A stretch of DNA of 64,000 nt from Candidatus Marinacidobacterales bacterium (GTDB taxonomy: Bacteria > Acidobacteriota > Vicinamibacteria > Marinacidobacterales > DATDRI01), in contig OZ245365.1 in NCBI GenBank assembly GCA_965226495.1, positions 5,984,001-6,048,000 of the forward strand, written 5' to 3'. The notes beneath the pieces are model-generated. The model ran no database searches. It was not told the DNA's origin and saw only the letters and a program-made list of their open reading frames with translations. Numbering within the stretch: position 1 is the first letter of the stretch; each line of letters opens with the position of its first letter. Of the stretch, positions 1-64,000 are shown in pieces. The position numbers and the translations under genes are program-made.

Positions 1-1481
1 AGCTCTCCCCGAGCGGCCACATCCAACAGCTCGTCGTCCGGGATACTGCTCCACAGGAAAAACGACAGGCGCGACGCTAGCTCCAAATCGCTGATGCGGT
101 AGGCGGTGTGAGGCGCCACGCCGGCTGGATCCTGTTCGATCCGGAACAGGAACTCCGGACTCACCAGGAGCGCGGCCAGACCGATCTCGATACCCGCTTC
201 GAAGCCTTCTTTGGCTCGCGCCGCGCGGTAGAGCTCGATTGGTTTCTCAAGGTCCTCATCGGTCACGGGTCGCCGATAGACCCTCCGCATCAGTGTCGCA
301 AGGATGCGTCTGGCGCAGCCATCTTCCTCGTCCGGGTTGTCCGGCCGGCACACGAAAACGCGGCGCCGGCTCGGCGTGTCCCCGACACCCTCCGCATCGT
401 ACGGACCGGTGATCGAGACTGAATAGACGGCCGGCTGCATGCGGGGATGGCGGTAGTAGTTGAAGTGGGACTCGTAGGGTTGACGCGCCGTTTCGGGCAG
501 CAACGACGGCTTCTTGGGAAACGTGACGCCGAGTGTGTGCGGGCCGGCGGTCACCGGAACGCGGATTTTGAGGTGGTCGTCCAAGTTCGGCTGGGATGGT
601 TGGAAAATCAGAAGATTCTCTTCTCGAATCGGGGCCGGCTCCACCGTGAAGACACCCACCCGCTCCCTATCCAACAACAGCTCCAGCTCGTGAGTCTCGC
701 TCAAGCCCTCGACGTGCTCGTTGCGGTCTCTCGCCAGCCGAATCTTGATCTCGTACTCGCCGTCGACAGGGAACGTGTGAGGAACGAGTGCTCCGCCGCG
801 GGTGCCGACTGGAAGCCCGTCGAGATGCTTCTCTTGGGTCAGGTCGGGTCGGATCCGGATAGTGGAGCCACCCGGTCGACCGGTGAGTCGCCCCACCGCC
901 AGCCGGCTGATCTTCTCCGCCGCAGCAACGTAGCGCTCCAATAGGGTGGGCGAGAGATTGCCCACCGTCACATTGTCGAAGCCATAGCTGGACGAGTCGC
1001 CCGGCAACAACGACGCGACGTCGACCTCGAGCGCAAGCAGGTCGCGGATGGCGTTGTGGTACTCGGTGCGGTTGAGCCGCCGGAAAGTATCGGTTCGGCC
1101 TGGATTCGGAGTCGCGGCAGCCAGACTATCGAGTGACGTCTCCAGCGAAGCGAGCGCCGCCCGGTAGGTGTCCTCATCCGGTCGGGGCATGCCGGCCGGC
1201 GGCATCTGACGTGCGCGAAGCTTGCGGACGACTTTTTCCCACGCCTCCCAGTTCGAGTCCATCGGCTGCGCGTTGATCGTGTCGAGCTCGAGCCCCGCTG
1301 TTTTCGCAAAGCTGTTGTGACAGGAAAGGCAATACTCGTTGACCAAGGGGTGGTGTGGGGCAGCGGACGGCAGCGATCCCCCGCGAGATTCTTGCTGTGC
1401 CCCCACGGTGCACACGAAACCGCCGGCGGCCAGGAAACCCGTCATGCAGCGCAACAACCACACTCGCCGAGGGTTCAGCAT
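1..1481 (-). CDS. DUF1592/DUF1587-type (PSD/PSCyt) protein with N-terminal cytochrome c domain; runs off the left edge
   Basis: Manual translation from ATG 1481 (RBS GAGGAGG): MLNPRRVWLLRC...YCLSCHN...WEKVVRKLRARQMPP...FRRLNRTEYHNAIRDLL...GFDN. Absent from the ORF track because it has no stop in the window. Confidence 0.85.
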   Translation of the reverse strand, partial: MLNPRRVWLLRCMTGFLAAGGFVCTVGAQQESRGGSLPSAAPHHPLVNEYCLSCHNSFAKTAGLELDTINAQPMDSNWEAWEKVVRKLRARQMPPAGMPRPDEDTYRAALASLETSLDSLAAATPNPGRTDTFRRLNRTEYHNAIRDLLALEVDVASLLPGDSSSYGFDNVTVGNLSPTLLERYVAAAEKISRLAVGRLTGRPGGSTIRIRPDLTQEKHLDGLPVGTRGGALVPHTFPVDGEYEIKIRLARDRNEHVEGLSETHELELLLDRERVGVFTVEPAPIREENLLIFQPSQPNLDDHLKIRVPVTAGPHTLGVTFPKKPSLLPETARQPYESHFNYYRHPRMQPAVYSVSITGPYDAEGVGDTPSRRRVFVCRPDNPDEEDGCARRILATLMRRVYRRPVTDEDLEKPIELYRAARAKEGFEAGIEIGLAALLVSPEFLFRIEQDPAGVAPHTAYRISDLELASRLSFFLWSSIPDDELLDVAARGE

Positions 1482-1662
1482 TCGGTCTCCTCCTCAACAG
1501 GGTTTTCAAGCCTGGCGGACAGGATGAGAACCGGTTATACACCAATCGCTCCCCATCAGGCCAGTTCCTTCGGCCGACCCGGGTGAAGCGAGAGCCCCTC
1601 GCTCAGGTGCTAAGCGTTTGGGTGTTACGGTCCACTAGCGGTCGGAGCGACCGAAGAAGACC

Positions 1663-2334
1663 GATTCTGTGGAGTACACGGCGATACGGAAGGATCTATT
1701 TCGGTCCCGGTACTTCGGATGAAGGCAGAACCGTCGAGGTGGCCGGCATCGATCACGTCGGGTTGGGCTCGGACTTCGACAGCGCGCCGACCTTTCCAGA
1801 AGGGATGACGGATGTCGGAGATTATCCCAACCTTACTATGGAGCTTGCCGGTCGCGGCTATACCAAAGCGGATTTGCGTAAAGTTCTCGGCGAGAACGCG
1901 CTGCGTGTGCTAACCGCGGCGAAAGAAACTGCTGTTCGGCTCGGCGACAGCTCTCGTTAGGACTCCGGCCTCTCCCACACCGACTTCTGGTGCGTCAGAT
2001 TCTGTGGAGTACACGGCGATACGGAAGGATCTATTTCGGTCCCGGTACTTCGGATGAAGGCAGAACCGTCGAGGTGGCCGGCATCGATCACGTCGGGTTG
2101 GGCTCGGACTTCGACAGCGCGCCGACCTTTCCAGAAGGGATGACGGATGTCGGAGATTATCCCAACCTTACTATGGAGCTTGCCGGTCGCGGCTATACCA
2201 AAGCGGATTTGCGTAAAGTTCTCGGCGAGAACGCGCTGCGTGTGCTAACCGCGGCGAAAGAAACTGCTGTTCGGCTCGGCGACAGCTCTCGTTAGGACTC
2301 CGGCCTCTCCCACACCGACTTCTGGTGCGTCAGA
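1663..2334 (+). repeat. 335-bp tandem duplication (1663-1997, 1998-2332) containing a membrane dipeptidase C-terminal fragment
   Basis: GATTCTGTGGAGTACACG starts at 1663 and 1998. Both copies encode GIDHVGLGSDFD...KVLGENALRV and end in TGCGTCAGA. Confidence 0.95.
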
Positions 2335-2350
2335 ATCAGGGATAGGTAAG

Positions 2351-3406
2351 CTAAGACTCTGGTCTCCATCCACTCACGCACGAGCTCACCATGGTTGGCA
2401 CTATCCAACTCGAAATCCCGGCCTTCGTCAGCGCCTGCGAAAAGGCCCGGTTGCCGGTCGGGATGTGTTGTAGGTGATCGGACATTCCGGTAGCGAAACG
2501 GATTCCTTTTAGCTTTAGAAGGTTGGAGCGATACTTGTCGACCATATGGACGGGAAAATTAGCGAGCCACTTATTGTAGGCGCTCTCGGATCGCCGGATT
2601 TCCCCGTTCACGATCTCGAAGGGGTAATCAACGAACAGGGGAGGCTTATCGGGGTTGGGGGATAGACCTGCCGCCAATGCCGTGAGCGCGCGGGGATAGT
2701 CTCCGTGGCTTGGCGTGACGAAATGACTCTGGACCAAACCTTTCCTGTCTTTAGCTTCTATGGTCGGAATCCACTCGGGATTGCCAGCTTCTAGGTCTTT
2801 CACCATATCCAAACAACAGGCACTGAGTCCGTAAACGGCGCTAAAGACGTCCGCATTTTTGATCGCAATGTAGAGCGCGGAGTATCCACCCATCGACTGG
2901 CCGACAATACCCCGGCTGCTCGCGTCAGCAAGCGTGCGATAAGTCTCATCGATATACTGAACCAGGTCCCGAGCCACAAAGTCTTCCCAATTGCCGATCA
3001 CTGGCGAGTTGACGAAATAGGAGCCGCCATAGGCATTGCGGCCGTCTGGCATGACCACCATCATCTCTTGGATCTTGCCCTCGCCGATGAGCTGGTTCAT
3101 GGCTGTTTGAATATTGAAGCCCTGATAGCTTCCATCTCGCCACGAGGTATTGGCGTCGTTAAACCCGTGCAGAAGATAAACGACCGGGTAGCGCTTTTGG
3201 GAGCTGGTGTAGCCAGGAGGCAAGTAGACCATGACCTGTCGATTCGGCGAATCGCCCAAGAGGTTACCTTCCAATCCAGGGCTGTGGACCGTCTGATAGG
3301 TTAGGAAACCTTGAGCCATGGCGGCCGAGGGCGCTGTCACCATGATCGCCAGCGCTGCAAAGACAAATGCGCCTGCAGGAGTACGCTTCGATTGGTTCTT
3401 GGGCAT
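2351..3406 (-). pseudogene. Secreted alpha/beta-hydrolase (esterase family), apparently frameshifted near the C-terminus
   Basis: Signal peptide, YPVVYLLHG, GQSMGG nucleophile elbow. A His-containing tail (FELDSANHGELVREWMETRVLAYLS) lies in another frame after about 2415. Start set at ATG 3406 behind GAGGAGG. Confidence 0.65.
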
Positions 3407-3908
3407 GATTTCCTCCTCGAGAGGTATGATCTCCATTGCTTAGAGAAGAACCGGGAGTCTTGTATAGAGTGTTTTGAAGTGGGAGTCAACAACACACTTC
3501 TCGTGAGAAAACTTTTGATCTTTTTCCTGATTGTCTGCTCGACACCGGTCGACGGGAAGGTCAAGGAGGAATCTCCCAAGTTACTCTCTTGGATCGAGCC
3601 GATCGAAGTTCGTGAACAATGGCTGCCCAAAATGAACTCCTCCGAGGATAGTCGAGACCGGTTTAGGTGGTCCCTTTTTTTGGAGGATATCAAAAACAGT
3701 CGGCTAAGAAAACGTGATGCGGCATAACCATCGTATTCAAGTGACGAACTGCGTTCCGACATTCCCCGACTATGCTGCTCCTTACTACCATTTTCGGTAT
3801 TCTGAAATGCAGAACCTCGCATGGTTCGCACTTGATACGAGGAGCGTATGTGTTTTGTAGGTTTTGGAATAGTATCATGGAGTTAAATACAAAACCTTGC
3901 AATTTTGA

Positions 3909-5198
3909 ATGGAAAATATGCATATGCGAAACAAGATTAATAGAGCTTCGAAAATAGCTCTTGTGTATTTCCTTTTAGTGCCCTGGGCAAATCTGTCTGC
4001 TCAGGACTACAAGGGCTTCACATTAGAAGAATCAAGGTCTTATCATGACAAATTTTCCAAAGATATTTTCGTTGGATGGGGTGGTGGCGGTCGGCTCACC
4101 CGATACGTATTTCTTCACTTTTCGGAGTTTTGGCCACACTCAGTCATTAATCGGGCAGGAGCTGTCAAGGAATTGCCGCTTGCCCCTCGGGAAGATGTGG
4201 CTAATTTCATTACCAAAACACAGTTAGGAGAGCTATCCCTTAGGGAGTATGTAAGTAAAGCTGCAGTAGATGGCGTAGTGATACTCCACAAGGGTCAGAT
4301 TATCTTCGAGGACTATCCACGCATGTTTCCTAGCGATAAACACATTTACTTTTCAGTTTCAAAGGTGCTTATTTCCACAGCGATTGCAATTCTGGAAGAT
4401 CGTGGACAAATCGATGTTAGTAAAACCATAGATTTCTTCTTTCCTAAGCTAAAAGAATCCGACTGGAAGGGCGTTCAAGTAATAGATATCTTGGACATGA
4501 GTTCTGGCATGGATTGCAAGACTGAGTTCGGTGATCCAAACAACTGTTTTCAAAAATCTTTTTATGCCTACGGTTGGCCTTCAGTTGAAAATGCACTGGC
4601 AGATCCGATGGATTATTTTGCAACCATACGCTCTATTCGTCCACCAGGACAGATGTTCGAATATGTCAATGTCAATACTCTTATGTTGACTCTACTGGTG
4701 GAGCGAATTAGTGGATTGACGTTTTCTGATTTTATGGAGCAAGAAATTTGGCAACCTATGGGAGCTGAAGCTGACGCACTAATGCTCAGTGCAGCTTATG
4801 GGCGGGCTGTCACAACACTAGGTGTGAATTCTACAGTACGTGATATGGCACGCTTTGGATTGTCCTTTACCCCAACCGGAAGAAAGGGACAAAATCCGTT
4901 AATCTCGGATACATATCTCCGTAAAATTCAACAGGGTGGACGTCCTGAACTTTTCAGGCAATCGGATTTTCCGGACAAGTTTAAGGATGGATCGCTGAGT
5001 CATAACACCTATCAATGGGATTATGTAGCGAAGGATGGAGACTTCTACAAATCAGGCAGTGGCGGTCAGGGACTTTATATCTCACCCAGAAGAGATCTCG
5101 TAATTGCTTATTTCGGCACTTATGGTGAAGATAAAATATGGAATGAAATGCATCTTATCAACAGACAGCTTGCTAAATCGGGGCTCTTTGATGAGTAA
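3909..5198 (+). CDS. Serine hydrolase, beta-lactamase class C / 6-aminohexanoate-dimer hydrolase-like
   Basis: SxxK (FSVSK), LDMSSG, FEYVN, GSGGQGLYISP; signal peptide; visibly AT-richer than the flanks. Confidence 0.85.
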   Translation: MENMHMRNKINRASKIALVYFLLVPWANLSAQDYKGFTLEESRSYHDKFSKDIFVGWGGGGRLTRYVFLHFSEFWPHSVINRAGAVKELPLAPREDVANFITKTQLGELSLREYVSKAAVDGVVILHKGQIIFEDYPRMFPSDKHIYFSVSKVLISTAIAILEDRGQIDVSKTIDFFFPKLKESDWKGVQVIDILDMSSGMDCKTEFGDPNNCFQKSFYAYGWPSVENALADPMDYFATIRSIRPPGQMFEYVNVNTLMLTLLVERISGLTFSDFMEQEIWQPMGAEADALMLSAAYGRAVTTLGVNSTVRDMARFGLSFTPTGRKGQNPLISDTYLRKIQQGGRPELFRQSDFPDKFKDGSLSHNTYQWDYVAKDGDFYKSGSGGQGLYISPRRDLVIAYFGTYGEDKIWNEMHLINRQLAKSGLFDE

Positions 5199-5216
5199 AC
5201 ACTGTTCGCAGGTGCG

Positions 5217-5440
5217 GTGACCGATGAGATCTATGGCGTGGAGCTCCAAGCGTATGTCGTTTTGAGTGAAGAAGCGACGGCTACCGGCAAAGCACTGTAC
5301 GACCACTGCGCGAGCGAGCTCACTCCTCACAAAGTCCCACGCTCGATTCATCTGTGTCGGGACTTGCCTCGGACCGGTATGGAGCGGGTTAGCAAGGCTC
5401 GTTTGAAGGAGACCGGACCGATCGAGGAGTACCAGAGGTT
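5217..5440 (+). pseudogene. AMP-binding enzyme C-terminal domain remnant
   Basis: DEIYGVELQAYVVL...HKVPRSI...LPRTG resembles an acyl-CoA synthetase tail; no N-terminal part. Confidence 0.6.
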
Positions 5441-6085
5441 CGAGTGCCCGAACAAGCGTTCCGTTTAGCTAACCTCCTCCCGGACGAACGAGAAGCTGTT
5501 GTATCTCGAGCTCGACGGCACGTACCTGCGCTACCACCAAGGAGCGGAGAGGAAAGGATCCTCGTTGCGACCGCTATCGCGCTGATGGGACGCGAGTTCT
5601 TCTTCATATCGGTGTCGGCAACCGGAATCCTACGAGAACTGGAAGGGGTTCTTGCAGGAGATTGGCCCGAGGAATGAGGGAGCCGTTACTCATCGTGACG
5701 GACGGGAATCCTGGAGGCTCAAAGCGATCGCAGAGGTCTTCCCTCGAAGCCTCAAGCAACGTTGCCAGAAGCACCGCCTCGAGAACATCCTGGGCAAGGC
5801 TCCGAAGGAAGTGCGCGACGAACTCAAGGCGGCCATCCTTGAGTCGTTCCATGCGAACAGCTCGAGCAAGGGCTGAAGAAGGGTCGGGAGGTGATCGCTC
5901 GGTACCGTCAACGATTCCCGAGCGCGATGAAGTGCATGGAAGAGACCCTCGAAGCGTGTCTTCAGGCGCTACGCCTTCCTGCGGCGCATCACAAAAGGCT
6001 TCGCACGTCGAATCTAAGCGCACGTTCGGAGAGCACAAACGTCGCACAAAGGTCATTCCTCACTTCTTCACCGAGGAGGCCGCGA
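5440..6085 (+). mobile_element. Degenerate IS256-family transposase (multiple frameshifts)
   Basis: Fragments in different frames: LYLELDGTYL, LLIVTDGNPG, AIAEVFPRSLKQRCQKHRLENIL, HHKRLRTSN, KRRTKVIPHF. Confidence 0.75.
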
Positions 6086-6124
6086 ATCGGACCCGAAGAT
6101 CTCCGGCGGCGTTGCTCAGGTGCC

Positions 6125-6886
6125 TCAAGAACAAGAACCATAGAACCATAGAATCGAGATGCTCGCCATCTCGATCGCTTCTTCGAACGATTTGGAAAAA
6201 TGGCGGAGCGCATCGAACGCGGTCTCGCCGAACCGTGCCTGGGTCCAGGGCTCCAGGTCATACCGATTCGCGATAATTGTGTAGAGGTTCCAGCGGTGTT
6301 CGGCCTCGAGACCTTCCACGAAGTCCATAGCAACCGCGACGACCTGTAAGAAGACAGCGGTCATCAAGAGCAGGCGTGACGACCTCGAACCGAGCTCGTA
6401 CCAGAGAAATCCGAACATGAACAGCCCAAGAGCGCCGAAAAAAGGCAGGAAAAGAATTTGCCAAGCGTAGCTCGGGAAAAAGTTGAGAGTGGCGCCCGTC
6501 GCATTCCACAAGGCTTCTTTGAAAGTGCTCCCGAAGCGCTCGTGGAGTTGGGCGCCGTCATCGATGGCCATATAAAAGAAGAAGATGGACAGTACGAGCC
6601 ATCCCCATGACTTCCATCGCGGTCCGGGTCCGTTCTTAAGCGAGAGGTAGATCAATCCCAAGGTAAGGCTCGCCAAGAGCGTCTGGGTCATGGCGAACCA
6701 GGATGCCAACCCATCCTCCCTCGCGGTATTGAACATGCGGCGCATCGCCCCAATGTACGTCCACTCCCCGTAGTTGATGTGGTAGTCGAGGAACACGAAG
6801 ACGATCTCGGCCAGAATGCAGAAGATGAGGATCCGGAGGGCCAGGCGCTCGGAATTGATGGTCAGCTGAACCGGTTCCGGTGACAC
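6125..6886 (-). CDS. Multi-pass membrane protein, hypothetical; 3' end possibly disrupted next to the IS256 remnant
   Basis: Several hydrophobic helices, DDxAQLHE motif; short AGAACCAT tandem at the 3' end. Confidence 0.65.
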   Translation of the reverse strand: MSPEPVQLTINSERLALRILIFCILAEIVFVFLDYHINYGEWTYIGAMRRMFNTAREDGLASWFAMTQTLLASLTLGLIYLSLKNGPGPRWKSWGWLVLSIFFFYMAIDDGAQLHERFGSTFKEALWNATGATLNFFPSYAWQILFLPFFGALGLFMFGFLWYELGSRSSRLLLMTAVFLQVVAVAMDFVEGLEAEHRWNLYTIIANRYDLEPWTQARFGETAFDALRHFSKSFEEAIEMASISILWFYGSCS

Positions 6887-6913
6887 TCACAATAGGCTAA
6901 CACGAGGGTCGGC

Positions 6914-7000
6914 TTACTCGTAGCGGAGGGCAGTCATGGGATCGACGCGGGTGGCGCGTCGGGCGGGCAAGTAGCTGGCTACTGCGGCGACCGCCATCAA
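6914..7000 (-). pseudogene. Orphan C-terminal tail of an ADOP/MacB-type ABC permease
   Basis: Translates LMAVAAVASYLPARRATRVDPMTALRYE*, similar to the tail of 44749-47232. Confidence 0.75.
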
Positions 7001-7223
7001 CTCTCACCCGGCGTCTGACGTCGTTGATAACTGCACGGCATCCTTTGACGCCACTCTTCCCCAAACGGGGAGAGGGTGAGAATCGAGCAACGACGCGCAT
7101 CAGTTCACAGGCCTCGTCGGACCGGGGCCCCTCACCGGCGTCTGACGTTGTTGATAGCAGCACGGCATCCTTTGACGCCACCCTTCCCCAAAGGGGAGAG
7201 GGGTAGTTCGAGCGGCGAGGCGC
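7001..7223. repeat. Two diverged copies of an ~95-bp REP-like palindromic element (7001-7098, 7129-7223)
   Basis: Both contain CTCACC..GGCGTCTGACG...GCACGGCATCCTTTGACGCCAC..TTCCCCAAA.GGGGAGAGGG with internal inverted repeats. Confidence 0.8.
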
Positions 7224-7324
7224 TTCGGCCGAAATAACTCGCCGGACCAATAGTAGAGGGTCTTCACCCCGCTTGCCGTCAAGGTTGTGGTAGCTTTAGG
7301 GCTCCTTTCGAAAGGACGGTAGCC

Positions 7325-8596
7325 GTGAGCAGGTTTCTACTTTTGTCGGTCCTCCTGACCACCCTCGTAGTCGTCGGCCCAGTCGGTGCTCAGTCGGTGG
7401 CGGAGAGTGAAGATCAAGCGCTCGAACACGCCAAGGAGATCCTCCGTACCACGCCACTCATCGATGGGCACAACGACCTTCCATGGACTATCCGGGAGGA
7501 CTCCGAGGCCCCGCGGGACGTTGAAGCGTACGATATTCGACAAAAAACGGCGGGAGATACCGACCTGCCGAAGCTACGGGCCGGCCAAGTCAGTGCCCAG
7601 TTTTGGTCGGTATGGGTCCCAGGCGAGACCAAGGAAGGCTACGCTAAGGTGCAGCTCGAGCAGATCGACATCGCGCGACGAATGATCGCTCGCTATCCGG
7701 AGAGCCTGACCTTGGCCCTCACTGCCTCGGACATCGAAGCCGCTTTCGAACAAGGGCGCATTGCCTCACTCCTAGGGATGGAAGGCGGTCACGTGATCGA
7801 GAATTCCCTCGGAGCTCTTCGGGCCTTCTATGCTCTGGGCGCTCGCTACATGACCCTGACTCACAACGTCACACTGGATTGGGCCGATGCCGCACTGGAC
7901 GAGCCGAGACACAAGGGTCTCACCCGTTTCGGAAGAGAAGTCATTCGAGAGATGAATCGGCTCGGCATGTTGGTAGACCTCTCGCATGTCACACCCGAGG
8001 TCATGAACGATGCTCTCGATGTCAGTGACGCACCGGTGATTTTTTCGCATTCCTCTTCTCGCGCTTTGGTCGATCATCCCCGAAACGTTCCCGACGCGAT
8101 TCTCGAGCGCATGCCAAAGAACAAAGGCGTAGTGATGGTTAACTTCGTTCCGGGCTTCATATCAAAAGAAGTGGCGGCATGGGAAGCTCCATTGATGAGT
8201 CGTCTCATCGGAACGCTCTCAAGCGGAGAGTACGACCGCATTCGCACGGAGTACGCTGTCGAGCATCCGATGCCCCGCGCGACACTTGGCCAGGTCGCCG
8301 ATCACATCGAGCACGTCGCCAAGATCGCAGGCTTCGATTATGTAGGCATTGGAAGCGACTTCTGGGGAGGAGACGACATGCCGGTAGGCTTGGAGGACGT
8401 CTCCAAGTTTCCTCATCTCTTCGCTGAGCTCATCCGCCGAGGCTGGAGTGAGGCGGATCTCCGAAAGCTAGCGGGAGAGAATTCCCTGCGGGCGTTTCGT
8501 GAAGCCGAGGCGACAGCCAAAAGACTTCGGGAGTCGCGGCCTGCTTCCGCGGCGACAATCGAAGAGCTCGACGGGCCGGGCGAGCCAAAAAGCTGA
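7325..8596 (+). CDS. Membrane dipeptidase (peptidase M19), secreted
   Basis: IDGHNDLP, GMEGGH, VDLSH, FSHSS, VGIGSDF motifs; signal peptide. Confidence 0.92.
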   Translation: MSRFLLLSVLLTTLVVVGPVGAQSVAESEDQALEHAKEILRTTPLIDGHNDLPWTIREDSEAPRDVEAYDIRQKTAGDTDLPKLRAGQVSAQFWSVWVPGETKEGYAKVQLEQIDIARRMIARYPESLTLALTASDIEAAFEQGRIASLLGMEGGHVIENSLGALRAFYALGARYMTLTHNVTLDWADAALDEPRHKGLTRFGREVIREMNRLGMLVDLSHVTPEVMNDALDVSDAPVIFSHSSSRALVDHPRNVPDAILERMPKNKGVVMVNFVPGFISKEVAAWEAPLMSRLIGTLSSGEYDRIRTEYAVEHPMPRATLGQVADHIEHVAKIAGFDYVGIGSDFWGGDDMPVGLEDVSKFPHLFAELIRRGWSEADLRKLAGENSLRAFREAEATAKRLRESRPASAATIEELDGPGEPKS

Positions 8597-8628
8597 AGGT
8601 TGCAATAACGAGGGTCTCTTCGAGGGAC

Positions 8629-9975
8629 ATGGACCGCGCAGTTGTTCACGAAGGCCGCGTTGACTCGGTCTGGCTCGCTGGCGAAGCCACGTATGAGCCC
8701 ACCCGAAGACTCACCGCTGTGCGCCGCGCCGATGTTGCCATCATCGGAGGTGGTTTCACCGGCGTGTCCACTGCCTATCACCTGTCGAAGCGACACCCGG
8801 ACAAGCGGATCCTGATCCTGGAGGCCCACGAGCTCGCTTCCGGAGCGAGTGGCCGTAACGGGGGTTTGGTCCTCACCGGGCTACCCGGTCTTCACCCGAA
8901 CGACCCCGATGAGTACCGCGATCATTACGAGATGAGCCGTGCAGGAATTGATCTCATCGAATCGATCATCAAAGAAAATGGACTGGACGTTTCGTTTCGA
9001 CGTGACGGTTGCCTCAAGCTTTTTACCAGCCAGAGACGAGCCGATATCGCCGCCGCCGAGACCGAAAGGCGTCATGCAGCGGGTGTTCCGGAGGAGTTTC
9101 TTGCTGGGGAAGTGTTAGACGATTGGATTCGAATGCAGGGCGTCAAGGGCGCCATACTCGATCCCACTGCTGGGCAGCTGAACGGTGCTCAGTTCGTACG
9201 GAGTTTGCGTCCGATCTTGGCGAACCGGGGTGTCGAGATATACGAGCGAACGCCGGTGATCTCGGTTCAAGAAGGTTCTGAAGTGAGGCTCGAGACACCG
9301 GGAGGCGAGGTCCGGGCGCGAGCGATTGTCTTGGCGACCAATGCCTACACCCCACGCCTCGGCTACTTCAAGAACCAGCTCATTCCCTTACATTCTCACG
9401 TTCTCGCGACCGAACCTCTTACTAGTAGGGAATGGGGTGAGATCGGTTGGCGAAGAGGTTGTGGGTTCATCGATGATTCGGGTCGAACAGCCTATGGTGC
9501 CATGACGGCGGAGGGCCAGATGGTCTTTGGAGGCGGGAGTAACGCTTCCTACGACTATCTTTTTGGTAGCAGGGCGAATCTTTCCGAGAGGAGAGACCAG
9601 GCGACGAACGCCGTTTACAGACAGCTGGGACGATATTTCCCGAAAGCTCGCCTCGTGGGTGTTCGTCAGCGATGGAGCGGAGCGATCGGAATGACCTTCA
9701 ACCGCGTGCCCACGATAGGCGTCCGTGGTTCCCACCGCAACGTCTACTATGCAGTAGGGTACAGCGGGTTCGGAATCACGATGTCGAACCTCGCCGGTAA
9801 GATACTTTGCGATATCTACAGCGATGACGATGATCGCTGGCGCACGTTGCCGTTTTATTGTCGGGAGCCGTCGTGGATTCCGCCCGAGCCGCTCCGTTGG
9901 TTAGGCTACAAGGCCTTCACCGGCTTGACCGGCAACTCGCCCCGCACCTGGCACAAGAAGCGCCTGCGCTCGTAG
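8629..9975 (+). CDS. FAD-dependent oxidoreductase (DAO family, PuuB/OrdL-like)
   Basis: DVAIIGGGFTG, GASGRNGG, VLATNAY, GYSGFG. Confidence 0.85.
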   Translation: MDRAVVHEGRVDSVWLAGEATYEPTRRLTAVRRADVAIIGGGFTGVSTAYHLSKRHPDKRILILEAHELASGASGRNGGLVLTGLPGLHPNDPDEYRDHYEMSRAGIDLIESIIKENGLDVSFRRDGCLKLFTSQRRADIAAAETERRHAAGVPEEFLAGEVLDDWIRMQGVKGAILDPTAGQLNGAQFVRSLRPILANRGVEIYERTPVISVQEGSEVRLETPGGEVRARAIVLATNAYTPRLGYFKNQLIPLHSHVLATEPLTSREWGEIGWRRGCGFIDDSGRTAYGAMTAEGQMVFGGGSNASYDYLFGSRANLSERRDQATNAVYRQLGRYFPKARLVGVRQRWSGAIGMTFNRVPTIGVRGSHRNVYYAVGYSGFGITMSNLAGKILCDIYSDDDDRWRTLPFYCREPSWIPPEPLRWLGYKAFTGLTGNSPRTWHKKRLRS

Positions 9976-9981
9976 CTGCCC

Positions 9982-10407
9982 CTACTCACCAGGTACAACC
10001 TGAATCGACCAAAGAAAGTGGGTGAGCTGGTTGATGCGTTCTTGCGCTTGCGCCTCGGTGTCGGTGGTTTTGAAGGCGTTTCCCCAGACCGGCATGTCTT
10101 TGCTCCCATGGCCGGCCACCTTTTCACGGCCGTCGATTATTTTGCCGACGTCGTCGAATGGGAATTCCCCGTTTCTCTCTCTGATGCGAGTGAGATCCGC
10201 CGGCGCCACTCTCAGATCGTTGGCGAGGGGTCCATCTCCCTTGGCGCCCAAGCCATGGCAGCTCCCACAATAGGTCTTGAAGGACTCACCTCCCGCGGCG
10301 GCCGCCGCGTTGGGCCTTTCTCTTTGCTGTCCAGCGCCCAGCAGAAGGATCGCCAGGAGGCCCGGAACGAGCAGAAGGTCAACAGTCGCAGATCTTGTCT
10401 TTTGCAT
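9982..10407 (-). CDS. Monoheme c-type cytochrome
   Basis: CGSCH heme motif, signal peptide, HGSKDMPVWG. Confidence 0.88.
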   Translation of the reverse strand: MQKTRSATVDLLLVPGLLAILLLGAGQQRERPNAAAAAGGESFKTYCGSCHGLGAKGDGPLANDLRVAPADLTRIRERNGEFPFDDVGKIIDGREKVAGHGSKDMPVWGNAFKTTDTEAQAQERINQLTHFLWSIQVVPGE

Positions 10408-10595
10408 GTTTATTCCTCCTACTAAAGGAATGTTTCCTTTGAAGGGAGGGGCAAGAAATATTCCACCGGAGTCCCAGGATCCTCTTTCTCTATGTGGTTC
10501 TGAAGGTGTACGTTAGCAAGGTAAACCGAGGCTCGCGGGCAGTCCCGTGGCTCGGTTGGGGGATTCGGCGCAGTTTTCTGGGCTAAATAGACCAA

Positions 10596-11738
10596 ATGGC
10601 AAAGACGGGAAGTACGGTCCGATTGCTTCTGGTTGGAGCGGGGCACGCCCACATGGAGGTTATTCGACGCCTCGTAGTGAGCTCTGATTCTTGGGCGCAC
10701 GTCACCGTCGTATCCCAATTCGACAAGCACCACTATTCGGGCATGGTGCCGGGGTATCTCCGGGGGAGCTACCGCGAGGAAGACGTCTCTTTCGACCTGC
10801 CACCCCTGATCACCGCGGCCGGGGGTGAGTTCGTCTGCAAGCGAGCGGTCGGTATCGATCCCGCCCGCCGCGTCGTTCGCTTGGAAGGTGGTGGGGAGAT
10901 CGAGTACGACATCGTTTCCTTCAATGTGGGATCCCGGACCATCGCGGGGGATTCCGCCGGCCCGCATGCGGCGCTCGTGAAACCCATGTCCCGAGCGGTC
11001 GACCTTCATCGCCGCATACTCGAGCTCGCCCATCGGGACGGGAGCAAAACACGGCATGCCGCCGTTGTCGGCGGCGGGTCCGCGGGCGTGGAGATAGCCT
11101 TTGCAATATCCGCGGTGCTCGACGACGCTGGTCGCGATCGGGACGTAAAGATCCTCGAGGGTTCGGACGGGATTCTCCGGGGGTACTCGGAGCGCTTTCG
11201 AGAACGCGCCGTAAGTATCCTGAGGCACAAGAAAATCAACGTGCGTACGGGCCGGAGAGTCGTCAAGGTTCATCCGGACACGGTCGAGCTCGAGGACGGT
11301 TCTCGCGACGAGAGTGACCTGACCGTGTGGGTCACCGGACCAGCCGGCCCTGGGATCTTCGAAGGGTCGAAGCTCCAGCTCGACGGTCGCGGGTTCCTTC
11401 TCGTCGACGACTCCCTTCGCTCGTTGAGCGATCCCAATGTGCTTGGCGTCGGCGACTGTGTCACGTTGGCTAACTATCCGGCGACACCGAAGGCGGGGGT
11501 CTATGCGGTAAGAGAGGCCCCGATCCTTTGGGAGAGCCTTCTTTCGGCCGTCGGCCAGGGGGCTCGGCCTCGCTACCGACCCCAAGAAGGTTTTCTTTCT
11601 ATCCTTAATACTGCCGACGGAAAGGCCTTGTTGCGATATAAGTCCTACATCACGCATAGTCTTCCCGCCTGGTGGCTCAAGGATTGGATCGATCGGCGCT
11701 TTGTGGCGAAGTACCAAAGTTTGGTTGGAGCGAAATAG
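10596..11738 (+). CDS. FAD-dependent pyridine nucleotide-disulfide oxidoreductase of the type found N-terminal to SelD (stand-alone)
   Basis: LLLVGAGHAH, YSGMVPG, VVGGGSAGVE, GDC, PKAGVYAVR, WLKDWIDRRF are characteristic of the domain fused to selenophosphate synthetase in many bacteria. Confidence 0.8.
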   Translation: MAKTGSTVRLLLVGAGHAHMEVIRRLVVSSDSWAHVTVVSQFDKHHYSGMVPGYLRGSYREEDVSFDLPPLITAAGGEFVCKRAVGIDPARRVVRLEGGGEIEYDIVSFNVGSRTIAGDSAGPHAALVKPMSRAVDLHRRILELAHRDGSKTRHAAVVGGGSAGVEIAFAISAVLDDAGRDRDVKILEGSDGILRGYSERFRERAVSILRHKKINVRTGRRVVKVHPDTVELEDGSRDESDLTVWVTGPAGPGIFEGSKLQLDGRGFLLVDDSLRSLSDPNVLGVGDCVTLANYPATPKAGVYAVREAPILWESLLSAVGQGARPRYRPQEGFLSILNTADGKALLRYKSYITHSLPAWWLKDWIDRRFVAKYQSLVGAK

Positions 11739-11740
11739 TC

Positions 11741-12439
11741 ATGTATTTTTGCCATTCTGACGAGATGTGGCGAAAGTTTCCGCAGCTCGTTCCTGGGGCG
11801 ATGGTTATTACCGGAGTTCACGCCGATGCCGATGTGAGTCTCGCGCCTTGGTTCGACCGCGCTCGGGAACGCTTGGAGGTCGGCCCGGAGTCCCAGTTGC
11901 CGGAGATCGTCGCTTGGCGCCGCGCCTACGCGCAGATGGGAATGAAGCCCACGCAGTACCTCTCCGCCGCAGAGGCACTTCTGCGTCGCTTCCGGACGGA
12001 GGGCGATTTGCCTCTTCTTCATCCTCTGGTCGATCTTTGTAACGCGGTCTCGCTAGCCTTCGCGCTACCGGTTGCGGTCTTCGATCTCGGGAAGGTGGAT
12101 CGGTATCTCGAGGTGCGCCATTCGAAGGGTGTCGAGCAGTACCTCACCTTCGGCGGCGAGATAGAGACACCTCCTCAGGGTGAGGTGATCTTCGCCGATG
12201 CTTCGAATCAGGCTCATGCTCGCCGGTGGACGTTTCGCCAGAGCAAGAGATCCGCGATGGGCCCGGGGACGACGACGGCGCTCGTTGTTGCCGAGGGATT
12301 GCATGAGACGGCCTTCCGGGATGTTCCCGCACTACTTGATGCGCTTGATGAGGCGGTCACAAAGTCTTGGGCTGCTCCGCACCAGCGGGCCGTTTTGAGC
12401 GTCGAGGGTCCTCGCTTGGAGTTTGCTCTCGATCTCTGA
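11741..12439 (+). CDS. Stand-alone B3/4 (PheRS-beta editing-like) domain protein
   Basis: AWRRAYAQMG.KPTQY.SAAEALLRR, HPLVDLCNAVSL, ARRWTFRQ; ATG 11741 lies 2 nt after the upstream stop. Confidence 0.85.
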   Translation: MYFCHSDEMWRKFPQLVPGAMVITGVHADADVSLAPWFDRARERLEVGPESQLPEIVAWRRAYAQMGMKPTQYLSAAEALLRRFRTEGDLPLLHPLVDLCNAVSLAFALPVAVFDLGKVDRYLEVRHSKGVEQYLTFGGEIETPPQGEVIFADASNQAHARRWTFRQSKRSAMGPGTTTALVVAEGLHETAFRDVPALLDALDEAVTKSWAAPHQRAVLSVEGPRLEFALDL

Positions 12440-12458
12440 TATTTAAAAGGAGGAAACC

Positions 12459-13274
12459 ATGCCGACGGTCCGATTGAGACGCGTGTCCGAGTATCCCGAG
12501 AAGATGCAGAAGCGTTTCGAGTTGGCTAAGGAATGGTTCAACTATGATTTCGAGACGCCACCGGCGATGAGTCTGGTTATGGCGTGGGACCCTGGGTTCG
12601 GCGCTCCCCATGGCCGCGCCATGAAGCGCGCCGCCGAACCGGGAGAGTTCACGCGCGCCGAAAAGGAGATGGTGGCGTCCGTCGTTAGCGGCGTGAACGC
12701 CTGCGAGTATTGAGTGAAGGCGCATACTGCAGCCGGGAAGCTGCAAGGAATGAAAGAAGACGCGCTCTGGTACGAGGCGGCGAACACGGTGGGAATCACG
12801 AACGCGCTGAACGTGGTAACGGATTCTCTGTCTCCGGACGCGAGCACGCACCTTATCGAGCCGGTGGACGAGAGGATCGATGACAAGAGAACGGCCTCGT
12901 GTTTCGCGAATATCCGAGACTTCTATGACAGTGAGAGTGTGCCGCTCCCGTTTCGGATCGCGGCGCATGACCCTGGCTATCTGGGCGATCTTTGGGAGAC
13001 GGTCCGGCACGCATTCAGCGATAGACGGCTCACGAGACGCTTCAAGGAGGCGCTGGCATTCGCAGTGTCGGTCACGACGAGCTCTCGATTCGGCACCGCC
13101 TTTCACCTCGCGGAGATGCGCCGGCTAGGAGTAGGAAACAAAGGGGTCATGGAAGTTTTGGGCATGACCCAGATGTTCTCTAGCTATACGAAGATTGCGG
13201 ATACGCTTCAGCTCGATCCGGACATGGGTGACATCGCGCCTATCGACCCGTCTCCCGTTCCCGATCCGAGCTGA
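12459..13274 (+). CDS. Selenoprotein: two-domain AhpD/carboxymuconolactone decarboxylase-like protein, 271 aa, Sec at TGA 12711-12713
   Basis: Track ORFs 12459-12713 and 12714-13274 are contiguous and in frame. Read-through gives KEMVASVVSGVNAC-E-Y-U-VKAH, the AhpD CxxC-x3-H motif with U as the second residue. RBS AGGAGG before 12459. Confidence 0.88.
12728..12745 (+). promoter_or_regulatory. Candidate bacterial SECIS hairpin for TGA 12711
   Basis: Perfect 6-bp stem TGCAGC/GCTGCA around loop CGGGAA, starting about 20 nt after the UGA, with G early in the loop. Confidence 0.65.
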
Positions 13275-13288
13275 CTCGAGGAGGAATC

Positions 13289-13948
13289 ATGAAGAAGTGG
13301 TTGATTGGAATCGCCATAGTTGCCGGCGTGGCCGCGCTCGCTAGCCAGGGCTACTACTATGCTCTCAAGAAGGCATGGGTCCTCTACAACGAGTACGACA
13401 TCCGCAGCGAGGGTACGCTGCGGGTGGGCGATCTGGCTCCGGACCTGGAGCTCGCGAGTGTGGACGGTGGAACCCAAAAGTTATCCGATCTGTTCAAGCA
13501 AAAACCGCTGGTCCTCATTTTTGGAAGCTACACCTGACCGCCTTTTCGAGCCAGTTTGGCCGAAGTCGAAGAGCTGAGGGAGAAGTTTCGAAGCGACGCC
13601 GAGTTCGCCATCGTTTACATCAAAGAAGCTCATCCTGGGGACGAGTGGCAGCTAGATAGCAACATCGAGGGGGAGATCGTCTATAACCAACCGAACTCTT
13701 TCGAGGCGCGGATGGATCTCGCCAAGACCTTCATCGATAAGATGGAAGTGAAGACACCGACGCTCGTCGACGATATCCAGAATACGGCGATGGCTTGCTA
13801 CGCAGCGTGGCCGGAGAGGCTCTACGTCATCGACACCGATGGCACGATCGACTACAAGGGGGACATGGGACCCTTCGGATTCAAGCCGGAGCAGTTGGAA
13901 GGCTACCTCGAGGAGCGATTCGCGGGAAGGGGCGCGACAGACCGCTAG
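13289..13948 (+). CDS. Selenoprotein: iodothyronine deiodinase-like thioredoxin-fold protein, 219 aa, Sec at TGA 13535-13537
   Basis: ORFs 13289-13537 and 13556-13948 share a frame. Read-through gives PLVLIFGSYT-U-PPFRASL...VYIKEAHPGDEW...YAAWPERLY...GPFGF, matching deiodinase FGSxTUPPF/YIxEAH motifs. N-terminal membrane anchor. Confidence 0.92.
13542..13573 (+). promoter_or_regulatory. Candidate bacterial SECIS hairpin for TGA 13535
   Basis: Upper stem GCCA/TGGC with a G-initiated loop at 13554; lower stem CTTTTCGA/TCGAAGAG (one G-U pair). Confidence 0.6.
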
Positions 13949-14985
13949 TGGCAACTCCCACTCAAACGTTCGATGCCGCGAAGGTCAAAGAACTGGCCCT
14001 CGAGCTGGGGGCCGATCTCGTCGGCATCGCCAGCGCGAAGACGCTCAACGCGTTCCCTCCCGATCCGAAGTATCCGCAGACGCCGGAGCGCGTTTCTCCT
14101 CACTGCAAGAGCGTCGTCGTCGTCGTACAACGGATCCCGGTCGGTGCCTTCCGCTGCAAGTCCAACGTGCCGGTTCAGTACTTGGATATGCTCGTGCTCC
14201 GGAAGATGGACAAGGTCGCTTATCGGTTGGCCGAGCATCTGGAGCGCGCCGGCCATCCGTCCTTCGTGACCGCGGCCCAAGAGACCGACTGGAACTATAA
14301 AAAAGCAAGCTACGGACGGCTGAGCACGCGCCACCTCGGCATCGAAGCGGGGCTCGGCACATTCGGTCTAGAAGTGAACATCTTGACGCCGGAGTACGGG
14401 CCTCGGGTCTATCTCACTGGAGTTCTGACCGAGCTCGAGCTCGAGCCCGACGCACCCATGACTGAGCAGGTGTGTATCGGCGAGTCCTGCAGCCGTTGCC
14501 TCTATAGCTGCCCAACGGATGCCATCGGGCATTTCGACATCGATAAGCGTGAATGCGCGAAGGAGGCGCAAGAGTTTGGTTTCGTCACAATCCTCAAGTA
14601 TTTCGAGCGGTTCGTCGCGGCGCCCCGAGAAGCCAAGGCGGCGATGCTGAAGTCGCGTGACCTCTACGGTTTCTGGCAGGGGTTGCTCCGGGTGGTTGGA
14701 TCCTTCGGGGATTGTCCGAGGTGCCTCGCTGTCTGCCCGGTCGGAGATGACTACTACGCGCATTTGGTCGAGATACAAAAGTTCATTCCCGAGACGACCG
14801 ACGAGAAGATCGCCAAGGCTAAGAAGTTCAAGGCGGCTCGCAAGCGTGGCGATGCCGTCGAGGGGCTCAACGAATGGAACGCCCGATGGGTAGGGCCGGA
14901 AGGTTACCAAGGTCTCGTGGCACGGCACGTCAAGAAATTCCGCGAGAAACAAAAAGAACTCCTCGCGCGGTCTGGGAAGAGATAG
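13948..14985 (+). CDS. QueG / reductive dehalogenase-like cobalamin and 2x[4Fe-4S] protein (paralog 1)
   Basis: GTG 13948 overlaps the upstream TAG (TAGTG). GADLVGIA, HLGIEAGLGTFG, TPEYGPRV, CIGESCSRCLYSCP, CPRCLAVCP. Confidence 0.82.
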   Translation: MATPTQTFDAAKVKELALELGADLVGIASAKTLNAFPPDPKYPQTPERVSPHCKSVVVVVQRIPVGAFRCKSNVPVQYLDMLVLRKMDKVAYRLAEHLERAGHPSFVTAAQETDWNYKKASYGRLSTRHLGIEAGLGTFGLEVNILTPEYGPRVYLTGVLTELELEPDAPMTEQVCIGESCSRCLYSCPTDAIGHFDIDKRECAKEAQEFGFVTILKYFERFVAAPREAKAAMLKSRDLYGFWQGLLRVVGSFGDCPRCLAVCPVGDDYYAHLVEIQKFIPETTDEKIAKAKKFKAARKRGDAVEGLNEWNARWVGPEGYQGLVARHVKKFREKQKELLARSGKR

Positions 14986-14995
14986 TTTCCGCATC

Positions 14996-16012
14996 ATGGC
15001 CGAGATCTACCAAGCACATCTGACTGCCCAGCAGATCAAGGCGAAGGCACGGGAGCTCGGCGCCGACCTAGTCGGAATCGCCGACGGTAAGATGATAGAG
15101 GAACACCCTCCCGAGCCGAGCGATCCGCGGCGACCATCCGATATCACCGACTATGACGGTGAGCGCGTCATCGTTATGGCGAAGAAGTATACGAGTGGCA
15201 CCACCCGTATTCTTCCTTGGAACGACCGTCACAAGTACTACAACGACGAGCTGACGTTGACGCTCTTGGAAGAGGCTTCGCTCGAGCTCGTTTACTGGCT
15301 CGAGGACAACGGCTACCCGTCCATCATCATTCCTCCCACCCACGTCGATCCCTGGCGCTACCAGGACAAACCGGAGGAGCACCAAAAGACGTTACTGTCG
15401 CTAACCCATGCAGCGGTCGAGGCGGGCTTGGGAACCCTCGGTCTAAACTTGCAACTGCTTACGCCCGAGTACGGACCGCGGGTGATCCTCACCGCGGTAC
15501 TGTGCTCCGTGGATTGCGAAGCAGACAGTCGCATCGAAGAAGCGCTCTGCCTCGGGCCCGAGTGCGGGCGGTGTTTGGAAACCTGCCCCGGAGACGTCGT
15601 CCAGCACTGGAATCGCGATTGGGAAGGGTGCGATCGCTACCGATCGCCGCACGGCTTCGCCCAGTTGACCGACCACCTCGTCACCATCCTGGACGAGGCG
15701 GACGTTGCCAAACAGAAGGAGATGGTCCGTTCGGAGGAAAGCTTCAACCTTTGGCAGAGCATTTTGCGAGGGGCCGGTGTCATTACCGGTTGCCGCCGGT
15801 GCCAGGACGTCTGCCCGGTGGGCGAAGACTACGCCGTCCTGGAGGATGCTCTAGAACGGATCCCCGAGAGCACGCCCGAGAAGAAGACACACCTCCTCGA
15901 GATGATGGAGGTCGAAAAAAGGGAAGTCCCCCCTGGCGGCTACCAAGCCCAACGCCGTTGGATCGGGGAGGTTACGTACCGCAAGCCCTGGCCTAAAGCC
16001 TTCGATGTCTGA
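14996..16012 (+). CDS. QueG / reductive dehalogenase-like cobalamin and 2x[4Fe-4S] protein (paralog 2)
   Basis: GADLVGIA, HAAVEAGLGTLG, TPEYGPRV, CLGPECGRCLETCP, GCRRCQDVCP. Confidence 0.82.
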   Translation: MAEIYQAHLTAQQIKAKARELGADLVGIADGKMIEEHPPEPSDPRRPSDITDYDGERVIVMAKKYTSGTTRILPWNDRHKYYNDELTLTLLEEASLELVYWLEDNGYPSIIIPPTHVDPWRYQDKPEEHQKTLLSLTHAAVEAGLGTLGLNLQLLTPEYGPRVILTAVLCSVDCEADSRIEEALCLGPECGRCLETCPGDVVQHWNRDWEGCDRYRSPHGFAQLTDHLVTILDEADVAKQKEMVRSEESFNLWQSILRGAGVITGCRRCQDVCPVGEDYAVLEDALERIPESTPEKKTHLLEMMEVEKREVPPGGYQAQRRWIGEVTYRKPWPKAFDV

Positions 16013-17114
16013 CGCAATCCGCCTGCTTTGTTCGATCGTCGCAGCCTCCCTTCTTTCATCGACTACAACGTCCGCGCAAACCGTGCTCCGAACCCGGAAC
16101 GTCGTTCTGGTTACCGCCGACGGCCTGCGGCACCAGGAGCTCTTCGGTGGACTGGACCGCGCTCTTCTCGAGGGCGAACGAAAGAGTGGAATCGAGGATC
16201 CCGAGGCCCTTTCGGCACGCTTTTGGCGCCACTCAACACGGGACCGTCGCGAACGGTTGATGCCCTTTTTCTGGAAGACCCTTGCACCCCGGGGGATCGT
16301 TCTTGGGAGTCGCGCCGACGGGGCCACGGTCTCGGTGACCAATCCTCATCGCGTCTCCTATCCCTGCTATGCGGAGATACTCACCGGTCAAGTACAGCCA
16401 AAAGTAACCGGCAACATCCCGATCCAGATTCCCCACGAGACGGTGCTCGAGTTCGTCCGACGAGAGCTCGAGCTGGAGACGACCCAAGTCGCAGCCTTCA
16501 CTTCATGGAATCACTTTCCTTATATCGTCGAGCACCAGCCCGGGTCCATCACCGTAAACGCTGGAGGGCCGTTGCCCGAGGGCATGCAAACCGAGGAGAT
16601 CCGTCGCCTTGTATCGCTCGAAAAGAGAACGCTGTCTCCATGGAGCTCGGTGCGGCAGAACGTCTTCACCGAAGGCCTAGCCTTCGCTTACCTCAGGGAG
16701 TTCCAGCCGCGCTTTCTTTTTCTCGCGCTCGATGAGACCGACGAGTGGGCCCACGGGCGGCGCTACGACCGTACCCTCCAGGCGATCCGAAACTTCGATG
16801 AGACGCTTCGGTTGTTATGGACGCTCCTCCAGTCGATGGAGGCTTATCGCGACAAGACGACGTTCGTGATCACGACCGACCATGGACGGGGCCGCACGCC
16901 CGCCGATTGGACGTCACACGGCAAAGACATCCCGGGGGCCGAGGAGATTTGGATCGCGATCATCGGCCCCGATACAACTGCCCAGGGGGTCGTCCCCAAC
17001 CATCCCCCTTTTAAGCAGACCCAGATCGCCGCCACGATTCTCAAGTTCTTCGGGCTGGATCCAGGAAAGTTCAACCCTCGAGCCGGGGAGCCGGTTTCGC
17101 TCGCGTTACCCTGA
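16005..17114 (+). CDS. Secreted alkaline phosphatase-superfamily metalloenzyme (phosphoglyceromutase-like)
   Basis: NVVLVTADGLR, SYPxYxEILTG, ETDEWAH, TTDHGRG; signal peptide; start overlaps the upstream gene. Confidence 0.8.
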   Translation: MSDAIRLLCSIVAASLLSSTTTSAQTVLRTRNVVLVTADGLRHQELFGGLDRALLEGERKSGIEDPEALSARFWRHSTRDRRERLMPFFWKTLAPRGIVLGSRADGATVSVTNPHRVSYPCYAEILTGQVQPKVTGNIPIQIPHETVLEFVRRELELETTQVAAFTSWNHFPYIVEHQPGSITVNAGGPLPEGMQTEEIRRLVSLEKRTLSPWSSVRQNVFTEGLAFAYLREFQPRFLFLALDETDEWAHGRRYDRTLQAIRNFDETLRLLWTLLQSMEAYRDKTTFVITTDHGRGRTPADWTSHGKDIPGAEEIWIAIIGPDTTAQGVVPNHPPFKQTQIAATILKFFGLDPGKFNPRAGEPVSLALP

Positions 17115-17233
17115 GCCTGCCGCTAGATCTCCGAGCGAGGACCGGGTACAGGATTTGATCTACGTCACAGTCATCGCCACCGTTCGCGTGGTAGAACTGA
17201 ACTGCGGGTTTCTCGAACCCGCAGGGGGTTCCA

Positions 17234-17887
17234 ATGATGAGAATCGATCACGCCTCGGTCCTCTTTCAAAACTGGACGTTCTCGAAAGGCCTGAGTGAGG
17301 TCCAAGAAACCTTTACATCGATCGACGAGCTATTCGACCTTTGTGTCGTTAAGGAGATGTCCCCGGAGCGGGTCCTTCTGTCCGGAAAGGATGAGACCGG
17401 TCGCGAACACTTTCTTACGCTACTTTACGGAGTGATGCGCGTCGCTCCAAGCGATTCGAACGGGGAGCAAATCACCGACGATTCGAGTCCACCACCGAAG
17501 GCGGATCCGGCCCAACTCGACGTTCATTCAAAGGGTTCGTTGCACGAACTCGAGCAAGCGGTACTCGGCGCTATGCGCCCCGGTCCAGATTCACCGGCTG
17601 AAGAACCGAGTTACCTAGACGAGATTCGGGAGCTCTGCCACGAACGAGCTTGGGACGCGACGGTGAGACTATCGGATTTGGCCCAATCGCTAAGTAGCCT
17701 GGTCAACGGTATCACTTGGGCGCAAAAGGTCGTTGAGTTCCGCGGGGCGCAAGATGGCGAGGGATCGGAACGTACGGAGTTGGCCACCATGCTCGAGGGC
17801 GGGGTCGGGAGAATAGGACATATGCGGAGCATGCTGGCCGTTTTCGACCGGCAGCTCATTGCTCTGGCTGGTCGTCTCGCGAAATAG
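17234..17887 (+). CDS. Hypothetical protein
   Basis: 217-aa ORF filling the gap; no motif recognised. Confidence 0.5.
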   Translation: MMRIDHASVLFQNWTFSKGLSEVQETFTSIDELFDLCVVKEMSPERVLLSGKDETGREHFLTLLYGVMRVAPSDSNGEQITDDSSPPPKADPAQLDVHSKGSLHELEQAVLGAMRPGPDSPAEEPSYLDEIRELCHERAWDATVRLSDLAQSLSSLVNGITWAQKVVEFRGAQDGEGSERTELATMLEGGVGRIGHMRSMLAVFDRQLIALAGRLAK

Positions 17888-17911
17888 TCTCAAAAACCTT
17901 AGGCAGGACGT

Positions 17912-19549
17912 CTACTCCTCTATTGATTTTCTTTCCGACTCCTTCTGTCGCAGTTCCACACGGCGGATCTTGCCGGTTTGGGTGCGAGGAAGCTCGGATA
18001 CAAACTCGACTTCGCGCGGATATTTGTATGGCGCGAGCTGCTCTCGCACATGCTTTTGGAGCTCCTCGGTGAGCTCGGCACCAGCGTCGAAGCTCTTGTT
18101 CAGGACGACGAAGGCTTTCACGATGTGCCCGCGAAGCTCGTCCGGCGAAGCGACGACCGCCGTTTCCGCTACCGCCGCGTGTTCCATTAGAACGTTCTCC
18201 ACCTCCGGGCCGGCGACGTTGTAGCCGGAAGTGATAATTAGATCGTCGCCGCGACATTGGTAGTGGAAGTAACCTTCTGAGTCGCGCGTGTAGATGTCCC
18301 CGGGTAGGTTCCAACCTTCCCGGACGTATCGCTTCTGACGCTCCGGCTTGCCCCAGTACTTGCAACCGGTGGGTCCGGAAACGGCGAGCATCCCCGGTTT
18401 TCCGTCGGGAAGATCCTGCATTTTTTCGTCCACCACTCTTGCCTGATAACCCGGAACGACTTCGCCCGTTGATCCGGCTCGTGCGCGACCCGGCTGAGAG
18501 GAAATGAAGATGTGGAACAATTCGGTGCTCCCGATCCCGTCGAGGAGCTCCATGTCGAACATCTCTTTCCACTGCTCGAACGTCACCGCAGGGAGAGTCT
18601 CCCCAGCACTCACCGGCGCCCGAAGGCTCGAGAGATCGAACCGTTGTTTTACGTTCTCGACCTGCATCATGAGTTTGTAGGAAGTCGGCGCGCAGAACGC
18701 GCCGGTCGCGCGGTATCGAGTGATGGTATCCAACATCGTTTCTGGAGTGAACCGCTCGATGAGACATGTCGCGGCCCCGAATCGGAGCGGATAGACCAAC
18801 AACCCGCCTAGTCCGAAGGTGAAGGCGAGAGGCGGATGACCGGTGAAAATATCTCCCGGCTCCGGGGCGAGGACTTTCTTGGCATAGGTGTCCGCGGAGG
18901 CGAGTACGTCGCTCGGGAAGTGGACGCAGCCTTTGGGAACACCGGTGCTGCCCGATGTGTAGGCGATGAGCGCCGGCTCGTCCCGGCCGATCTCCACCGA
19001 GGGCACCGGTTCGTACGCGGCGAGCTCCTCGAAGGTCGGTGAGCCTGGTGAGCCTGACGTAGAGTCTCCCGACACAACAATCTTCTCGATGGTGTCGAGC
19101 TGTGGTCGCGCTTTCTCCATCTCTTCGTAGAGGTCTGAAGAGACCAAGGCGACTTTTACTCGAGAGTCGTTTGAAACGTATTCCAACTCCCGCGCGCGAA
19201 GCAGTGGCATGGTCGCTAGCACGACCGCGCCCAACTTCTGAAGGGCGAACCAGGCGACGACGAATTCGGGACGATTGGGGAAGCGAAGCAAAACTCGATC
19301 GGTCGGCTCGACGCCTATGCTACGAAGCCCCCCCGCGAGCCGACTCGCCCTCTCGTCGAGCTCCCGGTAGCTGATGATCTCGTCCCGGTAGTAGATCGCA
19401 GGCATTTCGGCGAGCCCGGAATCCATCGCACGGCGCAGAAGCTCGTCGGCGAGGTTGAGTCGTGAAGGAATTTCGACAGTGACCCCATGCGCCCGGCGTG
19501 GCGGCATGAGATCCGCCGCGGGAAGGTAATCGGTTAGGTCGAAGGCCAA
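17912..19549 (-). CDS. Aryl-CoA ligase (2-aminobenzoate/benzoate-CoA ligase-like)
   Basis: YTSGSTGVPKG, PPLAFTFGLGG, SAGETLP, DGIGSTE, GPTGCKY, LPRTQTGKI. Confidence 0.85.
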   Translation of the reverse strand: MAFDLTDYLPAADLMPPRRAHGVTVEIPSRLNLADELLRRAMDSGLAEMPAIYYRDEIISYRELDERASRLAGGLRSIGVEPTDRVLLRFPNRPEFVVAWFALQKLGAVVLATMPLLRARELEYVSNDSRVKVALVSSDLYEEMEKARPQLDTIEKIVVSGDSTSGSPGSPTFEELAAYEPVPSVEIGRDEPALIAYTSGSTGVPKGCVHFPSDVLASADTYAKKVLAPEPGDIFTGHPPLAFTFGLGGLLVYPLRFGAATCLIERFTPETMLDTITRYRATGAFCAPTSYKLMMQVENVKQRFDLSSLRAPVSAGETLPAVTFEQWKEMFDMELLDGIGSTELFHIFISSQPGRARAGSTGEVVPGYQARVVDEKMQDLPDGKPGMLAVSGPTGCKYWGKPERQKRYVREGWNLPGDIYTRDSEGYFHYQCRGDDLIITSGYNVAGPEVENVLMEHAAVAETAVVASPDELRGHIVKAFVVLNKSFDAGAELTEELQKHVREQLAPYKYPREVEFVSELPRTQTGKIRRVELRQKESERKSIEE

Positions 19550-19570
19550 AGGTTAGGTGGCCCCCCGTTG

Positions 19571-20059
19571 TCAAGAAGCCGGAGTTGGCTGGATCGGTGG
19601 CGGCGGAGCACTTGTGCCGCCGGCAATTTGCGGTCCCAAGAAAAATGTCAAGATCGAGAGAATCTCCCCACTGTCTCCGAGATAGAGAACGATGACCCGA
19701 CCCTCGAGAAAGAAATGAGGCGTGGCGGGCCACGGGATGAACTCGCCATTGATCGTCACTCCGTCTTCGGAGATAGCGGAGGCGATCGAGATAGCGGTGC
19801 CGGGTCCGATCACCTCGAAGACGAGGACGTCGGCTCCCTGAACGTCGAAGTGCAGAGCAGGGATAGGGAGGAAACCGAAATTTTCCTCGCTGCCCAGCTC
19901 GACGGCGACGCCGTTGGCGAAAAGCTGCTCGGCGAAGTCTGCCAAATCAAAGACTTCCTCGCCGGGAGAGATGGCCTGACCCGTGCTGTTGGTATCGCAC
20001 GCGGCTAGGGCCATGTTCAAGACCAGGAGGAAACCAAGCGGGATGAGGACCTTTTTCAT
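19571..20059 (-). CDS. Putative lipoprotein
   Basis: MKKVLIPLGFLLVLNMALAAC lipobox; start reset to ATG 20059. Confidence 0.7.
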   Translation of the reverse strand: MKKVLIPLGFLLVLNMALAACDTNSTGQAISPGEEVFDLADFAEQLFANGVAVELGSEENFGFLPIPALHFDVQGADVLVFEVIGPGTAISIASAISEDGVTINGEFIPWPATPHFFLEGRVIVLYLGDSGEILSILTFFLGPQIAGGTSAPPPPIQPTPAS

Positions 20060-20191
20060 TGCAGTTACCTCGGCACCTATATTACCCCAACACAAAGGGT
20101 GAGCACCCATGGGCGCGGCTTCCCATGGCTGGGGGGGGCGGGCAACCGCTATGTTACCATGCGCTCCCATAGCGTCCAACTGGAAGTGCCC

Positions 20192-22069
20192 ATGTCCCGT
20201 CGAGCAAAGGCCGCCCTCATCTCTCTGAGTCTCTTCGCCTTCGGAGCGCCTGCCGCTGGACAGGATCTCGACACGATGGTGACCCGGATGGCCAGGATTG
20301 GCTCTTCCTGGTCCCCTAGCTTCTCGCCGGATGGCAGCCGCTTGGCCTTCGTATCCGATCTGACTGGAGTGCCTCAGGTCTGGACCATCCCCACGCAAGG
20401 CGGCTTTCCGGAGCAGGTGACTTCTTTGGGCGATCCCGTCGGGAGCGTTTCATGGTCCCCGGAAGGTTCCTGGCTCAGTTTCTCCCTGGCTCCCGGTGGG
20501 GGTATGAACGCCCAGGTATATATCGTTCGACAAGACGGAACCGGGCTCCGAAGGCTGACCGATGGCGGAAAGGAAACCAATTGGCTGGGGGTGTGGGCAG
20601 ATGACGGCACCGCGCTCACTCTAGGCTCGAACCGAAGGAGCGGTGAGGCCATCGATGCTTATCTCGCGGATATCCCCGGCGGAGAGATCCGGCTGGTCAG
20701 TGAGAACAAGGGCGTCGGCCAGGTCAGCTCCATTAGTGAGGATGGGCGCCACGCCGTTCTCTCCCGACTGCAGAGTCGGGGTGACAACAATCTCTACCTG
20801 ATTCATTTGCAGGGCGGTAGAGAAGTGCACTTGACTCCTCATGAGCCGCCCGGAACGTTCAGCGGCAAGATTACCGCTGATGGCCAAACCGTGTACCTCC
20901 TTTCGAACAAAGGGCGGGATCTCGCTGCCTTCGCCCGGATACGGCTCGGCGACAACGACCGCCCGGGCCCCATCGAAGTGCTGGCGGAACGAAAGGACGG
21001 GGAGCTCCAGGACTTCGCTCTCAGCAAGGATGGAAAAGTTGCCGCCTTGTTCTGGAACGTTGCGGGAAGGAACGAGCTGTCCTTCTTCGACCTCCGCAAA
21101 GTGAAATCGAGACCGGGACCGAAGCTGCCGGGCGAGATCGTCAGCAGTTTCACTCTTTCCGAAGACGCCACGCATTTGGCGATGACGATCTCCGGCGCGA
21201 CGTTGCCGAACGATGTTTGGGTGTATGACCGCAAGAGCGATCGTCTCACGCAAGTGACACGCAGCCCCCATCCCGGGGTGGATCTTTCCACTTTGGTGAG
21301 CCCCCAGCTCGTGAACTTCCAGTCATACGATGGCCTGGAGCTGTCGGGCTGGCTCTACCGACCCCATCATGCGGCTGGAGGAGCGGCGGCAGGCCCGATC
21401 GTTCTGAGCTTCCATGGCGGGCCGGAGGGACAGGAGCGGCCGCGTTTCCGCAGTACGTACCAAGCACTCTTGTCGCAAGGGATCTCGGTTTTCGCACCGA
21501 ACGTGCGCGGTTCCGCCGGCTTCGGGAAACGATTCGTGAACTTGGACAACGGTGCGTTGCGCTTCAATGGGATTCGAGACATCAAAGCGTGTGTCGACTA
21601 CGTGATTGATTCCGGCGTGGCCGATCCCAAGCGTATCGGCGTCATGGGCGGATCCTATGGTGGTTATATGACGATGGCGGGACTCGTCGAGTACCCGGAA
21701 CTTTTTTCTGCGGGAGCCAACCTATTTGGTGTCGTCAACTTCGAAACCTTCTTCAAGTATACCGAGCCTTGGATGGCGGCCATCTCCACGATAGAGTATG
21801 GCGACCCCCAGACCGAGGCAGACCTGCTTCACCGCCTCTCTCCGATTCACAAGATCGATAACGTCGTGGCCCCCACGATCGTGCTTCATGGCGCCAATGA
21901 CACCAACGTTCCCGTGGTCGAGGCGGAGCAGGTCGTTGCCTCACTGAAGAAGCGGGGCATTGCGGTGGAGTACATCCTCTTTGCCGACGAGGGGCACGGA
22001 TTTCGCAAGGAGCCGAATCGTATCCGCTCGGCGGTGGCGATCGTTCGTTGGTTCGTGGAGCACCTGTGA
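20192..22069 (+). CDS. S9-family (prolyl oligopeptidase-like) peptidase with PD40 propeller
   Basis: HGGPE, GGSYGG, HGANDTNVP, DEGHGF; signal peptide. Confidence 0.92.
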   Translation: MSRRAKAALISLSLFAFGAPAAGQDLDTMVTRMARIGSSWSPSFSPDGSRLAFVSDLTGVPQVWTIPTQGGFPEQVTSLGDPVGSVSWSPEGSWLSFSLAPGGGMNAQVYIVRQDGTGLRRLTDGGKETNWLGVWADDGTALTLGSNRRSGEAIDAYLADIPGGEIRLVSENKGVGQVSSISEDGRHAVLSRLQSRGDNNLYLIHLQGGREVHLTPHEPPGTFSGKITADGQTVYLLSNKGRDLAAFARIRLGDNDRPGPIEVLAERKDGELQDFALSKDGKVAALFWNVAGRNELSFFDLRKVKSRPGPKLPGEIVSSFTLSEDATHLAMTISGATLPNDVWVYDRKSDRLTQVTRSPHPGVDLSTLVSPQLVNFQSYDGLELSGWLYRPHHAAGGAAAGPIVLSFHGGPEGQERPRFRSTYQALLSQGISVFAPNVRGSAGFGKRFVNLDNGALRFNGIRDIKACVDYVIDSGVADPKRIGVMGGSYGGYMTMAGLVEYPELFSAGANLFGVVNFETFFKYTEPWMAAISTIEYGDPQTEADLLHRLSPIHKIDNVVAPTIVLHGANDTNVPVVEAEQVVASLKKRGIAVEYILFADEGHGFRKEPNRIRSAVAIVRWFVEHL

Positions 22070-22091
22070 GTATTTCTCTTAGTCCGTTAAT

Positions 22092-22124
22092 CCCTCTCCC
22101 TCTGGGAGAGGGCCTGGGTGAGGG
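22092..22124. repeat. REP-like palindrome CCCTCTCCC..TGGGAGAGGG...GGGTGAGGG
   Basis: Hairpin between convergent genes; related copies at 47968 and in 7001-7223. Confidence 0.75.
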
Positions 22125-22126
22125 TC

Positions 22127-22557
22127 CTACCCCTTGACTTTGGCCACGACGAGCGTGACGTCGTCCGCAAGGGGGGCGCCGCGAGTGAACTCGGTCAACC
22201 CCGAAAGGACGCCCTCTTTAATGGCATCCGCACCTCACGGCGGAAGCGTTCTAACTTGGTCTCGTCGCCCTGGATGTCCTCGGGAAGAAATTTTAGGGCG
22301 ACCGCTTGACCGAGCTCGAGGTCGTTGGCTCGGTAGACCTCGCCCATGCCGCCTCTGCCTACGCGCAGTTCGATGCGGTAACGTTCGGCTAAGACGTCGC
22401 CGGGGCTGAATCTAACTTTTTCGGACTTCCGGGGAGCCGACAGCGAAAGCTGTGCCTTGGTGACGGTCGAAGAGAGCTGTTCCAGCGGCTCGCCGCAGGA
22501 AGGGCAGAAGCGGTTCTCCTGGGTGATTTCCTCCGAGCAGGCTGGGCAGTTCAGCAT
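22127..22557 (-). pseudogene. Zinc-ribbon Ser/Thr kinase N-terminus joined out of frame to a SpoIIE/PP2C phosphatase C-terminus
   Basis: [29 protein letters not shown]; another frame then reads [32 protein letters not shown]. Confidence 0.75.
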
Positions 22558-22606
22558 GTGTGGATTCCGAAATGTCGAGCGACGGAAATGTTAGCGGTTC
22601 TCCTGG

Positions 22607-23230
22607 GTGATTTCCTCCGAGTTGGCGAGAAGCGCCGACGCAACTCTATCGCCCTTGCAGAGTTACCAAGGGCAGGGTTTAATTCCAGACAAGATGCTGC
22701 ACTGGCTGAGGGAATCGCTCTTCGGGTACTTGGTCTTTCTGGCGTTCGTCTGGGTCCTCATCCCCAGTGCGCTCGTCTACTTCATCGTCTTCCGCCGACG
22801 GTGGCGCGATCGTCTGATGGGTGCATCGATCACCATCGCCGTTTTGGTGACCAACGCTTATCTCTTTTGGCCCATCTTTACACTGAACGACGGGCCCTTC
22901 TACTCGGAGCCCTATGAAGGGGACCTTGCGGCCATGGAGCTATATAGCGAAACGCCTCTCCAACGATTAGGCGAGACGGTCTACCGCCTGGAGGTCCGGG
23001 TCGGACACGACAAGAACGTGTTTGTCCTGAGGGATCCCGACGGGACGTTGCGCTGGCAGCGAGTGCCCGACCATGACGGCCCGCTCGGCAAGATTCGGCT
23101 CAGAGAGCAATACACGCGCCTTTCGTGGTGGGGCGGCTGGACGGTGGCCATCGATCCCGAAAAGCAGGAAGGCGGGTCCCTCTATCTTGGCCCGCTCGGG
23201 GGATTTCGCTACTTCTATCTAAGCTGGTAG
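22607..23230 (+). CDS. Hypothetical membrane protein (start uncertain)
   Basis: Two hydrophobic helices followed by a soluble domain. Confidence 0.55.
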   Translation: MISSELARSADATLSPLQSYQGQGLIPDKMLHWLRESLFGYLVFLAFVWVLIPSALVYFIVFRRRWRDRLMGASITIAVLVTNAYLFWPIFTLNDGPFYSEPYEGDLAAMELYSETPLQRLGETVYRLEVRVGHDKNVFVLRDPDGTLRWQRVPDHDGPLGKIRLREQYTRLSWWGGWTVAIDPEKQEGGSLYLGPLGGFRYFYLSW

Positions 23231-23248
23231 AGAATTGAAGCGGTAGAG

Positions 23249-24125
23249 TTGCGACGGCTCTCCACTTTATCCCACCGCTCGGCCGGTCGCTGGGTCGTCG
23301 GCGTGATCCTCGTCGCTCGAAAAAGAATGCCGCGATATGGGCTGGCCTGGTGTTGGGAATCGCCGCGGCTATCCGCTATAGCGAAATCCTCTTCGTCGTT
23401 CCTGGTCTCATCCATCTCGCTTTGGACAAACGCTACCGTGACGGAGCCGTCTTCGTGGTTAGCTTCGTCTGCTCGCTGTTCCTCGTCCTCGAAGTCACCA
23501 ACGGTCTTTATTGGGGGGAGCGACTGGTTGACCTTCGGCCTTGCATTGGCCTCTTTGAAGTGGGCGCCGTCTCGGATGGCGTGGTGGGCATTCCTTCCCG
23601 TGGTTTTGCTGAGTTTCTTGTCTCACAAAGAAGCTCGCTATCTATTACCCGTGGTTCCTTTCGTCGTCATGTTGGCAGCGGCGGTCTTTTGGCAACTGCT
23701 ATCGAGTTCCAAGGGGTGCGCACGGCCATGGTCGGGGGACTGCTCATAGCGATGGTCGCGCTGGGACTGACTCTTCTCCGCTTTCGGAGCTCGGAGGAAG
23801 CGGTGGATGCGGCACGTTACGTCGCAGAAAGCGCGGACGGTGGCGTCGTGGTGCAGCGATGGACTTCGGGTTGAAGGCTGTACTTATGGAAGCTCCCGCG
23901 GTTCGAGCGTCTCACCCAGGAGCAGATGGAAGATCGAGAGGTCTTTCGTGCGAGCATCTCGCAGGAGTGTATTTCGTGGGTGTTCGTCGATGGGCAGGAC
24001 GTCGACCGATTGGATTACGAGGGAGTTCTGGTAGAGCTGGAGTACGAAGCCGTCCTTTTTCCCACTCGCCGCCGGTCGGGCGAACACAAACTGTTCCGGC
24101 GATAGAGATCGTGCCGCGGAGCCTT
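23249..24125 (+). pseudogene. Decayed membrane glycosyltransferase (Alg9/GT22-like)
   Basis: SHKEARYLLP resembles the HKExRF motif; hydrophobic fragments are spread over several frames. Confidence 0.5.
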
Positions 24126-25098
24126 AGCGAATCGCGATCGGCCTCGCCGGCGAGCCGGTGGCTCCCTTGAAACGAATCGGCGTCATGATGAAGAGAAACT
24201 CCGTGACACCGTCCCGAGCGAGCTCCTCGAGGGCCATATTCTCGAGGTTGAAGATTCCGTTCTTGGTGATGATCTCTTGGTGGATGGGGTAGGCAAGGTT
24301 GGGATCGGGATTGGGAACGACTTCCGTGGAGCCGCCGTCCGAGCCGACCATCGAGGGTTTGCGGTCGATGACCCACGTAGCGGCTTCGAAGCCGATTCCG
24401 GGCATGTTTCCCTGGTTCTTGACGGGATCGCTCCATGTCTTCGACCAGCCGTAGCGAAAAATGAGGGCGTCGCCCGACTGGATGTCATCCTCCGACAAGC
24501 CTTGCTTGGCGAGCGCTCCTTGGATGTCGGCCAGCGTCACCTCGTAGCCCGGCCCCAGCATGTCGACTCCCTTGTACCCCGCGACATCGATGAGGATGCC
24601 GCGCGTGAAGATAGGTTTCACGTGCTCGATGCCGAGCTTCTTTAGGCCGTACGGACTCTTCATCTCCGCGACCGTATGTCCGTTGTAGAAGATGTTCTTC
24701 ACCGACCCGTCGTCTGCGGTCACCTCTGTCCCGACGTGTCCCAACCCGTCGAACTGCGTTCCCACCTGTCCGATTTCAGCGCAGACAAACTCGTCGTGGT
24801 ACACGATCTTGTTTTCGCCGAGCGGCCCGCCGGTCGGGGAGCCGGGGATGAACATCGCGTAGGATCGACCGGGGAAGAGAGGCATTCCTCGCTCGTAGAC
24901 ATGCCCCAGCTCATAGACCTGGCCCGATTTCACGAGCCGGCTCGCCTCGAGAATCTTCTCCGGAGTGATCCAGTTGGATCCGCCCGCCTGGTCGCCTTCT
25001 CCCCAAATGGGATGCGGCCACCAGGGTTCGGTTTGCGCACCGACCCCGGGCGCTCCGAAGGTGGCGACCAAAAAGGCGAGTAACAGCGTCTTCTTCAT
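24124..25098 (-). CDS. Cyclase-family (kynurenine formamidase-like) protein, secreted
   Basis: GTQFDGLGH, TRGILID, GIFNLEN, KGATGSP; start at ATG 25098 (MKKTLL). Confidence 0.85.
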   Translation of the reverse strand: MKKTLLLAFLVATFGAPGVGAQTEPWWPHPIWGEGDQAGGSNWITPEKILEASRLVKSGQVYELGHVYERGMPLFPGRSYAMFIPGSPTGGPLGENKIVYHDEFVCAEIGQVGTQFDGLGHVGTEVTADDGSVKNIFYNGHTVAEMKSPYGLKKLGIEHVKPIFTRGILIDVAGYKGVDMLGPGYEVTLADIQGALAKQGLSEDDIQSGDALIFRYGWSKTWSDPVKNQGNMPGIGFEAATWVIDRKPSMVGSDGGSTEVVPNPDPNLAYPIHQEIITKNGIFNLENMALEELARDGVTEFLFIMTPIRFKGATGSPARPIAIR

Positions 25099-26402
25099 GG
25101 CGTCACCGGCATCACCGTATCCGTGGAGCGATTGTCGCGGACGATCTTTCCGCCTTGGATAACCAAAATCGGTTGGGTAAGCACCTTGATATTCTCGAGG
25201 GGATTGCCGGGAACGACGATGAGATCGGCAAGCTTCCCCACCTCCAACGTTCCGACCGAGTCGGCCACGCCGCACGCCATGGCGCCGACGCGGGTTGCGG
25301 CCTCGATCGCTTCCTGGTGCGAGTACCCCCACGTGATGAACTGCTCGAGCTCTTCGATGAAGTAGTTGCCGATCTCGCCTTGCCGCCCGCCCTCGACGTC
25401 GGTCGCAATCGCCATGGGCACGCCGGCCTCATGCATCTTGCGGAATCGGTCCTCGGCATGTGCGCGCGTCAGTTGGAAGCGGATATCCGACTCGCTCGGC
25501 TCACGCGTTCTCCTTCCGATGCCGCGAATCGTCGGCACGACGATGGTCCCTTTTTCCTTCATCATCGCGATGACCGCCGCCTGGTTCTTCATTGGGTAAA
25601 GATGTTCGATCGTGTCGGCGCCCGCCGCAACCGCCCACTCCACCATCATCAACTCTGGATCTGAGTACCAGTCGGGCGACACCGGCTTCCCGCCTTTTCG
25701 CCCTCCCGCATGGACCGCAATCATGGCACCGAGGTTGTGCGTCTCCTCGATGGCGATCTCGATCTCTTCGCGAGTAAAGGGTGACGTGACTTTGGTGACA
25801 TCCGCTCCCAGTTTGAAATTCTGGCGGATGTGTCGTCGCCATTCTCCTGGGGTGTCCGAGGCAAGGAGCCACTTCGGTGGCACCATCAACTCAAACTCGG
25901 AGGCGTGCGCCCCGGTCTGCCCCACCACGCCGTTCGCCACGATGAGTCGGGGTCCTTCGATGTAGCCATTCGCCAGTGCCTGCTTCAGGCCGATGCCCAC
26001 GTTGTGCCGCGACCCGAGATCGCGCATCAGGGTGATGCCGGCATCGAGCGCTTGCCGCAGGATCGCCGACGCACGAAGCGCGGAAAGCGAATCGTCTTCG
26101 AAGTCTCTGGGGGCGGCAAGGAAGAAGGCCGGGTGCACGTGAACGTCCGCGAGACCGGGAAGAACGGTGGCCCCCGATACGTCAATGACTTCCGCTCCTG
26201 CGGGAATGCGGACTCGATCCTTCGGACCCACCTCGGTGATGCGTTCCCCTTGGATGACGACCGCATAGTCCTCGTTGACGCCGGCGCCCGTTGCGTCGAT
26301 GAGCCGATCGCCGATTATGACGATGGAGTTGGTCTCGGAATCCTGGGCGGCGGCGCTCGCGGCGATCAGGATCGTGGACAGGAAAAGCGTTGCTGATTTC
26401 AT
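25095..26402 (-). CDS. Amidohydrolase family protein, secreted
   Basis: LPGLADVHVH, AVHA, TIEH, ATD, GKLADLIVV. Confidence 0.88.
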   Translation of the reverse strand: MKSATLFLSTILIAASAAAQDSETNSIVIIGDRLIDATGAGVNEDYAVVIQGERITEVGPKDRVRIPAGAEVIDVSGATVLPGLADVHVHPAFFLAAPRDFEDDSLSALRASAILRQALDAGITLMRDLGSRHNVGIGLKQALANGYIEGPRLIVANGVVGQTGAHASEFELMVPPKWLLASDTPGEWRRHIRQNFKLGADVTKVTSPFTREEIEIAIEETHNLGAMIAVHAGGRKGGKPVSPDWYSDPELMMVEWAVAAGADTIEHLYPMKNQAAVIAMMKEKGTIVVPTIRGIGRRTREPSESDIRFQLTRAHAEDRFRKMHEAGVPMAIATDVEGGRQGEIGNYFIEELEQFITWGYSHQEAIEAATRVGAMACGVADSVGTLEVGKLADLIVVPGNPLENIKVLTQPILVIQGGKIVRDNRSTDTVMPVTP

Positions 26403-26468
26403 GGAATCCTCCGATTATTGTCGGAGGATGATATCCCCGCGGGGGATGCTGAAGCAATCTAATAGAGG

Positions 26469-26918
26469 CTATTTGCCAGGGAAGGTGTTCGTCGGAAGCG
26501 GCATTTTCTCGTTCGAATCGTCTCCTTCGGGCCTTTCGGGCCCTCCGAGGACACTCGAACTAAAGGCGACCCGGAACTCGGGTCGTTGAAGAATGGCGTA
26601 GAGCGTCTTGAGTTGTTCTTCTTCGAGCCGGGAGAATTTGACGCCGTGGACGAAACTGGATTTGCCGGCTTCTTGCTGTGTGCTCCACATGACGTTGGCT
26701 TCGGTCACGAAGGGCTCCATGTCGCGATCGAAGCTGATTCGTAGAAGGATGGTCGAACCGGCTGCGTAGGAAATGCCTGTATCGAAGCTGCACCCTGCCT
26801 CGGAGATGTCGGTGATCAAACCGAAGGCCTGGCCGTGCTGCACGTCGTGGATCGCCACTGGGATAGAGTTCTGCGGCACCAGCCGAGGGAACTTTCGATT
26901 CGCAAGGTATTTGCTCAT
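26469..26918 (-). CDS. PilZ domain protein
   Basis: RKFPR (RxxxR) and DISEAG (D/NxSxxG). Confidence 0.8.
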   Translation of the reverse strand: MSKYLANRKFPRLVPQNSIPVAIHDVQHGQAFGLITDISEAGCSFDTGISYAAGSTILLRISFDRDMEPFVTEANVMWSTQQEAGKSSFVHGVKFSRLEEEQLKTLYAILQRPEFRVAFSSSVLGGPERPEGDDSNEKMPLPTNTFPGK

Positions 26919-27084
26919 TTCTCTCCTTTAAACCACCTAATCCCTATGGCAACTATCACGCCAGTTCTGACCCTCGGACCCTATGCTAGATCGCGTGCAA
27001 TGACAGTCATTTAGCCGAAGGGAGCTGGGCGAGCTCCGGCGGTAGTGGAGGGAAACTCCTACGTCTTAGGGGGAAACTCAGACG

Positions 27085-27153
27085 CTCGCGGCTTTGGTGC
27101 CTGCCTATCGGGCGTCGCGCGTCGACCCAATTCTTGCGCTCCGGGACGAATAG
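27085..27153 (+). pseudogene. Second orphan ABC-permease C-terminal tail
   Basis: LAALVPAYRASRVDPILALRDE*. Confidence 0.65.
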
Positions 27154-27155
27154 AT

Positions 27156-28241
27156 CTATAGACGACGCGGTTTGTGTTTTTTCACCGCCTTGTGAAGAGC
27201 GGCGGTCTTCTTGTTCTCGATCCTTCTCGCGGCGTCGTCCTGTTGAAGCTCCAAGAAACGGAGCTCTTTTCCGAGAGCCCGAAAGCTTTCGAGTCGGTCG
27301 GCACCGAGCTGTCCGTTTTCTACTGCACCGAGGACAGCGCAACCCGGTTCACTCTCATGGCTACAGTCCCGGAACTGGCAATCCGCGGTAAGTTCTTCGA
27401 TGTCCTTGAACGCGTCGCCGAGCCCTTCGTCGGCACTCCAGAGTGCGAGCTCTCGAATCCCCGGATTATCGATCAGCAAGCCCCCTTCCGGGAGCAGAAC
27501 GAGCTGACGATGTGTGGTCGTGTGCTTCCCTTTTTCATCTCGTGCTCGGACCTCCTGCGTCCGCAGTACGTCTCTTCCACAGAGACGATTGACCAACGTC
27601 GATTTTCCGACGCCAGACGATCCGATGAGTGCAATCGTCTCGCCCTTATTAATGTAGGAGCCCAGGGCCGAGAGACCGTCGCCGGCCAAGAAACTTACCG
27701 TCAGCACAGTAGCTCCTGGCGCGATGGTCTCGATTTCGTCACGCCTTTCGTCCAGCGTATCGCAGAGATCGGCCTTGTTGAGGACCACCACCGGGAGAGC
27801 GCCGCTTTCCCAGGCGGTAACCAGCAAACGCTCCATCCGTCGCGGATTGAAATCACCGTCCAATCCCATCACCAGGAAGACGGTGTCGAGGTTCGCAGCA
27901 ACAGCTTGCTCCCGAGTTCGCGTCCCCGCCACTTTGCGGGAAAACTTGCTCTTCCTGGGAAGGACCGCTTGGATTCGGGCCTGGGAATCTCCGGCCCTTG
28001 GCGACTCGATGGCCACCCAATCACCCACGATTGGCAGATCATGTGGTTCGTCAGCTTGATGCCGCATCCGACCGGTGGTGACGGCGTCGATCTCTCCGGC
28101 GTCGGTTACGAGCCGGTAGTGACCGCGCGTCTCGAAGACGACGCGTCCCGGCGAAAGACTTTGTCCGTGGTAGGGCTCGAAGGCGTCGGCAAAGAAGGCC
28201 GACCAGCCATAGTCAACTATGCTCATTGGAGTTTCCCCCAT
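27156..28241 (-). CDS. rsgA: Ribosome small subunit-dependent GTPase A
   Basis: VGDWV, NKAD, GSSGVGKSTL, GKHTTT, DNPGIRE, CQFRDCSHESEPGC. Confidence 0.93.
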   Translation of the reverse strand: MGETPMSIVDYGWSAFFADAFEPYHGQSLSPGRVVFETRGHYRLVTDAGEIDAVTTGRMRHQADEPHDLPIVGDWVAIESPRAGDSQARIQAVLPRKSKFSRKVAGTRTREQAVAANLDTVFLVMGLDGDFNPRRMERLLVTAWESGALPVVVLNKADLCDTLDERRDEIETIAPGATVLTVSFLAGDGLSALGSYINKGETIALIGSSGVGKSTLVNRLCGRDVLRTQEVRARDEKGKHTTTHRQLVLLPEGGLLIDNPGIRELALWSADEGLGDAFKDIEELTADCQFRDCSHESEPGCAVLGAVENGQLGADRLESFRALGKELRFLELQQDDAARRIENKKTAALHKAVKKHKPRRL

Positions 28242-28420
28242 GGAAACAGATACAGAACGATTTGTCTGAGGAGAAGGCGAGCCGAGGATTAACGGATCGC
28301 CGCGTCCGGGAAACCGACTAGGCTGGTCTAAACAATCATAGGCGAGTTAGTGTCGCACGATCGGCTCAAAGAGGCAAGTCGTTTGAATCGAACACGGAAG
28401 AGGATCTAGTCGGAGACCGT

Positions 28421-28708
28421 TCACATCCTGAACTGCGGAAGGAAGTGCCACGCCTCAAGAACTCCGATCACCCCGACTAGGATGAACACCAGGCCAATCC
28501 AAGCAGATTCGAGGTTGCGGTAGCGGAAGAGACCGAACAGTGAGTTGGCGATAAGAACGATCCCAGCGACCGGGGCGAGCAGCACCAATGCGAGAAAGTG
28601 GTACGCGTCACCGTCAGTCACGAAGCATACATAGAACAGAGGGCCGGCAACCAGAGCGCTGCAGAGGACTCGACAGGTGAGTGTAAAACCACCGAGTCGT
28701 CGGCTCAT
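28421..28708 (-). CDS. Small membrane protein (possible cassette)
   Basis: Three hydrophobic segments; GTT-core motifs upstream at about 28740-28764. Confidence 0.55.
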   Translation of the reverse strand: MSRRLGGFTLTCRVLCSALVAGPLFYVCFVTDGDAYHFLALVLLAPVAGIVLIANSLFGLFRYRNLESAWIGLVFILVGVIGVLEAWHFLPQFRM

Positions 28709-28939
28709 GCGCTCAATCTATGATTACCGTCGGTAATCCATACAACAGTGTAGTTTGGCCCAACTTGTTCCGAATTAGTAGCTTGTGCGGCGACACGGGT
28801 TTTGTGACGTCGGAATTTTTTACAAGAAGGCTGGAGGTTCTTTTGTAAAGTCATTCTAAGTCAGTAGGTTAGAGGGGAGTCCTTGTGGCACGCCGCTTGC
28901 GTTAAAATCGAAGAGGTTTGCGCACGAAAGAGGTCTCTT

Positions 28940-29692
28940 ATGCAGCTAGGCAGGAACTGGAACGGCGTCGCTAGAAGCGGAATCCTCATTGCCGTTGTGA
29001 TGCTCGCTCCCGCGATGTCGCAGGCCACCGTGCTCTATGATGCATCCTTAGGCACAGCGCCATCCTCACAAGGCTGGGTTTTACCTTTCCCCCCTCTGGC
29101 CGAATCCGTGTCGGTCGGCGTTCTGAGCTTCGAAAGCACATTGCTGGGCTCTGCCGGCTACGTTAAGTCGCCTCCCGTTCTGCTGGATGCGGATGCCGGC
29201 TATCGACTTGCCTTCGAGCTCCGCGTCGTCTCGGAGTCGGCGGGCGCTTCCGTGAATCGTGCGCCGTTCAGCCTCACCGCGGTGTCCGCTAATACCAACC
29301 AAGCGATCGAGCTCGGGTTCAAGCCCGGTGAGATCTTCTCCCAGGATGATTCTCCGCTGTTCGTGCGCGGCGAAGTGGCGGCTTTCACAACGTTCGACTT
29401 CGTCTTATACGAGCTCTTAGTTCAGGGCCCGGGATACCAGCTGCTGGCGAACGGCTCGTCGCTTCTTTCGGGAATGCTTCGCGATTACACTCCGTTCGTA
29501 GGCATCATCGATCCGTACGGAATTCCGAACTTCCTCTTCTTCGGCGACAACACCAGCTCATCGGGAGGCGCCTGGCAGCTCAAGACGCTCGAGCTGACCG
29601 GATTGCCGTGGTCCGAAGTGCCCGAACCTAGCTCGCTCTCACTCGTTTTGCTTGCGGGACTCGTCGCCGTGCTCCGACGGCGGCGGATCTAA
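28940..29692 (+). CDS. PEP-CTERM sorting domain protein
   Basis: C-terminal VPEPSSLSLVLLAGLVAVLRRRR and an N-terminal signal peptide. Confidence 0.88.
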   Translation: MQLGRNWNGVARSGILIAVVMLAPAMSQATVLYDASLGTAPSSQGWVLPFPPLAESVSVGVLSFESTLLGSAGYVKSPPVLLDADAGYRLAFELRVVSESAGASVNRAPFSLTAVSANTNQAIELGFKPGEIFSQDDSPLFVRGEVAAFTTFDFVLYELLVQGPGYQLLANGSSLLSGMLRDYTPFVGIIDPYGIPNFLFFGDNTSSSGGAWQLKTLELTGLPWSEVPEPSSLSLVLLAGLVAVLRRRRI

Positions 29693-29739
29693 TCCTCGCG
29701 CGTTGTCGTCGAACAGCGTGGACCAGAGAGTGAGAGGAC

Positions 29740-29904
29740 TCAGGTGCGCCCCTCTAGCGCGTGATCTCCCGCCATTCGACCATGCGATGCACCGTAACCC
29801 CATTTTGGCATTCGATCGCGAAGGGACATCGAGAATACATCCTCCGGCCTCTTGAAGGTAGGATCCAGCAGCTCGTGTTCTGCCCCGCAGATCTCGCATT
29901 TCAT
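29740..29904 (-). pseudogene. Truncated cassette ORF, DUF2199-like N-terminus
   Basis: MKCEICGAEHELLDPTFKRPEDV with RBS GAGGAG, directly after an attC site. Confidence 0.45.
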
Positions 29905-29923
29905 TGATCACGGCTCCTCGTCT

Positions 29924-30044
29924 ACCCAACAGTTGCGATAAGGGGCCGTACGGTCAAAACGTTCCCGGAGGCTCGACGCACCGACCACGTGCCCTCACAC
30001 GCTAACGAAGTCTAAGTACCGTTCGCTCGATCGCATAGTTAGGC
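29924..30044 (-). other. attC site
   Basis: ACCCAAC...GTTAGGC ends with TGCGAT/ATCGCA inner pairing, 3 nt from the class D beta-lactamase stop. Confidence 0.75.
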
Positions 30045-30047
30045 CGC

Positions 30048-30869
30048 CTACCGGCTGAGCTCCAGAACCCCGAGATGCCCGAGCACCCGTCGAGTCACGG
30101 CTTGCCTCGCTGGACCAAACGTTTGGTCGGGCGCCCTCGCCTCCAGAACGTTCGCGAATACGTGTACTCCGGACTCGCGCTCTATCCACCCTATCCACCA
30201 GCCCACATTTTCGGTCTCCGGTAGCACGGCCCACCCAGTCTTCGAGCGGATGGTGTGCTCAGGCGTTTGTTCGCTCACCATCATCTCTTTGACCATCGCC
30301 ATGGTCGTCGGCGAAAAGGGTAAGCCCCCTCTGTATAAGCGCACGAGGAAGTCGACCTGCTCTCGCGGCGAGATTCGTAAATCACCAGTCAACCAGAACT
30401 CGTCAATGCCGCCCGAGATGTCGCCATTTCCGTAATCGACCGTGTCGATGAACTGCTGCATTCGTTCAGGCCCAATACGTCTGGCCAGTTCTTGAAAATG
30501 AGGCACTGCCGAAATTCGAAATGCTGTCTGCAAATCAAGATCTCGATTCAGCTCACTCCTCTTGCGGGTAATTCCGTCCCACTTAATGACGGCATGCTGG
30601 TCAATGATCACGCCGGTCTCGAGTGCCACGAGAGAACTGAAAATCTTGAACGTTGACGCTGGGATCAGTCGGTGATCGACTCGCTCTGCATGTCCAGCAA
30701 GATACGAGTTCTCGTTGAGATCGTAGACAAGGACCGCCCCCACAAATCCTGTGGCATCAATGGACTCTCGAGCCGATGAAAGCTCACGTACGGGCGTCTG
30801 CGCCCCGATTTCGCCTGGCCCGAGGATCGCGAGCAGGCAGGTCAGTATCAGCACCGGTCTTTTGAACAT
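30048..30869 (-). CDS. Class D (OXA-type) beta-lactamase-like protein in a gene cassette
   Basis: PASTFK (SxxK), SAV (SxV), YGN, FWL, KTG; signal peptide. Confidence 0.88.
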   Translation of the reverse strand: MFKRPVLILTCLLAILGPGEIGAQTPVRELSSARESIDATGFVGAVLVYDLNENSYLAGHAERVDHRLIPASTFKIFSSLVALETGVIIDQHAVIKWDGITRKRSELNRDLDLQTAFRISAVPHFQELARRIGPERMQQFIDTVDYGNGDISGGIDEFWLTGDLRISPREQVDFLVRLYRGGLPFSPTTMAMVKEMMVSEQTPEHTIRSKTGWAVLPETENVGWWIGWIERESGVHVFANVLEARAPDQTFGPARQAVTRRVLGHLGVLELSR

Positions 30870-30963
30870 TCAATTTCAACCTTCGCACGTGGCGGTCTGA
30901 CAGGGCCGCTTCGCGGCGAGCAGGGCCACCCGAAGGGCATCCAAGATGTAGGCACCCCTCGGT

Positions 30964-31587
30964 TCAACACTGCGCCACATATGCGATATCGCCAATGGGA
31001 TGGAGCTCACAGGGGCCCACGAGCTCGCGGAGCCGATCTTCCGTGAAATGCTCCGACGTGAAACCACCCGCTGCAACGATCTCCTGATCCGTGGCGTCCT
31101 GCACCTCGTGTCCCATGTTGGCATACCACTCGCTTCGGGCCGGCACCGACGAGGCGGCGTACACGGTAAGCAGCCGTGAGCCAGCGCGGGGTGAAAGACG
31201 CTTCATTTCATTGAACACGGCCGCCTTGTCGCTCATCGTGCCCCAAGTGTTGGTAAGGCACACCGCAATATCGAACGACGCCCGCATCGGGACCGCTGTC
31301 GCGTCCGATACGAAGAAGTGGAGATGAGGGGCCGCTGCTAACTTTACGGCTTCGGTGATATACGCGACCTCATAATCAAAGCCGACGCCAAACGCGACGT
31401 GGTCATCGAGCTCCATCAAGTGTCGACCCATGCCACAACCGAAGTCGACGATCCGACTCGCCGGAGGGATAAGTCGTCGAAGCAGGGTGGACTCCTCCCG
31501 CAGAAACGACCGGATAGCGACCGGCTGCGTGGCGGGATCCAGGGCTTTGTTCAATAGACCTTGGGCGTAGACCTCATCGTTATTCAC
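30964..31587 (-). CDS. Class I SAM-dependent methyltransferase
   Basis: VDFGCGMG motif I. Confidence 0.8.
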   Translation of the reverse strand: MNNDEVYAQGLLNKALDPATQPVAIRSFLREESTLLRRLIPPASRIVDFGCGMGRHLMELDDHVAFGVGFDYEVAYITEAVKLAAAPHLHFFVSDATAVPMRASFDIAVCLTNTWGTMSDKAAVFNEMKRLSPRAGSRLLTVYAASSVPARSEWYANMGHEVQDATDQEIVAAGGFTSEHFTEDRLRELVGPCELHPIGDIAYVAQC

Positions 31588-31634
31588 TGTGAGTCTCGTC
31601 TTCCATCTCGGCGCGCCAGTCGCCGGTATAAGCC

Positions 31635-31707
31635 ACCTAACTACTGGTCATAAGCTGCGAAACTCTGCAGTTGACGCCGCCTCGCCAGCTTGATCGCCTT
31701 GTTGGGC
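31635..31707 (-). other. attC site (short)
   Basis: ACCTAAC...AAGCTG/CAGCTT...GTTGGGC. Confidence 0.65.
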
Positions 31708-31744
31708 GGCACCTCGGTACAACCGGGGTACATAGCTTACGGAT

Positions 31745-31905
31745 GTCCGGGTACGAGGAAGTCCAAGACGGCATCTGGAACATCCTCTTCTACGAACCCC
31801 TGCTCGGCCGATTCGACGAACGGAGCAAAACCTTTACTGGGGCACCTGCACTTCGGGAAAAGTGTTAAACATGTACCCGGACGTTTTGTCAGCGATGTTC
31901 CCCGT
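31745..31905 (+). mobile_element. IS481-family 3' remnant
   Basis: EEVQDGIWNILFYEPLLGRFDER tail followed by TGTTAAACATGTACCCGGAC..TGTCAGCGATGTTCCC end-like repeats. Confidence 0.55.
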
Positions 31906-31968
31906 TTCTCATGGGCGGGGCATGTTCGTCGACACCCGATACAGAATCGCTCGTTACGCTCCTTGATA

Positions 31969-32451
31969 TTAAGGAACGAGCGCATGGGTGAGCAATGCTG
32001 CCGCCACAAGTGCTGCGGCCGTCCGCACGTGGTTCCAGGCCGTCCACCCGGCGACGTAGCCAGCCCAGAGACGGCCTCCCTCGGCGCTCGCCGGCTCAAC
32101 TGCCGCCAGGGCGTCATTCCTCGGCACGTTGAACACGATCGTCACTAGAATCGTTCCGAAAAGATAGAGCAGGCTGCCCACGAGCAGGAAAACGGCGCCG
32201 GGTCTGTGCCAGCCGAGCAGAGAGGAGATGACCAGGATGACGCAACCGACAGCCGTCCCAAAAAAGGCCGTCATGAACATCGGATTGATTACCGTAACGT
32301 TGATGGACTGCATGGCGGCAATGCCTTGGGCGGGCGGGAGTCGGTCGAGCGCCTTCATCACGAAGGTCGAGAAGGCGAAGAAAATACCCGCCACTAGCCC
32401 GGCGCCAACGGCCGAGATGAGTGTTAGGACGGGAGTGAATCCGTCGGTCAT
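31969..32451 (-). CDS. DUF1772 / anthrone oxygenase family membrane protein
   Basis: AGIFFAFSTFVM, AMQSIN, NVPRN, WTAWNHVRT. Confidence 0.85.
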   Translation of the reverse strand: MTDGFTPVLTLISAVGAGLVAGIFFAFSTFVMKALDRLPPAQGIAAMQSINVTVINPMFMTAFFGTAVGCVILVISSLLGWHRPGAVFLLVGSLLYLFGTILVTIVFNVPRNDALAAVEPASAEGGRLWAGYVAGWTAWNHVRTAAALVAAALLTHALVP

Positions 32452-33332
32452 CTCGGGCCCTGCTCCGCTCCCATATCCCAGATGCCAGTGGTAGCGGCCT
32501 CCCGCGCGTACTCCGCGAATCGTCTCGGATCTCGTTCCGTCACCTGCTTGATTTCGTTTGTAATACGGCTCGCCCGATCCTCTCGAAAGTAGCGCTCCAG
32601 GTCCAGCATCCGATCCGCGAGCTCCTCAGGCATGCCCTCCGCCAGCATACCGCCCTTTAAATCCGACGGAGAGAGGCTGACGTGATTGATCGGCCGCCCA
32701 AGCACGTTCGACAGCTCGGTCGCATACTCGTCATAGGTGAGCGCCTCGGACCCGGTCAACGTGTATGCCTTTCCCTTGTGGTTAGGCTCAGTCAACGCCT
32801 TCACAGCCACAGCCGCGATGTCACGCACGTCCACATGGCTGATCCTTGCCTGGCCGCTCGCGCTGTAAAATACCGACTCAGCCCTGATCGAGTTGGCCAT
32901 GAACGTTGCGGCGTTCTGCATGAAGCTATTCGGGCGGAGAAACGTCCATGCCAAGCCGCTCAACTCGATCGCAGTCTCGACCGGCCGATGGACCTTTGCT
33001 AGGCTGTACTCCTCCTCGGCGGCTCCCATGACGGACTGCTTCACGATGTCGTGTACATCCACCGCCTTCGCCGCCTCAACGGCGTTCAGCTCGAGCTCCG
33101 TCTGGTTTAAGGCGTTGGGCCCAAGGAGAAACACCTTGTCACATCCCTGAAACGCAGCACGAAGGGTCTCGGGACGATTGTAGTCGACGACGACAGCTTC
33201 AATCCCTCTCGCACGTGCGGCTTCGGCCTTTTTGTTGGAGAAGTAGGCCGCGCGAAACGGCGCCTTTGCTGATTCAAGCTGTCGGATAACTTCACTACTG
33301 ACAGTCCCACTCGCTCCGGTGATGCAAATCAT
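32448..33332 (-). CDS. NmrA-like NAD(P)H-binding SDR protein
   Basis: ICITGASGTV, WTFLRPNSFMQN, HVDVRDIA; ATG 33332 with AGGAGG. Confidence 0.85.
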   Translation of the reverse strand: MICITGASGTVSSEVIRQLESAKAPFRAAYFSNKKAEAARARGIEAVVVDYNRPETLRAAFQGCDKVFLLGPNALNQTELELNAVEAAKAVDVHDIVKQSVMGAAEEEYSLAKVHRPVETAIELSGLAWTFLRPNSFMQNAATFMANSIRAESVFYSASGQARISHVDVRDIAAVAVKALTEPNHKGKAYTLTGSEALTYDEYATELSNVLGRPINHVSLSPSDLKGGMLAEGMPEELADRMLDLERYFREDRASRITNEIKQVTERDPRRFAEYAREAATTGIWDMGAEQGPR

Positions 33333-33382
33333 ATGTCCTTGCCTCCTTTCAAGACGATAGATAGCGACTGTTGCAAGTAGCC

Positions 33383-33502
33383 GCCTAACAGCAGCGATGA
33401 GTGGCGGCACGGCTAAAGCCTAGCCGAAGCGACCACACACCGACAAATTGTCTTATGCGTTCACGAAGCCTCTGTGCCGTCGGCTCGATCGCTTAGTTAG
33501 AC
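33383..33502 (-). other. attC site
   Basis: GCCTAAC..AGCGATGAG..CGGCAC / GTGCCG..CTCGATCGCT..GTTAGAC imperfect palindrome just after the brnA stop. Confidence 0.85.
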
Positions 33503-33509
33503 CGATATC

Positions 33510-33779
33510 TCACTTTGAGACCTTCTTGCCGTATCGAGCGAGTTCTTCCCGAACAACACTACGCAGAGTTGACTTTAAGTTTTCCTCCTGCCCGTCGACA
33601 TATTCTCGAAGGGCCGCGTTAATTAGTGTCTGGTAGTTCCCGCCGCCGGCTTCATGGACTCGGTCTCGAAACCACTGGAGAAGGTTGTCGTCAATTCGAA
33701 TCGTGATCCGAGTCTTGCCTGGAGGCGTTTTAATAACTGCTCCCCTCTTACCTCGACTGAAGTCGTATTCTTTCTTCAT
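33510..33779 (-). CDS. brnA: BrnA-family antitoxin
   Basis: MKKEYDFSRGKRG...KTRITIRIDD...GNYQTLINAALR. Confidence 0.85.
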   Translation of the reverse strand: MKKEYDFSRGKRGAVIKTPPGKTRITIRIDDNLLQWFRDRVHEAGGGNYQTLINAALREYVDGQEENLKSTLRSVVREELARYGKKVSK

Positions 33780-34047
33780 CTCTCACCTTCGTAACGACTA
33801 CGTTCCGACCGTGTCGCCAGCCCCGCCGAGATCAATCTCACGATCTCCTCCGCCACGTGTAAACGACAACGAGGCATCGCCCGACGGCGTCCATGCCAAG
33901 AGTCACGTAACGTTTTTCTTCATCGACAGAGTCGTCCATGACTGTGACGGCAAGATCATCAAACAGAACCGTCGCGGCGTCGGCAAAGTTCACACCGTGC
34001 TTCTCGAGGTTGGACTCAGCTTTGCGGCTGTCCCACTCGAGCTCCAC
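33776..34047 (-). pseudogene. brnT: BrnT-family toxin with a 1-nt frameshift
   Basis: EWDSRKAESNLEKHGVNF..VVVYTW; conserved tail VRLISA..AT..ER..YE lies in a shifted frame and ends in an ATGA overlap with brnA. Confidence 0.8.
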
Positions 34048-34116
34048 TATCTAAGTATATGCACACCCGTACATACAGGCAAATGAGGTTTCGGCGTGCG
34101 GAGCGGCACCAATTCG

Positions 34117-34239
34117 GTCTAACAGTAGCGATGAGCGGCCGCACGGCGGTGACGTTGCCGAAGCCCGCCGACGCTGCCGACCCAGCGCCTCATTGCTTCA
34201 CGAAGTCTCGGTGCCGTCCGCTCGATCGCTTAGTTAGCC
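34117..34239 (-). other. attC site
   Basis: GTCTAAC..AGCGATGAGCGG..GCAC / GTGC..CCGCTCGATCGCT..GTTAGCC. Confidence 0.85.
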
Positions 34240-34424
34240 GGCGCGAATTCATAAAGTAAGTGCAACACAGCTCCCGGATGAGGTGACCTGGAATGTGCCA
34301 CGATTCCTCAAACGACCAAGAATGGGGACTCGCTAATGACTTATTACCAGATCACCTCGGAAGAACGCTACACCATCGCGGCGCTGCGACGGGAGGGATT
34401 TTGCTCGGCCGAGATCGCGCGGCG
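34240..34424 (+). mobile_element. Truncated IS30 left end (185 bp), near-identical to 36597-36781
   Basis: Direct sequence match with one difference seen; encodes MTYYQITSEERYTIAALRREG. Confidence 0.9.
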
Positions 34425-34933
34425 AGCCCGACGTCTAACTGGAGCCAAACCAGGGATAAAACCTAAACGATGCCTTCCTTCGAACTGTGCCTTTCGAGCA
34501 CCCAGTCGCATCGTGGTGACACGCCCCGGCAGCCCCTTCGCGTGATTGGCGTCTCGCTTGCTCCCCGACCAACAACTTGCGCTCGCGGGCTCGTCTTCTC
34601 CCGCTGCTCTGCCCCTCACCCGATCCCGTTTCTAACGAACCCGAGCTCGCTCAGGTCGTACCCTTTGATTGGGACGGTACGAGGGTACCCATGGGTTTCT
34701 AGTGCCGCAGGACGCTCCATGTTCCTGCACCGTCGTGCGCGAGGCTTCATCGCTTCACGCTCCGACGGCTGAGCCTCTATAGGTGTTTGGTACGGAGCTT
34801 CGGCTCACGTACCCGCTCCTCGAAACGAAGTCAGAGCAAATCCATCGAGCCTTCGACTTCCTTACAGGCACGCGCCCGTGCCTTCGGCAGAGATCTACCC
34901 CTTGACACGCGGGGGCCTGATAGGTGTTAGGCT

Positions 34934-35428
34934 TCACTTGAATGACCTATATACGGTCTCAAAGAGGCGAGCGGTTAAGTTAATCGCATTTCGGTTCATT
35001 ACAATACGATCACCGTGGAATTCCATGTGACAAGGATAAACATTACCTTTATCGTCATGAATCTTGCCATCTTTGAGATCTTGGCAGTATTGTTGAATAT
35101 TGGCGATATCCGTGGCGTTCGTGGAGTCTAAGTCTTTTGGGATTGAGTCTTTGTGAACAAATGCGTTTCGTACAATCCAATGTAGAACTAAGTCTCTCTT
35201 TGCGGCGTTACTGTTCATGGACGACCACCATTTTCGGCCAAGCTTTCCTTCAGCGTACGCATAACAACCAACCAACATTGTTCCTGCAATAACATTCCAT
35301 GCTTCTGGATCATTACTCAGCCACTGACTTCGATTAGCTGTATCTTCTGACCATCGCTCGACCCCATGATCAAGGGCTTCTTCTAGCCCTCTAGCCATCC
35401 AGAAAATTGATTTCGGTATTTTTTGCAT
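34934..35428 (-). CDS. Hypothetical cassette protein, AT-rich
   Basis: ATG 35428 follows GTTAGGC; stop abuts GCCTAAC on the minus strand. Confidence 0.7.
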   Translation of the reverse strand: MQKIPKSIFWMARGLEEALDHGVERWSEDTANRSQWLSNDPEAWNVIAGTMLVGCYAYAEGKLGRKWWSSMNSNAAKRDLVLHWIVRNAFVHKDSIPKDLDSTNATDIANIQQYCQDLKDGKIHDDKGNVYPCHMEFHGDRIVMNRNAINLTARLFETVYRSFK

Positions 35429-35433
35429 AAGAA

Positions 35434-35451
35434 GCCTAACAGTTATTAGGC
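35434..35451 (-). other. attI-like simple site GCCTAAT-AACT-GTTAGGC
   Basis: Inverted L/R boxes with a short spacer; same core as 39118-39135. Confidence 0.5.
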
Positions 35452-35482
35452 AGCAATGACTTGCCGCGGCCACGATAAGCGT

Positions 35483-35893
35483 CTATGACGCGCGTCGAAG
35501 TCTTCGGATGCTCCATAGACCTACCAAAACGCCCAGCGCTTGCGATACGGCAACAAACAGAGCACTGGCTCGAAACAATCCCTGGGCATCCCCGGGCGGC
35601 AAATGCTCCACATGATCGGGCGAAACCGCAACGTAGTGATAATAGACGCCGAAGACAAGTGCCGCCGCCATCGACCCAATCAGGATGACCGCGCCTAGCC
35701 GAGCATGAGCGGTCCAAAGAAGCATCGCGGCTGCAAGGGGACTCAGCCCGATGACAAGCAGGATGAACGTCTCCTGCCACTTCGACATTTCGACACCTAG
35801 TTCCGAATGAGCCGCCCCGTGCGTTGCGTTGACTAGAACGTGCACGACGACGACCACGGTTCCAGCCCAAGCTACGGCGCGTCCCTTGCTCAT
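35483..35893 (-). CDS. Four-helix membrane protein (cassette)
   Basis: Hydrophobic helices with several His residues; start ATG 35893. Confidence 0.7.
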   Translation of the reverse strand: MSKGRAVAWAGTVVVVVHVLVNATHGAAHSELGVEMSKWQETFILLVIGLSPLAAAMLLWTAHARLGAVILIGSMAAALVFGVYYHYVAVSPDHVEHLPPGDAQGLFRASALFVAVSQALGVLVGLWSIRRLRRAS

Positions 35894-35902
35894 TCTTCGA
35901 CT

Positions 35903-35998
35903 GCCTAACAGGGTGTTCAGCGGCAAGCGGCGCGTCTTACAACACCCTTTTGCCTCTCCCGGTTCGCGCCGATTGTCCGCTGCAACACCGCGTTAGGC
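35903..35998 (-). other. attC site
   Basis: GCCTAAC..GGTGTT.CAGCGG..GGCGCG / CGCGCC..CCGCTG.AACACC..GTTAGGC. Confidence 0.85.
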
Positions 35999-36043
35999 GC
36001 CACCTCGCGGGGGACAACCCGACGAAATACAAAAGCTTGGACA

Positions 36044-36445
36044 CTAGGCTGAGGGGACGACGGACCATATATCCTTCGCGAGTTTCCAAGAGCCGTCATC
36101 CTGTCGTCGAAACATGTGGATCCCGTGCCCGCTTATCTCCATCGGACCGCCACCTTCCTTCGGCGCCATCGTCAGCTCGTAGGTGTATCTCTGGAATGCC
36201 CAATCACCCGACACCACAATCTCCTCGTCTTTGAACGGCTTAAGGCTAGCGACCCCCTCATCCGTGAACCCGCGAAGGAATTGATGGGCGTCGGCACCTT
36301 TGACAGGCTTTTCACCTGGCGGAATCATTTCCAGGTCATCTGTCACCAACGCAAGCAGACCGTCAGCATCTCCTCCATTCACTGACTCCCTCCAACGCTG
36401 GAGGACAGTCTGGACATCATGAATATCGGTATCTTGATTGCCCAT
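36044..36445 (-). CDS. NTF2-like / DUF4440 (YybH-like) protein
   Basis: IVVSGDWAF..Y, GIHMFRRQDDGSWKLAKDIW. Confidence 0.8.
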   Translation of the reverse strand: MGNQDTDIHDVQTVLQRWRESVNGGDADGLLALVTDDLEMIPPGEKPVKGADAHQFLRGFTDEGVASLKPFKDEEIVVSGDWAFQRYTYELTMAPKEGGGPMEISGHGIHMFRRQDDGSWKLAKDIWSVVPSA

Positions 36446-36480
36446 GACCGACTCCTTTCACGGAAATTTGAGTCCTGTGC

Positions 36481-36596
36481 GTCTAACGTTGAGTTGAGCG
36501 GCGGCACTGCAATGACGTCGCCGAAGGCGCCAGCGTTCACGATAACTCATACTTTACCGAAAGCTCTGTGCCGTCCGCTCCAACTCATTGTTAGCT
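36481..36596 (-). other. attC site
   Basis: GTCTAAC..TGAGTTGAGCGGCGGCAC / GTGCCGTCCGCTCCAACTCA..GTTAGCT. Confidence 0.85.
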
Positions 36597-37677
36597 GGCG
36601 CGAATTCATAAAGTAAGTGCAACACAGCTCCCGGATGAGGTGACCTGGAATGTGCCACGATTCCTCAAACAACCAAGAATGGGGACTCGCTAATGACTTA
36701 TTACCAGATCACCTCGGAAGAACGCTACACCATCGCGGCGCTGCGACGGGAGGGATTTTGCTCGGCCGAGATCGCGCGGCGCCTGGGGCGCCACCGGAGC
36801 ACCATCTCGAGAGAGGTCAGGAGGAACAGCTCACCTAGTGATGGATGCTACCGGCCGAGCAAGGCCATCGAGAGAACGAACGGACGACGCTCGCGGTCTC
36901 GCCGGAACCAGTACTTCACAAAGGCCGACTTTGCCCTGGTGGAGAAGAAGCTTAAGGCCGACTGGAGCCCAGAGCAGATCTCCGGCCACCTGCGCCTTCA
37001 CGGCGAGCTCTCGATCAGCCACGAGACGATCTACACCCACGTTTGGCGGGACAAGGAGGCCGGAGGACATCTATACCGCCACCTTCGATGCTCGCCCAAA
37101 CTTAGACGCAAGCGCCACAACAGCTACGACAGCCGAGGCCGCCTGGCCGGGAAGCGTCACATCTCCGAGCGGCCGTCTTGTATCGACAAGCGCCGTGCCG
37201 TTGGCCACTGGGAGATTGACACCGTGGTAGGAAAAGACGCGCCGGACTGCGTCACCACGCTCGTGGAACGAAAGACGGGCTATGCGCTGATCGGCAAACT
37301 GTCCGACCGCAGCATGTTCGGCACTAGCCAGCGAACGAAGATGTTGCTCCGGCGGGTGCCGGATCAGGTCAAGACCATCACCGCGGACAATGGCACGGAG
37401 TTCCACGACTACGAATCCGTCGAGGAAGCGACCGGCGTCAAGTTCTACTTTGCAACTCCCTATCACTCATGGGAGAGAGGCAGCAACGAGAACTTCAATG
37501 GATTGCTACGACAATACCTGCCGAAGCGCACCAGCCAAGCAGCGCTCACGCAACGCCACTGCGATGGTATCGCAAAGAAGCTCAACACACGGCCCCGCAA
37601 GAGGCTCGGTTACCGCACACCGGAGGAACGTTTCCATGGGAACTAACGAATGGTGCGCTTCAAACTTGAAGTCACAT
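36597..37677 (+). mobile_element. IS30-family element; transposase CDS 36693-37646
   Basis: HTH (RLGRHRSTISRE), WSPEQIS, GHWEIDT, DNGTEF, WERGSNEN.NGLLRQY.PK; imperfect terminal inverted repeats. Confidence 0.93.
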
Positions 37678-37830
37678 GGCGCGTATCCTTACTGCTTCCA
37701 TGAACGTGGCCGCGCGAACCAGACGCGCTATGAGAACAAGTACTTGCGTCACGCCGGGGCTGGCGCCCATAACTCCGTCGGGCCGCAGCGCCCGCAACCA
37801 GAGTGAGCTGCTGGTCTTCTACCATAGGAA

Positions 37831-39039
37831 TCAATTCCCATGCAGCGCGCGATAGGGCACGTCCCCGGCAGATTGCGCGACTTCCAGGCCCAACTCGTGC
37901 GCTCGTGCAGCCGCAGTGAGCAGTGATTCTGTGGTGACTGCAAACGGCTCATTAGCTACAAAAGGAAGCATCATAGCTGTTTTCATCACGTCGCCTAGTT
38001 GCGCCTCGTTGGACAACGACAGCGATATCTGCCCAAGGTGGGCAGGCAAGCCAACTTTGGCAAAAAATCCCGCCACCTTTCGGGCCTCATCAAAGCTTTT
38101 CTCTAGAACGAGTTGGGTTAGCAACCCAATCGCCACCATCTCGCCGTGCATGTAGTTGCGATGCACCTCAGGAACCACTGTTAAACCCTGAGCGATCGAA
38201 TGAGCGACCGCCAGCCCGCCACTCTCAAACCCCATGCCGCTTAAGAGCGTATTCGCCTCGACAATGTTCTCGAGCGCGTCATTGACTTCAGAGCGCTTCA
38301 CAGCTTCCACCGCCGATAGGCCGTACTCAAACAAGGTGTCGGCGCACAGCTCGCCAATAGCGCTCGTGGCCAAGGTGGGGCGCGCTCCTAACACTGATCT
38401 TGCCCGAGGATTATCGAAACAAGTCCGCGCCTCATACCACGTTGCCATCGCGTCTCCTATCCCTGCCACCAGAAAGCGCACAGGAGCCTCTGCCACGATT
38501 CGGGTATCGATAGCGACAAGGGCAGGGCTACGGGGGGAGAACTCAACATCGCTAAAGACTCCCTCTGCCGTGTACATCACGGATAACGCAGAGCAAGGCG
38601 CATCAGTTGACGCTAAAGTCGGAACGCTCACCATCGGCATCGCCAATCGCTGGGCGACACATTTGCCCGCATCAAGGCATTTGCCTCCGCCTACCGCGAC
38701 TACGCTGTCCACAGGTGTTGCCATGGCCTGGAGAACCTCGACTACCCGATCAACTTCTTCGGTTGAGCATTCCCCATGAAAAGTCACGACCTCGGATTCG
38801 ATCTTGGCGCTGTTCAAGCTGTTTAGCAGCCTCGCGCCATCTCTTTGCTGGCCTGCTTTATCGATGAGAATCGCGACGCGTTCACTTGGAACGATCGATA
38901 GATACCGGCCGAGATGATCTAAAACACCATCCCCTTGGACATACCTCTGAGGAGCAATAAGAACACGGGGAACGCTGGCGGCTTCTCCTTCTTCGGTGGA
39001 AAACACCGCGTGCGGAATGTAGGGGATCGGGGCTGACAT
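37831..39039 (-). CDS. gldA: Glycerol dehydrogenase-like Fe/Zn alcohol dehydrogenase
   Basis: GGGKCLDAGK, PTLASTDAPCSALSVMY, GIGDA, GFESGGLAVAHS, HGEMVA. Confidence 0.88.
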   Translation of the reverse strand: MSAPIPYIPHAVFSTEEGEAASVPRVLIAPQRYVQGDGVLDHLGRYLSIVPSERVAILIDKAGQQRDGARLLNSLNSAKIESEVVTFHGECSTEEVDRVVEVLQAMATPVDSVVAVGGGKCLDAGKCVAQRLAMPMVSVPTLASTDAPCSALSVMYTAEGVFSDVEFSPRSPALVAIDTRIVAEAPVRFLVAGIGDAMATWYEARTCFDNPRARSVLGARPTLATSAIGELCADTLFEYGLSAVEAVKRSEVNDALENIVEANTLLSGMGFESGGLAVAHSIAQGLTVVPEVHRNYMHGEMVAIGLLTQLVLEKSFDEARKVAGFFAKVGLPAHLGQISLSLSNEAQLGDVMKTAMMLPFVANEPFAVTTESLLTAAARAHELGLEVAQSAGDVPYRALHGN

Positions 39040-39117
39040 GGCATCTCCTTGTAGATTCGGTCTGTGAGTTCAGGGACCTCACGGTGCTTTCGATACGGGC
39101 CACTCACGTTATTGCCC

Positions 39118-39148
39118 AGCTAACAGTTATTAGAAGGTTCCGTCTAAC
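39118..39148 (-). other. attI-like site at the upstream end of the cassette array
   Basis: Minus strand GTTAGAC-GGAACC-TTCTAAT-AACT-GTTAGCT. Confidence 0.5.
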
Positions 39149-39428
39149 ACTTGCCTTATAGCACGCGTACCGAGCCGGTGCGACCTTCTAATCAGGTCGT
39201 TTGATGGTTTTCAGGTTTCTGCAGGCGGCCTGTTTGCAACATGTTAGGTACTGTGGAGCGAGTGGCGGTCGGAGTTGTTATTGGGGAGAGGGTGGCTTGA
39301 TAAGAAAATAATGGCTTGGGCCGCTAGTTCTATCTGTGGCGATCAGTGAGGGTCACTGCAATCGTACTGCCTCTTTAGCGAGGTGAAACGCGCGGTCAGA
39401 ACCAGTCTTTCGAACGGACCTAAAATCC

Positions 39429-39971
39429 CTAGCGCGGCTTGACGAACTTGGCCAGGACCAATCCTGCTATCGTCCAGGTCGTCACGGTGTAAACGGCTTG
39501 GTGGATCTTCCACTCCCACGGGATGTACCACCAGACCACGTCGCCGATGTCGATCATCACCGCCGCCGCTAATCCCACCAGGGCGGTGAACTTAACGCGA
39601 TCCCAGTAGGAGGGAAGAGCTACCCGCTGAAGGATCAGAGCGATCAGACTCACGACAGCCAGATACAGCCCAAAACCCCGGATCATGATGCCGCCGTCGT
39701 GCGCAGGTCTGCCTTCCCTGGCGGTCAAATGGATGAACGCCACCGGACCGGCGGCGTGCAACTTCTCCCAAGTCTCTTCGTCGTTATAGGTTCCCGGCAA
39801 ATAGTAGGTTCCGGATTCGGGGAAGTGTTCGAGCAAAGCTTTACCGGCGGCGACGTCGTCTTTGGTTTGCTTCCAAGAACTGGCAGGCAGCGGGTTCAGT
39901 CCCCAGTAGAGAAAGCCCCAGAAGAAAATTGCCATGGCGGCCAGGACAATTCCGATACCTAAGTTCTTCAT
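39429..39971 (-). CDS. Hypothetical membrane protein
   Basis: Four TM helices; overlaps the upstream stop (ATGA). Confidence 0.7.
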   Translation of the reverse strand: MKNLGIGIVLAAMAIFFWGFLYWGLNPLPASSWKQTKDDVAAGKALLEHFPESGTYYLPGTYNDEETWEKLHAAGPVAFIHLTAREGRPAHDGGIMIRGFGLYLAVVSLIALILQRVALPSYWDRVKFTALVGLAAAVMIDIGDVVWWYIPWEWKIHQAVYTVTTWTIAGLVLAKFVKPR

Positions 39972-41899
39972 GATCCCTCCGTTCCACTACACATCTCGAT
40001 GAGCTTGTCCCGCCGCGTCAGAACGGCATCGATCTGGGCGGCGGCAAGGTAATCCCCCAAATTGGATTGGAGCTCGTCCCGATCGAGAGATCTCAAACCA
40101 TGCTCCAGCGAACCACCGACCGCGTCGCACGGGTTGAGCAAAGCTTGGGCGTCGATTTCTGTCGATAACGAGAACGCACGTTCATGATCCACCAACGCGA
40201 CATGGCTTTTCGCCGCATCGAACAGTTTGTCGTTGTCCTGGCGATCGTAGTTTCCGATGAGCGCGTCGAATACGAGTGCCTCCTTGACCTGGTTTCTTAA
40301 TTCGGCCTCGTCGACTCCGAACTCCATCGCGACGGCCTCGATGATCTCGTCGCGGCTCGCACCTTCCAGATTTCCCGATTCCTTAATGGACGTGAGATCG
40401 GAGGCCCTCTCGAGTAAGACGCGGAGACAGCCTTCTTTCCCAGTCTCAGCGTGTTTTCTCGGAATGGCGACCGGCACCAAGTCGAGCTCGAGCCTCTGGT
40501 CTAGCCAATAGGCCGCTATTTCGTGTTGATACCTGGCGGGATTGGACCGCTCCTTAGTCGCCGGCCCCTCTTCGACATCTTTGAAGACGGCCCGCATCTT
40601 CAAATCGTTGCCCTTCATCTCACAGAGCTCGGCGTGCTGTTCGCCCCTCGTGATCTTTCGACTCTCGGTTACTTCGGCCTCCTCGAGGAACTTCTCAATC
40701 TGCTCGTTCGGAAGGTGCTCGTACGCCCGGGCCCAGCCTTCTCCCTGGGGAGGTTCTACCACCGGAGCCATGTAGCCGTTCGTTGCGGGATCATACGCCT
40801 GCACCTTCTGAGCTTCGAAGACGACTGCGCGGGGCTGGCGACCATAGCCCATGCCGACGTCGCCGCGGATCAGACGTCCGTTGAAACGAGACGAGACGAA
40901 CCCGGTACGGGTGACGGTATGGCCGACCATCATCGCGCGCGCGTCAAGCAGCTCGAGCACTTTGTCGACGCGCAGTCGCTCGGCGCGTTCATTCTCCAGG
41001 GAATTACCGCGGTACCAGGTCGGACCGTTCGGCGAGAAGGCAATTGCTTCGGTTTGCTCGAGAAGCTCCTTGGCGGCTCGAACCACGTCGTCCGGGATCC
41101 TCGTGCGTCCTTCTTCGGAGGCTTGGACGATTGCTTTGGCCGTTCCCAGATACTTTGAATAAGTCGGCACACCCGCCACGTATTCGTGAATCACATCGCT
41201 GAGCTCCACCACCGCGCGGATGCTCTTGTGAAAGCGCTCATTGATCTCTTGGAGGCCCAAGGCGGCGACCTCGGGTGTGAGACCGCCGTGGAGAAAAACG
41301 ATACCGTTTATCTTCACCACCGCGGGTTGCTCGAGGAGCCACGAGCCATACTCACCTTTAGGCCCGAAGGCTTTTTCCCTGGCAAAGTAGCCGGGTGGGT
41401 AGCGTTCATCGAAGGACGCCTTCAGTTGTGCGTTACTAACCCCCTTTTTCTTGTGTGATTCCTCGAACCTGCTCCAGGCTTTCCGCCGATCCTTGGACTT
41501 CTCTTCATCGGCAAAATCGGAATGGCTCGCCGGCGCCACAAAACGGAAATCCCGGACCAAGTTCATGACGTCGTGATTACCAAGAAGCGCATGCACCTGT
41601 CCGCCCGCGGACTCCGATTCCCTCTGCAGTCGACGGAGCAGGTCGAGCAACGCTCGGTCGTCCGGCCCGCGGTCCGTCAAATCCCCACAAAGGACGACGT
41701 GCGTGTCCCCGCCGGTCCAGCGAAGTCTGTCGTCCACGATGTCGGTACTCTGCAGAATAGCGATCAGCTTGTTGACGTATCCGTGGACATCGCCCATGGC
41801 GACGACACGAGGAATGCCATCCCATTCCCAACTTGCAGTTTGTTCCGCCGCCGCGAAGCTTACAGAAATAGAAAAGATGAGAAGAGTACGGGTCAGCAT
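39968..41899 (-). CDS. Secreted calcineurin-like metallophosphoesterase fused to a PI3/4-kinase-like domain
   Basis: GDVHG, GDLTDRG, GNHD, HGG, GHT; C-terminal HEIAAYWLD..L.LVP, FDALIGNYDR, LVDHERAF. Confidence 0.8.
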   Translation of the reverse strand: MLTRTLLIFSISVSFAAAEQTASWEWDGIPRVVAMGDVHGYVNKLIAILQSTDIVDDRLRWTGGDTHVVLCGDLTDRGPDDRALLDLLRRLQRESESAGGQVHALLGNHDVMNLVRDFRFVAPASHSDFADEEKSKDRRKAWSRFEESHKKKGVSNAQLKASFDERYPPGYFAREKAFGPKGEYGSWLLEQPAVVKINGIVFLHGGLTPEVAALGLQEINERFHKSIRAVVELSDVIHEYVAGVPTYSKYLGTAKAIVQASEEGRTRIPDDVVRAAKELLEQTEAIAFSPNGPTWYRGNSLENERAERLRVDKVLELLDARAMMVGHTVTRTGFVSSRFNGRLIRGDVGMGYGRQPRAVVFEAQKVQAYDPATNGYMAPVVEPPQGEGWARAYEHLPNEQIEKFLEEAEVTESRKITRGEQHAELCEMKGNDLKMRAVFKDVEEGPATKERSNPARYQHEIAAYWLDQRLELDLVPVAIPRKHAETGKEGCLRVLLERASDLTSIKESGNLEGASRDEIIEAVAMEFGVDEAELRNQVKEALVFDALIGNYDRQDNDKLFDAAKSHVALVDHERAFSLSTEIDAQALLNPCDAVGGSLEHGLRSLDRDELQSNLGDYLAAAQIDAVLTRRDKLIEMCSGTEGS

Positions 41900-42036
41900 G
41901 GCAGCCCTCCCATGCCGCGGATGTTAGTCGGGGGCCTGCCGGAAGTCAAAAAAACAGGGGGCCAAATCTTGCGAAGGCACATCCGCGGGTTGGGAGCCCG
42001 GCGCGCCCGCACAAGATCTGACCCCCGGGGTGAGGT

Positions 42037-42456
42037 CTAGATCTTGAGCATTTGTTTGAGCGCCGGTCCGGCCACGGCGAAGCCAACTCCCACCTCGATG
42101 ACGAAGACCGCGACCCAGATGACCAGTGCCTGCATCCACTCCGTCCCAAAAACCATCTTGTAGACGAGGATGGGGACCAGCGCGAACGCGAAGCCGATGG
42201 TGAAGATCGGACTCATTCCCGGGGCGAGCCCCAGGAACACGAGGGATCCCCAGCCGGCCATGTTCTTGAAGATCGTCGCTAGAAACGCCTTTCCGAAGGT
42301 CGCATCATTGACGCTGGCGGCCTTGGCGACGACTTTGGTGACGATCACGCTGATCACGAACGTGACCGCTACTACAATGAGGAGACTCGAAACGATCGAG
42401 CTGGGCTTAGGGCTGTCTCCCGCTTGAGCTAACGCGTAAAGGATGGTGCTTAGCAT
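42037..42456 (-). CDS. Hypothetical membrane protein
   Basis: Hydrophobic helices; RBS AAGGAG. Confidence 0.7.
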   Translation of the reverse strand: MLSTILYALAQAGDSPKPSSIVSSLLIVVAVTFVISVIVTKVVAKAASVNDATFGKAFLATIFKNMAGWGSLVFLGLAPGMSPIFTIGFAFALVPILVYKMVFGTEWMQALVIWVAVFVIEVGVGFAVAGPALKQMLKI

Positions 42457-42620
42457 GTGGACACTCCTTTCACAATCCGAAATGACACGTTCCGAAATAG
42501 TGCGTGACCACCGAAACCGGCGGAGCGTCCGTTGATGCTAGTTGCGAGAGTCTGAAAGGGAACTAATTGAAAACAGTATAGCGGATATCTGGATATGAGT
42601 CTAATCCGAGGCGTTTGCCT

Positions 42621-44195
42621 TTAGAAAGCTCGGCGGCCCTGCTTCGCCGTGACTGGCTTCTGATCGGCGAGGTCTTTTAGGGCCTGGATGGGCCGGCGGT
42701 CCGGCGTCATCATCTTGATCGACTGGCGAAGATATTGCTCCGCCTCGCCCACCTTCCCGAGATCGACGTAGATCTTGCCGGTGTAGTAGACCGCCAGTCC
42801 ACAGTTGGGATCGAGGCGTAGGGCCTCACCGAGCTCCTCGAGAGACTTCTTCGCTGCGAAGTCCGGCTCGCGGAGATAGCGGCAGTAGGCTAGCTCGGCC
42901 CGGTATAGCCCGTTTTGTGGATCGCAATCATAGGCGAACTCGAGCTGTTCGAGGGCCTCCTTGTGGTTGCCAGCCAGCATCAAGGCTTGACCCTTTTTGA
43001 ACTGCACGTCAGAGTCCAGGAGGTCGGTTTGTATGGCGAACTGGTCGCGGCCACTTGCTTGTTTGCCCTGTTGTTCGGCGATGAGGTTCTGCCGACTGGC
43101 GGCCAGAGAGTTCCGCCGTTCCGGGTCGGTGAGCTCGCCGAACGCACGACCTCCGGCGATAAAGAGGTCCTGGGCCTTCTCGACTAGGGTGTCGAGTCCA
43201 GCAGCCTGAAATCTCCAGGGCGCGAATCTCCGCGAGAAGTCCAGGTACGCAAGCTCGGTGGCCCGTGGCGTCGCATCGGTCGGAATGTCCAGCAAGTCGA
43301 ACGGGTCTTGTTTGCGATAGCGAAGATATTTCTCCATCAACGCATTGCCGAGCTCGTCGGGGCTGGCCGCCTCGACATTCGGGAGCGGGGTAACACGAGC
43401 AACTCTCTGCGTCGAGCTGCTTGAGACGGGCGCCTTGGCAGCGTCTTTGGGTAACCAATCCTCGGGAATGATGGTGCCGACAACCGCGAGTGCGTAGAGA
43501 AGCCTGGCGACGCGTTCCCGCGGAACCTTGGCTTCCACGACCAGTTCTTCCATGCGCTTGCCGTCTCGCAGCAGGTCGGTCACTTTCCGCTGCTCACCGG
43601 TGAGGCGGATTTCTTCGAGGGGGCAGTGCGGAGCGGGGTGAAAAACGAGTTTGCTATCTGCAAGATCCCGCGCGGCCTCCTCGATCTCTTCCGCAGACGC
43701 GAGCTTGGAGATCCCGGTGACGACGAGTTGGGCCGTTTTGACTTTGAGCGATGACTCCACTTGCCCGAGCTCGGGGAGCACCTGAAAGCTCCCGTTCCTC
43801 CAGGTGAATCCGTCGAGGAGTTTCTTGGCCAAGTGTTGCTGCAATGTCTTGAAAAGCTCGGAAGCCGTGATCAAGCCTTCGGAGATCAGGACCTCGCCCA
43901 TTAGCTGGTCCCGGGTGATGCTCTTGCTGAAGCAGAGCTGACATTGGTCCTGGGTGATATCTCCGCGGGCGACCATGAACTGACCGAGAGTGTCCTGGAG
44001 AAGATTGGACCGGCAATCGACCGGAACACCGTCTTCTATGGAAATCCTCTTTCGCAGCTGCTTGCGCTCGATCTCCAAAACGACCGAGAGGCGCTGCACC
44101 GCCAGCGCGTGCAGCAAGACCGGATAGGGAGTCTTGGCTAGATCTCCGCTCTTCATATGGGAGATCACTTCGAGCTGGTCGGGCTTAGGAATCAT
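42621..44195 (-). CDS. DUF4388-like + degenerate J-domain + TPR protein
   Basis: LGQFMVARG..MGEVLI..F.W..G.F; DPFDLLDIP..AY..FAPWRF (J-like, no HPD); C-terminal TPRs. Confidence 0.65.
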   Translation of the reverse strand: MIPKPDQLEVISHMKSGDLAKTPYPVLLHALAVQRLSVVLEIERKQLRKRISIEDGVPVDCRSNLLQDTLGQFMVARGDITQDQCQLCFSKSITRDQLMGEVLISEGLITASELFKTLQQHLAKKLLDGFTWRNGSFQVLPELGQVESSLKVKTAQLVVTGISKLASAEEIEEAARDLADSKLVFHPAPHCPLEEIRLTGEQRKVTDLLRDGKRMEELVVEAKVPRERVARLLYALAVVGTIIPEDWLPKDAAKAPVSSSSTQRVARVTPLPNVEAASPDELGNALMEKYLRYRKQDPFDLLDIPTDATPRATELAYLDFSRRFAPWRFQAAGLDTLVEKAQDLFIAGGRAFGELTDPERRNSLAASRQNLIAEQQGKQASGRDQFAIQTDLLDSDVQFKKGQALMLAGNHKEALEQLEFAYDCDPQNGLYRAELAYCRYLREPDFAAKKSLEELGEALRLDPNCGLAVYYTGKIYVDLGKVGEAEQYLRQSIKMMTPDRRPIQALKDLADQKPVTAKQGRRAF

Positions 44196-44299
44196 GACTG
44201 GCCCCTCGCCACCGATCGGGAGCTATGACACTAGATTTTATAGAGATGATAAAAGTGTAGCAGAAGTCGGGGCAGGGCTCCAGGGAGGAGTCGTCCCGC

Positions 44300-44731
44300 T
44301 CAGCTAGGGCTGTTGATCACGGTCACCTGGTCGTTGAGTGTCCAGAAATCGTAGAGGACTCCCAGGCCCAACAGCCCGCCGGTCAAAAAATAGAGTATGC
44401 CGGAGATCCACTTCCCCATGTACATGCGATGGATCCCGAAAAGTCCCAGGAAGGTGAGGAGGATCCACGTCACGCTGTAATCGATGGGCCCCGCCTGGTA
44501 TCTGAGATCTGCCTCTCGATCCATGGAAGGAATGAGAAAGAGATCGATGAGCCAGCCAATGCCAAGGAGCCCAAGGGTAAAAAACCAGATCGTTCCCGTG
44601 ACCGGTCGGCCGTAATAGAATCGATGAGCGCCCAGGAAACCGAAGATCCATAGGATGTAACCGATGGATTTGAGATGTGTGTCTTCCTTACTAGCCACTG
44701 GGAGCCCCTCCTTCGAATGGGAAGATATCAT
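44300..44731 (-). CDS. TM2/NINE domain protein (two repeats)
   Basis: GFLGAHRFYYG and GLFGIHRMYMG. Confidence 0.88.
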   Translation of the reverse strand: MISSHSKEGLPVASKEDTHLKSIGYILWIFGFLGAHRFYYGRPVTGTIWFFTLGLLGIGWLIDLFLIPSMDREADLRYQAGPIDYSVTWILLTFLGLFGIHRMYMGKWISGILYFLTGGLLGLGVLYDFWTLNDQVTVINSPS

Positions 44732-44748
44732 GGAAGCTCAACGCTCTC

Positions 44749-47232
44749 TTACTCGTAACGAAGGGCTATCATCGGGTCCACCCGGGATGCTCGCCAAGCG
44801 GGGACTGCATTGGCCACCAGCGCGGCGACCAAGAGAATGCAGGCGCCGGCTGCTAGCGTCAAGAAATCCACCGCGGGTATGCCGAATAGAATTCCCGCCA
44901 GGGCTTGGTTGACCAACATCGATGCGACGAGCCCGATCGCCACGCCCAGCCCAGCGAGGATCATGCCTCGTTTCAAGACCAACACCATGACGCGGTGCGT
45001 TTCCGCACCTAGAGCCATGCGAATCCCGACCTCGTGGGTCCTTTGGCTGACCCAGTAGGCAATGAGGCCATAGAGACCGATGGCGGCGAGCAGCACCGCC
45101 AGCAAGCTGAAACCACCGAGGAGCCGGGATCCCATGCGGACCGGATAGAGACTGACCGCGAGTTGATCGTTGAAGCTCACCGCATCCATGATCGTCAACT
45201 CCGGATTCATCTGGAGGAGTTCCCGCCGCACGGTTTCCACCGTGGCGGTAGCGTCGCCCCGGCTGCGGATGAGGAGGCTCCCGTAGGCGTTGTAGTTCTG
45301 AGCACGTGCGAAGTGGAGGTAGGGCCGCGGGTTTTCGCCGATCGTCCGGATCTTGTGATTCGAAGCCACCGCCACGATCTCCAAGGGGGGACTATCGGGG
45401 TCTCTACGAATGCGCTTTCCGATGGCGCTTTCCTCCGGCCAAAGCGTACGCGCCAGTTTTTCGTTGACGATCACCACGCCGGGTGAGTCTTCGGTATCAC
45501 TCTCCAGGAAGGGACGCCCTTCGAGGAGGGGGATTCCCATGGTGCGGAAATAGTCTACCCCCACGAAGGTGACGTCGACGACGAAGGGCTTTTCCTCGTT
45601 CGAGGTTAGCTCATTACCGTCGACGTGGATGTCAGACAAATTGATGTTCATGTCGAATGGGAAGCGTGCAGCGATGGAGGCCGATTCCACCTCCTGCAGT
45701 GCCCGCACGCGCTCAAGGGTCTGTCGATAGAAATTCTTGCCTTGCTCTTCCTCGTAGCCGTTCATGTCCAAGTTCAGGGTGAGGACGCCGAGCGGATCAG
45801 GCGAGAAGCCAATCTCCGCGGCGCGCGAGGCGATAAGGCTCCGCACCAGGAGCCCCGCGCCGATCAAGAGAACGAGCGACAAGGTCACTTGCCCCACCAC
45901 GAGCAGATCACCGAGATGGAAGCGTCCCGCTGCCTTCTGATCCGTAGACGCTTCCTTAAGGGCCGACACGAGATCCGCCCGCGAGGCCTGTAAGGCCGGC
46001 GCTAAGCCGAAGAGCAGGCCAGTCAGAATCGATAGTCCCATAGCGAACACAAGCACCTGGACATCCAGCCCAAGATCGAGCGCGATCGGCAGTGCGAAGT
46101 CGGGTCGATAATTACGGAGAAGAGAGTTAGCCCAAATCGCGAGAAGAAGTCCGAGCCCACCTCCCACTCCCGAGAGAATGAGGGACTCCGCCAGGAGCTG
46201 GCGGATCAATCGAGCGCGCGAGGCGCCGACGGCGAGCCGCACCGCAATCTCCCGTCGCCTCGTGGTGGCCCGGGCGAGCAGCATGTTCGCCACATTGGCG
46301 CAGGCGATCAGCAAGACGATGCCGACGACGCTCAGAAGCAGCAGCGCGATGGGAGTCAGCGGCTTGTCCAGCATGGGATGAAAGCGCACGCTCTCCGCAG
46401 GAAGAAGGGTCACACCCCGCCTCTCGTTCGACTCGATGTATTCGCTCTCAAGCCTCGCAGTGATCGTTGCCATCTCGGCCTTGGCTTGCTCGAGTGTCAC
46501 GCCCGGCGCCAGCCGCCCTTTGACGAACATCCAGCGGCGTCCGCGCTGGTCGAGCCGGCTATCTCCGGTAGTGTTGCCCTGGACGTCTTGGATTCCCATC
46601 GGCTCGACTTCCTGCGCCATCATCGTCGGAACCCAAAGCTCGGGGGAAAATCCCGGAAACGAGCCGGGGTAGCTGGGTGGAAGAACACCGACCACCGTGT
46701 ACTGGACTCCATTCAGCTTGAGCGTTTGACCGAGCGCGTCCGAATCGCCGCCGAACTGCCTCTGCCAGAATCCGTGCCCGAGCACGACCACCGGGTGGCT
46801 TCCCGGCGTCCGGTCTTCCTCGGGGAGAAACGTTCTTCCAAGCAAAGCATCGACACCCAAGACGTCGAAATAGTTGCCGGTGACGATTTCTCCGACCATG
46901 AACTCCGACTTCCCCTCCTGGCTGAGGCTAACTGCCATCAAGGAGTAGCCCAGGATTCCGGAGAACGACTTCGCCTGTGCTTGGAAATCCAGGTAGTCGG
47001 GGTAGGAAGTTGAGGAATAGTCGAGCCCCTCAGGGTCGCGCGAGTAGATCTCAACGAGCTCGTCGGGGTTCGTAACCGGTGCTGGTCGGAGCAGCACCGA
47101 GTTGACGATGCTGAAGATGGTCGTATTGAGGCCGATACCAAGAGCCAAAGAGAGCACCGCCACCGCAGAGAAGCCTGGGTAGGCAAGCAACATGCGTAAG
47201 CCGTATTTGAGATCTTTGAATAGGTTTCCCAT
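44749..47232 (-). CDS. ADOP/MacB-type ABC transporter permease
   Basis: DLKYGLRML, LALGIGLNTTIFS, LLIACANVANMLLAR, EVGIRMALGA, RVDPMIALRYE. Confidence 0.93.
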   Translation of the reverse strand: MGNLFKDLKYGLRMLLAYPGFSAVAVLSLALGIGLNTTIFSIVNSVLLRPAPVTNPDELVEIYSRDPEGLDYSSTSYPDYLDFQAQAKSFSGILGYSLMAVSLSQEGKSEFMVGEIVTGNYFDVLGVDALLGRTFLPEEDRTPGSHPVVVLGHGFWQRQFGGDSDALGQTLKLNGVQYTVVGVLPPSYPGSFPGFSPELWVPTMMAQEVEPMGIQDVQGNTTGDSRLDQRGRRWMFVKGRLAPGVTLEQAKAEMATITARLESEYIESNERRGVTLLPAESVRFHPMLDKPLTPIALLLLSVVGIVLLIACANVANMLLARATTRRREIAVRLAVGASRARLIRQLLAESLILSGVGGGLGLLLAIWANSLLRNYRPDFALPIALDLGLDVQVLVFAMGLSILTGLLFGLAPALQASRADLVSALKEASTDQKAAGRFHLGDLLVVGQVTLSLVLLIGAGLLVRSLIASRAAEIGFSPDPLGVLTLNLDMNGYEEEQGKNFYRQTLERVRALQEVESASIAARFPFDMNINLSDIHVDGNELTSNEEKPFVVDVTFVGVDYFRTMGIPLLEGRPFLESDTEDSPGVVIVNEKLARTLWPEESAIGKRIRRDPDSPPLEIVAVASNHKIRTIGENPRPYLHFARAQNYNAYGSLLIRSRGDATATVETVRRELLQMNPELTIMDAVSFNDQLAVSLYPVRMGSRLLGGFSLLAVLLAAIGLYGLIAYWVSQRTHEVGIRMALGAETHRVMVLVLKRGMILAGLGVAIGLVASMLVNQALAGILFGIPAVDFLTLAAGACILLVAALVANAVPAWRASRVDPMIALRYE

Positions 47233-47289
47233 AACATTATTAATAACGCACGAGCCCACCGGAAAGCTCCGGCTAGTTAGGGAGGTTGC

Positions 47290-47931
47290 TTAGAATCGAA
47301 ACCCGACTCCGAACGAGACCTCCACGTTGTGAACGGTCTCGTCGAAGGTAATTCCTGCGATTTCTGCGATCTGTCCGAGAAGACCGAAGTCATCCTGCGT
47401 AAAAGTCGTCATGTGATCTCGGATGTCTAGTCGCAGCGTGGCTCTTTTGATGTTGGCTTTGATGCCGGCGCCGAAGTTGAAGCCGAATTTGTTGACCGTC
47501 ACTAGGTCCACATTGACCAGGGCGGCTGGTCCGATGTCCCCTTGGAAGTCGAAGCTTTGAAGGCCCACGCCACCGGTCACGAAGGGAGAGACGGCGGTGG
47601 GTAATATGATGAGGAGGAGATTGGCGTCAAGGTAGGTTACTCGCGTGTCCACAGTGAAGACATCGTCTTCGACGGTGCCGGTCAACCCGCTCGGTGCGTA
47701 CGCAAAGCTTCCTTCCACTGCCAACGGGTGCCCATACCAGCCACCCCGAACCCCGTACACGACGCCATTCTTGAACGAGCTCGTTATGTTACCTGCCTCT
47801 AGCTGGTTGAGGTCCCCTCCGAGAAGTCCTCCGATGAAGCCGGAAATTTCACCGTCGCCGGCGAAGGTAGGTGTGGCTGCGAGCAGGGCTAGCAGTACGA
47901 GGGAAGTGCGTAACGTTTTCCACTGGGTCAT
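47290..47931 (-). CDS. Outer membrane beta-barrel protein
   Basis: Signal peptide, amphipathic strands, C-terminal FRF. Confidence 0.8.
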   Translation of the reverse strand: MTQWKTLRTSLVLLALLAATPTFAGDGEISGFIGGLLGGDLNQLEAGNITSSFKNGVVYGVRGGWYGHPLAVEGSFAYAPSGLTGTVEDDVFTVDTRVTYLDANLLLIILPTAVSPFVTGGVGLQSFDFQGDIGPAALVNVDLVTVNKFGFNFGAGIKANIKRATLRLDIRDHMTTFTQDDFGLLGQIAEIAGITFDETVHNVEVSFGVGFRF

Positions 47932-47967
47932 CCGGTCTCCTCTGAGATAGTTTCCTCTTCCTTTAAA

Positions 47968-47999
47968 CCCTCTCCCCTTGGGAGAGGTTAGGGTGAGGG
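47968..47999. repeat. REP-like palindrome (same family as 22092)
   Basis: CCCTCTCCCCTTGGGAGAGGTTAGGGTGAGGG downstream of ppk2. Confidence 0.7.
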
Positions 48000-48024
48000 T
48001 TTTTTAAGATAGTCTCTTCACCCT

Positions 48025-48867
48025 TCAATACACTTCGGGGACGAATGTTTGCTCGGTGATCGGTGGCCGAACGTAACCGACGTTCTCTTGCCGGTCCGGC
48101 AACTTGATCTTGGGGTCCTTGAGCTCATCGTAGGGAACCTGACTTAACAAGTGAGCGACCACGTTGAGTCGCGCCCGCTTCTTATCGTCCGCTCGTACGA
48201 CGAACCAGGGCGCTTGTTTGATATCGGTGTGGTTGAACATCTCGTCCTTGGCCATCGAGTACTCGACCCACTTTTCGCGTGATTTCAGGTCCATCTCGCT
48301 GATCTTCCAGCGGCGAACGGGGTCCTTGATGCGTTGTTTGAACCGACGCTCCTGTTCTTCATCACTCACCGAGAACCAGTACTTGATGATCTGAATGCCC
48401 GAGCGAACTAACGCGCGTTCGAATTCCGGAACCGACCGGAGAAACTCTCGATACTCCTCTTCGGTACAAAACTCCATGACCAGCTCGACGCCGGCGCGGT
48501 TGTACCAGCTCCGGTCGAACAAAACCATTTCGCCGTCGGCGGGGAGGTGAGCCACGTAACGCTGGAAGTACCATTGCGTCTTCTCGCGCTCGGTAGGTGT
48601 CCCTAGAGCCACCACACGACATATTCGCGGATTGAGACTCTGCGTGATGCGTCGGATGGTGCCACCCTTGCCGGCTGCATCGCGCCCCTCGAAGATCACC
48701 ACGACCTTGAGGCCCTTGTCCTTGATCCACTTCTGAAGCTTGACTAGCTCGACTTGGAAACCGGCGAGGGTCTTCTCATAGGCTTTGTTCTTGAGCTTGT
48801 GGTGCTTCGGTTGGCTGATGTCCGGGTTGTCGAGTTGTAGTTTCTTACTTCCCTTGCTCTTTGCCAT
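48025..48867 (-). CDS. ppk2: Polyphosphate kinase 2
   Basis: FEGRDAAGKGG, QWYFQRY, FDRSWYNRAGVE, DDKKRARLN. Confidence 0.95.
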   Translation of the reverse strand: MAKSKGSKKLQLDNPDISQPKHHKLKNKAYEKTLAGFQVELVKLQKWIKDKGLKVVVIFEGRDAAGKGGTIRRITQSLNPRICRVVALGTPTEREKTQWYFQRYVAHLPADGEMVLFDRSWYNRAGVELVMEFCTEEEYREFLRSVPEFERALVRSGIQIIKYWFSVSDEEQERRFKQRIKDPVRRWKISEMDLKSREKWVEYSMAKDEMFNHTDIKQAPWFVVRADDKKRARLNVVAHLLSQVPYDELKDPKIKLPDRQENVGYVRPPITEQTFVPEVY

Positions 48868-48874
48868 GGTGAGC

Positions 48875-49510
48875 TCACTGAGAGTTGTCCGGCCCGCGCA
48901 CGCACCACGCGATGCCTTTCATAGTACTGGCGGTGGAGAATGGAAACCCGTTGCAACCGGTCCCTGTACCGCACTGCATCACGATTTCTCTGACGCTCGA
49001 TTCGTGCGGCGCCAGAAATCGACTGCTCGACCAAAATCCATCGCCCCCCCGAGTGTCGTGGCCCTTATCCGACTTGAACGGGTGGCCGGATGGTAGCCGA
49101 GGTTCTCGACCGGTCCTCCCGCCGACTTCCAATAGGCTGCTGAATTCTCCCGCAGTGGGAAGACGCCACCCCATGCGCTTTCCGGATGTGGCGTTCCAGC
49201 AATATGTCAGCGCCTCTTGCCAAGTGAAGCCATCGTTGCTCATAAGGATGTAGCGCTGCCATACTAACCCGGTCTCCCGGTCGAGGACTCCACTGCCGTT
49301 GAACACGAGCTCGAAACGCTGGCTCCCGGGGAGGCGCTGGTTCCAGGAATGTAGCGGGTAGACTTTGGTGTCGTTGGGATCGGGCTCCGCCGCGGTAAGA
49401 TCTTTCCTGACCGATTGGGATCGTGGCTGTTGTGTTTCCGCGCGTGCGCCCAGCTGGGTCGCCATCACGACCACCAGTCCCACGAATAAACTTGCCACTC
49501 TGGTTTTCAT
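48875..49510 (-). CDS. DUF1566 (Lcl-like) domain protein
   Basis: VLDRETGLVWQ, TWQEA..YC, GWRLPT..E, FWSSS, WCVRG. Confidence 0.85.
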   Translation of the reverse strand: MKTRVASLFVGLVVVMATQLGARAETQQPRSQSVRKDLTAAEPDPNDTKVYPLHSWNQRLPGSQRFELVFNGSGVLDRETGLVWQRYILMSNDGFTWQEALTYCWNATSGKRMGWRLPTAGEFSSLLEVGGRTGREPRLPSGHPFKSDKGHDTRGGDGFWSSSRFLAPHESSVREIVMQCGTGTGCNGFPFSTASTMKGIAWCVRGPDNSQ

Positions 49511-49531
49511 CGCAACCCTCCTCAGTGGGCC

Positions 49532-49954
49532 TCAATGCGCGTGACCGCCCTCCGCGGGATGATCATGCGTGATGTTCCACTTCACGTCTTTGACTGTAAA
49601 ACCATCCACCATTCCGTTGCCATTGTGCCAGCCGAGGCCGCACTCTGGGCAGACTTCCTTCTTGGCCTCCACGTTCGGGAAGCATGCGCATTGTCCTTCG
49701 TGGAGGGCACACCAATTGCAGCTCGGAAACGTGCAACAGCTGTACTTTCCGGTGTTGGCTAGCTCGGACTTGGTGTCGTCTAGCGCCGCATTGATTTTCT
49801 CTATTTGCTCGGCAGGTGAGAGCTTCACCGGTTCCTCTTGCTTGGGAGACTCCGCCTGCTGAGCCTGCTGAGCCTGCTGAGCCTGTTGGGCGGGTTGGCA
49901 CGAGACGAGTCCGAAAAGAAGAGCGATCGTCCCAAACACATGAACTGTTTTCAT
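49532..49954 (-). CDS. Cys-rich lipoprotein
   Basis: Lipobox LVSC, (QQA)4 linker, CC-x3-C-x2-C-x6-C-x-C-x10-C-x2-C. Confidence 0.75.
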   Translation of the reverse strand: MKTVHVFGTIALLFGLVSCQPAQQAQQAQQAQQAESPKQEEPVKLSPAEQIEKINAALDDTKSELANTGKYSCCTFPSCNWCALHEGQCACFPNVEAKKEVCPECGLGWHNGNGMVDGFTVKDVKWNITHDHPAEGGHAH

Positions 49955-50067
49955 CACTGGGCCCTGCTCCTTTCTTGGATGCTTCTGCGGGAAGAAAATA
50001 GCGCGGTGCCCGCTCAAAAGTCAAAGAGCGGATTGCTTTTCGGCTTTTACCACACTATTCTTTTCCC

Positions 50068-50859
50068 ATGATGAAACGGGGCCTTCCCATCCTGTTGCCC
50101 CTACTGGGCATGATGGCGGTCACTCAACTCGCTCAGGCTGGCCAAAAGTCATCTAAGACCTGGCTCGATAGTCCCCGAGATTACGAGAAGATCCTGAGGA
50201 GCGGTGAGATCGTGTCCATGAAGGATCTCGGTAGCGGGCGCAACAATCCCAAAAAGGTGACGCTGAAGGACGAGGACCTCACGGTCGATGCGGTCTGGAA
50301 ACCGATCCGGCGCGGCCGCCAAGAGTGGGGCTGGGAGAGCTATCAGGCGGAAGTCGCCGCCTATAAGCTCGACCGTCTTCTCGCGCTAGGAATGGTACCC
50401 CCGACGGTCGTTCGAGAAATCGGCGGCCAAATGGGCTCCCTTCAACTCTGGGTGACGGGGTGCAAACTGTACGAGGAGATGCACGAAGAAGTTCCCGAAT
50501 CAGCGGAGTGGGATAAGGAGCTCTCCCGCATGAAGCTCTTCGATAGCCTCATCAGCAACGGCCACCGCAGCTCGCGGGACTTCATGGTGGACGGACAGTG
50601 GAACATCGTTCTCATCGATCACTCCCAGGCGTTCATGAGCACGCAGGAACTTGACAAAGATCGGGACAAGTTGCCGACGCGATTCGATCGCGACCTCGTC
50701 GAAAAGATGAAAGCGATCGAATCGATGAGCCTCGAAATCCGCATGGATCGCTTGCTGTTGCGGCAACAGGTCGACGCCATCGCAATGCGGCGCGATGCCT
50801 TGGTCGAGTACGTGGAGAAAGCGATCGCCGAAAACGGCGAGGCTGCGGTTTTTCAGTAA
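50068..50859 (+). CDS. Secreted PI3/4-kinase-like domain protein (paralog of the C-terminal domain of 39968-41899)
   Basis: AVWKP, EVAAYKLDRLL.LGMVPPTV.R, GSLQLW, FDSLISNGHR, LIDHSQAF. Confidence 0.75.
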   Translation: MMKRGLPILLPLLGMMAVTQLAQAGQKSSKTWLDSPRDYEKILRSGEIVSMKDLGSGRNNPKKVTLKDEDLTVDAVWKPIRRGRQEWGWESYQAEVAAYKLDRLLALGMVPPTVVREIGGQMGSLQLWVTGCKLYEEMHEEVPESAEWDKELSRMKLFDSLISNGHRSSRDFMVDGQWNIVLIDHSQAFMSTQELDKDRDKLPTRFDRDLVEKMKAIESMSLEIRMDRLLLRQQVDAIAMRRDALVEYVEKAIAENGEAAVFQ

Positions 50860-51072
50860 GTCTACGCGGTCTAGAACTGCCCAATGACGTCATCCGGCTC
50901 ACTCGACCCGGGGGCTTGCGACGCATCTTCCAAATTCCTCGAAAGCTAGAAGTGCTTCCGGAACAAACAGATTAGTGAGAACAGATCGACCTGAGCGGAT
51001 ACGAAACCGCATCGATCGATCGTGCTACAATAGAAAGGGTTCCACGGACAACTTAATTATTTCTCTTGAAGC

Positions 51073-54000
51073 ATGAGCTCTCCCACTCTAGCTCGGATTC
51101 TCGCGATTAGTGTCGCCGCCGTCCTGCTAATCTTGTCCGGCGCCGTCGCCGCTCAGAGCCCCCTCGACCTGCTCTCCGTCACGCCCGCCGGTGAGGACGT
51201 CCCGCCCGGCCGACAGATCGTTTTCCAGTTCGACCGCCCGGTGGTGCCGATCGGCAGAATGGATCGGGACCCCAGTGAAGTTCCCATAACCATCGAGCCT
51301 TCGCTTGAATGCGAATGGCGATGGATTAGTACGTCGGCCCTCGCCTGCCAACTCGGGGAGGACGACGCCCTGGTGCCGGCAACGAGGTACGTACTAAACG
51401 TTGCACCGACGCTTACCGCTCAAGATGGAAGCCGGCTCCTAGCCGACGAGACCCACGAGTTCACGACCCAACGTCCCGCGGTGCAGTATGCGAACTTTCG
51501 CACCTGGCACAGTCCCGGCACACCGGAGATCTTCCTGAACCTCAACCAGCCGGTGGAAGTGGCGTCGCTCGGACAACATTTGTTCCTGGAGCTTCCCGGA
51601 GGCGAACGAGTCGATCTTGCCATCTCACCCACAGACGTCAAGAACCAGGCCGACATCTACTGGATCGCGGAACCGGTGCGCGAGCTTCCTCTTAACACGC
51701 GGGTTCTTTTGAAGGTCGAGCCGGGTCTCGAATCCAAGCTCGGACCCGAGCCGAGCGTAGAGACGAAGACGGTCGTCGAGTTCTTCACCTTCCCCGAGCA
51801 TCGCTTCTTGGGTGTTCGGTGCCGGGACAACAAGAATGAAGAGATCCGTGTTCCACCGGATGCCTGGATCCGCACCACCCGTGCCTGCAATCCGCTTGAC
51901 AGCGTCGTTCTCTTGTTCTCGTCGCCCGTCATCAAGGAAGTACTGCGCGACCATCTACTAGTGGAGCCCGATCTCGCGGGAGGCCGGGACGATTTCGACC
52001 CGTGGGACAACATCTATAGTTACTCACGGCTCAACCGCCCTCGCCGTCGGGATCAGGAGTACCGGATGCGGCTTCCCGGCACCCTGAAGGCGCGGGCCGA
52101 GTACAGCGTGAAAGCCGCGGCCGATGCGCTGAAGGACGAGTTCGGAAGGTCGCTGGCGGCCGATATCGACATTAAGTTCTCGACCGACGATCGCCCACCC
52201 CGTTTCGTTCTGACACACCCAGTCTCCGTGCTCGAGACGCAGGTCGAGACTCATGTTCCCCTCACCGTCACAAACCTGGAGCAGGTTCGTGCCCGTTATC
52301 GGGGCGTGACGCCGTCCGGTTCGGTGCAAGAGACAGAGAGTATGGCTCTCCCGGAAGTGCTGAACGTCGCCTACCGAATCCCGCTTAACGTGCGGGAGTG
52401 GCTCAGCGGCGGGTCCGGGGCCGTGTTGGGGAACATCGAGTCGACTCCAGCCACGAGCAATAAGCGTCCTTGGTTTTTCTCCACGGTCAGTCCTTTTCAG
52501 GTCCATTCGAAGGTCGGTCACCGCAACACCGCCGTCTGGGTGACGGATCTCGAAAGCGGTCTCCCCGTCGAGGGCGCACGCGTGACTATCTATTCCGGAG
52601 TCGTGAGCGAGCTGAGCGCGGACCACAAGATGCTGAGCGAGAGCACGACCGATGCCACGGGGCTAGCACTTCTCGACGGAGCCGCGGAGATCGATCCCAA
52701 GCTCGAGCTCTTCCATCGGGGCTCTGTCGTGAGGTGGGGAGATGGCCCGTCCCTGGATCCTCTGCTTTTCGTGCGCGTCGACAAGGACGGTGAGATGGCG
52801 CTCACCCCGCTCAGCGGAGACTTCATGGCTCGCGCCGAGGGGCCGAACAACTCTTGGATTCCGACCGATTACCGCCGTCGCTACGGGCACATCGCTACCT
52901 GGGGAACCACGGCACAAGGTGTTTATCGAGTGGGAGATACGGTCGAGTTCAAGATCTACGTTCGCGATCAAAGCAACAAGAAGTTCGTTCCCGCTCCCTC
53001 CAAGGGCTACACGCTTCGCGTCTACGATCCGATGGACAAGCTGGTTCACGAGGTCGAAGACCTCGAGCTCAATCGGTTCGGAAGCTATGCGGGAGATTTC
53101 GCAGTTCCCGATACCGGCGGCGTCGGATGGTACGGCTTCCGTCTCACCGCCGATTTTATCGACAACACCACCTGGTACCCGATGCGCGTCCTCATCGCCG
53201 ATTTCACGCCGGCGCCCTTTAGGGTGACGACCGACATCAACGGTGAGCTCTTCCACCCCGGTGACGAGGTGGCCGTGGCCACCAGCGCCAAGCTCCATGC
53301 CGGTGGTCCCTACGCAGACGCCCAGAGCCGCCGGACGGTCTCGTTGCAGTCGACTCCTTTGAGGCCCAGCGACCCCAAGGCCGCGAACTTTTTCTTCGAC
53401 ACCGGCCGTTCTCGGAACGAGAAACTCTACGAGAGCGAGGCTAGCGTCGACTCTCAAGGAGAGTACGGCGAGACCGTGACGCTTCCGACATCGGATATCG
53501 TTTATGGCCGGCTTCGTTTCGAAAGCTCAGTCCGTGACGACCGTGGGAAGTATGTCAGTGGACGCGCACCAGCGACCTACGCCGGGCGGGATCGTTACGT
53601 CGGCATCCGTCAGGGGAACTGGATTCTCGAGGCCGGCGGGTCGTTTGAGGTTTTGGCAATCGTGGTCGACGAGACAGGCCACGTGAGGCCGGGGACCGAT
53701 GTCACCCTACGCGTCGAGTATCTGGAGGTCAAAGCTTCACGGGTAAAGGGTGCTGGTAACGCTTATCTCACCCAGTACATTCAGAATTGGGTGGAAGTCA
53801 CGCGCTGCGAAAAAGAGTCCGCAGAAGATCCAATTTCGTGTCCGGTGACGCCACAAAAGTCGGGTCGATATCGTTTCAACGCTGAGGTCTCGGATACGCT
53901 GGGGCGGCCGCATTCCAGCTCGCTGACACGCTGGAGCATCGGCAAGGGACAGGTCCTCTGGGAAACCCCGCCCGGCCACCACCTTCCTATCGAGCCGGAA

Positions 54001-56817
54001 AAAGAGGAGTATCGCGTCGGCGACACGGCGCGTTTTCTCATCCGTAACCCGTTTCCCGGAGGGCGCGCGCTCTTTACCATCGAGCGCATCGGTGTCCAGC
54101 GAAGCTGGACGAAGATTCTCGAGAACAGCAGCGAGCTCATCGAGTTCGAGGTAACACCCGACCATCTACCGGGGTTTTACTTTTCGGCGGTCGTGACGTC
54201 GAAACGCGTCGAAGCACCGTTGGGAGACAACCAAGTAGACCTCGGCAAGCCGGCCTTCCGTATGGGTTATGTCCGCGTTCCGGTCCGCGATCCCTACAAA
54301 GAGATAGAGGTCGATGTCTCGCCGAAAAGGGACAACTACCGTCCTCGTGAGACAGTGCAGGTGGACCTGGTGGCGCGTCCGCGTCATGCGGTGATGACCG
54401 ACGATGGCCCTCCCGCGGTGGAACTGGCGATCGCCGTTTTGGACGAAGCGGTCTTTGACCTGATTCAGGGAGGAGAACGCTACTTCGATCCCTACCAGGG
54501 TTTCTACGAGCTCGAACAGCTCGACGTCCAGAACTACAACCTCCTCACGCGTCTCATCGGTATTCAGAAGTTCGAAAAGAAGGGCGCCAATCCGGGTGGC
54601 GGCGGCGCGTCGGGTCTCGACATGCGGTCGATATTCAAGTTCGTAGCGTACTGGAACCCGTCCGTCCCGACCGACAGCGATGGCCGTGCCAGCATCGAGT
54701 TCCAGGCACCAGACAATCTGACTGGCTGGCGGGTGCTGGCGATCGCCGTGACCAAGAACGACCTGATGGGGCTGGGGGATGGCACGTTTGTCGTCAATCA
54801 GCCCACTGAGCTCCGGCCGGCTCTCCCCAATCAGGTTACCGAGGGCGATCATTTCGATGCTCGTTTCACAGTCATGAACCGCACCGAGCTCAAGCGCACG
54901 TTGGTCATCGAAGCGAAAGTCGAGGGCCCGGCCGAGTCCCCCGGTCTCGAAGGCTTCCGCATCGAGGCCGAGCCCTTCAAGCGCTACCCCATCGTCTTCC
55001 CGGTTCGCACTACTAATGATGGGGAGGTCTTCTTCACCATCCGAGCGGGTGACATCGAAGACGGAGACGCGCTTCGTCACGGGCTCGAAGTCAGAAAACG
55101 CACCGCGCTGGAGGCTGCGGCCAACTACGGCACGACGATCGACGACGAAGTCACCGAGTCGATTCTGTTTCCGGAAGGGATACGGACGGACGTGGGCCGG
55201 GTGAGCGTGGTCGTCAGTCCCTCGGTCATCGGCGGCGTGGAAGGTGCGTTCCGGTACATGCGGGATTATCCGTACGCTTGTTGGGAGCAGAAACTGACCA
55301 AGGGCGTCATGGCGTCCCACTTCGCACATCTCCGTAGTTATCTCCCCGACGAGGTGGAATGGGAGGGACACGAGAAGCTGCCCGATATCACGCTCGGCCT
55401 AGCCGCAAGCTATCAGGCTCCGAACGGTGGCATGGTCTACTACCGTCCCGAAGACCAGTACGTGAGTCCCTACTTGAGCGCTTATACCGCTCTCGCCTTC
55501 AATTGGCTCCGCGCTCGTGGCCACACCATCCCCGCCGGGGTCGAGGAAAAGCTCCACGGTTATCTCCTCAATCTGTTGCGGACGGATGTCTTTCCGGACT
55601 TTTTTACCAAGGGGATGGCGTCGAGTGTCCGCGCGGTGGCTCTGGCCGCCTTGGCGCCCGCTGGCAAGATCGACCTTTCCGATATCGAACGCTACCGCCG
55701 CCATGTCGCGGAGATGGATCTCTTCGGCAAGGCCCACTATCTGCTCGCCTCGGTCGAGCTCGGAGCGGTTGCCGAACTACAAGCCGAAGTCAGAGACGAC
55801 ATCCTCGCGCATTCCAATCAATCGGGTGGAAAGTTCACGTTCAGTGAGAGTATTGATGTCGATTTCCAACGGATTCTGTATTCGCCGGTGAAGAGCAACT
55901 GCACCATTCTGACGTCGCTGGTCGCGCACCAGGGCGGTGCACCGAGCGGAACCGGACTCGGAGATGTTCCTTTCAAGCTCACCCGCTCCATCACCCAAGA
56001 GCGCAAGAGACGCGATCGATGGGAGAACACGCAGGACAACATGTTCTGCATGAACGCCCTCATTGACTACAGCGGTGCCTACGAAAAAGACGAACCGGCG
56101 ATGACGATCCGTACGTACTTCGATGACGAAGAGCTTCCGTCGGTCGAGTTCACGGACCTCCGCGATCCGGCTGGCGAAGTGGAGCGTCCGATTCAGCCCG
56201 GCGATGCGGGTCGCGGTGCCACGGTGCGGATCGAAAGGGAAGGGACGGGCCGGCTCTACTATGCGACGCGGCTTTTCTACTCACCCATCGAGCTCAAGAA
56301 AGATTCCATCAACTCTGGAATGGTCGTGAAACGAGAATACAGCGTCGAGCGTGATGGCGAATGGGTGCTTCTCGAAGATCCCATTCGCATCCGGACCGGA
56401 GACCTGGTTCGGGTGGATCTCTATATCTCGCTTCCCGCGCCACGGAACTTTGTCGTGGTGGAAGACCCCGTACCGGGCGGGTTGGAGCCGGTGAATCGCG
56501 ACCTCGCAACCGCATCGGAGGGCGACGCCGAAAAAGGAGAGTTCAAGCGCAGGGCCAGCTCCTATTGGTTCACCTATAGCGATTGGCGCGAGTACGGGTA
56601 TTCCCGTTGGAGCTTCTATCATCAGGAGCTCCTTCACCACGCGGCCCGTTTCTACTCCGAATACCTGCCCGCCGGAAACTACCATCTCTCTTACATCGCG
56701 CAGGCCATCGCGCCCGGCGAGTTTCACATCGGGCCGGTCCATTCCGAAGAAATGTACGACCCCGATGTCTTTGGGCAGGGCATTCCCTCTCAGCTCATCG
56801 TCGAGGAGGCACAGTGA
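51073..56817 (+). CDS. Bacterial alpha-2-macroglobulin family protein
   Basis: Thioester motif YPYACWEQ, PDNLTGWR, VVVEDPVPGGLE, EEMYDPDVFG; adjacent to pbpC. Confidence 0.93.
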   Translation: MSSPTLARILAISVAAVLLILSGAVAAQSPLDLLSVTPAGEDVPPGRQIVFQFDRPVVPIGRMDRDPSEVPITIEPSLECEWRWISTSALACQLGEDDALVPATRYVLNVAPTLTAQDGSRLLADETHEFTTQRPAVQYANFRTWHSPGTPEIFLNLNQPVEVASLGQHLFLELPGGERVDLAISPTDVKNQADIYWIAEPVRELPLNTRVLLKVEPGLESKLGPEPSVETKTVVEFFTFPEHRFLGVRCRDNKNEEIRVPPDAWIRTTRACNPLDSVVLLFSSPVIKEVLRDHLLVEPDLAGGRDDFDPWDNIYSYSRLNRPRRRDQEYRMRLPGTLKARAEYSVKAAADALKDEFGRSLAADIDIKFSTDDRPPRFVLTHPVSVLETQVETHVPLTVTNLEQVRARYRGVTPSGSVQETESMALPEVLNVAYRIPLNVREWLSGGSGAVLGNIESTPATSNKRPWFFSTVSPFQVHSKVGHRNTAVWVTDLESGLPVEGARVTIYSGVVSELSADHKMLSESTTDATGLALLDGAAEIDPKLELFHRGSVVRWGDGPSLDPLLFVRVDKDGEMALTPLSGDFMARAEGPNNSWIPTDYRRRYGHIATWGTTAQGVYRVGDTVEFKIYVRDQSNKKFVPAPSKGYTLRVYDPMDKLVHEVEDLELNRFGSYAGDFAVPDTGGVGWYGFRLTADFIDNTTWYPMRVLIADFTPAPFRVTTDINGELFHPGDEVAVATSAKLHAGGPYADAQSRRTVSLQSTPLRPSDPKAANFFFDTGRSRNEKLYESEASVDSQGEYGETVTLPTSDIVYGRLRFESSVRDDRGKYVSGRAPATYAGRDRYVGIRQGNWILEAGGSFEVLAIVVDETGHVRPGTDVTLRVEYLEVKASRVKGAGNAYLTQYIQNWVEVTRCEKESAEDPISCPVTPQKSGRYRFNAEVSDTLGRPHSSSLTRWSIGKGQVLWETPPGHHLPIEPEKEEYRVGDTARFLIRNPFPGGRALFTIERIGVQRSWTKILENSSELIEFEVTPDHLPGFYFSAVVTSKRVEAPLGDNQVDLGKPAFRMGYVRVPVRDPYKEIEVDVSPKRDNYRPRETVQVDLVARPRHAVMTDDGPPAVELAIAVLDEAVFDLIQGGERYFDPYQGFYELEQLDVQNYNLLTRLIGIQKFEKKGANPGGGGASGLDMRSIFKFVAYWNPSVPTDSDGRASIEFQAPDNLTGWRVLAIAVTKNDLMGLGDGTFVVNQPTELRPALPNQVTEGDHFDARFTVMNRTELKRTLVIEAKVEGPAESPGLEGFRIEAEPFKRYPIVFPVRTTNDGEVFFTIRAGDIEDGDALRHGLEVRKRTALEAAANYGTTIDDEVTESILFPEGIRTDVGRVSVVVSPSVIGGVEGAFRYMRDYPYACWEQKLTKGVMASHFAHLRSYLPDEVEWEGHEKLPDITLGLAASYQAPNGGMVYYRPEDQYVSPYLSAYTALAFNWLRARGHTIPAGVEEKLHGYLLNLLRTDVFPDFFTKGMASSVRAVALAALAPAGKIDLSDIERYRRHVAEMDLFGKAHYLLASVELGAVAELQAEVRDDILAHSNQSGGKFTFSESIDVDFQRILYSPVKSNCTILTSLVAHQGGAPSGTGLGDVPFKLTRSITQERKRRDRWENTQDNMFCMNALIDYSGAYEKDEPAMTIRTYFDDEELPSVEFTDLRDPAGEVERPIQPGDAGRGATVRIEREGTGRLYYATRLFYSPIELKKDSINSGMVVKREYSVERDGEWVLLEDPIRIRTGDLVRVDLYISLPAPRNFVVVEDPVPGGLEPVNRDLATASEGDAEKGEFKRRASSYWFTYSDWREYGYSRWSFYHQELLHHAARFYSEYLPAGNYHLSYIAQAIAPGEFHIGPVHSEEMYDPDVFGQGIPSQLIVEEAQ

Positions 56818-59018
56818 GAAGGAACGCCTTTCTCGTGACCGCCGGGGTCATGACGCTCGTCGTTTTAGGAAAGACCTGGTTAGATCTGAGGCCCTTGCCG
56901 GAGTCGCTTCCGCCTTCGGAGTTCGGTGTCGGCCAACCGCGGATCACCGATCGCAACGGCTTAGCGCTTTCCGTCAGCTATCAGGCGGACTGGAATCTCC
57001 ACGAGGTCGTTCCTCTGCACGAGACGCCGGAGCTACTACAGCAGGCCTTCGTGCATGCCGAAGACAAGCGCTTCTTCGAGCACGGCGGCGTCGACTGGCT
57101 AGCACGGGCTCATGCAGTGGTTCAGAACCTGCGAGCACTTAGAGCAGTCCGTGGAGCGAGCACCATTACCGAGCAAGTGGTTCGCATTCTTCACCCGCGT
57201 CCCCGCACACTTTGGTCGCGCTGGCTCGAAGGCAACGAAGCGGCCCGGCTCGAAGATCGTTTCGGCAAGGCGCAGATCCTCGAGCTTTACCTCAACCAGG
57301 TCCCCTATGCGAGAAACCGTCGAGGTGTAGCTCAGGCGGCGCGATACTACTTCAAACGCGATCTCGACACCTTGACCGACAAGGAGATGCTGGCGCTCGC
57401 CGTGCTGCCGCGCAGCCCCTCGCGACTGGATCTCGCAAAAGGGGTCGAAGCGATCGAGCGGCCGTTGCTTCGGCTCGCCGAGCGGCTTCTGGAACGTGGC
57501 GTCATCACCGCCGAACGGCTCGATGGCATCGAGCATCCGTCGCTCGCGGTCGTCGAGGTCTCGTCGCCTATTGATGATGCCGCCGCACACTTTGTGCGCT
57601 TCGTGCGCGATCGATCGCTCGGCGCGACCGGCCATCGCATTCAGACGACGCTCGATGGGTCTCTGCAACGGCGCGTACAGCAGCTTCTCGATGGTCAAGT
57701 GGCCAGCCTTGGATCCCGACGTGTGGCCGACGGAGCGGCCTTGATTGTCGATCACCGGAGAAACGAGGTGCTGGCGTGGGTCAATGCCGGAGGCTTTACC
57801 GATCGAGAAGGTGGACACATCGACAAGGTGACGATGCCTCGCCAGCCAGGCTCTGCGCTCAAGCCATTCGTCTACGCACTCGCATTGGAAAAAGGTTGGA
57901 CGGCGGCAACTCTCCTTGATGACTCGCCCCTGGTCGAGTCGGTGGGGAACGGTGTCCACAATTTTAGAAACTACAGCCGACAGTACTATGGTCCCATTCG
58001 CTTACGCGGTGCGCTAGGCAACTCCTTGAACGTGCCCGCGGTCCTCGCCATTCAGTTCACCGGACGCTCGGAGCTCCTGGAGCGCCTGCGGCTTCTAGGC
58101 TTCGACAGCCTCACCCAACACCCCGACTTCTACGGAGATGGTCTGGCGCTGGGGAACGGGGAAGTCATGCTCTTCGAGATGGTCCAGGCGTATGCCACCC
58201 TTGCACGAGGCGGGGAGTTCCGGCCTCTGGAGTGGCGGCTGGACGCGGTCGAGCTCGGCGAATCGCGCCGCCGTGTGTTCGGTCGCGAGGTGTCATCCGT
58301 CGTAACCGACATCTTGTCGGACCCCGATGCCCGCCGACTCGAGTTCGGAGCCGGCTCGATCTTGAATCTGCCGGTCCAGACCGCGGTCAAGACCGGAACC
58401 TCCAACGACTACCGCGATGCGTGGGCGCTCGGCTTCTCCGACCGCTACACGGTGGGTGTTTGGATGGGGAATGTCGATCAAAGGCCCATGCACGAGGTCA
58501 CTGGCTCCTCGGGTCCGGCCCTCGTCCTGCGCGCGGTCTTCGCCGAGCTACGCCGGCACAAAGAATCGAAGCCTCTTTATCTCAGCCGCAAGCTCGTCTC
58601 TCGACAGATATGCACCAAGACCGGAAAGCTGGCGACGAGTCAGTGTCCTATAGCGCCCGAATGGTTCCGCCCGGAGAGAGCTCCTAAGAAGACGTGCACC
58701 GCCCACACCGATCACCAGCGTCATGCGAGTGCCGCGCCGGCGACCGACTCGCCGGTCATGTCGGTCAGGCTCGAAAGCCCGACGCCCGGACTTCACATCG
58801 CTCTCGATCCGCGGATTCCCGATGAGCTGGAGCGGTTCGCGTTTCGGATCTCGGCCGTCGAAGCCGAACGCGTGGAGTGGATTCTCGATGAGGAAGTCAT
58901 CGGAACGACCCCCACGTTCCTGTGGCATCCAGCCCGCGGTCGCCACACCGCGCAGGCTCGCGTTTGGATCGCGGGCCGGTCGGTCGAAACGGATCGCGTT
59001 TCCTTCGTCGTGAAGTAA
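56814..59018 (+). CDS. pbpC: Penicillin-binding protein 1C
   Basis: EDKRFFEH, GASTITEQ, RQPGSALKPF, SLN, KTGTS; GTG 56814 overlaps the A2M stop. Confidence 0.9.
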   Translation: MRRNAFLVTAGVMTLVVLGKTWLDLRPLPESLPPSEFGVGQPRITDRNGLALSVSYQADWNLHEVVPLHETPELLQQAFVHAEDKRFFEHGGVDWLARAHAVVQNLRALRAVRGASTITEQVVRILHPRPRTLWSRWLEGNEAARLEDRFGKAQILELYLNQVPYARNRRGVAQAARYYFKRDLDTLTDKEMLALAVLPRSPSRLDLAKGVEAIERPLLRLAERLLERGVITAERLDGIEHPSLAVVEVSSPIDDAAAHFVRFVRDRSLGATGHRIQTTLDGSLQRRVQQLLDGQVASLGSRRVADGAALIVDHRRNEVLAWVNAGGFTDREGGHIDKVTMPRQPGSALKPFVYALALEKGWTAATLLDDSPLVESVGNGVHNFRNYSRQYYGPIRLRGALGNSLNVPAVLAIQFTGRSELLERLRLLGFDSLTQHPDFYGDGLALGNGEVMLFEMVQAYATLARGGEFRPLEWRLDAVELGESRRRVFGREVSSVVTDILSDPDARRLEFGAGSILNLPVQTAVKTGTSNDYRDAWALGFSDRYTVGVWMGNVDQRPMHEVTGSSGPALVLRAVFAELRRHKESKPLYLSRKLVSRQICTKTGKLATSQCPIAPEWFRPERAPKKTCTAHTDHQRHASAAPATDSPVMSVRLESPTPGLHIALDPRIPDELERFAFRISAVEAERVEWILDEEVIGTTPTFLWHPARGRHTAQARVWIAGRSVETDRVSFVVK

Positions 59019-59022
59019 CCCC

Positions 59023-61677
59023 TCAAAAATTCTCGAGCAACCAAACGTTACTGTCGAAGATCATGGCCATGAAAGCCAAATGGCGCCCGTCCGGGGATGC
59101 GAAGACCCATGCGTCCCACTCGTTGGGCTCGTCACGCAGAACCTCGACGTTACCCTCGAAATCGATCCACAGGAGCGAGCCCTGAGCCCACGTGGGCCCT
59201 CTGGGGGAGAAGCCGTTGATGAACAGCCCCCCTCCGTCTACTGCCCACGAAACCGCATCGATCCATGTCCACCCATCGACGACGATCTCACTGCTCTCCC
59301 CGCCATCCAATGGCACGATCTGAACGCGGTCGTTGGAGGTAACGACCGCAACGTGTGAGCCGTCCGGCGAAAGATCCCAGTTTGCGTAAAAAGACGGGTC
59401 GTAGACGGCTCGCGCCAGCTCCTTACCCTTTCCTCTAAAGGGGTCCAGGGCGCTGAAGGTGATCTGGCCATCGTTTTCCTCACTCACGACGCAGGCTCCA
59501 CCCGAGGTGTGGATACAGCGAAACTGCCGCCTGGCCGTGGCTTGATCCAAGACGATCTCCGGCGGACCCCCTGAAGCGGGGACTCGCTGTAAGCTGCCGC
59601 CAGACCGATAGAGGATCATCGAGCCGTCTGGACTGAACTGTGCGCCCCCTTCGTTCTCGGGTCCTTGAACGACGACCTGGGCTATCGTTGCATCAACCGA
59701 TTGTTGGTAAACGTCCAGGTTGCCGGCACGATCGGACGAAAAAAGAACACTCCGGCTGTCTGACGCCCAACCAGTCGGAGAATCCGAGCGCTCATCGAGT
59801 GTCAACCGCTTTGTCGTGCCCAAGGTTTTTCCGTCTTCGGTAAGCTCGGCGATGTAGACGTCAACTTGGTTTCGCTGCCGCAAAAAAGATAGGCGTTTCC
59901 CGTCGGCTGTAACCCGAAGATCGCGAAAGTTGACCCCCACGAGGTTGGTGATGCGAGTAGGTGTACCGACTGCTCGACCTTGGCCCTTATCGATTTTGAA
60001 TTTCCAAAGGTTCGAGTAGCCATGGTTCGGAGGCGGCTCACGGACAGCACAGATGAGTTGGTCATCGGGTGTCCATACGAAAGGGAGAACACCGCGCCAG
60101 AATTGCCACAGCCTTGCATCGGACGAGACCATCGTCGTTTTTTCGCCTTCGAGCTCATAGCTTTCGATGTACGACTCGAAGCCTTCGACCCTGAGCGCTC
60201 CGTAGAGTACCCGCTGACCGTCGGGGGTCCATGCCGCCTGCCAGAAGTTCCGATCTTTTCCTGAGGCGATGATCTTGGCATTCGAGCCGTTGGCATCCAT
60301 GAGCCAGACTTCGTGAGACGGTGGGGGGGAGGCGTTCAAGTATACGATTCGAGAGCCATCCGGAGAGACGGAGCCCCTCCACCCGTTGTCCCGAAGCTTT
60401 CGCGGCGCGCCTCCCAAGATGGAAATCGCGTACAAACTGACTTGTTCACCAGACTCCGACGGACCGGTGGCCAAAAGCTTTGTCCCATCGGGAAACCAAG
60501 AGACTTCCCAAAAGTGTCGGCCCTCAGTTTCCGGCAAGAGCCGTGTCTCTCCGGTTTCCAGAACCCGCACCCAGATCCCGGTCGAGTCGGTATACGCGAC
60601 GTAGGTGCCATCGGCTGAAATCGCCGCTCCGCTCACCATGTCCTCGACGGGATTTGCGGTGAGCTGCTGCAGACTCGCGTCGATTGTCGGCGCAGTGTGG
60701 CTGAATACGATCCACCCTATTCCCAATCCGATGAGTACGGCGAGAAGCAGCGCCATCACCAGGCCAGAACGTGGAAGCGACCGGGGAGACGCGCCCGCCG
60801 GTGCGGCACTCTCAGGCGATGCGCTCAGTGCGTCTTCGATCTCGATCCGCGCGTCCGCAATATCGTGCTGCCGCCGCTCCGGATCCTTCCGGAGACACCG
60901 ACGGAGCAGGCTGCGGACCGCAGACGGTGTCTCCTCCGGCAACGCCTGCCAGTCCGGATCCTGTTTGAGGATCGAGACGATCGTGTCCGACACGGTCTCG
61001 CCTGAAAACGCCACCCGCGCGGTCAGCGCTTCGTAGAGCACGCACCCAAACGCCCAGATATCGGTTCTCTTGTCGACCGGTTTGCCGCGAGCCTGCTCCG
61101 GGCTCATGTAAGGCGCTGTTCCCAAGATGACACCGGTTTCTGTACCCTCTCGAGTGAGGGTCGGGGACTGGCTGAGATCCACCGAGGTGGGCTCTCCGGC
61201 CATCGCTTTCCCCAGACCAAAGTCGAGGACTTTGACCTTTCCCTCGGGAGTGACTTTGATGTTGGCCGGCTTGAGATCACGGTGGACAATGCCCTTCTCG
61301 TGCGCAGCTTCGAGCCCAGCCGCGATCTGAGTGAAGAAGGGGAGTGCTTCGTCGAGAGGGATCGAACCCCGTCGCAGCCGGTCGGCCAGCGTCTCCCCGG
61401 GAACGAGCTCCATCGCGAGAAACGGGACGCCGTCCTCTTTTTCCAGTCCATAGAGGGTGGCGACGTTAGTGTGATTCAGCGACGCGAGAAGCCGGGCTTC
61501 CCGCTCGAAACGTGCGAGCTTCTCTTCATTATTAGAGAAGGCTTCCGGGAGGACCTTGATGGCGACTTCGCGGCCGAGCTTGGAGTCCCGCGCGCGGTAG
61601 ACTTCCCCCATGCCCCCCGAGCCAAGGGGTGAGAGTATTTCGTAGACACCTAACTTCGAGCCGGAAGTGAGGGGCAC
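59023..61677 (-). CDS. Hanks-type Ser/Thr kinase with TM helix and PD40/TolB-like propeller
   Basis: GSGGMGEVY, VAIK, HRDLKPAN, DFG, YMSPEQ, DIWAFG. Confidence 0.93.
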   Translation of the reverse strand: MPLTSGSKLGVYEILSPLGSGGMGEVYRARDSKLGREVAIKVLPEAFSNNEEKLARFEREARLLASLNHTNVATLYGLEKEDGVPFLAMELVPGETLADRLRRGSIPLDEALPFFTQIAAGLEAAHEKGIVHRDLKPANIKVTPEGKVKVLDFGLGKAMAGEPTSVDLSQSPTLTREGTETGVILGTAPYMSPEQARGKPVDKRTDIWAFGCVLYEALTARVAFSGETVSDTIVSILKQDPDWQALPEETPSAVRSLLRRCLRKDPERRQHDIADARIEIEDALSASPESAAPAGASPRSLPRSGLVMALLLAVLIGLGIGWIVFSHTAPTIDASLQQLTANPVEDMVSGAAISADGTYVAYTDSTGIWVRVLETGETRLLPETEGRHFWEVSWFPDGTKLLATGPSESGEQVSLYAISILGGAPRKLRDNGWRGSVSPDGSRIVYLNASPPPSHEVWLMDANGSNAKIIASGKDRNFWQAAWTPDGQRVLYGALRVEGFESYIESYELEGEKTTMVSSDARLWQFWRGVLPFVWTPDDQLICAVREPPPNHGYSNLWKFKIDKGQGRAVGTPTRITNLVGVNFRDLRVTADGKRLSFLRQRNQVDVYIAELTEDGKTLGTTKRLTLDERSDSPTGWASDSRSVLFSSDRAGNLDVYQQSVDATIAQVVVQGPENEGGAQFSPDGSMILYRSGGSLQRVPASGGPPEIVLDQATARRQFRCIHTSGGACVVSEENDGQITFSALDPFRGKGKELARAVYDPSFYANWDLSPDGSHVAVVTSNDRVQIVPLDGGESSEIVVDGWTWIDAVSWAVDGGGLFINGFSPRGPTWAQGSLLWIDFEGNVEVLRDEPNEWDAWVFASPDGRHLAFMAMIFDSNVWLLENF

Positions 61678-61775
61678 GGACAGAAAATAGTCCTGCACGG
61701 CCCGAAAAGTCAAAAGGGAGTGTTCGGTCGAGCAGGACGCCCTTCACGGCTCGGGTGATGCGGGAGGTCGCCCGG

Positions 61776-62972
61776 CTACGAGGAGTCGGCGCGGCCAGTC
61801 CGGCTCCGCCGAGAAGCATCGATCTTCTCCTGGATGAACGCGACACCAAAGACCCTCTCTGCGCTCAAAAGATTGTGCGGACGACATTGAAGGCTGAGAA
61901 ATCTCTCGTCGTGGCTGTGATGCAAAGCAAAGGGCCGCTGGTGTTCAATCTCGAGTCCCGTCCGCGAGCGACATCGGGTTCCGTCCAAAGCTCTGAATTC
62001 ACATTGGTGGCCAGCCCTCTCGTGGACGCGCTCACGAACCTCTGAAGGGATGTAGCGGGACTTCGCTTTCTCAACTTCCTCTCTCGCGAAAATCTCGTCC
62101 AGACGAGATTTTGCCCTAGGAGTCTCGCCGCTCCGCTTCGCCTCCCTCTCGAGTCGTCGTGCACGCTTTCTCTTCAGGTCCTTCTTGTCGAGCGCGGTGT
62201 CCAGGGCCTCCTCCATGATCTCGGCCATGTGTTGCAGAGGGTCCTCGACTCCGAGGACTTCCGCCAGACGCTCGAACTTGTCCTTGAACTTTCGGTTTGC
62301 CGCAAAGCGGAAGTTGTAGATCTCTGGCCTTGCCGGCTCGAGGATGCTCGGCGACGTCCGGAAAGCTAAGCCCCCGGCCCAGGCCTCCTGGAGCGGCGGC
62401 GTCTTGTCGGGTGACGTGGTTTGCACCCTCGGTGGTGAGCTCAAAGCGAATCGGTCCCTCTGTGGCCGAGAAGGCGTTCGGCGAATCGAAGGCGGGAAGA
62501 CGGGCTTGGGCCGGAGCGCGACGAGGTATTCCTCAGCCTCGCGCTTGGTCATTCCGGCGCAATCGGAAAGAAGCGTTTCGACGTTACTCTTTGCGAGAAC
62601 GGGAGCGAGAAGACCCGCCACGGTGAGACTCATCCGGTTCTCGGCGAGCGCCACGAGTATCTGAGGGAAACGTCGCGATACGTTGGCCACTTGAATCCGC
62701 AAGGCGACCGAGCCTTCGCTCAGATGCAAGCGCCTCGTGCAGTACTGGAAGAGATTCTTGTACCCACACTCGAGATAGCCCTTTCTTCTCGACATCTCCG
62801 CGATGTGAGCGATGACCAGCGCTACGTTTCGTTTCTCGGCGCGGACCAGCTTCTCAGTTGAGCGGTCGAGCTCGTCGGTGGATAGACCTTCGAGCGTTTC
62901 TAAGTACGTCTTAACTTTTTCGATCATGACCATTGCCCCCTCTTTCGACTCTTGATTCTCGAAGTATAGCAA
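61776..62972 (-). CDS. DUF222-like protein with C-terminal HNH endonuclease-like domain
   Basis: GYKNLFQYC..L.LSEG, SRYIP.EVR..V.ER...CEF...G.RC, LEIEH..PFA, CRPHN. Confidence 0.75.
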   Translation of the reverse strand: MLYFENQESKEGAMVMIEKVKTYLETLEGLSTDELDRSTEKLVRAEKRNVALVIAHIAEMSRRKGYLECGYKNLFQYCTRRLHLSEGSVALRIQVANVSRRFPQILVALAENRMSLTVAGLLAPVLAKSNVETLLSDCAGMTKREAEEYLVALRPKPVFPPSIRRTPSRPQRDRFALSSPPRVQTTSPDKTPPLQEAWAGGLAFRTSPSILEPARPEIYNFRFAANRKFKDKFERLAEVLGVEDPLQHMAEIMEEALDTALDKKDLKRKRARRLEREAKRSGETPRAKSRLDEIFAREEVEKAKSRYIPSEVRERVHERAGHQCEFRALDGTRCRSRTGLEIEHQRPFALHHSHDERFLSLQCRPHNLLSAERVFGVAFIQEKIDASRRSRTGRADSS

Positions 62973-63173
62973 CGAGTTTTTTCTGGACCGGAGCGATCGT
63001 CAGAGGGGAGCAAACGGACTGGAATGAAGAAAGTGCTCAAATCTTGAGGAAAGGATACGAGAGAGCGTCTGTGCGCTTCAGGAAGGTATTTATGCTAATG
63101 ACCCATCGTTTTTCGAAATGGTCTCACGAAACTTGTCAAGTGTTCTTTCGATCTTTTTTTTCGCTGCGTCTCA

Positions 63174-63404
63174 TCACCACTTTGCTCGCGTCAAGTGAGA
63201 AGACGTTTCCGCGGAAACGTCTTTGGGTACTTCGGTAACAGAAGGTCGCCGCCGCGAGGTGCGCGGAGAGCTTTTGGACACCGGTGTCCCGCTGGAACGC
63301 CCGCTTGCCCGTCGCCATCTCGTAAAGGATGGCGCCCAACCTCCCGCGCCGAGCGGGGAGACGATTTCGTAGGAGCCCAGCTTCGTGCCCGGCGTAGGCG
63401 ACAC
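63174..63404 (-). pseudogene. Internally deleted Ser/Thr kinase remnant
   Basis: GTKLGSYEIVSPLGAGG jumps directly (other frame) to GAILYEMATGKRAF. Confidence 0.75.
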
Positions 63405-63412
63405 GAGGAGCC

Positions 63413-64000
63413 CTACTCGGTGGGAACGCGAGCCTTTAGCTCCTCGAACCAGTTCAGGACCACGTGGAGTGTGGAAGGGTCGTCGTCACGCTGGACGGGT
63501 TTCATCATCACGAACTGTTTCCCGTCGCGAGTCACATCGTAGTAGACGAGCTCTTGAACGCTGAACGGGGCTTTTCGATAGTCTCCCTCGAACAGCGCGG
63601 TCGCTCTGCCCAGAGTGAGTGCGGATCCGGTGGTCTCGATGGGCACCGCCATCATCTTGTTGGCGTGACGGTAGAAGATCTCTCCGCCTTTGGGCGACCA
63701 CATGGGGTGGGATCCACCGTCGGACGAGATCTGCCATTTTCCTCCCGGACCAGGAAAGGCTCTGACATAAACCTCTTCTCGACCGGACTCGTTCGAGATG
63801 TACGCCAACCACCGACCATCGGGCGAGAAGATCGGTTGATATTCATTGAACGGCGTGGATAGGAAGAGCTTCTCTTCCCCGTCTTCCACTGAATAGACGC
63901 CGATGTCGAGACCGGTTTCTGGATTTACCTGTTGGAAAGCAAGAAGCTTACCGTCTGAGGACCAGGAAGTCGCGGTGGTGGGGTGCTCGCTCTGGGTTAG
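63413..64000 (-). CDS. C-terminal PD40-repeat region of a kinase-type protein; runs off the right edge
   Basis: FSPDGRWLAYISNESGREEVYV, KWQIS, VVLNWFEELK. Confidence 0.85.
   Translation of the reverse strand, partial: LTQSEHPTTATSWSSDGKLLAFQQVNPETGLDIGVYSVEDGEEKLFLSTPFNEYQPIFSPDGRWLAYISNESGREEVYVRAFPGPGGKWQISSDGGSHPMWSPKGGEIFYRHANKMMAVPIETTGSALTLGRATALFEGDYRKAPFSVQELVYYDVTRDGKQFVMMKPVQRDDDPSTLHVVLNWFEELKARVPTE

Follow-up and report, generated by a model that had tools for sequence, protein, structure and literature searches.

The DNA analysed here, a 64,000-nucleotide window from a Candidatus Marinacidobacterales genome, holds a string of seven genes (g1 to g7) that is real, carries two in-frame UGA codons which very probably encode selenocysteine (Sec), and is probably a young, genus-specific mosaic of separately inherited units, not one conserved dehalogenation operon. 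An initial annotation had proposed a selenium- and cobalamin-dependent dehalogenation operon; the gene families, the Sec codons and the Sec machinery behind that proposal hold up, and the single joint pathway is not supported. The features of the string and its flanks are as follows.

9982 to 10407, - strand: cytochrome c gene, divergent from g1 (Pfam Cytochrome_CBB3)
10596 to 11738, + strand: g1, FAD/NAD(P)H pyridine-nucleotide-disulfide oxidoreductase, 380 aa (Pyr_redox_2, E 1.6e-27)
11741 to 12439, + strand: g2, stand-alone B3/4-domain protein, 232 aa from ATG (PF03483, B3_4, E 3.5e-21)
12459 to 13274, + strand: g3, predicted AhpD-like (CMD) selenoprotein, 271 aa (CMD/AhpD domain, residues 57-102, across the UGA)
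12711 to 12713, + strand: in-frame UGA of g3 (putative Sec85, motif C-E-Y-U; ORF translation, unchanged in the three-study contigs)
12728 to 12745, + strand: SECIS-like hairpin of g3 (6-bp stem, loop CGGGAA)
13289 to 13948, + strand: g4, predicted deiodinase-family selenoprotein, 219 aa (T4_deiodinase, PF00837, E 3.2e-36, residues 24-209, across the UGA)
13535 to 13537, + strand: in-frame UGA of g4 (putative Sec83, motif G-S-Y-T-U-P-P-F; ORF translation, kept in relatives, unchanged in the three-study contigs)
13544 to 13565, + strand: SECIS-like hairpin of g4 (9 pairs, bulged A13549, loop GUU)
13948 to 14985, + strand: g5, QueG/RdhA-fold Fe-S protein, first subunit of a pair (weak QueG and RDH matches, 4Fe-4S motifs)
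14996 to 16012, + strand: g6, paralogous second subunit (weak QueG and RDH matches, 4Fe-4S motifs)
16005 to 17114, + strand: g7, alkaline-phosphatase-superfamily enzyme (Metalloenzyme, Phosphodiest and Sulfatase matches)
17912 to 19549, - strand: benzoate-CoA ligase family gene, convergent (TIGR02262, 389.9 bits, cut-off 375.25)

The string runs from 10596 to 17114 with all seven genes on the + strand, and the ORF coordinates bear out the gaps of 19 nt or less, or overlaps, first described for it: from g1 to g7 the spacings are +2, +19, +14, -1, +10 and -8 nt, and the stop and start of g4 and g5 overlap as TAGTG. Contigs from runs of three studies, one of which may be the window's own source, span 10000-17859 and 10316-19600 with 0-2 differences, none of them in either TGA, so the string did not arise from misassembly. 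The operon-like spacing, the TAGTG overlap and a search that found no intergenic terminator within the string together make co-transcription and co-regulation of the seven genes plausible in the window's genus, a point that counts against the mosaic. Pfam and TIGRFAM profile searches agree with all seven family names given initially.

Both UGAs are very probably Sec codons, since the genome has the machinery to decode them, the TGAs are kept in relatives, hairpins follow them and purifying selection acts on both sides. A check for selA, selB, selC and selD had been called for, and the machinery is complete, with selA (570.1 bits), selB (377.7 bits), selD (332.6 bits, itself with one in-frame TGA) and a tRNA-Sec. 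Pfam domains run across both codons, synonymous changes predominate on either side of each, and the genome's own paralogues of g3 and g4 have the motifs CDYU and GSITU, each with a strong hairpin. For g3, L012, L013 and L017 retain the TGA, and the codons after it differ from those of L013 by 47 synonymous and 14 non-synonymous changes; its hairpin begins 17 nt after the first UGA base and alone is not significant (z 0.16), while that of the CDYU paralogue is stronger and lies at a similar distance. For g4, 25 loci retain the sequence GS[YFCI]T-TGA-PPF, one of them on a Dehalococcoidia contig at 43% identity, and a TGA lies inside 34 of the 37 deiodinase-like matches in 251 Acidobacteriota genomes. 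The g4 hairpin begins 9 nt after the first UGA base, and the 30-nt stretch at +8 folds better than other windows of its own gene: among 20 loci of relatives it belongs to the most stable 10% of such windows in 13 and to the most stable 25% in 18, while the copy analysed here stands at the 12th percentile. That the TGAs are instead real stops, produced by split genes, pseudogenes or sequencing errors, is very hard to credit: gene callers do terminate or begin genes at them, and the hairpin energies of single sequences are not significant, but the TGA column is conserved across distant relatives, and the selection on both sides, the domains that span the codons, the complete machinery and the identical TGA sequence in contigs of three studies all speak against it. 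The fragmentation by gene callers that was foreseen does hold for g3, whose product from the window is stored only as a 186-aa post-UGA piece (P0273); among the matches listed, 120 of 120 g3 homologues are likewise stored as post-UGA fragments of 172-238 aa.

The pair g5-g6 is a separate, widespread module and is predicted to form a heterodimer. The two proteins are 33-36% identical, each has eight invariant Cys in two Fe-S motifs, and g6 follows g5 in all 66 metagenome loci with room for it; a natural fusion (P0123) joins an N-terminal half 54% identical to g5 with a C-terminal half 50% identical to g6. The modelled complex reaches an ipSAE of 0.69 (best control 0.00), a level that 58 of 80 solved complexes attained, compared with 2 of 110 mismatched pairs, and to which resemblance to solved RdhA dimers may contribute; across runs, at least 91% of contacts are common and the partner pLDDT is at least 87. 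In Foldseek searches with the AF2 model of g5 (pLDDT 93.7, pTM 0.91), 46 matches reach E <= 0.001, every one of them a chain of QueG or RdhA, and CblC comes next at about 3e-3. Homologues carry the name 'epoxyqueuosine reductase QueG' in some sources, and QueG chains give the best Foldseek matches of g5; still, there is only a slight chance that g5 and g6 serve as ordinary epoxyqueuosine reductases of tRNA. They score 57.7 and 38.9 bits against a TIGR00276 cut-off of 200, the genome's true QueG (376.6 bits) lies at C1:4836544, no QueG_DUF1730 match appears in a Pfam search of either protein, the TM-scores of g5 to QueG chains are only 0.44-0.47, and the genes that constantly accompany the pair encode CoA ligases, not tRNAs. 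By hhalign, g5 aligns with the genome's own RDH protein over 212 columns (probability 98.2) and with its QueG over 81. An ordinary QueG identity, named at the outset as a result that would refute the proposal, thus does not apply.

The usual neighbours of g5-g6 are acyl/aryl-CoA ligases and ABC importers, as seen in 80 metagenome loci from which the context was taken: a PaaK-like ligase comes after g6 in 28 of 43 loci, and among the 40 loci of at least 6 kb, an AMP-ligase of some kind occurs in all 40 and a LIV-type binding protein in 16. The ligase partner of the pair here is likely the convergent benzoate-CoA ligase gene; such a gene comes directly after g6 in L013/G251, and the sister genome G252 has a truncated PaaK-like ligase ORF, a remnant, between g4 and g5.

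The remaining genes have histories of their own. The flavoprotein g1 is a near-member of TIGR03169 (299.6 bits, cut-off 310, full profile length matched) and lies about 297 kb from selD; in another genus (G253) its homologue (67% identity) adjoins a cytochrome c homologue (69%) without g2-g6, which makes cytochrome c the only neighbour to stay with g1 there. The Atlas neighbours of g2 fall in clusters of B3/B4 domain proteins about 235-244 aa long. An alternative GTG start of g2, further upstream at 11672, would overlap g1. The g7 protein, with a signal-peptide-like N-terminus, is found at this place in the window genome only, being absent there from G251 and G252, and its homologues (48-58% identity) stand alone elsewhere in relatives.

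Conserved synteny had been set in advance as the test that could refute one pathway, and in a DNA search of 40 relatives g1-g6 were contiguous in only two, G251 and G252, which belong to the window's genus and lack g7 at this place; in the sister family, g2 and g4 matched on different contigs. At the protein level, homologues of g1, g2, g4 and g7 are each alone in their loci, none of g1, g2, g3, g5, g6 and g7 occurs within +-7 kb of 22 other deiodinase-like loci, just one of 47 g5-g6 loci with room has g3/g4 upstream (that one a 94%-identical close relative), and g7 follows g5-g6 in none of 39 metagenome loci. Among the 251 Acidobacteriota genomes, g4 occurs in 34 (including three unpublished records, G024, G049 and G152), g2 in 18, g3 in 3 and g5 in 2; of the 33 other g4 genomes, 32 lack g5, and all but G134, with weak matches to both, lack g3. 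Within the genus itself, G252 has g3 split by a Mutator-family transposase while g4-g6 remain, and an AbiE toxin-antitoxin pair after g6. Because the genes travel separately in other bacteria and their order is kept in one genus only, the claim of one joint dehalogenation pathway is not supported. The companion claim, that no such operon has been described, stands as far as our literature search reaches, which found no published operon with this gene combination.

In the mosaic that we favour, one unit would be g3 with g4, putative selenol/thiol redox proteins judged by their sequences, with one possibility being that a peroxiredoxin-like g4 is re-reduced by the AhpD-like g3, with g1 perhaps admitting electrons from NAD(P)H. 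Against such coupling, g3 is absent from nearly all g4-bearing Acidobacteriota genomes of the sample, and g4, with a hydrophobic N-terminal segment at about residues 4-19, may be exported or membrane-anchored while g3 has no signal sequence visible on reading. Animal deiodinases also have an N-terminal hydrophobic segment. The other unit would be g5 with g6, on the models a heterodimer with the cobalamin/[4Fe-4S] 'class III B12' fold, which may reduce or remove a substituent of a CoA-activated, probably aromatic, acid, supplied here perhaps by the convergent benzoate-CoA ligase. The B3/4 protein g2 and the putatively secreted alkaline-phosphatase-type g7 would be further independent genes.

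It is unlikely that the genus instead runs one halo-aromatic pathway, in which electrons would pass from NAD(P)H through g1 to g3 as Sec reductant and on to g4 as Sec dehalogenase, alongside a B12-type g5/g6 dehalogenase. Such a pathway would suit the tight spacing and single orientation of g1-g7, the match of the g4 catalytic core to Dio3, the RdhA fold of g5, whose Y78 aligns with a Tyr of the genome's RDH protein, and the adjacent ligase gene, which could activate halobenzoates; to our knowledge, moreover, reductive dehalogenation is the only known chemistry of the deiodinase family, which counts against the mosaic. Yet the order is not conserved past one genus and each gene is found alone elsewhere, g4 genomes mostly lack g5 and g3, the disrupted g3 of G252 sits beside persisting g4-g6, g4 has Y81, P134 and M194 in place of Dio3 Cys168, His219 and Arg275, and g5 and g6 reach only 39.8 and 27.5 bits on the RDH profile TIGR02486 (cut-off 160.35).

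A narrower link, with g2, g1 and g5/g6 forming an electron-supply and accessory set for a B12-type reductase and the selenoprotein genes as passengers, is just as improbable. The three families recur side by side at a second locus of this genome (G000:C1:887195-890650), which encodes a B3/4 protein, a member of the RdhA family (TIGR02486, 170.2 bits, higher than the same cut-off) and a pyridine-nucleotide-disulfide oxidoreductase; G252 retains this adjacency and G272 part of it. The paralogues are old, g2 sharing 34% identity with the second B3/4 protein and g5 25-30% with RDH, so this is not a recent duplication. Chance is hardly the cause, and the arrangement suggests that g1, g2 and g5/g6 may be functionally tied, which counts against the mosaic. 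Against the narrower link, an RdhA-like or g1-like gene lies within +-6 kb in none of 17 other Acidobacteriota B3/4 loci and none of five same-order g2 loci, the second-locus genes are dispersed in G258, G270, G284 and G286, a g1 or g2 homologue occurs in none of the 80 g5-g6 metagenome loci, and our literature search did not find B3/4 and reductive dehalogenase together.

Like AhpD, g3 has a CMD domain with the signature E-x11-C-x2-(C/U)-x3-H (E70, C82, U85 and H89) and passes TIGR00778 ahpD_dom (47.1, cut-off 27.8). It differs from AhpD in being 271 aa long and carrying a second domain, about 150 aa, at its C-terminus, in its TIGR00777 ahpD score (19.5 bits, cut-off 191.95) and in having no adjacent AhpC gene. 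This family and the deiodinase-like one have both been published since 2005. Passages of the Sargasso Sea selenoproteome paper (PMC1088965) list the CXXU motif for AhpD-like selenoproteins and propose a different, redox function for the bacterial deiodinase-like proteins.

The g4 protein resembles mouse Dio3 (4tr3, E 9.7e-26) and Dio2 (9h48, E 3.3e-20) in its thioredoxin-fold domain, its putative Sec in S-x-T-U-P-P-F and its segment E-A-H-P-x-D-x-W, and it resembles bacterial deiodinase-like selenoproteins in the bacterial SECIS-like hairpin directly after the UGA. Its S80, T82, U83, P84 and P85 align with Dio3 Ser167, Thr169, Sec170 and Pro171-172, and its Y110, E113, H115, W120 and R140 with Tyr197, Glu200, His202, Trp207 and Arg225. 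With residue roles in the Dio3 catalytic core and hormone site taken from excerpts of PMC7506546, the alignment indicates that g4 keeps the catalytic core of iodothyronine deiodinases without the residues that hold thyroid hormone, the three replaced positions being those given above. The protein also lies below the NF038285 cut-off (189.3, cut-off 250), covering only the C-terminal half of that profile. As far as we know, thyroid hormone is not expected in bacteria.

The g5-g6 pair appears closer to RdhA than to QueG. With RdhA structures (PceA 4UQU, the RDH complex 8Q4H, NpRdhA 4RAS/6ZXU) g5 shares a Foldseek probability of 1.00 at TM 0.43-0.50 and a fold made of a cobalamin-binding nitroreductase-like core and a two-[4Fe-4S] ferredoxin domain, and the motifs GADLVGIA and AGLG...LTPE.GPR are common to the pair and RdhA. 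Unlike RdhA, the pair scores far below the family cut-off, consists of two paralogous subunits in fixed order that are sometimes fused, has CoA ligases as constant partners, and shows neither an RdhB-like gene nor a fused flavin reductase domain in Pfam and tblastn scans of its neighbourhood. With QueG (5D08, 5T8Y, 5D6S) g5 shares the class III B12 fold and redox-chain motifs (best Foldseek E 5e-10), and both subunits differ from it in having no detected DUF1730 or C-terminal QueG domain. The metagenome loci are matched by the window in g5 followed by g6 with a CoA ligase in the neighbourhood; they differ from it in their PaaK-like ligase, absent here (the best match in this genome is 28-30% identical and lies elsewhere), whereas the ligase of the window is convergent, has g7 and a hypothetical gene between it and g6, and belongs to a neighbourhood with two predicted selenoprotein genes directly upstream of the pair.

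Seven genes follow one another on the forward strand of the window, which was read both with and without TGA taken as selenocysteine (Sec, U). They are g1, a flavoprotein; g2, a B3/4 protein; g3, an AhpD-like protein; g4, a deiodinase-like protein; g5 and g6, both QueG/RdhA-like; and g7, of the alkaline-phosphatase superfamily. The initial annotation had described such a co-oriented string and had named a family for each gene; the reading frames bear out the string, and Pfam and NCBIfam confirmed every name. The features used below are as follows.

10596-17114 (+): seven genes, g1 to g7
12711-12713 (+): in-frame TGA of g3, putative Sec position U85
13535-13537 (+): in-frame TGA of g4, putative Sec position U83
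17234-17887: ORF of 217 aa between g7 and a ligase gene, with no Pfam or NCBIfam match

The successive spacings from g1 to g7 are +2, +19, +14, -1, +10 and -8 nt. The whole string was recovered in contigs from runs of three studies, one of which may be the source of the window, with 0-2 differences and none at the TGAs. The nearest public genomes are metagenome-assembled genomes (MAGs) titled Candidatus Marinacidobacterales (Acidobacteriota). The g1 product is a pyridine-nucleotide-disulfide oxidoreductase nearest to TIGR03169, the oxidoreductase family N-terminal to SelD, at 299.6 bits against a cut-off of 310 and thus below threshold; selD lies about 297 kb away, neither fused nor adjacent. 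Both g2, a stand-alone B3/4 protein, and g7 rest on their Pfam and NCBIfam matches, and ESM Atlas look-ups for the two added nothing beyond the Pfam families. The 217-aa ORF has a homologue with frameshifts in G252, a MAG of the same genus (64-68% identity), and none in G251, a second genome of that genus.

The dehalogenation proposal presupposed Sec decoding, and selA, selB, selC and selD were all found. In the single-contig genome (contig C1), selA, selB and selD score above curated cut-offs, and ARAGORN called two tRNA-SeC genes 2.4 kb apart (C1:173953-174050 and 176351-176447). Because the selD match itself (C1:5697778-5698710, locus L001) holds one in-frame TGA, SelD is probably a selenoprotein here as well. 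The CMD/AhpD domain match of g3 runs across its TGA (C-E-Y-U), as does the T4_deiodinase match of g4 over residues 24-209 (G-S-Y-T-U-P-P-F). The g4 TGA column is kept in five of five genome_contigs relatives, the most distant being a Dehalococcoidia contig at 43% identity, and the motif GS[YFCI]T-TGA-PPF is kept in 25 loci. Among 251 sampled Acidobacteriota genomes, deiodinase-family genes occur in 34 and nearly always contain a Sec codon, the TGA lying inside 34 of 37 deiodinase-like matches; three of these genomes (G024, G049 and G152) are unpublished records. The g3 TGA is kept in the relatives examined, all of them close. Codon differences are mostly synonymous on both sides of each TGA: 16 synonymous versus 4 non-synonymous before and 47 versus 14 after it in g3, and 21 versus 8 before and 21 versus 15 after it in g4. 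The genome also holds a paralogue of each gene: an AhpD-like gene reading C-D-Y-U (C1:5468126-5468878, reverse strand) and, not adjacent to it, a deiodinase-like gene reading G-S-I-T-U-P-F (C1:4273311-4273739, forward strand), each with a strong hairpin past its TGA. The conserved TGA column, the homology past the codon, the synonymous bias, the paralogues and the decoding machinery together make it very likely that both UGAs are read as Sec, as had been proposed.

The RNA downstream of the codons was considered separately. Hairpins of differing sequence begin 9-14 nt past the TGA in the g4 family, and the 30-nt stretch at +8 ranks among the most stable tenth of same-gene windows at 13 of 20 loci and among the most stable quarter at 18 of 20, in a within-gene control whose loci are related, so that a binomial p-value overstates the effect. 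The hairpin of the window's own g4 stands at the 12th percentile of its own gene, and single-sequence folding past the two UGAs of the window gave z values of 0.16 and 0.90, neither significant. RNAalifold returned no consensus structure for the 20 post-UGA stretches, the cause being an offset of 1-2 nt in hairpin position from one group to another. An Rfam scan of positions 9000-19000 at E <= 10 gave two chance-level matches and no SECIS family. The g3 product of the window is stored as a 186-aa piece following the UGA, and all 120 of the g3 relatives listed are likewise stored as pieces of 172-238 aa covering the post-UGA part; gene callers therefore fragment this family, as the initial annotation had anticipated. 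The selenoprotein assignments of g3 and g4 are well supported, and standard annotation splits both genes.

The g5-g6 pair has a much wider distribution. More than 120 relatives of g5 share 74-79% identity with it, the few named ones belonging to Alphaproteobacteria, SAR324 and other Pseudomonadota, and an exhaustive search gave 2602 representatives at E <= 0.001, 89 of them at E <= 1e-30. In a sample of 80 metagenome loci, counted where a locus had room, g5 is followed by g6 in 66 of 66. A PaaK-like ligase comes after g6 in 28 of 43; all 40 loci of at least 6 kb have an AMP-forming ligase of some kind, and 16 of 40 a LIV-type binding protein; g3/g4 lie upstream in one of 47, a 94%-identical relative, and g7 lies downstream in none of 39. 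In P0123 (670 aa) the two proteins of the pair are naturally fused; identity is 54% between its N-terminal half and g5, and 50% between its C-terminal half and g6. Single-chain fusions of g5-type and g6-type parts are found in P0123 and P0124 (670-678 aa) and in P0189, P0219, P0230, P0241, P0254 and P0258 (760-794 aa). There are also longer multi-module relatives with two to four matched stretches, and P0189 and P0219 have a weak QueG_DUF1730 match. At several loci (L021:4919-5911, L026:8109-9113 and L035:11275-12201) a third, remoter QueG/RdhA-like paralogue of about 308-334 aa comes after the PaaK-like ligase, with more ligases, a Rieske ring-hydroxylating oxygenase and a LIV-type ABC transporter nearby. 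A model of the g5-g6 complex scored 0.69 against 0.00 for the best control. Of 80 solved complexes, 58 attained that mark, as did 2 of 110 mismatched pairs; likeness to solved RdhA dimers may raise the score. At least 91% of contacts were common between runs, and partner pLDDT was at least 87. From the 66 loci, the fusions and this model, g5 and g6 are predicted to form one enzyme.

What kind of enzyme this would be was judged against both families in its name. The two subunits are paralogues of each other, with weak matches to QueG and RDH models. Each subunit has eight invariant Cys in the arrangement C-x4-C-x2-C-x3-CP ... C ... C-x2-C-x3-CP, motifs of the two-[4Fe-4S] type. The AF2 model of g5 reached pLDDT 93.7 with a deeper alignment (a shallow one gave 45.9, and no search rests on that model), and each of the 46 Foldseek matches with E <= 0.001 is a chain of QueG or RdhA (TM 0.43-0.50), CblC coming next at about 3e-3. 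By hhalign, the g5 family aligns over 212 columns (probability 98.2) with the genome's own RdhA-family protein, and g6 over 121, against only 81 columns between the g5 family and the genome's true QueG (376.6 bits, C1:4836544). The invariant Y78 of g5 falls on a Tyr of that RdhA-family protein and may correspond to the conserved active-site Tyr (QueG Y101, PceA Y246). For QueG, both subunits fall below the TIGR00276 cut-off and do not fit the DUF1730 plus C-terminal domain layout or the sole-copy pattern; for RdhA, they score 39.8 and 27.5 bits against the 160.35 required by TIGR02486, and neither has a Pfam match to PF13486. Both have the class III B12/[4Fe-4S] features, a nitroreductase-like, predicted B12-binding core and two Cys motifs, as that fold is described in the accessible text of PMC4646009, and the genome has a cobalamin riboswitch. 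Given the scores below curated cut-offs, the 212 against 81 columns and the separate true QueG, g5 and g6 classify by sequence as neither QueG nor RdhA but as a branch of their own, with two subunits, in the class III B12 fold; the possibility that they are ordinary epoxyqueuosine reductases, named in advance as one that would undo the dehalogenation proposal, falls away. A convergent gene of the benzoate-CoA ligase family (TIGR02262, 389.9 bits, above 375.25) lies 1.9 kb from g6 and is likely its partner here; the genome has no close PaaK-like gene. The pair may reduce a CoA-activated aromatic acid, and its substrate is a question for aromatic-acid metabolism.

The initial annotation had itself named unconserved gene order as a result that would refute its single pathway, and outside the genus the order is not kept. 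Among 40 relatives searched at DNA level, g1-g6 are contiguous only in G251 and G252; in G251 the convergent ligase follows g6 directly, and neither genome has g7 at that place. In G253, of the same family, a cytochrome c gene and g1 alone remain together, and in the sister family g2 and g4 are on separate contigs. Protein searches of fetched stretches found homologues of g2, g1, g7 and g4 each solitary, and none of the other six genes occurs within 7 kb on either side of the deiodinase-like gene at 22 other loci. That gene has no widespread conserved neighbour, the largest neighbour cluster covering 4 of 23 loci; MsrA, a glycosyltransferase, an M19 peptidase and transposases were sighted once each. 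Across an even sample of 251 Acidobacteriota genomes, g4-like genes occur in 34, g2-like in 18, g3-like in 3 and g5-like in 2, and they are adjacent only in the genome of the window. The region is plastic, as G252 makes plain: a Mutator-family transposase interrupts g3 (L012:6430-7722, reverse strand), a truncated PaaK-like AMP-binding ORF sits between g4 and g5, in frame into g5 (L012:8717-10915, forward strand), and an AbiEi/AbiEii toxin-antitoxin pair follows g6 (L012:12080-13834, forward strand). The same MAG has frameshifts in g3 and in the g4 relative L015. Both in the window (7325-8596) and at a distant Acidobacteriota locus (L014:5868-7040), the deiodinase-like gene has a Peptidase_M19 dipeptidase gene a few kb upstream; this may be coincidental or left over from an earlier gene arrangement.

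The idea of one pathway is kept alive by the operon-like spacing and by a second locus with three of the same families, outside the window:

C1:887195-890650 (= L127:2196-5651): second three-family cluster
stand-alone B3/4 protein, 242 aa
RDH-family protein, 421 aa, TIGR02486 170.2 bits, above 160.35
convergent RclA/MerA-like pyridine-nucleotide-disulfide oxidoreductase, two overlapping ORFs of 316 and 192 aa, possibly split by a frameshift

These genes are old paralogues of those in the window. They remain adjacent in G252 and, in part, in G272, and are dispersed in G258, G270, G284 and G286; none of 17 + 5 other B3/4 loci shows B3/4 next to RdhA. That B3/4, RdhA-fold and flavoprotein genes should lie side by side twice, independently, within one genus is unlikely to be accidental; we rate a narrower functional link among these three families as improbable. 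One metatranscriptome library yielded four short contigs from the string, two of which match exactly. The first, 11583-11768, extends just 29 nt on the side of g2, and the second, 14902-15095, spans the g5/g6 junction. Neither one continuous transcript nor expression of the remaining genes follows from them, and they may stem from DNA carry-over. The sole promoter-like site found in a scan lies on the opposite strand, and all terminator-like sites fall within genes.

The Sec genes and the families of the original proposal thus stand, and its single dehalogenation pathway is not supported. Computation establishes the family memberships, conserved Sec codons, Fe-S motifs, g5 fold, predicted complex, ligase association and lack of conserved synteny. 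In its fullest form the proposal would be a hybrid selenium-plus-cobalamin dehalogenation route of this genus for natural halo-aromatic acids as CoA esters. A Sec deiodinase-type enzyme and a B12-type RdhA-fold heterodimer would have been recruited into one transcription unit, completed by an NAD(P)H flavoprotein dedicated to it, by a Sec-AhpD protein as reductant and by an accessory B3/4 protein, with the second locus as a sister system. We consider this route improbable; if true, it would be the first pathway joining selenium- and cobalamin-based dehalogenation. On the favoured reading, g3 and g4 would be selenol-based redox proteins and might make up an AhpD-like/peroxiredoxin-like couple that g1 feeds.

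Known relatives bear on both selenoproteins. The g3 product scores 47.1 against TIGR00778, the AhpD core domain (cut-off 27.8), and 19.5 against the 191.95 bits of the AhpD equivalog TIGR00777. Its residues E70 and C82-E-Y-U85-V-K-A-H89 fit the AhpD signature CxxC(U)xxxH; no AhpC partner gene was found in the scanned stretch of the window. The g4 product passes PF00837 (125.3 bits, cut-off 27), also matches AhpC-TSA (E 1.5e-11), and reaches 189.3 of the 250 bits required by NF038285 (deiodinase_rel), over profile positions 177-338 of 347 only; the hydrophobic stretch at its N-terminus may serve as a signal peptide or as an anchor. A literature search of main texts found no characterised bacterial deiodinase-like enzyme. 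Against the catalytic domain of mouse Dio3 (4tr3, E 9.7e-26), g4 keeps the S-x-T-U-P-P-F active site and the Glu/His/Trp segment, and with them the core residues Ser167, Thr169, Sec170, Pro171-172, Tyr197, Glu200, His202, Trp207 and Arg225, with roles as given in the accessible text of PMC7506546. However, Cys168, His219 and Arg275, tied there to thyronine binding and turnover, align with Y81, P134 and M194, and g4 is therefore a deiodinase-family member with a different pocket.

Neither selenoprotein family is new: the accessible part of the Sargasso Sea selenoproteome (PMC1088965) lists AhpD-like (27 sequences, CXXU motif), CMD-domain and deiodinase-like selenoproteins (4 sequences, Pfam00837) with bacterial SECIS elements, and suggests for the bacterial deiodinase-like proteins a redox role other than hormone deiodination. 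A literature search found no published account of a paired QueG/RdhA-like enzyme with a ligase, and the word 'ligase' occurs zero times in the accessible text of PMC12219181. The novelty rests, not with the selenoproteins, but with a reductase pair coupled to ligases that has yet to be described, and with the unusual surroundings it has here. The pair is a widespread two-subunit relative of the B12-dependent dehalogenases, nearly always tied to CoA ligases.
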